Below, in pieces: positions 1 to 32,000 of a stretch of DNA of 32,000 nucleotides. The DNA is taken from the NCBI GenBank assembly GCA_002952755.1, contig CP025011.1:510001-542000 (forward strand). The letters run 5' to 3'. The translations under genes were made by a program, and so were the position numbers. The DNA is from Candidatus Saccharimonadota bacterium. Its GTDB lineage: Bacteria; Patescibacteriota; Saccharimonadia; Saccharimonadales; UBA4665. Within the stretch, counting starts at the first letter, position 1, and each line of letters begins with the position of its first letter. Below the pieces are notes generated by a model. That model was not told the origin of the DNA and searched no databases. It saw only the letters and a program-made list of their open reading frames with translations.

Positions 1-57
1 TGCTATTACGTATTCAAGTAACCTAGAGTCAGAATCTAGCTGTGCTCGATCAACACG

Positions 58-627
58 CTATTTCGAAGTATGATGCCCCTTAATTGCAGCTTCGACGACA
101 TCGCGCGGGAGTTTGGCCGATCCCAGTAGGGTGTCGCGCACTTTTTCTAGGGCGTCACTGCCAACATCGCCGGCTGCATCAAGTACTCCGCTTACTGCTG
201 CCTCGGCTGCCTTAGACGAATCTGCACCGATATCGCCTGCAGCCTTGATCGCTCCCTCGACAGTAGAGATGGCTACTGCGCCAATATCACCGCCGGTTTC
301 GCTTGTAGCTTTAACTACTCCCCGAGCTGCCGCTTGCGTAGCCTCAACGACGTCGCCGCCAACGTGGCTAACTCCGCTAATCGCACCATGCATTATCTCC
401 TGCGTGGCATCCGTCAGAGATGTCCCCACTTTGCTCGCACCATGAATGGCGCCGCTGGCTACTGCTGTTACGCCTTCAATTCCAGCTTGCGACACTTCGC
501 CAGTGCCCTGAAGAATATTGACGATTTGGTGTTTTACCGTTCCGGTTACGGCGCTTATAATGTCATCGGCACCCTGGATAGCTGCAACTACTGCGTTACT
601 TGTCTCATTAATAATTTTTTCTAGCAT
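58..627 (-). CDS. Hendecad (11-residue) repeat protein, Ala/Gly/Val/Ser/Asp-rich, function unknown
   Basis: Track ORF 58..786 trimmed to the in-frame ATG at 627 (MLEKIINETS...). That ATG is preceded by an SD-like AAGGAAGGTGG on the minus strand (631-641). About 16 consecutive 11-aa repeats have hydrophobic residues at repeat positions 1, 5, 6 and 9. Confidence 0.6.
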   Translation of the reverse strand: MLEKIINETSNAVVAAIQGADDIISAVTGTVKHQIVNILQGTGEVSQAGIEGVTAVASGAIHGASKVGTSLTDATQEIMHGAISGVSHVGGDVVEATQAAARGVVKATSETGGDIGAVAISTVEGAIKAAGDIGADSSKAAEAAVSGVLDAAGDVGSDALEKVRDTLLGSAKLPRDVVEAAIKGHHTSK

Positions 628-859
628 ACGCCACCTTCCTTTTAATGCTGGTCTTTCCACTTTAGTCTGCTTACTGCGAACTGGCAATCTAAAATGCAGG
701 GATGACCTCGCATTTTGCGCAGTTCTTCTCCTGCTAACCTCTATTGGACTGGCGATACTGAGCTTATATAGTCTTAAAAAATGCAAAAACCAAACTGAAG
801 CCTCAAGCGTACCTATTTTATAGTTTACCTGCCAGAATTATCCTGTAGAGTTGTTAACT

Positions 860-1561
860 ATGAGCAGTCGATCGGCAGAATCATTTACGCTTACTCCGGC
901 GCAAATGTTAGAGCGCTTTCCCGCAACCGCTAAAGAGAGTGTCTATAATTGGCCATTCGCTGACATACCCCTATCTGCACAACGTAAAACTACGCCTCCA
1001 ATGGAGATACGAAGACATAAGGCAGGAGGGGATCTGCTTCGCGTTATGGGTCTTATTGTGCCGGACCATTATCACGATGATCCATCGGCCACGATGCTCC
1101 TCAAAAAAGGCAACGACCGCATGACCCTTAGGCTAGAAGTAGAGGGCGCCCAACATTACTGGCAACTGGCAGGCTTGTTTATGGAGGCGAGCGTAGAACT
1201 TAATAAGTCGTCTGAAATGCAAGCCGCCGGCATACTCCACGAGGTTGTCGGGATTGAACAGCCCTTGTTGCCCACTCAGTTAGGCCCGGGTGTAGCTCGT
1301 GGCATAGTATCGAAGATCCGGGTCGGGTCTAATGAAATGACTGAGGGTATGACGCTGTGGGCTGGCGGAGGCGCTAGGAGCATTTCTTGGGGGGCGAGTG
1401 GTGCGCGTAGGTTTGCAAGAGAGCATACGCTTGAACTCGACAGCGTAGTTGCTATAGGGGTGGATAATCACTATTGGGATCCTTCTCGCGATAGCAGATA
1501 CTATGTGATTAAACCTCCTGGTCAGGAAGGGCGGCCAGCGCCCACATTACCCACTATATAA
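860..1561 (+). CDS. Hypothetical protein, no family recognised
   Basis: Long ORF (track 851..1561 from TTG; first ATG at 860), divergent from 58..627. I cannot name any motif in it. Confidence 0.45.
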   Translation: MSSRSAESFTLTPAQMLERFPATAKESVYNWPFADIPLSAQRKTTPPMEIRRHKAGGDLLRVMGLIVPDHYHDDPSATMLLKKGNDRMTLRLEVEGAQHYWQLAGLFMEASVELNKSSEMQAAGILHEVVGIEQPLLPTQLGPGVARGIVSKIRVGSNEMTEGMTLWAGGGARSISWGASGARRFAREHTLELDSVVAIGVDNHYWDPSRDSRYYVIKPPGQEGRPAPTLPTI

Positions 1562-1689
1562 GTAAAGGCGCACTATTAGATTACCTGAACGAGCAGTGGC
1601 AAACTATCTCGAAGCGCAAGAATAGCGACCCCTAGGCAGGCAGCTGTTTTTATCTTGGCTAGACTAACAAAACGCGACAGCCCAAAAAT

Positions 1690-1717
1690 TTGCTATCTCT
1701 GTAATTTACGCTATAAT
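1690..1717 (+). promoter_or_regulatory. Sigma-70-like promoter of rpmF
   Basis: TTGCTA-16 nt-TATAAT, about 40 nt upstream of the ATG, followed by an AGGAG SD. Confidence 0.5.
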
Positions 1718-1756
1718 AGCAAGCAATTATTGTAAAAAAGTAGGAGTATATTACCC

Positions 1757-1966
1757 ATGGGTAAGCCAAAGAAACGAACCAGTTCGCGCCGCCGGGACGC
1801 TCGCCGTAGCCATCTTGGGTTAGAGTTAGCACGCAAAGTAAACGCCAGTTCACCAGTGAAGGTTTTTACTACTCGCCGCCAAAATCCTAAAAAGGTAGTT
1901 GAGTCCAAGGCTCCTAAAGCTGCCATTAAGCCTGCGAAAGTCACAAAAACTCCCCAGGCGGCCTAG
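1757..1966 (+). CDS. rpmF: 50S ribosomal protein bL32 with a Lys/Pro/Ala-rich C-terminal tail
   Basis: The N-terminus KPKKRTSSRRRDARRSH matches the bL32 signature (compare Thermus PKKKTSKARRDARRSH). AGGAG lies 10 nt upstream. No Cys zinc-ribbon motif is present. Confidence 0.75.
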   Translation: MGKPKKRTSSRRRDARRSHLGLELARKVNASSPVKVFTTRRQNPKKVVESKAPKAAIKPAKVTKTPQAA

Positions 1967-2019
1967 TCTCGTTCCTGCTGTTCGAGCTATACTAGGTGGA
2001 GTAAGGAAACGATAAAAAC

Positions 2020-2499
2020 ATGGCATCAAATCGTCATTTAGGCCGAATTATTGCGCTGCAGACCCTGTTCGAGCAGGATTTTCGTGCTGCCGCTAAAGAT
2101 AGCACATTCGACCTAGCCGCAGTACTGGAGCGCAATATTGCCCGCTACCAGGCAACGGTTGACGATAAAGATTTTATTGTCCGCTTAGTCCGCGGGGTTG
2201 ATGCCAAAGCGCCCGAACTCGATGCCGAATTGCAGCCAGTTGCTCCAGAATGGCCGATTGATCAGATTGCCCGCATGGACCGCGTTATTCTGCGCCTAGG
2301 TCTATATGAATTGAAGTTCGAGAAGGAAGTTCCTGCCAAGGTGGTCATTAACGAAGCAGTTGAGCTGGCCAAGGCCTTTGGAAGTGAAAATTCTTCAAAG
2401 TTTGTAAATGGCGTGCTTGGTACCGTGCTCCGCAAGGAAACGGGCGAAGAGCCGCCTAAACCCAAAGTAGCCGACGAAACAGTGGAAGTGGAAGCATGA
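2020..2499 (+). CDS. nusB: Transcription antitermination factor NusB
   Basis: N-terminus RHLGRIIALQTLFEQDF and C-terminal motif AVELAKAFGSENSSKFVNGVLG are typical of NusB. An extra acidic C-terminal tail is present. Confidence 0.9.
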   Translation: MASNRHLGRIIALQTLFEQDFRAAAKDSTFDLAAVLERNIARYQATVDDKDFIVRLVRGVDAKAPELDAELQPVAPEWPIDQIARMDRVILRLGLYELKFEKEVPAKVVINEAVELAKAFGSENSSKFVNGVLGTVLRKETGEEPPKPKVADETVEVEA

Positions 2500-2999
2500 A
2501 ACGCCCCAAGCTACCTGCACTCCACCGTTTTGTGCCGAACCGGGGTAGTCGACCCTCGATTCAGGAGGTGGTGCACGAGACAACAGCCGGTGGTATTATT
2601 TTCCGCCGGGATCAAAAGACCAATCAGGTAGAAATTCTGCTTATTCAGGATGCCAAGGATCGCTGGACTATCCCCAAAGGCCATGTCGAGGAGGGTGAAG
2701 AACCGAAGCAGACCGCTGAACGCGAGATTAATGAAGAAACTGGTCTTAAAGAGATGAAAGTCTTTAACTGGCTGGGAAAAGTATCATTCCGCTATCGCCG
2801 CGGCCAAACGCTTGTGCTCATGACCATGCACATCTATTTGGTACAAGCCCTGGGCGACACCAATGATCTAAACCCCGAAGATTGGCTCAATGACATAAAA
2901 TGGTTCCCCTCGAATCTGGCCATCGACAAAATCGCCTACGACGATATTGGAAAGTTAATTTTACTAGGAATGAAAAAGATACGTGATGCAAAACTCTAG
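2496..2999 (+). CDS. NUDIX hydrolase
   Basis: Nudix box GHVEEGEEPKQTAEREINEETG (GX5EX7REUXEEXGU). The ATG overlaps the nusB TGA (ATGA), suggesting translational coupling. Confidence 0.85.
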   Translation: MKRPKLPALHRFVPNRGSRPSIQEVVHETTAGGIIFRRDQKTNQVEILLIQDAKDRWTIPKGHVEEGEEPKQTAEREINEETGLKEMKVFNWLGKVSFRYRRGQTLVLMTMHIYLVQALGDTNDLNPEDWLNDIKWFPSNLAIDKIAYDDIGKLILLGMKKIRDAKL

Positions 3000-3726
3000 T
3001 GACAATCCCGAACCTTCCAAAATTTATATGGATTATAGCGCTTATACCGAATTCGCCGAAAAGGTGCTCGGTGTGGTTTTTGACAATATCCAGTTGCTGG
3101 TTACTGCCTTCACGCACCGTTCATACATTAATGAGCACAAAAAATCAGCTTCCGAGCACAACGAACGCCTTGAGTTTTTGGGCGATGCCGTGCTGGAGTT
3201 GGTAGTAACCGAATATTTGTACATTAATTTTAGCGAGCCAGAGGGTATTCTTACCAACTGGCGTAGCAGTCTGGTGCGTACCGAGAGCATCGGCGCCGCT
3301 GCTGCCAAGTTTAACTTCGAACCGCTTTTGCGCCTTAGCCGTGGTGAAAAGCATGGCACCGACCGAGCGCGGGTTCAAATTTTGGCCAATAGTTATGAAG
3401 CTGTCGTCGGTGCATTATATCTGGATAAGGGGTACGGCGCGGCCAAGAGTTTTATTACTAAGAGCATCCTGGTGACTTTTAAAGAAATCCTGAAGACTGG
3501 CTCATGGCTAGATCCAAAATCACAGCTACAGGAAGTAGCCCAAAGTCGTGACGGACACACGCCTGTCTATAAAGTACTCAGCGAAGATGGCCCTGATCAC
3601 GAAAAAACGTTTGTAGTGGGCGTATTTGTAGGCAGCAAACTCAAAGGGCAGGGCGAGGGCCCGAGCAAGCAAGCCGGCCAGCAAAAGGCGGCCGAAGCTG
3701 CCTTGCTTAGCTACGAGAAGAAATAG
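2983..3726 (+). CDS. rnc: Ribonuclease III
   Basis: RNase III signature NERLEFLGDAVLELVVTEYLY plus a C-terminal dsRBD (GPDHEKTFVVGV...KQAGQQKAAEAAL). Start is uncertain: GTG 2983, ATG 2986 or ATG 3027. Confidence 0.92.
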   Translation: MMQNSSDNPEPSKIYMDYSAYTEFAEKVLGVVFDNIQLLVTAFTHRSYINEHKKSASEHNERLEFLGDAVLELVVTEYLYINFSEPEGILTNWRSSLVRTESIGAAAAKFNFEPLLRLSRGEKHGTDRARVQILANSYEAVVGALYLDKGYGAAKSFITKSILVTFKEILKTGSWLDPKSQLQEVAQSRDGHTPVYKVLSEDGPDHEKTFVVGVFVGSKLKGQGEGPSKQAGQQKAAEAALLSYEKK

Positions 3727-3731
3727 GTGAC

Positions 3732-4409
3732 ATGACCGACCATCGGCCGAGTGCGCCGTCTTCTCTATTTCCTGAATTTTTTACCCAAGACATCGGCCGG
3801 CAGACTGATGGCGACCCACTGCCGCCAGAGGTGAGGCTGCGCCTGCAGAACGAAATCGGCCATACGCTTATTACTCGACTCACCGAACTGTACCCTCAAT
3901 CTGTCCCGAAGGCATCCACATATGGAGTAAATTTAAGTTGTGCGGGTCAAGATGGCCAACAGTCTATACTACAAATTTCTGCTACAGATGTGTGGTGGCG
4001 CAGGGAGAACGCAGCGCCCACATTTCCGCTACCTTCCGAATTCCCCGAGTACTATAGACAATTCGAGGAACAGTACGGTGCAGTAGCGCTTAAGCGCAGT
4101 AATGTCGCCAGTTACAAGCTTTTTGAACATGAATTACGCCCGGAAGTGATGGATTCTCCTTCCCGTGGCATAGAAATGGCCATGGCCCAGGGAATGGTGT
4201 ATCTCTCTAATCTTACCTTGCTCGTCGATTATAGGCGCCAAGAGAGAGCCAGCCGGACGAGCTGGCATGTGCCGGTTTTGGGCTCCAATTTACGAGCAAT
4301 GCACGATTTCTTCGAGCAGGTTCCGAATTTAGAGGTAGAGTCGTTATATACCTTAAACCCCTATGGCGCACCAACTTCCCACCTGCAAGAGGCGCCGCCT
4401 GCTAACTAG
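3732..4409 (+). CDS. Hypothetical protein
   Basis: 225-aa ORF starting 5 nt after the rnc stop. No motif recognised. Confidence 0.5.
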   Translation: MTDHRPSAPSSLFPEFFTQDIGRQTDGDPLPPEVRLRLQNEIGHTLITRLTELYPQSVPKASTYGVNLSCAGQDGQQSILQISATDVWWRRENAAPTFPLPSEFPEYYRQFEEQYGAVALKRSNVASYKLFEHELRPEVMDSPSRGIEMAMAQGMVYLSNLTLLVDYRRQERASRTSWHVPVLGSNLRAMHDFFEQVPNLEVESLYTLNPYGAPTSHLQEAPPAN

Positions 4410-4491
4410 TGCTCTAAAGTGTAAGTCCATAAGGCATATTGACGGTAATCTATACCTATGTTAGGATAAACTCCCAACAGTAAGGAAGATT

Positions 4492-4749
4492 ATGCTAGAG
4501 AAGATCAATTGGGATAGAGCGGTGGTCACCGGAGTTGCTTTTGCAGCAGTCGGCGCTCTGGCTGCTTCGGGTGCCATTGTCGAGATGTCTATGAAGCCTT
4601 CAACGCCTGCCGATATCCGGCCCACCGATAATTATTCCTCCAACTCTCCAGGTCGAACGGCCGGGGATGATGATCGCGCGCCGGTAGTCTCGTACACGAG
4701 GCATCCCAGCGACATATCCAATGTCGTTATTGGTTTATCGCACCCGTAG
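4492..4749 (+). CDS. Small membrane-anchored protein (one N-terminal TM helix)
   Basis: SD TAAGGAAG upstream, with a TTGACG-17-TAGGAT promoter-like element at 4439-4467. Hydrophobic segment VVTGVAFAAVGALAASGAIV. Confidence 0.45.
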   Translation: MLEKINWDRAVVTGVAFAAVGALAASGAIVEMSMKPSTPADIRPTDNYSSNSPGRTAGDDDRAPVVSYTRHPSDISNVVIGLSHP

Positions 4750-4757
4750 GGCTGTTA

Positions 4758-4786
4758 TTGACATCAGAGGTACTTATCTGTAAAAT
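4758..4786 (+). promoter_or_regulatory. Sigma-70-like promoter of rpsP
   Basis: Consensus TTGACA-17 nt-TAAAAT. Confidence 0.6.
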
Positions 4787-4843
4787 ATGTTCTAACGCTT
4801 GTTAGCACAATATAACGTTTTAGAAAGAGAGATTTATTTCAAC

Positions 4844-5254
4844 ATGTTAGCCATTCGCATGCAACGCACCGGTCGCAAAGGTCACGCTATGTTCCGCGTA
4901 GTCGTACAAGAATCGCGCGCCACGCCTACCAGCGGCAAAGTCGTTGCACAGCTTGGTTCATACGACCCGCACACCAAAACTGCGGTGCTGGATAAAGAAA
5001 AAGCCTCTACTTTTCTAAAGAACGGCGCACAACCTTCTGAACGAGCGGCTTCACTACTCAAGAGCCAGGGCGTTGATCTCCCTTCTTGGGTAAGCTTCAA
5101 CACTAAGAAGTCTGGTGTATTGCGTAACCCAGATAAGCTGCGTAAGAATCAGCCAAAAGAGGAAGTAAAAGCGGAAGCCTCTGCAGACGAAGCTGCCCAA
5201 GAAGCGCCGGCTGATGAGGCTGCTGCCGAATCAGAAGCCGAAGAAAAGGCATAA
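4844..5254 (+). CDS. rpsP: 30S ribosomal protein bS16 with an Ala/Glu-rich acidic C-terminal extension
   Basis: MLAIRMQRTGRKGHAMFRVVV...GSYDP is the canonical bS16 N-terminus. The track ORF (TTG 4799) was trimmed to ATG 4844. Confidence 0.92.
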   Translation: MLAIRMQRTGRKGHAMFRVVVQESRATPTSGKVVAQLGSYDPHTKTAVLDKEKASTFLKNGAQPSERAASLLKSQGVDLPSWVSFNTKKSGVLRNPDKLRKNQPKEEVKAEASADEAAQEAPADEAAAESEAEEKA

Positions 5255-5285
5255 GCCTCGTTCGTTTGGTGAGCTGCTTAGTCGA

Positions 5286-5310
5286 GTGTCCCAAGTAAAG
5301 GGGCACTTTT
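5286..5310 (+). terminator. Putative intrinsic terminator after rpsP
   Basis: GTGTCCC-aagtaaa-GGGGCAC (one G-T pair) followed by TTTT. Confidence 0.45.
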
Positions 5311-5361
5311 CAACTGAGATAGAATGAGTGGGAATGTTCACAGTCGCGAGCTTCCCATTTT

Positions 5362-5370
5362 TGGTATAAT
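5362..5370 (+). promoter_or_regulatory. Extended -10 promoter upstream of the KH gene
   Basis: TGgTATAAT, followed by an AAGGAG SD. Confidence 0.45.
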
Positions 5371-5405
5371 TAAAGTTAACCAGTTAACTAAGGAGTTTTC
5401 TGCAC

Positions 5406-5855
5406 ATGAGTAGTATTGACCAGCAATTCGTCGAGTTTATTGTCAAATCACTGGTAAGCAAGCCCGATGCGGTAAGTATTGAGCGCCGTATTGACGAAAA
5501 GGGTGTACTTCTGGAGTTGACCGTTGATCCAGAAGATCTCGGTCGGGTTATCGGCAAGCGTGGCGCCACTGCCCAATCACTGCGCACTTTATTGCGTGCA
5601 CTAGGTACCAAGAACGACGCCCGCTATAACCTTAAAATTGTCGACAATGGTGAGCCGGGCATGGGCGGCGGTAGCTCCCAGCAAACGAGCGACAACGACG
5701 ACAACACAACTTCATCTGCGAGTGATGATTCGACCGGCCTAAAGGACGATGACGACCTCGATTTTGCACAAGTCTCTAAGCGTAACGACGATGAGGACAG
5801 TGTGGTCAGCAAGACGCGCAAAGAGCTGGACGAGTTGGACGATCTCGACATCTAG
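5406..5855 (+). CDS. KH-domain RNA-binding protein (YlqC/UPF0109 type) with a long Asp-rich tail
   Basis: LGRVIGKRGATAQSLRTLL contains the GxxG KH motif. It occupies the conserved position downstream of rpsP. AAGGAG SD upstream. Confidence 0.85.
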   Translation: MSSIDQQFVEFIVKSLVSKPDAVSIERRIDEKGVLLELTVDPEDLGRVIGKRGATAQSLRTLLRALGTKNDARYNLKIVDNGEPGMGGGSSQQTSDNDDNTTSSASDDSTGLKDDDDLDFAQVSKRNDDEDSVVSKTRKELDELDDLDI

Positions 5856-5859
5856 AATG

Positions 5860-5892
5860 TTTTTGTCATTCCGGGCTCGATCCGGAATCCAG
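5860..5892 (+). repeat. 33-nt post-stop repeat, copy A (contains a 7-bp hairpin)
   Basis: TTTTTGTCATTCCGGGCTCGATCCGGAATCCAG begins 5 nt after the KH-gene stop. ATTCCGG (5868-5874) pairs with CCGGAAT (5882-5888). Confidence 0.5.
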
Positions 5893-6039
5893 CAGCTTGA
5901 TCTAATTAGAAGCTGCACGATAGGTTGAATTGAATCCGAGCATTGCGGCATGCGGTAGTGCGGAGAGAAGACCAGCAAAGTAATGTTGTAAATGATGAAG
6001 CATTTGCATTTTAATCACACGGTAATGTATACTTAAAAA

Positions 6040-6184
6040 TAAGTCGACAAAAACCGACTGGAACAACTTTCCTTACAAAACAAAAACCGTTTGAGCTCAT
6101 GCGAGCCATGTTATTCGTGAGAACGAATAATTTGGGAGCCCTATATGTGGCAAAAAGACCGACCATTTCTGTGTCGGTCTTTTT
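6040..6184 (+). ncRNA. Candidate small RNA (about 145 nt), family unknown
   Basis: Promoter-like TTGCAT-18-TATACT (6004-6033) lies upstream. Internal hairpins are AGTCG/CGACT (6042-6059) and TTATTCG/CGAATAA (6111-6130), and the terminator is at 6152-6184. No convincing ORF. Confidence 0.3.
6152..6184 (+). terminator. Strong intrinsic (bidirectional-type) terminator in the KH-trmD gap
   Basis: AAAAAGACCGAC-catttctgt-GTCGGTCTTTTT gives a perfect 12-bp stem including the A/T tracts, followed by TTTTTGTTT. Confidence 0.7.
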
Positions 6185-6293
6185 GTTTCTGCGAATAATA
6201 AGATGGCTATCCGGTCCTGCTCGGTTCCTTACTATGTCCACCTATCCTTCTGATCACTCCATCGTCATCCGCGCCTAATCCCGTATATTTTCT

Positions 6294-6302
6294 TGCTATA
6301 AT
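6294..6302 (+). promoter_or_regulatory. Extended -10 promoter of trmD, with spacing that implies a leaderless mRNA
   Basis: TGcTATAAT, then 7 nt, then ATG 6310. Confidence 0.45.
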
Positions 6303-6309
6303 ACAAAGG

Positions 6310-6969
6310 ATGAAAAAAATCCAGATTATTACTCTATTTCCAGAGATGTTCGCTGGCGTACTCGGCAGTAGCATGTTGTGGAAGGCGCAAGACCGCGATA
6401 TAGTGCGTTACGAGTATATCAACCTGCGTGACTTTGGGTTGGGTCCGCGCAAACAGGTAGACGACGCGCCATACGGCGGCGGTGACGGTATGCTACTCAA
6501 ACCGGAGCCGCTGGTAGCCGCCATCGAGCAAGCCCGGAAAAACGATCCTACCACGCTGGTTTTATTGCCGACTCCTCGCGGCAAGGTATATAAGCAATCT
6601 GACGCTAAGGAACTAGCAGCAAGCGATAACGGATTGATTATTATCTGTCCCCGTTACGAAGGTTACGACGAACGTGTAACTGCGTATATAGACCGGCAAT
6701 ACTGCGTCGGCAGCTACATTCTCACTGGCGGCGAATTGCCGGCAATGACAATTATAGATAGCGTGGTGCGCCTGTTGCCTGGTGTGCTCGGCGGCGAAAT
6801 GAGCGCCGAAATCGAATCATTCCAGCAAGACGACGAAAACATCGAGTTTCCTCAGTTCACCCGTCCAGAGGATTTTCGCGGTCAGCGCGTCCCGGAAGTA
6901 CTGCTAAACGGTCATCATGCAGAAATAGCCAAATGGCGAGCTCAGAATGCCCACAAGCCGACTGCTTAA
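6310..6969 (+). CDS. trmD: tRNA (guanine37-N1)-methyltransferase
   Basis: MKKIQIITLFPEMF..., DDAPYGGGDGMLL and ILTGGELPAM are typical TrmD motifs. Confidence 0.95.
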   Translation: MKKIQIITLFPEMFAGVLGSSMLWKAQDRDIVRYEYINLRDFGLGPRKQVDDAPYGGGDGMLLKPEPLVAAIEQARKNDPTTLVLLPTPRGKVYKQSDAKELAASDNGLIIICPRYEGYDERVTAYIDRQYCVGSYILTGGELPAMTIIDSVVRLLPGVLGGEMSAEIESFQQDDENIEFPQFTRPEDFRGQRVPEVLLNGHHAEIAKWRAQNAHKPTA

Positions 6970-7277
6970 GCTTTTACGGGTGTGAGCAGTTTGCGAAATT
7001 CATCGAAGCTGTCCGCGACCAGGTCGGATGTAACCTCCAGCTCAATTAATGTATTTCTAGGAAATACCGCGGTAATGCCACAGGCATACAAGCCAGCTGC
7101 CTTGGCCGACATAATACCCCGCGGGTGATCTTCGAATGCCAGTACCTGGCTCCGCACGCTGTCAGGCAGCCCTAAGCTTAAAAATGCTGTATCAAATGCC
7201 TCAGGGTGAGGCTTAGCGTGCGTCACGTTATCTTTTGCAATGATACGTTTCGTCAACATCGAAAATAACACTCCCAA
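6966..7277 (-). pseudogene. Truncated HAD-superfamily hydrolase (C-terminal half only)
   Basis: Only HAD motifs III and IV are present (AKPHPEAF, AFEDHPRGIMSAKAAG). The DxD nucleophile motif and cap region are absent. Only 80 bp lie upstream before sodN. The ORF starts at TTG and overlaps the trmD stop by 4 nt. Confidence 0.6.
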
Positions 7278-7357
7278 GCGTCAGTAATTGTCAGCATAAT
7301 GTTTCATTGTAACAGAGTAGTTCGCGTTGTACACTGGGTAGAGCAAGGAGGGCGATT

Positions 7358-7744
7358 ATGAAATTATCGTTTATTAAACCAGTATATGCGCATTGTGATT
7401 TGCCATGCGGAGTCTACGATCCAGCGCAAGCCAAGATTGAAGCCGAGAGTGTGCTGGCTATCATGAAAAAATACGACAGCCTGGACCATGAGGAAGACAA
7501 ATGGCGGGCCGTATTCATTAAAGAGCAGCGAGCTGATCTGGTTAAGCAGCACCTGTGGGTGCTCTGGACAGACTATTTTAAGCCCGAACATCTTGAGAAG
7601 TATCCAGACTTACACGACAAATTCTGGAAAGCTACTAAGCAAGCAGGTACTTGTAAGAAGACAACCGATCCAGCTGAAGGTCAAAAATTATTGGATATGA
7701 TCGACGATATCGCTAAAATTTTCTGGGAAACCAAAAAAGCCTAA
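7358..7744 (+). CDS. sodN: Nickel superoxide dismutase precursor
   Basis: The Ni-hook HCDLPCGVYDPAQAKIEAESV follows an 11-aa propeptide (MKLSFIKPVYA). AAGGAGG SD upstream. Confidence 0.93.
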   Translation: MKLSFIKPVYAHCDLPCGVYDPAQAKIEAESVLAIMKKYDSLDHEEDKWRAVFIKEQRADLVKQHLWVLWTDYFKPEHLEKYPDLHDKFWKATKQAGTCKKTTDPAEGQKLLDMIDDIAKIFWETKKA

Positions 7745-7748
7745 GTAT

Positions 7749-8021
7749 ATGCTGTTGGTACGTCGAGTAGTGGGCAAAAGCATGGCCCCTACATTGCAGC
7801 CAGGTCGCCTCGTCTTTGCTCGCAAACCACGAAGTATCCGTCCAGGGGATATCATCCTTTTTAGGCAAGGACCCAAGGAGTACATTAAGCGAGTTGACCG
7901 TATCAATAATGACCGTTTATTCGTGCTGGGCGACAATCAAGAATTGAGCACAGACAGCCGCGAATTTGGTTGGCTGGATATGAGCACTTTGGTTGCTAAG
8001 GTTGTATGGCCGCGCACTTAG
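7749..8021 (+). CDS. sodX: NiSOD maturation protease (S26 signal-peptidase-like)
   Basis: The GKSMAPTL serine motif and GDN...S.DSR motif sit in a 90-aa protein starting 4 nt after the sodN stop. Confidence 0.85.
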   Translation: MLLVRRVVGKSMAPTLQPGRLVFARKPRSIRPGDIILFRQGPKEYIKRVDRINNDRLFVLGDNQELSTDSREFGWLDMSTLVAKVVWPRT

Positions 8022-8082
8022 CGAGCACGCCGGTTACTACTGTATGCCAGTCCGAATATCAAAATTGCCGAGGCTCGCTAAG
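8017..8082. repeat. 10-bp inverted repeat with a 46-nt spacer between convergent sodX and the ABC permease
   Basis: CTTAGCGAGC (8017-8026, overlapping the sodX stop codon) pairs with GCTCGCTAAG (8073-8082). Confidence 0.45.
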
Positions 8083-8122
8083 CTAGTCGTAACAAAAATA
8101 GTATCCGACACAGACAGCACTC

Positions 8123-8926
8123 TTAGTTGTGACTTGGCCGAAGTATGATGGCTACTATAAAAAGTATGAGCGCTGTGAGTACAATCGTGCCTCCGGCTGC
8201 TAAGTCGAGATAAAAAGAAGCAAATAGGCCACTCACTACTGCTACTAATCCAATAAGTACGGCATATACAGCCGTTTGCTTAAAGCTGTGAGCTAATTGG
8301 GAGGCGGCAGCAACGGGGATAACGGTAAGCGCACCAATCAGGAGACCCCCTACAATTCGGAGAGACACTACTACCATCACGGCTGTGAGGATAATCAGTA
8401 CCTGATTGATGAGATTCACTGGTAAGCCACTGGCCCGTGCTTGTTCTTCATTAAAAGAAGTGTAGGCGAGCTGTTGGTAGAGGCAGGTGACGGTTGCGAG
8501 CACCGCGAGAGTTAGTCCGCCGATAAGCCATAGATCGTTGGCAGAAACGGTGGTAATACTCCCGAACAGGAACGACAGTAGATCGACGTTCACTTTATTG
8601 GAAAGACCGATAAGTACGACAGCAATGGCTAGCCCGCTACTCAAAAACATTGCCAGTGCAACTTCGGCGGTGACACGCCGATCAGATCGCAAACGCTCGA
8701 TGACGAAAGCTGCAATCACTGAAACCGCGAGTGCGCCGAGGAGTGGGCTAACCCCGAGCAAAATGCCTAGTGCCACCCCTGCCAACGAAACATGCGCTAA
8801 GCTGTCAGCAATCAGGGCGTAACGTTTGGCAACGACAAAAGTGCCGATGAGCGGTGCGACAATCCCAATAGCTACTCCGGCAATGAGCGCTCGAATCATA
8901 AAACTGTAGTGGAATATGGTGAGCAT
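8123..8926 (-). CDS. Metal ABC importer permease (ABC-3, ZnuB/TroCD type)
   Basis: Polytopic 267-aa protein with ABC-3-like sequence, in an operon with the ATPase and binding protein. Confidence 0.88.
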   Translation of the reverse strand: MLTIFHYSFMIRALIAGVAIGIVAPLIGTFVVAKRYALIADSLAHVSLAGVALGILLGVSPLLGALAVSVIAAFVIERLRSDRRVTAEVALAMFLSSGLAIAVVLIGLSNKVNVDLLSFLFGSITTVSANDLWLIGGLTLAVLATVTCLYQQLAYTSFNEEQARASGLPVNLINQVLIILTAVMVVVSLRIVGGLLIGALTVIPVAAASQLAHSFKQTAVYAVLIGLVAVVSGLFASFYLDLAAGGTIVLTALILFIVAIILRPSHN

Positions 8927-8929
8927 ACT

Positions 8930-9652
8930 TTAATGTCCGTGCAAAATAAATTTGCGCGTCTTCCCATATAGGTTGCTTAGGTAGTCTTTTTCGATGAAGT
9001 TTTTAGGTAGCCCATGATACACCAAGTGGTCGTTAATGCAGGCGAGCTTACTCACTTCATTGACTACAACATCGATATCATGTGAAACCATAATGATAGT
9101 AAGCCGTTGCTCCATATTGAGCCTGGCTATAAGCTGGTAAAAATCATCCTGCGCCGCAATATCGACACCTACGGTAGGCTCATCGAGGATGAGCACTTTT
9201 GGCTCGGCGGCTAAGGCTTTCGCAATAAATACCTTTTGTTGTTGGCCGCCAGATAATTCGCGCAAGCCGCGCTTGGCGAGATCGGCTATGCCTACCTGTT
9301 CGAGCGCGGCCGCTGTTGCTATCTTATTGTTGCGGGGTGCTCCAAAACTCACTACTTCTTTAACGGTAATCGGTAAACGAAAATCGCCACTGTCAACTCG
9401 TTGCGGCACATACCCAATGCTGTGCCAATTCTTAAAGCGGGGCAGCGGCGTTCCCCAGAGAGTTATTGTTCCCTCTTGCGGCTGCAATAAGCCTAGAAGT
9501 AGTCTCATGAGGGTAGTTTTGCCCCCGCCATTTGGACCGATAACGCCGACATAGTCGCCGCTCTCGATACGCAAAGAAATGTCAGTGAGCACAGGCTCGT
9601 GGTTATACGAAAAGCTCACGTGGTTTAGCTCTATGGCGGCGTTAGACATCAT
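8930..9652 (-). CDS. Metal ABC importer ATPase (ZnuC/TroB type)
   Basis: Walker A GPNGGGKTT, signature LSGGQQQ and Walker B ILDEP. Confidence 0.9.
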   Translation of the reverse strand: MMSNAAIELNHVSFSYNHEPVLTDISLRIESGDYVGVIGPNGGGKTTLMRLLLGLLQPQEGTITLWGTPLPRFKNWHSIGYVPQRVDSGDFRLPITVKEVVSFGAPRNNKIATAAALEQVGIADLAKRGLRELSGGQQQKVFIAKALAAEPKVLILDEPTVGVDIAAQDDFYQLIARLNMEQRLTIIMVSHDIDVVVNEVSKLACINDHLVYHGLPKNFIEKDYLSNLYGKTRKFILHGH

Positions 9653-10587
9653 GTACAGTGTAGCGCGGTCCTGAGAGCTCGCAAATTATCTTTTTGCACG
9701 GAGATATAATTTTTGCCCTGTGCGATTTCATCGTCGGTGAGACCTTCGAGTGGATTGAAGGCAATGGTTTGGGCTTGTGTTTCACGAGCGATGGTTTGGG
9801 CAAGTTTGGGGCTGACAAGGGTTTCGAAGAAAATATAACCAACATGATGTTGTGTAACGAAGTCGGTTATCTGCGCCAGCTTTTCTGGCGACGGCTCACT
9901 GTCAGGGCTGAGTCCGGCGATACCGGTAGCCTGTAAGCCGTATTCGGCAGCAAGATAGCCAAAAGCTTGATGTGAGGTGACGATATTGTGTGATTGGCAG
10001 GTAGTCAGGCCAGAATGGAAGTCGGCATCAAGTATCTGTAATTGCTTAGTATACCGCTCGGCATTAACTGTATAGGTTGCTTGGTGAGTGGGGTCGGCAG
10101 CAATCAGGCCATTCTTGATAGCACTAACCTCTTTGATTGCGAGCATGGGGTCCATCCACACATGCGGGTCGGTGGGCGACTGATTGTCGATATCGCTCGG
10201 GTCGGCCGTTTTAAGCTGTATGCCGTCACTGGCACGCACGGCAACGATATGGCGGCTGCGAACCTCGCTCTGTATTTTATCTGCCCAGCGTTCCAGACCC
10301 GCACCGTTATACACCAGTACGTTTGCTTTGTAGACTGCGGCGATGTCTTGCGGCGACGGGTCGTAATCATGTGGCTCGGTGCCTGGTTTTACTAATTGCG
10401 TTACTTGGATATTGTTGCCGCCTATCTGACGGGCAAATTCTGCCATCGGATAGAACGAGGCCACAACTTGCAATTTTGAGCTGCTGCCATGATTAGCCCG
10501 GGCATGAGCCAGCCACATACAGCCGCCAACGGTTATGGTAAGAATACACAGAGCTGCCAATAGGCGGATTAACCGCGATAATTTCAT
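9649..10587 (-). CDS. Metal ABC importer substrate-binding protein (TroA/ZnuA family)
   Basis: Signal/anchor sequence with Cys (TVGGCMW), metal ligand motifs EPHDYDP and DPHVWMDP. No His-rich loop, so Zn versus Mn specificity is open. Confidence 0.88.
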   Translation of the reverse strand: MKLSRLIRLLAALCILTITVGGCMWLAHARANHGSSSKLQVVASFYPMAEFARQIGGNNIQVTQLVKPGTEPHDYDPSPQDIAAVYKANVLVYNGAGLERWADKIQSEVRSRHIVAVRASDGIQLKTADPSDIDNQSPTDPHVWMDPMLAIKEVSAIKNGLIAADPTHQATYTVNAERYTKQLQILDADFHSGLTTCQSHNIVTSHQAFGYLAAEYGLQATGIAGLSPDSEPSPEKLAQITDFVTQHHVGYIFFETLVSPKLAQTIARETQAQTIAFNPLEGLTDDEIAQGKNYISVQKDNLRALRTALHCT

Positions 10588-10593
10588 TCCATT

Positions 10594-10622
10594 AGCATAG
10601 GAGCAGCAGGTAAAAACTGCAA
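10594..10622 (-). promoter_or_regulatory. Promoter of the metal ABC operon, leaderless spacing
   Basis: The minus strand reads TTGCAG-17 nt-TATGCT-6 nt-ATG (10587). Confidence 0.5.
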
Positions 10623-11248
10623 GTTTGTCGCAGAAATATCAACTTTTGCTATCGGTCTGCAGAATCACTCCTATCTCTATTGGCATAGGCAACTGTCAGT
10701 ATAGGTAAAAATCCTTGGGTAGCTACTGGCCAGTCTGGGCAAGGTCCAATGAGTAGCGTTGTCTGATGTAGGGTTGTATCTTGCGTTTCCTATTCAGACC
10801 CGGGATTAAGCGATGTGATCGCGACATATAGAGTACTCCTTCAGGCTATACATACGTTTTATTTATGAGGCGCCGAGCTAACTATATATTTATGTTTCAG
10901 GAGGTGGGTCTAGGGGGGCTGTGTTTTGCTCGGGAAATGCGTAAGATTGGTCCGCCGTCCTGTAAATCAGGATATTGGGTAAATTTGCGCGACAAAAATG
11001 CGCGTATACGCTCATTAGTGTCTGTAGTAGCACGTATATGCATTGCAGCCTCCTAACGATTTTGATGTCAATAATACTGGTAAGTACATTTTCCACCCTT
11101 ATCGATAAGGTACAAATACAATGTTACGGGCATTATTTGCAGAAAGCAGTGAAAATTTCTACATAGAGGCGACAGCGTTTACCTCAAGGTTACAACAGTG
11201 TAAGATGCTATACTATATAAAGGATAAGCGCAGGGGGTATTTCGACAG

Positions 11249-11911
11249 ATGCAGGATCTAACGATCGCTATTCGACCTTTGGCGACCAAACGTACGTTCA
11301 AGAAACATTCCATTCTGTTGTATCAGGGGGAGGTGCCGCGCACCGCCTATATACTGCTCAGTGGCATAGTAAAAACGTACAGTATTAATGCGGCCGGGGA
11401 AGAGCAGATTGCCTCCTTTGAGGTGGAAAAAGATATTTTCCCGCTGTCGTGGATTTTCCACAAAGCTTCTACAACCCTCTATTACCACGAAGCGCTGACC
11501 GACTGCGAAGTCCTAACGGTACCGCGGGATGCGCTGCTTCAAACGTTGGCCGCAGATGCTGAGCTTAAGGATGTCGTCATGGACTACCTTGTTGTGGCAC
11601 ATACCAGTATGTTCCTACGAGTGACTGCCTTGGAGCAGTCGCGGGCCCGGGAAAAGATTATGTTCACGCTTTATTACTTACTCTCGCGGTATGGCCAGGA
11701 GATAAAACCTGGCGTGTTTCGCGTCAGGCTGGCACTGACCCACGGTACGATTGCTAGTCTAGTAGGACTTACGCGGGAAACGACCACGACAGAACTGAGC
11801 CGCTTGCGCCGCGAGAAGGTACTGACGTATACAACCAATGACTACACTATAGATAAGACTAAGCTTGAGCGCTTGCTCGGAGAAGACAGCTTTAAGGATA
11901 TTATTCTGTAG
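11249..11911 (+). CDS. Crp/Fnr-family transcription regulator
   Basis: N-terminal cNMP-binding beta-roll and C-terminal HTH (TIASLVGLTRETTTTELSRLRREKVL). Confidence 0.85.
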   Translation: MQDLTIAIRPLATKRTFKKHSILLYQGEVPRTAYILLSGIVKTYSINAAGEEQIASFEVEKDIFPLSWIFHKASTTLYYHEALTDCEVLTVPRDALLQTLAADAELKDVVMDYLVVAHTSMFLRVTALEQSRAREKIMFTLYYLLSRYGQEIKPGVFRVRLALTHGTIASLVGLTRETTTTELSRLRREKVLTYTTNDYTIDKTKLERLLGEDSFKDIIL

Positions 11912-12013
11912 GCATCCGCTCCTGCCCGTCGAGAGGAGCGTTACACGCAGGCCAGCTTATGCTGGTCTGGCTGCACTACGCCTGACTCCTCTCGACGGGC
12001 AGGAGCGGATGCC
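11911..12013 (+). repeat. Conserved-core super-hairpin, copy 1
   Basis: A 28-bp perfect inverted repeat (11911-11938 / 11986-12013) encloses a 47-nt core, CGTTACACGCAGGCCAGCTTATGCTGGTCTGGCTGCACTACGCCTGA. The left arm starts at the last base of the crp-family stop codon. The element lies between convergent genes. Confidence 0.9.
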
Positions 12014-12034
12014 CAAAACTTATATAATCTGAGC

Positions 12035-12448
12035 TTAGTCGATGTTACTAGCCAGCGTGTTTTCAACCACTTGGAGTAATTCTTTTGGCGAGGCCCAGGC
12101 CTTAAGGATATAGCGGTCGGCGCCAAGGCCGTAGGCTTCATCAATTTCTTTTTGCATGTCGTAGTTACTAAAGACAATGACGCGCACGTTCGGATGTTTC
12201 TTGAGCAGCTGGTATTTCTTAAGAAAGCCAATGCCATCGAGTCGGGGCATTCGCAAATCGAGCAAAATAAGTGTCGGCTCATGCTGGGCTGCTACTTTCA
12301 AAGCTTCTTCGCCGTCGTATGCGGTATACACGGTATAGCCACTTTTTTGCAGGATCATCTGGTAGGCGTCGTTTAATGAGTGCTCGTCTTCAACGATGAG
12401 AATGGAGGGCTGTTGTTTCGTGGTCATAGCTGTGCCGTTTCGATTCAT
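12035..12448 (-). CDS. Stand-alone response-regulator receiver (CheY-like, no output domain)
   Basis: ILIVEDE...ILLDLRMPRLDG...SNY...K receiver motifs. Alternative start at ATG 12427. Confidence 0.85.
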   Translation of the reverse strand: MNRNGTAMTTKQQPSILIVEDEHSLNDAYQMILQKSGYTVYTAYDGEEALKVAAQHEPTLILLDLRMPRLDGIGFLKKYQLLKKHPNVRVIVFSNYDMQKEIDEAYGLGADRYILKAWASPKELLQVVENTLASNID

Positions 12449-12527
12449 GCCTATCTACTATAAGTATACCATCAGATATGCACAGTGAAAAAAATTATAC
12501 CCTTGGCGGCAATCCTTCTTTGCTTTA

Positions 12528-14294
12528 CTAAACTTTTGTGGGCAGAATAATCGTAAGGGTCGAGCCTTTTCCCTGCTTGGAGTCAACGACTATGGCGCCT
12601 CCGTGCAGCTCGACCAGGTGTTTGGCCAGATATAAACCTATACCAGTACCACCGACATGCTGGCTCATTTCGTTTGGCAGACGGGTGAATTGCTTAAACA
12701 TTTCCCGTTGGTCATGCTTGGCAATGCCGACGCCGTTATCGGTAATGCGAATATAGGTATGCCCAATACGCTGGAAAAGCCTTATGCCGATTTTGCCGCT
12801 GCTGGGAGTGTACTTAATTGCGTTGCTGAGAACGTTTTCGATAGCCATGCGGAGCATGTGGGAGTCGGCCTGTATGATGACTGGCTTTTTAGGTAGTTCC
12901 AGTTTGAGGCCGTGATTGGCGGCCTGAATATCAGGACGCTGTTCGGTTACGATGTCGGTGATGAGTTCGTTCAGATCGGTTGGTGTGGGTGCTAGGACGA
13001 TGCGCCCGGCATCGATTTTCGCCAGGTGCAAGATCTCGTTAATAATCTGCAATTGGCGGTCGTTGCTGGCGTAGGCTTTTTCGAGTAGTGTTGTTTGCTC
13101 GGTAGTGATGTGTCCGGCAAAACCCTGTAAAACCATGCCGACGTACTGTTTCACTCCTGTTGCCGGGGTCCGAAGCTGGTGAGATGCCAGTGACAGCAGT
13201 TCATCCTTGGCCAGTTCTACGGCACGTTCCTTTTGGACGGTTAGTTCTTGTGAGCGGGCCCGTAGTAGCAAGAGGACGATGACACCAATGAGCACTGCCA
13301 CAAAGGTACCGGAAAAGAGAATGCCCGCTGGACGCTTACTCTCAATAGAACTTACTAAGCCATTTTTATCAAAGGCATATTGCATATCCCAGGTCTCGCC
13401 ATAAAGCGTCAAATGCCGGCTCACGAGGATGCGGCTATTCTTTTTGAGTATAGCTTCGAAATGGGGTGACTGGTAGAGGTTGGTATGTGCCCCCTCGCCC
13501 TGTACTGCAATTCGAAAACCGGCATTTGCGCTGTCAGTACCTTTACCGATTCCACCGAAAAAGACATCGGCTCGAAACGCGGCGAAGGTATAGCCGAGAA
13601 TGGCACTGCGCCGTTCGTGAATGTTGCTGATTGGCAGATCTACCCGGTAGTAAGGTATGTACATGTTAAATCCAATTGTCGTCCCGTCGGCTGATCCGGC
13701 CGCAGCGAGCCCTCCGGTAATCGTCGTCATCCCGCTGTCCTCTGCATGGAGCAAGGCAGCTTTACGCGATGGATCCGAGTACATATTAAATCCGTAAGGA
13801 ATCTGACCATGCGAAGCTACTAACTGGACATAGGTGAGCGGCGCATAGACCGTATCTGACGATGAGATCGGTTGGATGGTAAAGTTAGGAACTCCCTGCG
13901 ACGCCATATATGCTGCGAGCCCAGGAGCTTGGTCGGGTGTTGTCAGCCGGATGAAGCCAATACCTTGTACACCGGGATAGTTCTGGTTTAGCTGGAAGGC
14001 TTGCAGGTAATGCGTCCAATCGGCTCGAGTCACCTCATCCGAACCTTGCAGCAGGCCGACGCCCCCTTGCAAGATCTCTTCGTATGCGGCCATGCTGCTT
14101 TCAATAGATTGTTCGGTGCTGTGCACATGCATATTGGCCGCAGTAGTTATGCCTTGATTGAGCGAAGTGCGGGCAGCGCTCCAGCCGAATACCGTTGCAA
14201 TCAATATAGCTAATACGATAACTGCCGGCGGAAAATATAATGAATGATACATAGCCGTCGTTCCAAAACGTACACGCTTGCTGTAAAGCCTCAT
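12528..14294 (-). CDS. Sensor histidine kinase with an extracytoplasmic CHASE domain
   Basis: Two TM helices flank a CHASE-like domain (GFNMYSDPSRKAALLHAEDSG). HisKA motif SHQLRTPATG and HATPase N/G boxes are present. Start set to ATG 14294 (track gives 14330), which lies 7 nt downstream of a TATACT hexamer. Confidence 0.85.
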   Translation of the reverse strand: MRLYSKRVRFGTTAMYHSLYFPPAVIVLAILIATVFGWSAARTSLNQGITTAANMHVHSTEQSIESSMAAYEEILQGGVGLLQGSDEVTRADWTHYLQAFQLNQNYPGVQGIGFIRLTTPDQAPGLAAYMASQGVPNFTIQPISSSDTVYAPLTYVQLVASHGQIPYGFNMYSDPSRKAALLHAEDSGMTTITGGLAAAGSADGTTIGFNMYIPYYRVDLPISNIHERRSAILGYTFAAFRADVFFGGIGKGTDSANAGFRIAVQGEGAHTNLYQSPHFEAILKKNSRILVSRHLTLYGETWDMQYAFDKNGLVSSIESKRPAGILFSGTFVAVLIGVIVLLLLRARSQELTVQKERAVELAKDELLSLASHQLRTPATGVKQYVGMVLQGFAGHITTEQTTLLEKAYASNDRQLQIINEILHLAKIDAGRIVLAPTPTDLNELITDIVTEQRPDIQAANHGLKLELPKKPVIIQADSHMLRMAIENVLSNAIKYTPSSGKIGIRLFQRIGHTYIRITDNGVGIAKHDQREMFKQFTRLPNEMSQHVGGTGIGLYLAKHLVELHGGAIVVDSKQGKGSTLTIILPTKV

Positions 14295-14301
14295 GCATCT
14301 A

Positions 14302-14307
14302 AGTATA
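14302..14307 (-). promoter_or_regulatory. -10 hexamer for the histidine kinase, leaderless spacing
   Basis: TATACT-7 nt-ATG 14294. Confidence 0.4.
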
Positions 14308-14429
14308 GACCGCTCTCGCTGAACCCGCACCTAGGTCATCTTAAAATCATGGCAGCGGGGAGGAGGTTTTGCTACACTAGGGTTAGCATAATCTATGGCA
14401 GATCTTAAAGAGTAATATTAAGGGTGGAG

Positions 14430-14831
14430 ATGCCTAAGAATATATTTATACGCTATATATTGGTTGGCGGAACGGCTTATGTGATCGAGATGGGCTCGCT
14501 CTTTGTGCTGCGCTACGGTCTTGATCTGAGCCCTCTCGTATCGGCAGCCTGTAGTTTTTGGATTGGTTTTGCTGTGGCATTTGTGCTGCAGAAATTTGTC
14601 ACCTTCCAGAACTATGAAAAAAAGGCTCAGACGGTTGCCAGGCAGGCGGTATTATACAGCGCCCTCACAGTCTGGAATTACGCATTCACACTTGTACTCG
14701 TGAAGATTTTTGCCAAATATGCCTCGGTGCTGATTATCCGTACTGCTGCTATCGCGGTCATTACTTCCTGGAATTTTTTTGTATACAAACGCTTTTTCCG
14801 TAATCGTCCGCAGGTTGTGATAATCGAATGA
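14430..14831 (+). CDS. GtrA-family membrane protein
   Basis: Four-TM GtrA-like protein (RYILVGGTAYVIEMGSLFVL...). ATG 14430 follows AAGGGTGGAG; the track starts at GTG 14424. Confidence 0.8.
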   Translation: MPKNIFIRYILVGGTAYVIEMGSLFVLRYGLDLSPLVSAACSFWIGFAVAFVLQKFVTFQNYEKKAQTVARQAVLYSALTVWNYAFTLVLVKIFAKYASVLIIRTAAIAVITSWNFFVYKRFFRNRPQVVIIE

Positions 14832-17551
14832 GTACTAGTAAGAAAAAACACCGGTCCAAAGCCAAATCTGCGAAAGCAAGAAGGCAGCAAGCTGCAGCTC
14901 GCAAAACATCGAAGGCGATCGAGCGGAAGGGCAGTACAGAAAATCGGTCGCCAGCTCAAGAAACAGCAACCCCACCAGCAGCTCGCTTGTCTGGTTTTAG
15001 TATTACGGTAGGGAAACGGCGATATGACCTGGCGCCAGTACATGCATGTATTGGGCTTCTTGCTTTGTTAGTGACGGCCGCTGGCTGGTCACTGCTGGCC
15101 GCTCGTATTCAGCAAGGCAACGCTGACCAGACGGTAAACACATATCTTTTTACTCACTGGTCGACATTCCATGCCGCAACATTGCCTGGGGCTCATTCTT
15201 TCCTTCTTAAGTGGCCGCTTTTTGTGTTGGCAAATCTGCTAGGTGCAACGCATGCCACCTTTGCGTTTCTTACCTGTCTTGTCACGTTGACTACTGTGAG
15301 CGCTCTGGCCTATGTTCTGTATAGGATCGATCGCCGGCCTTTATTATTCGGCACCTATTGTCTAGCTCTCGCCTCTATCCTATTGGCGATTCCACCCGAG
15401 CCGTATGCTGGCGGTCTGCTCCCGGTAAATATGGCAATGCTTACCACGCGCAATATCGAATATATAGTCTATATAGTGGGCCTGGTTCTGTGTATTCGTG
15501 CGCCTCGGTTGAAGGCGGGGGGATTTTGGTGGGGAGGGCTACTCCTGGGTATGCTGTTTGCGAGCGACAAGTTGTTCGCCACCCTCAGTATTGGGGGTGC
15601 AGCATTGGCGCTCATAAGCTATGGCATCCGGGGCAAACGGAAACTTGTACGACTATCTCTTATCTGGCTGCTCTGTAGCGGCTTCGCACTGGCTATCGCC
15701 GATATTGTTCTTTGGAGCATTGGGGCGGCTCATCTGACGCATATTGCTACCCAGTCTGGTACGAGCCCATATCCGGCTGCTACTGGTGTTAAAGATATCG
15801 CCCTAGGGGTTATTTTCGGCTGTCTGGGTATATTGACCAATTTTGGCGCCAATCCAGCCTTCGATGCAGCAGTGCTACGCAAAATCCCCAGCCTGGCATA
15901 TGGTCGTTTGGCGAGCCTAAGTGGGTTCGCGTTCGTCATGAACGGCCTCTTATGTATAACTGGCTTGTACGCAACCGCACGTCTGTTAGGTACAAGTTTA
16001 TTCCATTCGAAAGACCGGCAGCCACGTCTTGATATGCCGGTCGTGCTCTCGTTGTTTCTTATTTGGTCGTCTTTAGCCGCCTGCGGGGCATTTATTGCAA
16101 CACATCATTATTACGTTGTCGACGCCCGCTACTTAAGCATTTTGCTGTTTGCAGTGTTTGTCTCGACTGTAACCTATTTTCGGGGAAAAGCACTGCACCG
16201 TGGGCTATTTGCGCCGCTAAGTGTGATGCTGGTAGTTTCGATTAGCTGTGGCACGATTACGGCCATTCGTATATACAAGCAGGATCGTCAGGCACTTGCT
16301 GATGTGAGCACACGCAACGCACTTGTTGCAAAGGCTCTTATCAATCATCCTGTCAGTGTACTCGTGGGCGACTACTGGCGCGTATTGCCCATTAAGGATA
16401 GTGCCTCTCACGGTCTGAATGTCATGCCGCTCGACGCCTGTAATCAGCCGCGGGGCATCTTAAGCAGTGCTACTTGGCAGCCAGATTTGTCCACCCATAG
16501 TTTTGCCTATCTGTTGTCGTTCGATAAGAGTCTTACGAATTATCCGAACTGCTCGTTGACCCAGGTTATGCAAGCATATGGCCGGCCAAATGCGAGCGTG
16601 ACGATAGCCGGTACGCTGGAACACCCTACTGAGATGCTACTTTACTATGACCATGGTGCCCATAAAAGCGCGCCGCAACTTGCGACCTCGGCTTCGCATA
16701 GCGTACCAAGTACCGTGCTACCTATCTCACTTGAAGAACTGCCGATTGAGCATTGCGAAGGAGGGGCGACGATCATGAATGTCGTTGCTCACCAGGACGA
16801 TGACCTACTGTTTATTAGTCCCGATTTACTTCATGATATTCAGGCAAAGCATTGTGTACGTACGGTATATGTCACTGCTGGGGACGGTGGTGGTGATCAG
16901 CTCTATTGGCAAGCGCGTGAGCAAGGTTCGGAGGCTGCGTATTCTACTATGCTCGGCGTTGATAATGGCTGGGTACAACATATCGTAAAACTGGGAGATC
17001 ATGAATTCGCAACGGTTGTAAATCCGCGCGGTAACAAACAGGTCTCATTGATCTTTTTGCATCTGCCCGATGGCAATGTAAGCGGCCAGGGTTTCCGAGC
17101 GTCGGACTTTGAGAGTCTTGCCCGGCTTGAGGGAGATCGTATTAATACAATGCACAGCGTCGATCATCAATCCATCTATACCTCAACGTCACTGGTAAGT
17201 GCACTGACCGAGCTGATGCAGGCTTATCATCCAACCGAGATTCGTACACAGGCTACGTACAATGCCAGCAAGATGTACCAGGACCATAGCGATCATATGG
17301 CAGTGGGTCGTTATACGCAAAAAGCTTATGTGGCCTATGCTGATGAGGGCACAACCATCGAGTTTTATTATGGTTATCCCATCCATGGCATGGTACCTAA
17401 CATTGCTCCGGACGACTTGGCCCAAAAAACGGCGGCGTTCATGGCGTATGCAAAGTTCGATGGAGCGGCTTGCCACAATGTAGATCAGTGTGAGTATTCA
17501 TCGAATTACGGGCCTTACCTGAAGCGACAGTACGGCTATACAGAGCACTAG
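14828..17551 (+). CDS. Polytopic membrane protein fused to a C-terminal PIG-L/LmbE-family deacetylase domain
   Basis: Basic N-terminal tail, about 12 predicted TM helices, then PIG-L motifs VVAHQDDDLLF, YVTAGDGG and QDHSDH. The ATG overlaps the gtrA TGA (ATGA). Confidence 0.8.
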   Translation: MSTSKKKHRSKAKSAKARRQQAAARKTSKAIERKGSTENRSPAQETATPPAARLSGFSITVGKRRYDLAPVHACIGLLALLVTAAGWSLLAARIQQGNADQTVNTYLFTHWSTFHAATLPGAHSFLLKWPLFVLANLLGATHATFAFLTCLVTLTTVSALAYVLYRIDRRPLLFGTYCLALASILLAIPPEPYAGGLLPVNMAMLTTRNIEYIVYIVGLVLCIRAPRLKAGGFWWGGLLLGMLFASDKLFATLSIGGAALALISYGIRGKRKLVRLSLIWLLCSGFALAIADIVLWSIGAAHLTHIATQSGTSPYPAATGVKDIALGVIFGCLGILTNFGANPAFDAAVLRKIPSLAYGRLASLSGFAFVMNGLLCITGLYATARLLGTSLFHSKDRQPRLDMPVVLSLFLIWSSLAACGAFIATHHYYVVDARYLSILLFAVFVSTVTYFRGKALHRGLFAPLSVMLVVSISCGTITAIRIYKQDRQALADVSTRNALVAKALINHPVSVLVGDYWRVLPIKDSASHGLNVMPLDACNQPRGILSSATWQPDLSTHSFAYLLSFDKSLTNYPNCSLTQVMQAYGRPNASVTIAGTLEHPTEMLLYYDHGAHKSAPQLATSASHSVPSTVLPISLEELPIEHCEGGATIMNVVAHQDDDLLFISPDLLHDIQAKHCVRTVYVTAGDGGGDQLYWQAREQGSEAAYSTMLGVDNGWVQHIVKLGDHEFATVVNPRGNKQVSLIFLHLPDGNVSGQGFRASDFESLARLEGDRINTMHSVDHQSIYTSTSLVSALTELMQAYHPTEIRTQATYNASKMYQDHSDHMAVGRYTQKAYVAYADEGTTIEFYYGYPIHGMVPNIAPDDLAQKTAAFMAYAKFDGAACHNVDQCEYSSNYGPYLKRQYGYTEH

Positions 17552-17568
17552 GCGCCTCTTGAGTGGCA

Positions 17569-17678
17569 CAAAACAACCAGCCCCTGCTGCTACGGAGAGC
17601 GTTACACGCAGGCCGACTAGAAGTCGGTCTGGTTGCACTACGCCTGACTCTCCGTAGCAGCAGGGGCTGGTTGTTTTG
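17569..17678 (+). repeat. Conserved-core super-hairpin, copy 2
   Basis: A 31-bp perfect inverted repeat (17569-17599 / 17648-17678) encloses a 48-nt core, CGTTACACGCAGGCCGACTAGAAGTCGGTCTGGTTGCACTACGCCTGA. The element starts 18 nt after the stop codon at 17551. Confidence 0.9.
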
Positions 17679-17711
17679 CTTCCTGCCTTGACTGACAACG
17701 ACCGAACTGGT

Positions 17712-17717
17712 TATGCT
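17712..17717 (+). promoter_or_regulatory. -10 hexamer for 17724..18308, leaderless spacing
   Basis: TATGCT-6 nt-ATG 17724. Confidence 0.4.
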
Positions 17718-17723
17718 ACAATC

Positions 17724-18308
17724 ATGCCGCCTGCAACCCAAACAAATTCTTCTGTCACCCCGGCTTCATCTGCTTCAGAGGCGGTCACCACCACGGAGCG
17801 ACAGTCAAAAAAGGCATCTCACCCGCCAGAGCGTCCTAAGACATCAAGCAACATATTGCCGATATTACTCATCGTAGTTGGAAGTGGGGCTCTTGTGGTG
17901 CTCCTGATTATCGGTGCATACAGGCTCGGCAAGCAAAAACCGCCCACAACTATCACCAAACAAGTACAGGTACCGCTCCCGGCGCCTACGCTTCCAGCCA
18001 ACGCTGTATTAACGGCCGCATGCCTGGCTCAGCGCGGCGAACAGTATGCGCTACCTACGACCAGCACGACCGGCCTAACCTATGATGTCTACCAGGGAAA
18101 AATCGTTGCTATTGAGTACCTTGTCGGCCAAAATGAATTAAGCAAGCCGGGCGATCTATTTTCAAATCTCTCGCTCCCACGCACCGACTACGAACATCTT
18201 ACGGTTAGTTCAGTGCCTGCAAGCGCTAGCCAAAAAGAGCCGCAATTTCGCATTATTGCCTATACGATAAGCCAGTCGGAGGCCGCTAAAATCACTTGCG
18301 TTAAGTAA
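17724..18308 (+). CDS. Single-pass membrane protein with a small extracytoplasmic domain, function unknown
   Basis: TM helix ILPILLIVVGSGALVVLLIIGAY. The track ORF (TTG 17676) would start inside the upstream hairpin arm. ATG 17724 lies 6 nt after a TATGCT hexamer. Confidence 0.55.
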   Translation: MPPATQTNSSVTPASSASEAVTTTERQSKKASHPPERPKTSSNILPILLIVVGSGALVVLLIIGAYRLGKQKPPTTITKQVQVPLPAPTLPANAVLTAACLAQRGEQYALPTTSTTGLTYDVYQGKIVAIEYLVGQNELSKPGDLFSNLSLPRTDYEHLTVSSVPASASQKEPQFRIIAYTISQSEAAKITCVK

Positions 18309-18309
18309 G

Positions 18310-18412
18310 TTTAAGGCACCCGGCTCTCCCAGTAGAGTCAAGCGTAGTGCAACCAGACCAGCGTAAGCTGGCCTGCGTGTAACGCTCTACTGGGAGAGCC
18401 GGGTGCCTTAAA
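18310..18412 (-). repeat. Conserved-core super-hairpin, copy 3 (core inverted)
   Basis: A 28-bp perfect inverted repeat (18310-18337 / 18385-18412) encloses a 47-nt core. The reverse complement of that core is CGTTACACGCAGGCCAGCTTACGCTGGTCTGGTTGCACTACGCTTGA. The element starts 2 nt after the stop codon at 18308. Confidence 0.9.
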
Positions 18413-18445
18413 ACAAGCTTTTGCAATCTTTTGTTCCGGAATATG

Positions 18446-18709
18446 CTAGCGGCCGCTTTTCTGCCCGGCACGCCATCTGGCATGCGCCAGAGCAATACCT
18501 ACAGAAATTGCACTGATATACATAAGGCCGGTAGTACAAGACTGCAAGATAGGAGCATGAGTGCTTATAACTAAATAGGTGCCGCTGGCCAATGTAGCGC
18601 CGACCATGGAGTAAGCCGTGTAAAATTTGGCCCGTGATGGTGTAAAGAAGACATATGTGGTGGCGACCATACTAGCGAGCGCAGTAACAAGATGAATAAG
18701 TACAAACAT
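18446..18709 (-). CDS. Small three-TM membrane protein downstream of cyoE
   Basis: 87-aa hydrophobic ORF with TATACT 6 nt upstream of its ATG. Confidence 0.5.
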   Translation of the reverse strand: MFVLIHLVTALASMVATTYVFFTPSRAKFYTAYSMVGATLASGTYLVISTHAPILQSCTTGLMYISAISVGIALAHARWRAGQKSGR

Positions 18710-18715
18710 ATTTTT

Positions 18716-18721
18716 AGTATA
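18716..18721 (-). promoter_or_regulatory. -10 hexamer for 18446..18709, leaderless spacing
   Basis: TATACT-6 nt-ATG 18709. Confidence 0.4.
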
Positions 18722-18728
18722 CCTGTCT

Positions 18729-19586
18729 TTAGGGCAATACGGAACCCGTAGCGGTTGCTGCTACTAGCACTAAAATAACCATTAGTGAGAAGAAGAACAT
18801 CTTGCGTGCCCAGCGTACATCGTCAGTTCCAGTTTTAAAGCCCTGCAGACCACGGGCGAGCCAGGTAATCCCGGCAAGCAGCATCACAGCAAGATAGACG
18901 TAGCCGGCATAGTCAAAAACAGTTAGCGCCGCACACGCTAGTATAAACGCCACAATGTAGGCGCTGATTTGCACCTTTGCCATGCGCATGCCTTTTACCA
19001 CGGGCAACACTGGTACCTCAGCTGCGGCGTAGTCTGCCGATCGATACATAGCAATGGCATAAAAGTGCGGCATTTGCCACGTGACCAGCATCAGGAACAC
19101 AATAACGGCGCCTGCATCTATGCGACCACTCACCGCCAAATAACCCGCGGCAATGGGCATCGCGCCGGAAATACTTCCAACCACTGTGCCTACTGTAGAG
19201 TGTCGCTTAAAGTAGCCATACAGAGCGATGTAGTCAACGAAGCCCACCAGGCCGGCGCCTATCACGTATTTGTTCGTGAAGGATACGAGCACGAGAAAAC
19301 CGGCCACTACCAGGACAGTAGCAAAGAGTAGCGCGCTTCGTGGTGAGATTTGCCCAGTTACGAGTGCCCGCTTCTCTGTCCGTTTCATCTTTTTATCGAT
19401 ATTGCGGTCGATGTAGTTGTTGTACACGCAAGCTGCGGCAATCACGAGCGACGTGCCGAGGGCAGTTTCTAGCAGGAGCGCAAGATGGATGTGTCCTTTG
19501 GCTGCCAGGAAAAAGCCAGCTACAGCAGTAAGTACATTATCATAGATAATGCCTGGTTTGGTTAGTTGATAGTAGGCCTTGAGCAT
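18729..19586 (-). CDS. cyoE: Protoheme IX farnesyltransferase (heme O synthase)
   Basis: UbiA-family motifs (NNYIDRNIDKKMKRT, polytopic), located immediately downstream of cyoD. Confidence 0.92.
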   Translation of the reverse strand: MLKAYYQLTKPGIIYDNVLTAVAGFFLAAKGHIHLALLLETALGTSLVIAAACVYNNYIDRNIDKKMKRTEKRALVTGQISPRSALLFATVLVVAGFLVLVSFTNKYVIGAGLVGFVDYIALYGYFKRHSTVGTVVGSISGAMPIAAGYLAVSGRIDAGAVIVFLMLVTWQMPHFYAIAMYRSADYAAAEVPVLPVVKGMRMAKVQISAYIVAFILACAALTVFDYAGYVYLAVMLLAGITWLARGLQGFKTGTDDVRWARKMFFFSLMVILVLVAATATGSVLP

Positions 19587-19591
19587 AAGGC

Positions 19592-19981
19592 TTATAGCAC
19601 TGGTTGAGCGCTTTCGCCTTTTTGGACAGCGTTATCTGTTTGGATAGGCGTTGCCATGTTGTAGTTGAGGTTCTTCATAATCCAGATTGATCCAATTACT
19701 ATAATAAGCAGTACGATGAGCATAAAGACAAAGGCCATGATATTCCAATGCGACTTCCTATTACCAAGATGCAAAAAGAAGACCAGCTGCACAATAAGCT
19801 GCGCTACGGCAAGCTCAAGAATGACGGACAGCAATCCCCATCCACTTAGCACATGGTGTACGACAATAAAGTAAGCTATCAGTGTGAGTCCAATAGAAAG
19901 AATAAAACCGATCGTGTAAGCGATGAGTGAGCCTTCGTGCTCCTGGGTATGAATTTCCTGTACGGTTGTGTTTTTGTTCAT
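19592..19981 (-). CDS. cyoD: Quinol oxidase subunit IV
   Basis: Small three-TM protein in the conserved operon position, with a 4-nt overlap with cyoC. Confidence 0.8.
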   Translation of the reverse strand: MNKNTTVQEIHTQEHEGSLIAYTIGFILSIGLTLIAYFIVVHHVLSGWGLLSVILELAVAQLIVQLVFFLHLGNRKSHWNIMAFVFMLIVLLIIVIGSIWIMKNLNYNMATPIQTDNAVQKGESAQPVL

Positions 19982-20583
19982 ATGGTTATCACTCCCATGA
20001 GGTAGACGATCGTAAAGATAAAGATCCAGACAATATCCAAAAAGTGCCAGAACATGCTGAATAGCGTGAGCCGGCGGGTAATGCCGCGGGTAAGCCCTTG
20101 GCGGGAAACTTGTATCATCAGCACAATAGTCCAGAGCAAGCCGGTGGCGATGTGTAGCCCGTGAGTTCCTACGAGGGTAAAGTAGGACGACAAAAAGCCA
20201 CTGCGTCGCCAGCTGTTGCCCTCTGTGGCCAGGTGGTGGAATTCATTTAACTCCATGCCAAGGAAGGTTAAGCCGAGCAAGAAGGTGATCGTAAACCATA
20301 CTTTTAGCCCCGTCTTGTTGCCGCGGTGCAATGCCAGCATACCGAGTCCGCAGGTGAAGCTGCTTGTAAGCAGTACAAGTGTCTCGCGTAATACAAAGGG
20401 CATATCAAAGATATCATGACTGGATGGACCACCATAGGTGTTGTTATGTAACACGGCGTATGTCGCGAATAGCGTTGCGAACAAGATACAATCGGTCATC
20501 AGGTAGACCCAAAAACCGAAGGCGGTTTTGTCGTCGGCAACCTGATGCTCGTGTGCCAGTTCTGCTATAGTCGTATGGCTCAT
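19978..20583 (-). CDS. cyoC: Quinol oxidase subunit III
   Basis: Heme-copper oxidase subunit III-like sequence ([18 protein letters not shown]..., [13 protein letters not shown]). Confidence 0.92.
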
Positions 20584-22541
20584 GCTTTGGCCGCCTCATC
20601 CATTTTTTGCAGCTCAGCGGCGGTAATGACGTATTCTGTATTGTCATCTGAAACACGAATGATAATGCAGGTGATTACTCCAAGTAGGCCGAGTACGGCA
20701 AGCCACAGGATATGCCAGATAGTGGCGAAGCCAAAGATAAAAGCGCAGGCGGCAATGTACATAGCCAGCGGCGTGTTCTTGGGCATTTCTATATCTTCGT
20801 ATATTGGTTTTTTGGCCGCTGTCTTACTGTGTTTCATTTCCCAGAAGGCGTCGCGCTCATGTACTTCGGGGATAACGGCGAAGTTGTAGAGCGGCGGCGG
20901 TGACGTGGTGGCCCACTCCAACGTCCGTCCGCCCCATGCATCACCAGTGGTGTCGAGATTGTGCTTACGCTGCACAATGCTCACGATGAGCTGTAAGATT
21001 TGGAAGCTAATACCAACGAAGACTAGCGCCACCCCAACAGCTGCAATGATAAACAGCCATTGCCAGCCCATAGAGGCATCGTAGTGGTCTAAACGCCTCG
21101 TAGCGCCCATGAGGCCTAGGATGTACAGTGGGATGAAGGCTACCGCGAAGCCAATGGTCCAGAACCAAAAGGCGATTTTACCAAGTGGTTCATTGAGCTT
21201 AAAGCCAAACACTTTCGGGAACCAGTAGCTAACGCCGGCAAAATAGCCGAACAATACGCCACCGACAATCATGGTATGGAAGTGGGCAACCAGGAATAGA
21301 CTGTTATGCAACTGGAAGTCGGCTGGCGGCAAAGCCATCAGCACGCCAGCCATACCACCGATGGTAAATGTACACACAAAGCCCAGGAACCATAGCATTG
21401 GCGTGGTGAAGCTAATCCGCCCGCGGTACATCGTAAACAGCCAGTTAAATACTTTTACACCCGTCGGTATAGAAATAATCATGGTCATGATACCGAAGAA
21501 GGCATTGACGTCGGCTCCAGCGCCCATGGTAAAGAAGTGGTGCAGCCAGACGATGAACGACAGGAAGACGATAGCCCAAATTGCCCACACCATCGAAGTA
21601 TAACCAAACAAGCGTTTGCGCGAGAACGTCGGCACTACTTCAGAGAATATACCAAACGCCGGCAGGATGAGAATATATACTTCCGGATGTCCCCAGGCCC
21701 AGATGAGGTTGACGTACATCATCGGATTACCGCCAAAATCAGAGGTGAAGAAGTGCATGCCCAAGGAACGGTCCAAGAATAAGAGTGCTAATGTGGCGGT
21801 TAAAATCGGGAAGGCGAAAATAACTAACACCATCGCACCCAGCACACTCCACAAAAAGACCGGCATTTTCATAAGCGTCATACCCGGTGCGCGCATTTTT
21901 AGGATGGTCACGAGGAAATTAACTCCTGATAGCAAACTGCCCACGCCACCGATCTGCAGCGCCCATATCCAGTAATCTACGCCGACGCCCGGGCTGTACT
22001 TTAATTCGGAAAGCGGCGGATACGCCAGCCAGCCAGCCGCTGAGAATTCCCCGACCATGAGCGAAAGATTTATCAGCACCATGCCCGAGGCAAAGAGCCA
22101 GAAGCTAGCAGCATTGAGGAATGGGAAAGCTACGTCACGATTGCCAATCTGCAATGGCACGATCAAATTGATCAGCCCAAACATGAAGCCCATGGCCACA
22201 AAAAAGATCATAATAGTGCCGTGCGCCGAAAAGATTTGCTGGAAGTGGTCGGAATTAAGGTAACCATGCGACGCGCCAACTGACACGGCCTGTTGGCCGC
22301 GCATTAGGAGGGCATCGCCAATACCGCGTAGCAACATCACCGTGGCTACGGCGATGTACATTACACCGATCTTTTTGGGGTCAACGCTTGTGAGCCATTC
22401 GCGCCACAGCCATTTCCATTTTTTGAAATAGGTTAACGCGGCCATGATGCCAATGACTCCAACGACCATACTGACTGCACCGCCAAGGGTAATGGGGTCG
22501 TGCGGGATCGCCTGTAAACTCAATTTTCCTAATAAACTCAT
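20580..22541 (-). CDS. cyoB: Quinol oxidase subunit I (heme-copper oxidase catalytic subunit)
   Basis: 653 aa with canonical HCO motifs (WFFGHPEVY-like [32 protein letters not shown]). Confidence 0.95.
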
Positions 22542-23434
22542 AACGTACTCGTATTCATACTCATGTTTTGCATGGCCGTGTTATTTGGTCCCATGTATTT
22601 CATCATTATCGTATCATAGAGTCCGGCTTGGCTGGCAGCGTACGTTGCTGGATGCATCGTGCCTGGTTTGGAAAGCTGGTTATAGGCTGTTGTAGTCAGG
22701 TGATTTGGGGAGCCCTTTGCCAATTTGACCCAATTGTTGAAGTCTGCATTAGTCACCGACTGAGTTATGAAGTGCATGTCGGCGAAGCCGCGGCCGCTCA
22801 GATTGGCTGAAACGCCTTCGAAATTACCCATCTGGTCGGCAATCAAATGCAGCTGTGTCTTCATGCCTGCCATAGCGTAGACTTGCCCACCGAGGCGTGG
22901 AATCCAGAGCGAATTCATAGGCGCGTCGGCTGTAATCTGGAAGTTTACCGGGGTATCCACGGGGATCTTCAGATAGTTAACCGTTGCAATATGTTGTTCT
23001 GGGTAGATAAAAAGCCACTTCCACTGCAAGGCCACTGCCTGTATGGTGATCGGCGGATTCTTGCTAACGAGCGGCCTATAGGGGTCGAGCTCGTGTGAAC
23101 TATTCCAGGTGACCACTGACAATATAAGGATAATCAGACACGGGAAACCCCACCATAACGCCTCGAAGCGATTATCCGCCTCGAAATCTGGCCGGTACTT
23201 GGCAGTTTTGTTGCCTTCACGGTACCTCCACACAATAGTAAAGGTCATGATAAAAACTGGAATAACGACAAAGAGACCAAGCATGCTGGCGAACAACATC
23301 AAATTACGCTCTTTGTGCCCGATACTGCCATGGGGATTCAATACGGCAATACTATGCCGATGCATAAAAACTGCGGCAATCAGCGCCGCGACAATGGCTA
23401 CAAACACACTAATCCAGAGAAGATATTTTTTCAT
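22538..23434 (-). CDS. cyoA: Quinol oxidase subunit II (CuA ligands absent)
   Basis: Subunit II fold, but the CuA loop reads [16 protein letters not shown] (Ser replaces both Cys), as in E. coli CyoA. Confidence 0.9.
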
Positions 23435-23528
23435 TGTACGCTATGACAAAACAAACTAATGGCTTCACTATAGCATTTTTTAAGGCGCCGCAATACCGTT
23501 TTATGGTCCGACGCTCGCTAAAACGCGC

Positions 23529-23534
23529 TACAAT
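23529..23534 (+). promoter_or_regulatory. -10 hexamer for the DUF2277 gene, leaderless spacing
   Basis: TACAAT-6 nt-ATG 23541. Confidence 0.45.
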
Positions 23535-23540
23535 AGCCGC

Positions 23541-23810
23541 ATGTGCAGAAACATCAAGACATTATTCAATTTTGAACCATCGGCTACGCCGGAAGAAATA
23601 AGGGATGCGTCGCTCCAGTTTGTGCGTAAGCTTTCTGGCTTTACTCACCCTTCACAAACCAACGAAGCAGCATTTAACCGGGCAATCGACGAAGTGGCGC
23701 ATGCCGCTCAACATTTGCTGAACTCACTCCAAACAGCCGCCAAGCCACGCGACCGCGAAACTGAAGCACTGCGCGCCCAAGCCCGATCGGCTGCCAGATT
23801 TGCCCGTTAA
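23541..23810 (+). CDS. DUF2277-family small protein
   Basis: From memory, the N-terminus MCRNIKTLFNFEP...EEIRDASLQFVRKLSG is characteristic of DUF2277. Confidence 0.7.
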   Translation: MCRNIKTLFNFEPSATPEEIRDASLQFVRKLSGFTHPSQTNEAAFNRAIDEVAHAAQHLLNSLQTAAKPRDRETEALRAQARSAARFAR

Positions 23811-23850
23811 AAATACCAGCTCCGTTTTATGATTTGCGGCAAGGTTAGGG

Positions 23851-23856
23851 TATAGT
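23851..23856 (+). promoter_or_regulatory. -10 hexamer for 23863..24507, leaderless spacing
   Basis: TATAGT-6 nt-ATG 23863. Confidence 0.45.
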
Positions 23857-23862
23857 GCCTGC

Positions 23863-24507
23863 ATGCCTTTAACGATTGCCGAAGGACTCCCCGCCGAGTG
23901 GGCAGAGTCCACTATAGTACGCCACTTTGCCGATCCTTATTCTAATAAGGCACTTGCTGAGTCACGCCAGGATTGGATAGACCTTGATCCAGTTGCTTTA
24001 GACCAAGAGTCGGAAGCAGAGGACGAACGTTATCATTTTGAAGAGTTAGACAGGGGCGTTGATGTAGCGGAGCTGGATTATCCTGAGGCACACAACTTGT
24101 TCTTCGAGTCGATGCGGCGCTTACTACGCCCGGAAGAACTGCAAAGTGCAACCGTAACATTTATACAAATGCAATCAGTTTTGCGCAGAGGGGATACGCG
24201 TACCCAGGATGCTAACCATATCGACGGTTCTTTCTCCGACCCCAGAAGCGCTAATCCTCGCTTGCGTTTAACAGGCATTGCTTGCAATATTTTGCCGACT
24301 GTCGTCGTTCAGGGAGGGTACAAACGGTCGGATTTCCACTACCTGGGGGATGATTATTTCTATCTACCATCCGAGCGGCATAGGCATAGCGAAGAAACAA
24401 TCCCCATTGGCAGGCTAGTGCTGCTTGGGCCGGCTGCCGTGCATCGTGCACAACCGGCAACCGAGGATGTGACGCGGCGATTTTTGCGATGGTCGCTGTA
24501 TATTTAG
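23863..24507 (+). CDS. Hypothetical protein, possibly Fe(II)/2-oxoglutarate oxygenase-like
   Basis: ORF with TATAGT 6 nt upstream of its ATG. It contains NHIDG ... AAVHRAQP ... RWS, a spacing pattern resembling HxD...H...RxS. This is weak evidence. Confidence 0.45.
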   Translation: MPLTIAEGLPAEWAESTIVRHFADPYSNKALAESRQDWIDLDPVALDQESEAEDERYHFEELDRGVDVAELDYPEAHNLFFESMRRLLRPEELQSATVTFIQMQSVLRRGDTRTQDANHIDGSFSDPRSANPRLRLTGIACNILPTVVVQGGYKRSDFHYLGDDYFYLPSERHRHSEETIPIGRLVLLGPAAVHRAQPATEDVTRRFLRWSLYI

Positions 24508-24549
24508 TGTAAAAAATGACTTGAGCAGATCTCGTCTAGTGGCATAGCG

Positions 24550-24945
24550 CTACGATTGGCTACCTTCAATAATCGACAGAATATTACCGGCCGGATCTTT
24601 GAACCAAGCAATGCTCGGGCTGGGATGCTCATTATTACCGCGCGCAATGCCCTTTTTGTCTTGATACATACCCTCGTAGTGCTCGAAACTAACGCCGCGG
24701 CTCGTTAGCTCATCTACCGCTTTGTCGATATCTGCAACTACAAGGTTGAGCATGGTATAGCTGGCCGGTTGGTGATTCTCTTTGGGATACATAAATAATT
24801 TGCCTCCGCCGGGCAGCCTGAAGCTAACGCCCATGGTGTCGTCATCCACCTTGAGGCCCAAGGTTTTGGTGTAGAATTCTTTATTTTTGGCAAGATCGTC
24901 TACTGAAAATCCGCTAAATGCTGCTACTGGTTCGAACATAATCAT
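24550..24945 (-). CDS. VOC (glyoxalase/bleomycin-resistance/dioxygenase) family protein
   Basis: 131-aa protein with VOC-like N-terminus FSVDDLAKNKEFYTKTLGLKV and C-terminus WFKDPAGNILSI. Confidence 0.85.
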   Translation of the reverse strand: MIMFEPVAAFSGFSVDDLAKNKEFYTKTLGLKVDDDTMGVSFRLPGGGKLFMYPKENHQPASYTMLNLVVADIDKAVDELTSRGVSFEHYEGMYQDKKGIARGNNEHPSPSIAWFKDPAGNILSIIEGSQS

Positions 24946-25053
24946 CTTTCCTTACTTTACAAACATAAGTATAACCGTTCGTGCTCTATTTTCGACATGA
25001 GCCTATGTGCGGGCAGTATACTAGGGAAGTAAAACAATGAGGGACGATGAAAT

Positions 25054-25293
25054 ATGGTAACAACAATTGGCTTTTTGGATCTCGGCGCACCAGAACTACT
25101 CATTATTCTGGCAATCGCACTGTTGCTTTTTGGTAGCAAAAGACTCCCCGAATTATCGAAGAGTCTTGGCCAGTCTATCGGCGAAGTCAAAAAAGGTGTC
25201 GCCAGCGCGACTGACCTTAAGAGTGAGATAAAAACGCAGGCTGTGCAAACAAAGCAGGCGTTGTACGACGATAAATCAAATGAGGTGCGTTAG
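25054..25293 (+). CDS. tatA: Twin-arginine translocase subunit TatA/E
   Basis: LGAPELLIILAIALLLFGSKRLPELSKSLGQSIGEVKKG is the canonical TatA TM helix plus amphipathic helix. Confidence 0.85.
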   Translation: MVTTIGFLDLGAPELLIILAIALLLFGSKRLPELSKSLGQSIGEVKKGVASATDLKSEIKTQAVQTKQALYDDKSNEVR

Positions 25294-25323
25294 TTTTTAT
25301 ACAGTACTTAGTTTTCGGTTGCG

Positions 25324-26115
25324 CTAGTACAAATGGATGGTGGCAAAGTTGCTGGATGCGCCGCTTGGCGCCGTGTTTGGACTCTGGGTTGGGGCGATCG
25401 ATGCGTTTGGTGGTGGGCTAGTCGTCTCGAATGGAGTAGGGCTAGGCTGTGTAGTGACGAATGTCGTTGGGTCAGTAGTGGGCGTGGTCGCACTAAGCAT
25501 AGGCGGACTTTCACTAACCGTGAGGCTGATGGTAGGGTTGGATGATGGTAGTGAGGTGGGGCCGGGGGCTGAGCTCATGGAAGTCGTTGAGCGACTTGCT
25601 GTGCGCGACGATTGTGGACTGGGGTGGCTGCTATGAGAGCTGGAGGACGATTTCTGACTGGTGCTGGTAGGGGAAATCTGGCGCTCGCCAGTGGTGCTTG
25701 GGCTGACGACTATGGTTGGTCTGTCCTGGCGAGGAGATGGCCCATACATCCATATTGTAGTCACTGCTAGCGCACCTATCGCAAACTCTGCGCCTAGTCC
25801 CCAGTATAATCGACGATCGCCAAATATTTCCCCTGTAAGGGTGGTAGTCTGAGGCTCGGGTGCTTGCGCTCTACTTCTTAGAGGTATTACAGGATTGAGT
25901 GTTTGGGTTGGTATTTGATTTTCGGAATCATGTAACGTTGGTTCATCGGGCTGTTCTTCGTAGGGCACTGTAGGGGGTTCGGGCCGATAGAGGTGTCCGA
26001 AGCGGATTCGCGCTATATCACCATCCCGATCCCGCTGTTCTGCCGCATTTAACCCCATCTGTGGGATTCGTACCGTAGGGGCATAGGGAGAAGGTCTAGA
26101 ATGTCGTCCTGCCAT
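25324..26115 (-). CDS. Single-pass membrane protein with a Ser/Thr/Pro-rich extracytoplasmic tail
   Basis: GAGGAGGGAG SD upstream, central TM helix (LGAEFAIGALAVTTIWMY), and about 130 aa of low-complexity S/T/P sequence. Confidence 0.6.
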   Translation of the reverse strand: MAGRHSRPSPYAPTVRIPQMGLNAAEQRDRDGDIARIRFGHLYRPEPPTVPYEEQPDEPTLHDSENQIPTQTLNPVIPLRSRAQAPEPQTTTLTGEIFGDRRLYWGLGAEFAIGALAVTTIWMYGPSPRQDRPTIVVSPSTTGERQISPTSTSQKSSSSSHSSHPSPQSSRTASRSTTSMSSAPGPTSLPSSNPTISLTVSESPPMLSATTPTTDPTTFVTTQPSPTPFETTSPPPNASIAPTQSPNTAPSGASSNFATIHLY

Positions 26116-26193
26116 CTACTCCCTCCTCGATATTGAAGGTTGTATAAAACGGCTTACGAGTAGCCGCCCCATGCTTGTTGTATTCCCGAGAAA

Positions 26194-26221
26194 TAAAAAA
26201 CCGCCTATTAGCATCGGGCGG
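26194..26221 (-). terminator. Possible intrinsic terminator (minus strand)
   Basis: The minus strand reads CCGCC-cgatgctaata-GGCGG followed by TTTTTTATTT. The stem is only 5 bp. Confidence 0.4.
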
Positions 26222-26507
26222 ATTACTTACTTGGACTATGGCATTTTGGAAGAAGGGGAGTTGTGTTGGTTGTTTGTCGTTGGGGCTAGATGGTAAGTCG
26301 AAGGTTTTTATTACCTGTGACTCAACTAGTTGAGGTGTCGGTTTAATATCTTACCTCCATTTGTTTGGCCCACTGATAGCTCTTCGGCATACAAGCAGTA
26401 GTGAGCGTTATCCAGTACTTACACGTTTGAGCATATGCTAGAATTTGCATAACTCACTATAGTGTACCATATTGCCTGCGACAGGCGTATATAGCGTCCG
26501 CCGTCTC

Positions 26508-27773
26508 CTAGGAGCAGCCACTGCTGACTGGTCCGGCAGTTCCGTATATGGATTGATCGCCCAGGTCGATGATCTTAACAGTGATGCTGTAGCTGTCGCC
26601 GCCATTTAAGTGTGGCATACGGATATACGAAGTGTCGCTGTCACTGCCTGGTCCGGTGAAACTTTCGCTGTTAATTGAATAGAGCGTGGCACCCCCCGAC
26701 GATCCACTGGTTATGGTGTATACCGCCTGCACACTACCACTGGAATTAACGCTAAAAGGTACATGCAGTGTCATTGAGCATTCGTTTGTGAAGATGCCGT
26801 CTTGCACTTGATTGACTCCGAGCGTCCCAGGTGTAATTTGAGTCATATATGAGGGTTGACTGGCGGTAAGCAAGGCTTGTGGTGCCGCGCAAGTGCCGAG
26901 GGTGACTGGCCCGGCGGTTGCCGTTATTGAGCCGTTACTCGAATTGGTAACGACGGCGTAGGCCCGGTAAGAGTCACCCGATTCCAGTCCTTGTAAGCCG
27001 GTTGCGTATGTATCTGTCTGGCTGCCCGCTGCGCTGAAGCTATAGTTATCCGGGTTATTGATGAAGCTCGAGGTGCGATTGCTGAGTACTTTCCATACAA
27101 CCTGCACATTGCCAGTGCCGTCAGTGGTAAAAGTAGCGCTAGTATTTAGAGTGCAGCTTGTGCTGTTACGCGGGCTTGTGGTGGCCGAAAAATTGCTGAT
27201 GGAAAGCTGCGTCATCGGCCCGGGGGGCGGCGGTGTGGTGCCTCCGCCCGTTCCGCCACCACTACCACCGGAGCCGCCCCCGCCGCTTCCTGATGACGAT
27301 CCGCCGCTACTTGTGCCGCCACTCCCAGAACCACTGCCCGAGGAGGTCTTAGTCGTGCTGGAATTCTGTTGCTGCGCGGTTTTTTGCAAACTCTGCACCT
27401 GTGATGACGCAGCAGCGCCTGCATTGCTGCTAATAGACTTCAACAGGCTAAGCGCTTCACTCGTCCTGTGCTCTTTAAGCAATTGTTGCGCTTTGGCAAG
27501 CTTGGCAGCGGTATCTACGAGCGCCTTATTGTGTGCCGACTCGACATTAAGCTGATGTGTAATGTGCGGAAACACTAACACCTTTGGTGCATGCGCAAGA
27601 GTGGTTGTTGCTTGGGTGATTTTGCCTGTGGAGTCTTGCCTTTGTGCCATATGCAGCGCATGGACCGCCCGGACATTTTGCCATCCTACCAGCGACGCCA
27701 CTATGATAATTAACAAAGCGGCGGCCGCCAAGTAGAGTACAACAGGTTTTTGTTTGAGTTTTAGCGTAAGCAT
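26508..27773 (-). CDS. Secreted or anchored protein: N-terminal TM, helical region, Gly/Ser linker, two paralogous Cys-bracketed domains
   Basis: 421-aa ORF. The internal duplication is visible in shared motifs (MTQ..., C.(M/L)T/N, G.VQ.V, GDSY, TAGPV..G.C). Confidence 0.65.
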   Translation of the reverse strand: MLTLKLKQKPVVLYLAAAALLIIIVASLVGWQNVRAVHALHMAQRQDSTGKITQATTTLAHAPKVLVFPHITHQLNVESAHNKALVDTAAKLAKAQQLLKEHRTSEALSLLKSISSNAGAAASSQVQSLQKTAQQQNSSTTKTSSGSGSGSGGTSSGGSSSGSGGGGSGGSGGGTGGGTTPPPPGPMTQLSISNFSATTSPRNSTSCTLNTSATFTTDGTGNVQVVWKVLSNRTSSFINNPDNYSFSAAGSQTDTYATGLQGLESGDSYRAYAVVTNSSNGSITATAGPVTLGTCAAPQALLTASQPSYMTQITPGTLGVNQVQDGIFTNECSMTLHVPFSVNSSGSVQAVYTITSGSSGGATLYSINSESFTGPGSDSDTSYIRMPHLNGGDSYSITVKIIDLGDQSIYGTAGPVSSGCS

Positions 27774-27876
27774 TTTTTCACAGAAAGTATAGCACAGGGT
27801 GATGCTAAACCCCGAAAGACTGTCTCCTTGCTTTCACACTATCATCCCGGACCTATTCTCATCGGCTCTACATGCT

Positions 27877-27909
27877 CTGGATTCGGGGTCAAGTCTGGGA
27901 CGACAAAAA
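27877..27909 (-). repeat. 33-nt post-stop repeat, copy B
   Basis: The minus strand reads TTTTTGTCGTCCCAGACTTGACCCCGAATCCAG, identical to copy A at 26 of 33 positions. It lies 30 nt after the minus-strand HAD stop (27939). Confidence 0.45.
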
Positions 27910-27938
27910 TGAAGGCGGATACCTGAAGAGGTTAGTGA

Positions 27939-28586
27939 TTAGGCCGTATTATACTGGCTAATCAAGCCGGGCAATTGGTCTAAACTTTCAATTGTAAATA
28001 AACACTGTTCAGCGGCTGGCGTGTCTAAGATATGTCCCCATGGACCCCGGCGAATCAGCGCGGTTTGAAGACCCACCTCTTGCGCGGGAGCAATGTCATT
28101 GTCCAAACGGTCGCCTACATACAGGATCTCTTGCGCGGGAACGTTCATTTCGGTTATGAGGCGATCGAAAAAGTCGGGAGAGGGCTTAACTACTCCCCAA
28201 TCATCAGACGTCGCGATACTCTCTACCGGGAGTTCAAAACTACGTAAGATGCTTCCCGCGCGTGCCGTTTGGTTACCCGCAATGTTAACTCTGAGCCCCA
28301 TCGAACCGAGGGCATGTATCGCTCGCAACGCGTCGGGATACATGTCGTCCATAGTGAACGTTTCGGGGTGGCCGGCATCCGCCCGCCTTTGGCGCTCTTC
28401 ATCAAGGTTAAACCCTGGCCGAAAGACCTGAAAAGTATCCCGGTAGTCGCCGCCGCGGGCAATGACTGCGCCAAACATCGCCGAGAAAGTATGTCTCGGC
28501 ACGTCCAGCCAGTCAGCCCAGGTGCCGTACTCCCGCGTTTCGTCAATCAGGGTTTCGCCAACGTCAAAACTAACTACTTTAATCAT
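27939..28586 (-). CDS. HAD-superfamily hydrolase (subfamily IA-like)
   Basis: Motif I FDVGETL (second Asp replaced by Gly), motif III KP, motif IV VGDRLDND. Confidence 0.85.
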   Translation of the reverse strand: MIKVVSFDVGETLIDETREYGTWADWLDVPRHTFSAMFGAVIARGGDYRDTFQVFRPGFNLDEERQRRADAGHPETFTMDDMYPDALRAIHALGSMGLRVNIAGNQTARAGSILRSFELPVESIATSDDWGVVKPSPDFFDRLITEMNVPAQEILYVGDRLDNDIAPAQEVGLQTALIRRGPWGHILDTPAAEQCLFTIESLDQLPGLISQYNTA

Positions 28587-28593
28587 GAAGCGT

Positions 28594-28599
28594 AGTATA
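28594..28599 (-). promoter_or_regulatory. -10 hexamer for the HAD hydrolase, leaderless spacing
   Basis: TATACT-7 nt-ATG 28586. Confidence 0.45.
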
Positions 28600-28639
28600 G
28601 CTTTTTAGCTACTGCTCTACTAGCTAGTTTTCGGAGTTC

Positions 28640-29194
28640 TTAAGACGCAAAACGGAAGCACTCTGGAGCATGGTCATTCATCATACCTACGGCCTGCATA
28701 AACGAATAGCAAGTGGTGGGCCCTACGAAGCGGAATCCGTCTTTCTGCAATCCTTTGCTCATCTGTTTGCTAACTATAACGGCTTGCTCCTGCGTGGCTT
28801 GGGTGAGGCTCTGGCTGCCAATGTAGCTCCAAAGGTACGCATCTAGACTGCCATATTTATTCTGGACGGCTAGCGTTGCCTTGGCGTTTTCAATGAAGGC
28901 ATTAATTTTGAGACGATTGCGCACGATGCCCGCATCTTGCAAAAGTGCCTCGCGCTTCGTTTGATCGTACCGGGCGATCTTAGTTGGATCGAAGTTGTCG
29001 AATGCAGCCCGATAGTTACTACGCTTAGATAGAATGGTGAGCCAGCTGAGTCCTGCTTGCGCTCCTTCCAGATTCAACATTTCAAAGAGGCGCTGGTCGT
29101 CATGCACTGGCACACCCCATTCTTCGTCGTGATATTTTCGAAGCTGTTCGTTTGTTTCAGCCCATGGGCAGCGGATGACATTTGAGCTAAGCAT
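28640..29194 (-). CDS. tag: DNA-3-methyladenine glycosylase I
   Basis: RCPWAETNEQLRKYHDEEWGVPVHDD...EGAQAGLSW matches Tag. Start is ATG 29194 (TATAGT 7 nt upstream) or GTG 29203 as in the track. Confidence 0.9.
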   Translation of the reverse strand: MLSSNVIRCPWAETNEQLRKYHDEEWGVPVHDDQRLFEMLNLEGAQAGLSWLTILSKRSNYRAAFDNFDPTKIARYDQTKREALLQDAGIVRNRLKINAFIENAKATLAVQNKYGSLDAYLWSYIGSQSLTQATQEQAVIVSKQMSKGLQKDGFRFVGPTTCYSFMQAVGMMNDHAPECFRFAS

Positions 29195-29201
29195 ATACGG
29201 C

Positions 29202-29207
29202 ACTATA
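29202..29207 (-). promoter_or_regulatory. -10 hexamer for tag, leaderless spacing
   Basis: TATAGT-7 nt-ATG 29194. Confidence 0.35.
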
Positions 29208-29210
29208 CAT

Positions 29211-29996
29211 TTAATCGCGCTGCCCTTCCAGAGTATTTGCTGCGAAATCGGCGATACGCGAGTAGATAAGCAAGTCCCTTGGCTGCGAACTCTCTCTTAC
29301 CCGAAAGCCGCTGCTCGCAAGGTTGGATGATTTAATCTGAACGTGGGCAAACCCTCCCGTTTTCCGTATGTCTAACTCGCACTGTTGGCCGAAATACAAT
29401 TCGTCTGGATCTGTGGCTGAGAGTGATACGGTGACATTAGTGGCTGATAGCTCGACTGCCCGAGTCGGCTGATTGAACGCTATGCCGGTGCATAGGCCGC
29501 CGGACTTACGGCCATGCCAATATAATTTTCCCGCTGTTTCTTGGGTCGACTCAGGGATGGCCACATCAAAATGTTGCGCCGTATTTGCAATTTTGGATAC
29601 CCGCGCAAGCCTCCCCAGCGAATTAGCCAGTACATAGAGTTGGATGCCTAGATCAGCAATTCCTTGGCGTGTCCTGTCGGGGGCCAAGGATTCAAGCGAT
29701 TTAGACCAGAATGTTTCATTCTTTCCGCTCTGAGCATCAAAAGCCGGTTCCGACGTTAGAGCTGTGAGCGCGTCGCCACGTAGTGTGGCGTGCATGGCAC
29801 TTATGCCCACACACGCAATGCTCCTTAGAACAGGATAACCGCGTTTGATATTGGCGATACTCTCATCAAGCGTCCTGAAGTGAGCGAGGCTATCACCCAT
29901 AAAGGGGATCTTTATAAATGAGGCTGGTCCGTTAGTTGCATGGTTGATATACACGCATGTATGGTAACACCCATTTGGGCGCTGTAATTTGTGCAA
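29211..29996 (-). CDS. Hypothetical protein upstream of tag
   Basis: Long ORF ending 8-17 nt upstream of the two candidate tag starts. The track start is TTG 29996; an internal ATG at 29900 is an alternative. No motif recognised. Confidence 0.5.
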   Translation of the reverse strand: MHKLQRPNGCYHTCVYINHATNGPASFIKIPFMGDSLAHFRTLDESIANIKRGYPVLRSIACVGISAMHATLRGDALTALTSEPAFDAQSGKNETFWSKSLESLAPDRTRQGIADLGIQLYVLANSLGRLARVSKIANTAQHFDVAIPESTQETAGKLYWHGRKSGGLCTGIAFNQPTRAVELSATNVTVSLSATDPDELYFGQQCELDIRKTGGFAHVQIKSSNLASSGFRVRESSQPRDLLIYSRIADFAANTLEGQRD

Positions 29997-30149
29997 AGAT
30001 GTTTGATGTGATCCATAGGCCTACATAAACGGAATATGTAGAAGTTGTGTACTTTTGGCTTGGGCAAAGAATCGAGTTATCCAACGTAGCGATGGCCTCT
30101 GTTAGGAGGGAGCCGTAAGAGACAGTCTGTCGTGAATTGCTTTTTATTT

Positions 30150-30593
30150 TTATACTTGCTGCTTGGCCAGTGCTGCAGTTTGGGCAACGACGCGCGCGTG
30201 GACTTCCCGGGCAAAGGCTGCCTTGTCGGCTTTGGCCTTTTTGAGATCATCTAAGCGTTCCTCGGGGATCGGCACGGTGGCATGCTTTTCGCTCCAGAGA
30301 ATAATTTCGATAAAAAGCGGAATGAGGTCGATAGTCATGTCGGTGAGAACGTAGATGTATTTCGTTTTGTTAGCAGGATCACGGAATTTTCGTACAAAAC
30401 CTCTGTCTTCGAGCGTGGCGAGACGATTCGCGAGAATGTTCGTTGCGATCTTTTCATCCGAGGCCATAAAGTCGCCATATGATTTTTTATGTGCAAAGAG
30501 CATGTCACGAATAATAAGCATGCTCCATCTATCGCCGGCGAGCTCAAGGAAGTAGTTGATTGGACAGTCTGACCGTAGATTGCATATATCCAT
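30150..30593 (-). CDS. HxlR-family winged-helix transcription regulator
   Basis: CPINYFLELAGDRWSMLIIRDM...YGDF...IATNILANRLATLEDRGFV is the HxlR signature. Start trimmed to ATG 30593 (TATACT 6 nt upstream). Confidence 0.85.
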   Translation of the reverse strand: MDICNLRSDCPINYFLELAGDRWSMLIIRDMLFAHKKSYGDFMASDEKIATNILANRLATLEDRGFVRKFRDPANKTKYIYVLTDMTIDLIPLFIEIILWSEKHATVPIPEERLDDLKKAKADKAAFAREVHARVVAQTAALAKQQV

Positions 30594-30599
30594 ATAAAC

Positions 30600-30605
30600 A
30601 GTATA
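30600..30605 (-). promoter_or_regulatory. -10 hexamer for the HxlR regulator, leaderless spacing
   Basis: TATACT-6 nt-ATG 30593. Confidence 0.45.
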
Positions 30606-30611
30606 ACAAAA

Positions 30612-30657
30612 ACACTTGCAAAATAAAAGTGATATGATACACTTGTAAAGTAAAAGT
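30612..30657. promoter_or_regulatory. Tandem 19-bp operator-like repeats in the HxlR/MFS divergent intergenic region
   Basis: ACACTTGCAAAATAAAAGT (30612-30630) and ACACTTGTAAAGTAAAAGT (30639-30657) are identical at 17 of 19 positions with a 27-bp period. The first contains the dyad CACTT-N9-AAGTG. Confidence 0.5.
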
Positions 30658-30712
30658 AATAACAATTTATAAAAGCCTGCAAGAAAAAGAATAGGCGAGA
30701 GGTACTAATGCG

Positions 30713-32000
30713 ATGAGTTCGCTCCAAAAGAAAATAATATTACTGGTAGCATGCCTGACTAATTTTATGGTTGTGCTGGATATCGCCATCGTAAACGTCG
30801 CACTGCCAACTATGAAACTCGACCTTCACTTAAGCCAGAGCGTACTGCAGTGGATCGTCATCGCCTATGGACTACTGCTCGGTGGTTTTTTGCTGCTCGG
30901 TGGCCGGCTGGGCGACTTGCTTGGTAAGCGCCGGGTGCTACTCACTGGCTTGGGTTTCTTTACGATTGCTTCGCTCGTGGCTGGTTTGTCGCACTCTATC
31001 CAGCTTCTGTTGATTTCTCGCGGCGTGCAGGGTTTTGGGGCGGCTCTAATGGCCCCTTCGGCTCTATCAATCATCGCTTCCACCTTTACTGAAGGGGCGG
31101 AGCGCAATGCCGCTTTAGGTATCTTTGGAGCTGTAGGTGGGACCTCGGCCTCTGTAGGAGTTATTGCCAGCGGTCTGCTTACGGACGGCCCTGGATGGCG
31201 TTGGATCTTTTTTATGAATGTACCAATTGGCATATTACTAACTGCCATGGCCATAAAGTTCTTGCCAAAAGATCAGCGCATGACGCAACCCCGACGGTTT
31301 GATGCGCTTGGGGCAACCACGGTTACCTCGGCCCTGCTGCTGCTTGTATATGCCTTGAACAAGGGTGCGGACTTTGGATGGACCTCACATTCGACCCTTT
31401 GGCTGTTCGGCGGCAGCCTTGCGCTGCTCGGCCTATTCGCCTGGGTTGAGTCTCGGTCGAAGTCGCCGCTGCTGCCTGGAAATGTCTTTAAGAATCGCGA
31501 CATGGTAGCGGCAGATGTAAGTGCATTGCTCATCTTTGGCGCATTCTTCGCCTTCATTTTTATCGGTAGCCTGCTTATGCAGCAAGGATTTGGGTACAGC
31601 CCGGTCAAGACAGGTGTATCCTGGCTGGCGACATCTATTATAGCCTTTATAGTCGCCGGACTGACGGGTACTAAGCTGATTGCTGCATTCGGTGTCCGCA
31701 AGCTGTTACTTAGTGGTATCTTTTTGCTCGTCGTGGCGATGAGCCTGCTTGCCAGAATACCGGTGAGCGCGAGCTATCTTAAGGATGTTTTCCCCGCGTT
31801 CGTTCTGGCTGGCATTACTATCGGTTTGGTCGCTCCTTCGCTACAAATTTCGGCCATGACCAAAGCTAAAGATTCTGAGACAGGCCTGGCAGCGGGATTG
31901 GTGGAAATGATGCGCGAGATTGGTGGAGCTATGGCGATCGCAGGTGTATCAACCATCCTAGCTACGCATATAAAAACGGCTGCTATGATAGCTAATCCCA
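30713..32000 (+). CDS. MFS transporter, DHA2 (EmrB/QacA-like) drug:H+ antiporter family; 3' end lies outside the window
   Basis: I translated this by hand: ATG 30713 opens a frame with no stop through 32000 (MSSLQKKIILLVACLTNFMVVLDIAIVNVALPTM...). MFS motif A is GGRLGDLLGKRRVLL. It is absent from the ORF track because it is open-ended, so the minus-strand ORFs 30865..31956 are shadows. Confidence 0.85.
   Translation, partial: MSSLQKKIILLVACLTNFMVVLDIAIVNVALPTMKLDLHLSQSVLQWIVIAYGLLLGGFLLLGGRLGDLLGKRRVLLTGLGFFTIASLVAGLSHSIQLLLISRGVQGFGAALMAPSALSIIASTFTEGAERNAALGIFGAVGGTSASVGVIASGLLTDGPGWRWIFFMNVPIGILLTAMAIKFLPKDQRMTQPRRFDALGATTVTSALLLLVYALNKGADFGWTSHSTLWLFGGSLALLGLFAWVESRSKSPLLPGNVFKNRDMVAADVSALLIFGAFFAFIFIGSLLMQQGFGYSPVKTGVSWLATSIIAFIVAGLTGTKLIAAFGVRKLLLSGIFLLVVAMSLLARIPVSASYLKDVFPAFVLAGITIGLVAPSLQISAMTKAKDSETGLAAGLVEMMREIGGAMAIAGVSTILATHIKTAAMIANP

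Follow-up and report, generated by a model that had tools for sequence, protein, structure and literature searches.

A small family of dispersed palindromic repeats with an invariant core in Saccharimonadia

What kind of element forms long, perfectly paired hairpins directly behind stop codons and carries almost the same core at each apex? Three such hairpins of ~105 bases lie at 11911–12013, 17569–17678 and 18310–18412 in a 32 kb stretch of DNA (hereafter the window) from a Candidatus Saccharimonadales bacterium (TM7, candidate phyla radiation).

Architecture of the three window hairpins

Sequence reading and a repeat finder confirmed the architecture proposed in a first-pass annotation, with arm pairs of 28, 31 and 28 bp that are each 100% complementary and are spaced by 47, 48 and 47 nt in copies 1, 2 and 3. 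The repeat finder returned these three copies as the only long inverted repeats of the window. Folding them as RNA and as DNA gives z-scores of –11 to –14.

The left arm of copy 1 (11911–11938, plus strand, 28 nt) begins on the last base of the crp stop codon and leads into a 47 nt core on the same strand (11939–11985). This core comprises a 5′ box (11939–11951, plus strand; CGTTACACGCAGG), an apical hairpin (11952–11965, plus strand; CCAGC-TTAT-GCTGG), a 3′ box (11966–11981, plus strand; TCTGGCTGCACTACGC) and a bulge taken from the fold (11981–11985, plus strand; CCTGA). The right arm (11986–12013, plus strand, 28 nt) is the perfect complement of 11911–11938 and leaves a gap of 21 nt to the stop codon of a convergent response-regulator gene (12035–12448, minus strand). 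Copy 2 is separated by 17 nt from the stop codon, ending at 17551, of a gene for a 907-aa PIG-L-domain protein. Its 31 nt arms (17569–17599 and 17648–17678, plus strand) enclose a 48 nt core (17600–17647, plus strand) with the same invariant boxes as the other copies and an apical hairpin, CCGAC-TAGAA-GTCGG on the plus strand, that differs from those of copies 1 and 3 by compensatory changes. On its 3′ side follow a promoter-like TTGACT-18-TATGCT (17688–17717) and, at 17724, the ATG of the next gene. Copy 3 starts 1 nt past the stop codon of this 194-aa gene (17724–18308) and has its core on the minus strand (18338–18384, 47 nt), between arms of 28 nt at 18310–18337 (3′ in core orientation) and 18385–18412 (5′ in core orientation). 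A further 33 nt separate it from the stop codon of a convergent ORF (18446–18709, minus strand).

The first-pass annotation had placed the hairpins just after stop codons, two of them between convergent genes, and had seen no flanking U-tract. All of this holds: they start 0, 17 and 1 nt past the stops at 11911, 17551 and 18308, convergent genes flank copies 1 and 3, and a T-run follows none of the three.

An invariant core shared by eleven copies

Within the window, CGTTACACGCAGGCC occurs exactly three times (plus strand at 11939 and 17600, minus strand at 18370–18384). The cores of copy 1 and of the reverse complement of copy 3 match at 44/47 positions and differ at 3/47, as annotated. Eight further copies were found in other Saccharimonadia MAGs and metagenome contigs (total n = 11): L003, L005 and L008 in the metagenome Ga0193726, L004, L009, L011 and L012 in the MAG CALLJT01, and L013 in the MAG CAZJQT01. 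The shared unit is arm, core and arm, ~103–115 bp in all. A relaxed search pattern, containing 21 of the 27 invariant bases described below, matched true copies in only 2/185,579 GTDB species representatives, and copies per MAG are apparently few (1–3), unlike in classical REP or MITE families. Comparisons with Rfam, phages, plasmids and the literature gave no match to the hairpin family.

In all 11 copies, 27 core bases are invariant, while the apical stem covaries. The covariation supports the hairpin, with 15 pairs changed on both sides and 0/500 shuffles reaching the observed values. Columns fixed across the other eight copies change at 2/30, 0/30 and 0/28 positions within each genome's three copies, versus 66/94, 52/88 and 29/96 for the remaining columns (p = 3e-10 to 2.5e-4). 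The core combines two fixed internal loops, a fixed G.T and a 3′-side bulge of 5–7 nt, and its two boxes carry same-strand heptamers, GTTACAC and GTTGCAC (GCTGCAC in three copies). Read on the opposite strand it is GCGTAGTGCA..., with an imperfect palindrome behind an invariant GTAG; the resemblance to REP elements suspected here is real and present in 11/11 copies. The first-pass view of a family with a conserved, structured core is borne out, and the Rfam comparison was empty. The same annotation had held that a specific function would become unlikely if the core diverged as fast as the arms. The core is invariant while the arms diverge, so that by this standard a specific role of the core is favoured.

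Arms, sites of the copies and signs at the DNA or RNA level

The arms had been called essentially unrelated between copies. Global alignment against shuffles points instead to weak homology (p = 0.002 for copies 1 and 3, 0.024 for copies 1 and 2 and 0.03 for copies 2 and 3; three tests, uncorrected), and the window arms are heavily diverged homologues with very roughly 60% identity and indels. Substitutions, transversions and indels in one arm have their counterparts in the other, as with a G-C to C-G transversion in L012 relative to L009. At three different CALLJT01 loci the arms are ~85% identical and as conserved as those of an ordinary MITE. The description of the element as the reverse of MITEs and REP elements, with conserved centre and variable ends, is fair for the window but does not extend to CALLJT01. 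Arm length is rather constant (26–33 bp). The continuous arm helices of the six copies from the window and Ga0193726 contain one A.C mismatch and no G.T, and the three Ga0193726 copies share an unpaired T adjoining the core. Over all 11 copies, arm mismatches on the core strand number 7 A.C vs 1 G.T, without wobble bias.

Could the ~47 nt core alone be mobile, entering the apex of a pre-existing palindrome or triggering a ~30 bp flanking inverted duplication, so that the arms are of local origin? Strongly different arms around nearly identical cores in the window and in Ga0193726 would fit this idea, which the first-pass annotation had raised, as would the near-constant arm length, the partial complementarity that extends a few bases beyond the perfect arms in some copies, and a solo arm-like sequence at L011:5956–5977. 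However, arms within a genome are statistically related, and their ~85% identity at three CALLJT01 loci indicates that arms travel with the core. The window contains no core-less long palindromes, the arms have no other match in the rest of the sequence examined, and the insert in topA described next includes both arms. We regard mobility of the core alone as improbable.

Most copies occupy short 3′ intergenic spacers. Nine of the 11 lie downstream of a gene end, four of them (copies 1 and 3, L008 and L013) within 0–2 nt of the stop codon; copies 1 and 3, L005 and L013 lie between convergent genes. Of the four copies in tandem-gene spacers, three have the core in sense orientation and one (L003) in antisense. 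The only intragenic copy (1/11), L004, is an in-frame antisense insert in topA that contributes ~40 aa to a TopA loop and is missing, both arms included, from the TopA homologues P0126 and P0128–P0132. L012 sits between divergent genes, ~10 nt upstream of the likely dnaG start. In relatives with 66–79% Crp identity, the orthologous crp-to-response-regulator spacer is devoid of the element; it is occupied by other palindromes in L017/L018, L020 and L022 and by two additional genes in L019. With even the nearest relative at just 79% Crp identity, no empty site could be resolved to the nucleotide. None of the copies shows a target-site duplication. As first annotated, neither a transposase nor a recombinase gene lies in the 32 kb window, and none was seen at the family loci examined.

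The main rival to mobile DNA is a cis-acting RNA element of the host at the 3′ ends of genes. Its transcript would form a long perfect helix with a conserved protein-binding module on top, and this would terminate transcription bidirectionally or with the help of a factor, be processed by RNase III or hold back 3′ exonucleases. The placement at gene ends, close to stops and between convergent genes, is in line with such a role, as are the sense orientation in 3/4 tandem-gene cases, the invariant G.U on the core strand, the cores left intact where arms decayed (L004, L013) and an RNase III gene within the window (2983–3726). Moreover, the combination seen here, fixed bases in internal loops below an apical stem that covaries, is classically that of an RNA motif bound by a protein. 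Like intrinsic (Rho-independent) terminators, the hairpins are stable, stand directly past stop codons and in some cases separate convergent genes. Unlike them, they have no U-tract on either side, a stem 3–4 times the usual length and a conserved 47-nt apex in place of a short loop. No canonical U-tract terminator accompanies the window hairpins, whereas ordinary hairpin-plus-U terminators do occur elsewhere in the same window (5254–5406). The proposal of a 3′-end RNA or terminator, also made in the first-pass annotation, is further weakened by L003, antisense between tandem genes, by L004, antisense inside an ORF, by L012 upstream of dnaG, and by the excess of A.C over G.U among the arm mismatches. 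Absence from the equivalent spacer of relatives, the two GTDB matches and the lack of an Rfam match also count against it. We consider an RNA element possible but rather unlikely.

Strict Watson-Crick arms that carry no RNA-strand signal, together with a core conserved in every resident copy and the two heptamers on one strand, could alternatively mark a site that acts in the chromosome as duplex or cruciform DNA, having spread by duplication or horizontal transfer and being now selected in the host. Binding of nucleoid, topoisomerase or replication proteins, or recombination, would be examples, and a function of this type has reportedly been proposed for E. coli BIMEs. Against it stand the very patchy distribution, the lack of any binding-protein candidate, the in-frame topA copy, for which such a site has no obvious logic, and the 47-nt spacer, which would disfavour cruciform extrusion. 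A chromosomal site is, in our judgement, an improbable explanation.

Relation to known palindromic repeats

The closest parallels are found among dispersed palindromes. REP/REPIN elements of E. coli and Pseudomonas, which RAYT (Y1 HUH) transposases mobilise, are likewise short extragenic palindromes located mostly just 3′ of genes, and the opposite strand of our core has the REP layout of GTAG and an imperfect ~35–45 nt palindrome with fixed mismatches. As in REPINs, the whole element is a long hairpin that encodes no enzyme. Whereas REPIN arms are conserved REP units around a variable apex, a single REP-like apex is here held by variable arms; copy number is apparently lower, and no RAYT gene was present in the window or the loci examined. 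The host differs as well, being a member of the candidate phyla radiation, and a literature search returned no paper linking RAYT or REPIN elements to such bacteria.

Correia/NEMIS (Neisseria) and ERIC/IRU (enterobacteria) elements are also MITE-like intergenic foldback repeats of ~100–150 bp, and some Correia subtypes have a functional site (IHF) at the centre. Once transcribed, they form hairpins that RNase III or RNase E can cleave and that can influence how stable the mRNA is. However, their terminal inverted repeats are conserved, while here the terminal arms vary in sequence and it is 27 central bases that never change; nor do we see a counterpart of the TA target duplication of Correia elements. 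Rickettsia palindromic elements (RPE), by description, are ~100–150 bp palindromes found also in-frame within protein genes, where they are translated, much as L004 extends a TopA surface loop. They differ in being conserved over their whole length, in their Rickettsiales hosts and in that intragenic insertion is the exception in our family. Integron attC sites, too, are hairpins (57–141 nt) right after stop codons, conserved in structure and variable in sequence, whose folded single strands are recognised through extrahelical bases. Yet attC sites keep the hairpin base (R′′/R′ boxes) and vary the apex, the opposite of what we observe, and our copies have housekeeping-gene neighbours, with no integrase or cassette array.

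Our preferred reading, which we hold with about even confidence, is that the hairpins are non-autonomous mobile DNA of the REP, MITE or RPE type rather than a new kind of system. Signs at the DNA level (near-absent G.T in the arms, A.C mismatches, mixed orientation, the mirrored transversion, the opposite-strand GTAG with its palindrome) and signs of insertion (the element-free spacer, the topA insert, the L012 site, the patchy GTDB matches, the CALLJT01 arms) argue for mobile DNA. The lack of a transposase or recombinase gene in the window and at the loci examined, of a target-site duplication and of an empty site resolved to the nucleotide argues against it, as do the concentration of copies at gene ends, the low apparent copy number and the invariant core G.T, which counts as a proper wobble pair on the core strand alone. 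Intact cores within decayed arms in L004 and L013 are less easily squared with a purely selfish element than with selection on each resident copy and hence a function for the host.

As mobile DNA, the element could work as follows. The invariant asymmetric core would be a recognition module for a trans-acting protein that reads the folded single strand, possibly a Y1/HUH (RAYT-like) transposase or nuclease, or a host factor; the two internal loops, the fixed G.T, the 3′ bulge and the opposite-strand GTAG with its imperfect palindrome fit this role. The arm sequence itself would go unrecognised, and perfect pairing would be kept by one arm templating the other, either by template switching within one strand as the hairpin is replicated (quasipalindrome correction) or through resynthesis at transposition. 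Either route would account for the mirrored indels and transversions. Where transcribed at gene ends, copies would incidentally yield an RNA hairpin of high stability and perfect pairing, which could stop 3′ exonucleases or act as an RNase III substrate; we treat this as a by-product and not as the cause of conservation. The hairpins make up a small, low-copy family of dispersed palindromic repeats in Saccharimonadia that is apparently undescribed.

The window hairpins and their wider family

The arms of the three hairpins, as determined by sequence reading and by a repeat finder, are 100% complementary in every case. They measure 28 nt with 47 nt between them in copy 1 (11911-11938 / 11986-12013), 31 nt with 48 nt between them in copy 2 (17569-17599 / 17648-17678) and 28 nt with 47 nt between them in copy 3 (18310-18337 / 18385-18412). 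No other long inverted repeats were returned by the repeat finder in the 32 kb window; the remaining five pairs reported are 14-23 nt in length and 78-86% complementary. The core 15-mer CGTTACACGCAGGCC occurs exactly three times in the window, with two occurrences on the plus strand and one on the minus, and core 1 differs from the reverse complement of core 3 at 3/47 positions. Modelled as RNA or as DNA, each copy folds as a single long hairpin (z = -11 to -14 versus shuffles). The exact triple occurrence of CGTTACACGCAGGCC, together with the perfect inverted repeats, rules out a chance origin. An assembly artefact is likewise ruled out, as copy 1 is present in independent Logan assemblies of SRR34954208 and SRR34954209; the overlap of L001 with the window is identical, and that of L002 spans 3.1 kb with four mismatches and the same arms. 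The window was matched to these assemblies by exact protein look-ups, and homologues of its Crp protein carry the label Candidatus Saccharimonadales.

Copy 1 opens with the final base of the crp stop codon, and the genes on either side are convergent. Between the stop codon of a 907-aa gene and copy 2 there are 17 nt, and a promoter-like site of the next gene lies beyond copy 2. Copy 3 begins 1 nt past a stop codon, and its flanking genes are convergent. Sequence reading revealed no T-run beside any copy on either strand, and a terminator scan gave none at the elements; the same window has ordinary hairpin-plus-U terminators at 5254-5406. Thus, the first-pass annotation was correct in describing three hairpins with perfect arms and a shared core, placed 0-18 nt after stop codons, two of them between convergent genes, with 44/47 identity between copy 1 and the reverse complement of copy 3 and no flanking U-tract.

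Several further features of the window were recorded. Copies 2 and 3, which are mutually inverted, flank a 194-aa hypothetical gene (17724-18308), a homologue of which (44% identity) in the look-up locus L016 has no such elements around it. The sequence GCTAGCGGCCGC at 18445-18456 consists of adjacent NheI and NotI recognition sequences and shares bases with the stop codon of the minus-strand ORF 18446-18709; this juxtaposition is probably a coincidence, and nothing else hints at engineering. Between convergent genes ending at 8021 and 8123, a 10-bp inverted repeat (CTTAGCGAGC/GCTCGCTAAG, 8017-8082, centre ~46 nt) is unrelated to the hairpin family and folds no better than shuffles (z = -0.7). 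At 23848-23862, 27774-27793 and 28587-28601, a -10-like hexamer (TATACT/TATAGT) stands 6-12 nt upstream of ATG with no Shine-Dalgarno sequence, an arrangement suggesting that some transcripts of this genome are leaderless or nearly so.

A strict pattern, CGTTACACGCAGGCC-N6-20-GGTCTGG, had zero matches in GTDB genomes and IMG/VR. A relaxed pattern, which includes 21 of the invariant core bases, recovered eight true further copies: L003, L005 and L008 in the metagenome Ga0193726, L004 inside topA, L009, L011 and L012 in the Saccharimonadia MAG CALLJT01, and L013 in the Saccharibacteria MAG CAZJQT01. Five other matches (L006; L007 and L014; L010; L015) lie within coding sequence without arms and were attributed to chance. 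With this relaxed pattern, true copies were hit in only 2/185,579 GTDB species representatives, and IMG/VR gave zero matches. The covariance model R1, built from 11 copies, detected no additional members in ~225 kb of Saccharimonadia DNA, including the 6.4 kb upstream of the window (L025). One weak match, L016:4041-4102 (17.4 bits, E = 0.0065), falls in a coding region without the invariant boxes and was judged spurious. Copy numbers appear low, with three in ~38 kb of the window's genome (window plus L025) and, over all contigs, three pattern matches in CALLJT01 and one in CAZJQT01.

Searches with blastn against plasmids and phages gave no match, nor did Rfam 15 at gathering thresholds. The Rfam queries, at gathering and permissive thresholds, covered the whole window, the 17540-18440 stretch (copies 2 and 3) and the core alone. 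Their sub-threshold microRNA-precursor matches were spurious, driven by the long stem, and the core alone returned nothing at E<=10. Hammerhead, hairpin, twister and pistol ribozymes and group II intron domain V were rejected as identities of the element, their conserved cores being absent and Rfam giving no match. The first-pass annotation had tied the novelty of the element to further copies in the genome or its relatives and to the lack of a described Rfam or IS counterpart; further copies were found, and Rfam gave no match. In a full-text literature search, no mention of the core sequence was found and no paper surfaced linking RAYT or REPIN with Saccharibacteria-type bacteria; none of the top-ranked literature on Saccharibacteria/Patescibacteria carried MITE or palindromic-element terms. 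The searches point to a gap in the literature, having surfaced no papers on such repeats or mobile DNA for Saccharibacteria or for the candidate phyla radiation at large. The hairpin family is real and restricted to some Saccharimonadia, and apparently constitutes an undescribed repeat family.

Constraint on core and arms

Alignments of the 11 copies revealed 27 invariant core positions, GTTACACGCAGG ... TCTGG-y-TGCACTACGC. The two boxes enclose an apical hairpin, the sequence of which varies with full compensation (for example CCAGC/GCTGG, CCGAC/GTCGG, GAATCC/GGATTC and GTTTGC/CAAAC). The helix CAGG/TCTG holds an invariant G.T, and a bulge of 5-7 nt on the 3' side (CCTGA, CTTGA, CTGGAC, CTTTTA, CTTATA) parts the core from the lower stem. 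The hairpin structure is supported by 15 pairs that changed on both sides, by shuffles, of which 0/500 reached the observed values, and by slid controls, in which paired cells drop from 84% to 34-46%. On the opposite strand, the invariant CACTACGC reads GCGTAGTG, followed by TGCARCCAGA...CCTGCGTGTA with fixed mismatches in 11/11 copies. The core read in this direction (GCGTAGTGCA...) gives GTAG and then an imperfect palindrome whose mismatches are fixed, so that the GTAG and imperfect hairpin first seen on the reverse strand of the window copies extend to the entire alignment. A promoter within the element was also considered; the bulge and arm start read TTGACT or CTGACT, yet sequence reading and a promoter scan gave no properly spaced -10.

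The arms had initially been described as essentially unrelated between copies, a view that did not survive global alignment of same-genome arms against shuffles. The window arm pairs gave p = 0.002, 0.024 and 0.03 (uncorrected), and the Ga0193726 and CALLJT01 trios gave z = 3.9-9.2. Similarity between copies is weak in the window, and the CALLJT01 arms are ~85% identical. The copies of one genome therefore descend from a common element that already had arms. Differences between arms include indels and a G-C to C-G transversion (L012 versus L009) and are mirrored in the partner arm. Within the continuous arm helices of the six window and Ga0193726 copies, there is one A.C mismatch and zero G.T; an unpaired T beside the core is common to all three Ga0193726 copies. 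The possibility that the arms are copies of other sequence was rejected, with no second match found in the sequences compared. A solo CTGACCCACGCTCACTTT at L011:5956-5977 (minus strand), upstream of a gene and with neither core nor partner arm near, agrees with the CALLJT01 arms at 16/18 bases and could be what survives of a copy that lost its core and one arm.

Whether the core diverges as fast as the arms, a question on which the first-pass annotation made a specific core function depend, was addressed by a leave-one-genome-out test, in which columns invariant in the other eight copies and the remaining columns were scored within the three copies of one genome. The invariant-elsewhere columns vary at 2/30, 0/30 and 0/28, and all others at 66/94, 52/88 and 29/96 (p values of 3e-10 to 2.5e-4). 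As variation falls mostly outside the invariant columns, the core is constrained far more than the arms. The sole constraint on the arms is pairing.

Such motif-like conservation, together with the position of the copies, would suit a host 3'-end RNA element. However, antisense, intragenic and 5' copies, the mismatch spectrum and the patchy distribution of the family all speak against this explanation, which we consider rather unlikely. Between tandem genes, the core is in sense orientation three times (copy 2, L008, L009) and antisense once (L003), convergent-gene contexts carrying no orientation information. Read on the core strand, the arms of all 11 copies contain 7 A.C against 1 G.T, in addition to 13 other mismatches and 4 indels; this A.C excess is the opposite of the tolerance expected if RNA were read from that strand. 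The core's invariant G.T, in turn, is a wobble on the core strand only. Overall, these strand signals cancel out, which fits a DNA-level constraint, either on folded single strands or on a templated palindrome, better than a strand-specific RNA. Another possibility is a chromosomal duplex or cruciform site bound by a protein, to which we assign a low probability.

Evidence for insertion

The L004 copy lies within topA in antisense orientation, in frame and without a stop codon, and contributes ~40 residues (RREELSTRDSKSVVQPENPQDSLRVTLSRDESSERERSRQ) to a loop of TopA, where the homologues P0126 and P0128-P0132 have nothing. The crp-to-response-regulator spacer, which holds copy 1 in the window, contains no copy of the element in relatives (66-79% Crp identity). 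Different palindromic or MITE-like elements occupy this convergent spacer: a C-rich/G-rich hairpin in L017 and L018 (L017:7863-8011, L018:1535-1683), an imperfect palindrome with an inner hairpin motif in L022 (L022:1318-1529) and a 610-nt stretch with MITE-like terminal repeats in L020 (L020:10667-11275). In L019, the spacer carries two extra genes. The terminal repeats of L020 include GTCATTCCCGCGAAGGCGGGAATCC-like hairpins, and a AATGTTACTT..GTCCCGC..AAGTA(A/G)C motif is common to L020 and L022. The element is thus present or absent at homologous sites in topA and the crp spacer; the relatives compared are distant (57-79% protein identity), so the empty sites are not exact at the nucleotide level. 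A further copy, L012, is situated between divergent genes, ~10 nt upstream of the likely dnaG start.

The first-pass annotation had also proposed a small mobile core that targets or creates palindromes. A mobile unit consisting of the core alone, using or building local palindromes, is disfavoured by the homology of the arms, by the CALLJT01 copies, where arms and core are conserved jointly at three loci, by the insert in topA and by the lack of core-less long palindromes in the window; we regard it as improbable. Sequence reading found no direct repeat, as a target-site duplication, beside any copy whose arms are perfect or nearly so. As the first-pass annotation noted, the window encodes no enzyme of the expected kind: a Pfam scan identified no transposase or recombinase among its ORFs, and no RAYT/Y1 gene appeared among these ORFs or among the Pfam labels of called genes in the look-up loci. 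Taken together, these results define a family of palindromic repeats that are dispersed and derived from insertion, in which the asymmetric apex is invariant and the arms are free yet paired.

Among Saccharibacteria TopA proteins, that of L004 (L004:2987-5773) and the homologues P0124-P0142 have three hot spots of lineage-specific in-frame inserts, which encode recurrent low-complexity peptides (CHPELVSGS, ILKQVQDDN, LLDSPNKSANDE, EPRNDGRE). To judge from their sequences, these inserts look like translated palindromic repeats of several different families. The site-3 insert of P0125/L024 was considered as a decayed copy of the present element and rejected, as the alignment was unconvincing and R1 gave no match.

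Affinities and a proposed mechanism

In the way it works, the element comes closest to REP/REPIN, Correia/ERIC-type MITEs and Rickettsia palindromic elements, and is a demonstrated member of none. It resembles REP in the GTAG located 5' of an imperfect palindrome, on the opposite strand of 11/11 copies. REP sequences number tens to hundreds of copies per genome, and the RAYT (Y1 transposase) gene of these systems is typically REP-flanked. Whereas a REPIN is an inverted REP doublet in which the conserved units form the hairpin arms and the apex or spacer is variable, the present element has a single REP-like unit at the apex and variable arms. With MITEs of the terminal-inverted-repeat type, such as Correia, it shares presence or absence at homologous sites; unlike them, it has no flanking target-site duplication, and its window arms are not conserved between copies, those of CALLJT01 being the more similar. 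The in-frame topA copy without a stop codon recalls the Rickettsia palindromic elements. Integron attC sites differ in having R''/R' boxes (RYYYAAC / GTTRRRY), absent here, where the arm ends vary, and in their association with an integrase and cassette array; the neighbours of our element are crp, two-component, cytochrome oxidase and other genes. Intrinsic terminators differ by the U-run after the hairpin, which the element has on neither strand. It is best placed among palindromic extragenic repeats or MITE-like elements, relative to which its conservation pattern is inverted.

The best reading, which we hold with about even confidence, is that of a non-autonomous mobile palindrome, the apex of which would be recognised in trans and the arms of which would be kept paired by hairpin-templated copying. 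The apex would act as the recognition module of a trans-acting protein that reads the folded strand. Such reading is established for RAYT or IS200/IS605 Y1 transposases, which act on REP or end hairpins, and for integrases, which act on attC. Arm complementarity would be renewed through quasipalindrome template switching, a known mutational mechanism in E. coli, or through resynthesis at transposition; hairpin-templated copying would explain both the mirrored indels and the absence of intermediates. If transcribed, the 28-31 bp perfect helix could serve as an RNase III-type substrate or an exonuclease block, and an RNase III is encoded in the window at 2983-3726. The weak points of the mobile-element reading are that no enzyme was found in the window or the look-up loci, no target duplication was seen, the empty sites fall short of nucleotide resolution and the copy number appears low. 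In L004 and L013, the cores are intact despite decayed arms, which hints at selection on resident copies.

Long hairpins of the same architecture with other cores were also observed. In the window's genome, ~6.3-6.4 kb upstream of the window (the start of which is L025 position 6414), L025:18-131 has 33-nt arms that are 91% complementary, the inner 23 bp perfectly so, around an unrelated structured centre of 48 nt (AGCCTGCGGAACTCGCCCTAAGGGGCTCAAACAGTCCTCGGCTTTATC), with a 5-nt bulge, TTATC, on the 3' side at the core/stem junction. In relatives, L016:7044-7159 and L017:5-127 combine perfect lower stems of 22-25 bp with complex apical domains and stem/core bulges of 5-6 nt (AATCA, or TGATT on the other strand, and TTGATT). 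These bulges, together with those of the family itself (CCTGA, CTTGA, CTTATA), suggest a superfamily defined by architecture and not by sequence. A more daring and improbable proposal is a self-templating hairpin element, possibly belonging to such a superfamily with different cores. Here, the core and one arm would suffice, the second arm being made anew on the core hairpin through fold-back priming or template switching, and the stem would be rewritten each time into a perfect palindrome. This would represent an undescribed way for a bacterial repeat to join a fixed protein-recognition apex to a freely drifting stem. In a still bolder variant, the ~30 bp perfect arms would form a variable payload from which small duplex RNAs are processed.

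In this family, the usual conservation pattern of bacterial palindromic repeats is inverted, as the apex is invariant across genomes and the stems drift but stay perfectly paired. With the mirrored indels, this pattern suggests that a structure-specific protein reads the apex and that a templated mechanism keeps the palindromes perfect. Such elements would account for unusual low-complexity stretches inserted into essential proteins, TopA among them, and can confuse gene calling and terminator prediction in Saccharibacteria-type genomes.

Follow-up and report, generated by a model that had tools for sequence, protein, structure and literature searches.

An apparently undescribed family of extragenic palindromic elements with an invariant, asymmetric core in Saccharibacteria

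In Proteobacteria, the REP/BIME, REPIN (mobilised by RAYT), and ERIC (IRU) sequences are short extragenic palindromic hairpin repeats that occur near gene ends. They often lie between convergent genes, are found in both orientations, and are thought to affect transcript ends and transcript stability. These families conserve the sequence of the stem and are present in tens to hundreds of near-identical copies. The REP and REPIN stem is a 20–40-nt imperfect palindrome that carries a conserved tetranucleotide at its 5' end, and REPs typically flank a RAYT gene encoded in the same genome. The element described here is likewise extragenic, dispersed, and present in both orientations, but only its central junction is conserved and it occurs in approximately 5–12 copies per genome. 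Unlike the stems of REP and REPIN, its arms share no 11-nt word between loci. It has no sequence or Rfam similarity to REP, REPIN, or ERIC, and no gene for a RAYT (Y1 HUH transposase) was found in the 32-kb window, by which we mean the whole stretch of DNA that was analysed. The element is thus akin to REP and ERIC in its position and dispersed hairpin form, but is set apart by an invariant asymmetric core, by arms that are hypervariable yet perfect, by a low number of copies, and by its persistence at syntenic sites.

Other described systems resemble the element in part. MITEs have conserved terminal inverted repeats and a target-site duplication, whereas the termini of this element are semi-conserved (GGC...GCC), its arms are otherwise unique, and no direct repeats flank the copies in the window. 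Integron attC sites are also single-strand hairpins downstream of genes. They have conserved bases that are unpaired or extrahelical and an apical structure that varies in length, and a protein reads one of their strands, as we propose for the element. In attC sites, however, conserved outer R''/R' boxes (RYYYAAC...GTTRRRY) enclose a variable centre, the opposite of the invariant centre and variable exterior seen here, and attC sites lack the 30-bp perfect outer stem that the element has. They also have one orientation relative to their cassettes and adjoin an integron integrase, whereas the element is in random orientation between syntenic housekeeping genes with no integrase in the window. 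Bidirectional intrinsic terminators share with the element a strong hairpin after stop codons that is enriched between convergent genes and folds equally on both strands. Intrinsic terminators have a U-tract after a G+C-rich hairpin, but the window copies have no U-tract, their stem is approximately three times the usual length, and the 47-nt conserved asymmetric core of the element is not required for termination.

TIGR-Tas systems, which have been reported in candidate phyla radiation bacteria, have variable palindromic stems, two single-stranded segments of approximately 9 nt, and a variable linker; the units are in tandem beside a Tas (Nop-domain) gene and their 8–12-nt segments are variable spacers (PMC12045711). 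The element also has a variable palindromic stem around two segments of approximately 9 nt with a linker of variable length. Unlike TIGR units, its copies are single and dispersed and its segments are invariant. The TasR box motifs (UG, CCA) do not fit the core, and no Nop domain was found among the window proteins scanned. We also compared the core by eye with the consensus sequences of the K-turn, box C/D, loop E, and parS half-site motifs, none of which fits fully.

The window is an ordinary part of a chromosome, with genes for ZnuABC, a Crp-like regulator, a histidine kinase and response regulator, GtrA, a PIG-L-domain protein, and UbiA, together with cytochrome oxidase subunits, RNase III, NusB, S16, and TrmD. 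None of its genes was found to encode a transposase, integrase, or reverse transcriptase. The three copies of the element in the window and their parts are as follows.

11911–12013, plus strand: copy 1, whole hairpin element, with 28-bp arms at 11911–11938 and 11986–12013 and the core at 11939–11985
17569–17678, plus strand: copy 2, whole hairpin element, with 31-bp arms at 17569–17599 and 17648–17678 and the core at 17600–17647
18310–18412, minus strand: copy 3, whole hairpin element, with 28-bp arms at 18310–18337 and 18385–18412 and the core at 18338–18384
11948–11969, plus strand: apical hairpin of copy 1, CAGGCCAGC-TTAT-GCTGGTCTG, or CAGGCC-AGC-TTAT-GCT-GGTCTG
17609–17631, plus strand: apical hairpin of copy 2, the site first noticed, CAGGCCGACT-AGA-AGTCGGTCTG, or CAGGCC-GACT-AGA-AGTC-GGTCTG
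18354–18375, minus strand: apical hairpin of copy 3, CAGGCCAGC-TTAC-GCTGGTCTG, or CAGGCC-AGC-TTAC-GCT-GGTCTG in the minus-strand reading
17600–17608, plus strand: 5' invariant core segment CGTTACACG of copy 2 (11939–11947 in copy 1; 18384–18376, minus strand, in copy 3)
17632–17647, plus strand: 3' invariant core segment GYTGCACTACGCYTGA of copy 2, which contains a 5-nt CYUGA bulge adjoining the outer stem

In each copy the core consists of CGTTACACG, the apical hairpin, and GYTGCACTACGCYTGA, in that order, for a total of 47–48 nt. A first-pass annotation of this DNA had described the three apical hairpins and had noted that the segments on either side are identical apart from two C/T positions. 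Re-reading of the window sequence returned exactly these hairpins at these positions, and the two C/T differences were the only ones among the flanks of the three copies. The closing helix, CAGGCC/GGTCTG, contains one G-T pair in all three copies, and the copy 2 hairpin comprises 10 pairs, the fourth of which is the conserved G·U. The annotation was correct in placing an apical hairpin within the core, but the element extends further, as the whole core is enclosed by a perfect outer stem of 28–31 bp. The arm sequence is wholly different among the three copies, and an inverted-repeat scan showed these arms to be by far the longest inverted repeats of the window. The full element is approximately 105 nt and forms, as a whole, one hairpin on either strand. 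The full core pattern has 3 matches in the window compared with 0.00 expected from shuffles. We estimate that a random 11-nt replacement gives a 4-bp stem with a probability of approximately 0.004–0.01.

RNA folding gave an identical fold for all three copies, with minimum free energies of –86.1 kcal/mol (z –13.7) for copy 1, –84.2 kcal/mol (z –11.9) for copy 2, and –77.7 kcal/mol (z –12.0) for copy 3. With DNA energy parameters the z scores were –12 to –13. Moving inward from the outer stem, the predicted junction consists of the 5-nt CYUGA bulge on the 3' side, a CGU/ACG helix, and a UA/CACU internal loop, followed by a 2-bp CA/UG helix, a CG/GY internal loop, and then the apical stem. The segments flanking the apical hairpin had been described as conserved and unpaired. 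They are conserved, but in this prediction they are not fully unpaired, since they pair in part with each other through the CGU/ACG and CA/UG helices. Two direct GTTRCAC heptamers face each other only when the element is folded, whatever the length of the apical hairpin. The element therefore has four layers: a near-perfect stem of approximately 30 bp, an invariant lopsided junction, an inner 2-bp helix with an internal loop, and a covarying apical stem-loop. The outer stem is almost entirely Watson-Crick paired and tolerates almost any sequence. The junction comprises a mismatch at arm pair 2, the bulge, the 3-bp helix, and the UA/CACU loop. The apical stem-loop varies in length, and its fourth pair is usually irregular, with the U on the 3' side fixed.

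To collect the family, one genome per prokaryotic species was scanned with an exact pattern in which the apical region was left free. This yielded 37 loci in 13 assemblies, 12 of which are labelled Candidatus Saccharibacteria or Saccharimonadales (candidate phyla radiation). The remaining assembly bears the label Dormiibacterota, and the copy found in it matches one from a metagenome contig exactly. A second pattern, relaxed at the first two bases, gave 30 metagenome loci, every one of which still has CG there. Removal of duplicates left 57 distinct elements, and the alignment contains 56 sequences, among which related copies are not independent observations. The exact pattern required most of the core nucleotides, so core invariance is partly built into the collection and divergent relatives are invisible to it. 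The three best-sampled assemblies contain 12, 8, and 5 copies. One copy is shortened (L023/L067).

Searches of the fetched loci that allowed up to 2 mismatches per conserved block found no decayed or extra copies, and a covariance-model search of 473 kb of these loci returned known copies only. In the window, the covariance model built from the alignment and run with filters off found only the three known copies, at 108.1 (copy 1), 108.6 (copy 2), and 107 bits (copy 3). The core pattern had no match in viral contigs, and the whole element had no BLAST match among phage or plasmid records. No Rfam 15 family, among them self-cleaving ribozymes and bacterial hairpin motifs already published, reached its gathering score anywhere in the window; at E≤10 the only matches were to generic long-hairpin microRNA precursor models (38.8 bits against a threshold of 84). 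Full-text literature searches found no description of such an element. It thus appears to represent an undescribed family of extragenic palindromic elements of Saccharibacteria.

The 25 core columns that flank the apical hairpin are invariant in the 56-copy alignment, although the search patterns demanded most of them. The 5' segment CGTTACACG is the same in all 56 aligned copies, and no variants of it were obtained when the first two bases were relaxed or when up to 2 mismatches were allowed. When our structure was applied to the 56 copies, 87.2% of cells were paired compared with 57.7% in shuffles, and the covariation score was 0.704 compared with 0.173 in shuffles, with none of 500 shuffles reaching 0.704. 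A control that keeps kinship, in which pairing partners were slid by 1–3 columns, gave covariation scores of 0.12–0.16. Changes on both sides were seen in seven of the nine apical pairs. For instance, pair 42-77 is GC in 29 copies, CG in 23, and AU in 3, and pair 47-72 is AU in 26, GC in 18, CG in 5, and UA in 3. The 57 unique copies contain 47 distinct apical variants with stems of 6 to 16 pairs. When folded singly, these have 415 Watson-Crick pairs, 37 G·U pairs, and 12 single mismatches. RNAalifold recovered the same architecture, including, independently, the same apical helix, and compensated changes in 32 of 39 pairs. The compensatory change that had been proposed from copy 2 is therefore real, and this larger alignment showed neither the uncompensated substitutions nor the hypervariable, mismatched hairpin that had been named as evidence against it. 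Covariation beyond controls that keep kinship, next to conserved unpaired nucleotides, as found here, is generally expected of a structured nucleic-acid element under selection, although template switching in DNA palindromes can imitate this signal.

The outer stem covaries more strongly than the apical stem, with changes on both sides in 28 of 30 pairs and usually all four Watson-Crick types represented. Its arms contain 973 Watson-Crick pairs compared with 42 mismatches, namely 10 G·T, 15 A·C, and 17 others, and the RNAalifold table shows G·U and A·C to be similarly balanced in this stem. In an RNA helix under ordinary selection, G·U is tolerated far better than A·C. The equal treatment of the two suggests that it is the DNA duplex, or both strands simultaneously, on which pairing is maintained. 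Neither a wobble-free outer stem nor random orientation of the core would be expected for an ordinary cis-acting RNA.

In bacteria, template switching between the arms of inverted repeats corrects imperfect repeats to perfect ones (PMC5941160), and in yeast it homogenises the arms and inverts the spacer (PMC8604942). Polymerase template switching can thus mimic compensatory change without selection on an RNA (PMC5941160; PMC8604942), so covariation alone does not prove that a functional RNA is present. We infer that this process by itself would account for the wobble-free perfect arms, the seemingly compensated multi-base changes, and a flipped core described below. Quasipalindrome correction, which is a process and not a family, predicts perfect arms without wobble bias, "compensated" multi-base changes, and spacer inversion, all of which are seen here. 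However, it would also erase the asymmetries of the core, and the element keeps these strictly, which implies that selection acts on top of it.

Three such asymmetries are seen in the aligned copies. At apical pair 4 (44-75), 33 copies have G·U, 10 have A-U, and 13 have another combination (C·U, U·U, or a bulged A), with the 3' U nearly always retained. At arm pair 30-96, a U·C mismatch occurs in 52 of 56 copies, and the window copies and L009 have A-U. The 5-nt bulge does not vary. If the arms are indeed mechanically homogenised, selection must hold these asymmetries, and their retention is the best evidence that something reads one folded strand. The first-pass annotation had proposed a folded RNA or single-stranded DNA that is read by a protein. 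The strand-specific N·U irregularity at pair 4 fits recognition of one folded strand, whereas the covariation that had been offered in support is, for the reason given above, not sufficient.

The position of the element relative to genes was examined in the window and across the family. The 5' arm of copy 1 starts on the last stop-codon base of the Crp-like gene at 11249–11911, and the convergent response-regulator gene ends at 12035. Copy 2 lies 17 nt past the stop of a gene for a 907-residue protein (14828–17551) and is followed by a promoter-like site at 17688–17717. Copy 3 lies 1 nt past the stop of the gene at 17676–18308, in the spacer before the minus-strand ORFs 18446–18709 and 18729–19586. 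Overall, a stop codon lies within approximately 100 nt of the core in 47 of 58 elements; 22 of these 47 are between convergent genes, 12 are in sense orientation, and 13 are antisense. All copies are intergenic and both orientations occur, at random relative to genes and mixed within the window (+, +, –). The genes next to the element across loci are assorted housekeeping genes with nothing in common. A regulon was rejected, as the neighbours are unrelated (NUDIX, RimK, aspartyl-tRNA synthetase, enolase, SmpB, RecF, FtsX, Fmt, Crp, and others).

The sequences past the 3' arms of the window copies, CAAAACTT, CTTCCTGC, and ACTTACTT, contain no U-tract, so these copies are not canonical intrinsic terminators. 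A terminator scan of the window listed none of the three, and an ordinary-looking host terminator is present at 6151–6185. Some relatives carry A/T tracts, but these are within the arms. Two further roles suggested by the layout were considered and set aside. A replication terminus or fork trap, considered because of the +, +, – arrangement, was rejected as the cumulative GC skew has no sign change in the window and copies are spread over many contigs. An outward promoter with YTGACC as a –35 box was rejected because the window copies match this box poorly or not at all and its first base varies.

To learn how the element changes over time, we compared copies at related loci. L024 and L043 are syntenic, share both flanks at 73–83% protein identity, and have the element in the same orientation. 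L010/L064 and L044 are also syntenic, with a common RimK gene at 69% identity. Within the pairs L024/L043 and L010/L044 the core flanks are identical, the arms are rewritten yet paired, and a compensated swap of G-C for C-G is seen in the apical stem. By contrast with the shared orientation of L024 and L043, L022 and L063 lie at the same CNNM/CBS gene end (65% identity) and have the same subfamily and the same arm mismatches, but are in opposite orientation. Active phase-variable inversion was considered and not supported, since independent assemblies of the same loci all have one orientation; this is a weak test, as many of them are probably from the same samples. The spacer orthologous to that of copy 1, between the Crp and response-regulator genes, lacks the element in two relatives, which indicates that the element is dispensable there. 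No clean empty site could be defined for copy 1, as the Crp proteins of the closest relatives are 76–79% identical and their spacer DNA is unrelated or contains extra genes. The only contigs near-identical to the copy 1 locus (L041, L042) carry an identical element.

Subfamilies, defined by the apical hairpin and approximately 16 nt of the proximal arm with the same mismatches, recur at unrelated loci and across genomes (for example, L022/L031 and L019/L029), so the element spread by duplication at some time. We compared arms in 82 pairs of copies from different loci whose apical hairpins differ by no more than 2 nt. Arm identity is high at positions 1–9 from the core, near random at positions 10–22, and partly restored at positions 23–28. 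Identity between copies in the mid-arm is approximately 30%, and the mid-arm is still paired. Near-identical apical hairpins with randomised mid-arms in one subfamily are not predicted by simple in-place divergence. The boundaries between some subfamily members (L019/L029, L022/L031) are sharp. As a general model, insertion of a small mobile core into existing terminator hairpins was rejected: there are no other long palindromes in the window, arm length is uniform at approximately 28–31 bp, and the arm base GGC...GCC and whole arms are recognisably homologous among many copies. Two further models were also rejected. Captured spacers were dismissed because, in the window and loci, each arm matches nothing but the opposite arm of its own element, and no viral contig contains an exact match to 20-mers taken from the three window arms. 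TIGR-like dual guides formed by the two conserved 9-mers were dismissed because target-style patterns gave one match each in viral contigs, which is chance level.

Several explanations of the family were weighed. That the element is a neutral leftover repeat with a chance compensation in copy 2 would be arguable from the three window copies, which offer a single replaced stem, but the larger alignment refutes it and we give it almost no credence. The 47 distinct apical variants nearly all pair, covariation is far above both controls, the core flanks are invariant in every copy found, and no decayed copies are present in the fetched DNA. The statement of the first-pass annotation that this is not a neutral repeat therefore holds. 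The main rival is a selfish non-autonomous mobile element that spreads in the manner of REPINs and MITEs. Here a single-stranded DNA transposase or recombinase encoded elsewhere would read the folded core, as in the subterminal hairpins of IS200/IS605 or REP, and effects on transcripts would be incidental. Such an element would explain the several dispersed copies per genome (12, 8, and 5), the subfamilies common to unrelated loci, the variable presence at orthologous sites, and the truncated copy. The imperfect hairpin, fixed irregular base, and conserved single-stranded flanks including TTAC may also resemble HUH transposase sites, which we take to be a point in its favour. However, the window encodes no transposase, integrase, or reverse transcriptase, the three copies in it show no target-site duplication, and genomes contain few copies. 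The centre is the most conserved part and the arms are the least, which is opposite to the pattern of MITEs and REPINs, and two copy pairs have stayed syntenic across genomes in which flanking proteins are only 69–83% identical. The lack of matches to the core pattern in viral contigs, and to the element in phage and plasmid records, also argues against mobility of this kind. We consider this explanation somewhat unlikely; mobilisation in trans and the account that we favour are not mutually exclusive.

Two other explanations differ in the molecule on which the element would act. As a purely DNA-level site, a cruciform or hairpin would be bound by a structure-specific chromosomal protein for replication, segregation, recombination, or topology, with no role in transcription. 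The outer stem without wobble bias, the random orientation relative to genes, the stability of the hairpin under DNA energy parameters, and the GTTRCAC heptamers that are opposed only in the folded form are all consistent with this. By contrast, the G·U/N·U pair implies that one strand is read, yet orientation is mixed within one contig and within the window, which misfits a role tied to the lagging strand or the direction of replication. There is no change of sign in the cumulative GC skew of the window and no obvious DNA-level explanation for the tight association with stop codons, and we regard a site of this type as improbable. It is also quite improbable that the element is a small, independently acting structured RNA gene with a protein-bound core and an arm that gives each copy its specificity, for example as a guide duplex cut by RNase III. 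The mid-arm is hypervariable yet perfectly paired next to an invariant core, and the host encodes RNase III. The architecture also loosely recalls TIGR-Tas stem-loop units (PMC12045711). But no conserved promoter was found, and the placement and orientation of the copies track the ends of genes. Within the window and fetched loci the arms have no matches elsewhere, and their 20-mers (three window copies) are unmatched in viral contigs. The two 9-nt single-stranded segments are invariant instead of being variable spacers, target-style searches were at chance level, and there are neither tandem arrays nor a Nop-domain gene in the window.

The account that we favour joins three parts: a protein-docking core on a folded strand, arms that undergo template switching, and a structure at transcript ends that works in both directions. 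We hold it tentatively, with a likelihood a little short of one half. The element would fold as a single strand, which might be a read-through transcript of the neighbouring gene, extruded single-stranded DNA, or a cruciform. A lineage-specific protein could then dock on the invariant junction together with the base of the apical helix. At the DNA level, the long arms would be kept perfect by template switching from one arm to the other, which could also invert the core. As the hairpin follows stop codons and lies preferentially between convergent genes, it would most likely act as a two-way transcript-end structure, either a terminator or a block to 3' exonucleases. A purely structural role at transcript ends leaves the 25 invariant core nucleotides unexplained, as well as the random orientation (12 sense, 13 antisense) of an asymmetric core. 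The sequences themselves establish the anatomy, covariation, core conservation, genomic position, and taxonomic range of the copies, and from these we infer transcription, a protein partner, template switching as the force that maintains the arms, and a role at transcript ends.

A more speculative version, which we think very unlikely, is that a dimeric protein reads the junction with its facing GTTRCAC heptamers and that approximately 13 bp of the mid-arm, hypervariable yet perfectly paired, is a determinant specific to each locus. The mid-arm might be a double-stranded guide or barcode released by RNase III, or might provide address sites for a structure-specific DNA enzyme. The elements would then belong to an undescribed candidate phyla radiation system and be neither passive terminators nor selfish repeats.

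Saccharibacteria are epibionts with reduced genomes, and their non-coding DNA has been little studied. The persistence of the element at syntenic sites, with 25 unvarying core nucleotides in the copies found and a rewritten stem, is strong evidence of function and, as judged from these sequences, would imply a protein that binds the element. The family also provides a clean natural case in which compensatory change due to selection on a folded strand, as in the asymmetric core and conserved N·U, can be told apart from that due to mutational homogenisation of palindrome arms, as in the wobble-free stem and flipped core. This distinction matters to those who use covariation to call structured RNAs in intergenic palindromes. 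If these hairpins mark transcript ends, they would help to delimit transcription units in organisms that are hard to culture.

The arms of the ~105-nt element have a biased base composition. When we compared all 57 distinct elements over positions 4-28 of the 5' arm, counted from the core, C outnumbered G in 42 elements versus 8, and A exceeded T overall. The palindromic nature of the arms means that both strands of the DNA show this bias. Therefore, a transcript from either strand would carry a C- and A-rich 5' arm and a G- and U-rich 3' arm.

The core enclosed by these arms contains a GTTRCAC heptamer in two direct copies (columns 33-39 and 79-85 of the 56-sequence family alignment, A1). The version on the 5' side is GTTACAC, and that on the 3' side is GTTGCAC or GCTGCAC. 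In the predicted folded form the two heptamers are opposed across internal loops, and in duplex DNA the spacing from one to the other depends on how long the apical hairpin is. This hairpin is long and branched (CCGGGYCGC...GCGRCTCGG) in a subfamily consisting of the elements at loci L053, L065, L068, L069, L007, L062, L033, L046, and L003. Unlike those of other elements, the distal arms of this subfamily show sequence conservation but pair imperfectly (tCGCTCGCACACATTCCAAAAAGAGTG / CCCTCTTTTTGGAATGGTGCTTCGCT); these arms were found repeatedly at unrelated loci.

Only one truncated copy was found (locus L023, positions 274-332; locus L067, positions 2810-2868). Its 5' arm and core are intact and its 3' side runs into unrelated sequence (CCCTGCCCCCTCTC...); the match to the covariance model built from the family alignment is limited to positions 26-84. 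One carrier is L034 (DATKRL010000035.1), a 15-kb contig from a metagenome-assembled genome (MAG) labelled Candidatus Dormiibacterota. The arms and core of its element are identical to those of the element on a metagenome contig, L049, and in type this element matches those of a Saccharibacteria MAG. The L034 contig is probably mis-binned.

The window holds three copies of the element within 6.5 kb (11911-18412), whereas a covariance-model search of the ~8-kb loci fetched around other copies detected no second copy in any of them. Copy 1 (11911-12013, plus strand) lies in the spacer between a Crp-like gene and a convergent response-regulator gene. The orthologous spacer in a relative with 76% identity in the Crp protein (L038, 4664-4812) is without the element. 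This spacer consists of a C-rich half followed by a G-rich half, and its fold, which contains many G·U pairs, is confined to the plus strand (–66.9 kcal/mol, z = –2.3; minus strand, z = +0.1). Directly after the hairpin of copy 2 (17569-17678, plus strand), and adjoining this copy, is a predicted sigma-70-like promoter (17688-17717; TTGACT, 18 nt, TATGCT). The TTG start listed for the open reading frame at 17676-18308 falls within the 3' arm of copy 2, and the true start is probably a downstream ATG.

Elsewhere in the window, at 6151-6185, CAAAAAGACCGAC/GTCGGTCTTTTTG form an inverted repeat of 13 perfectly matched base pairs. It has a loop of 9 nt, is accompanied by A/T tracts, and resembles a typical intrinsic terminator that works in both directions. 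The presence of this ordinary-looking terminator suggests, therefore, that this host does not rely on the long elements for termination.
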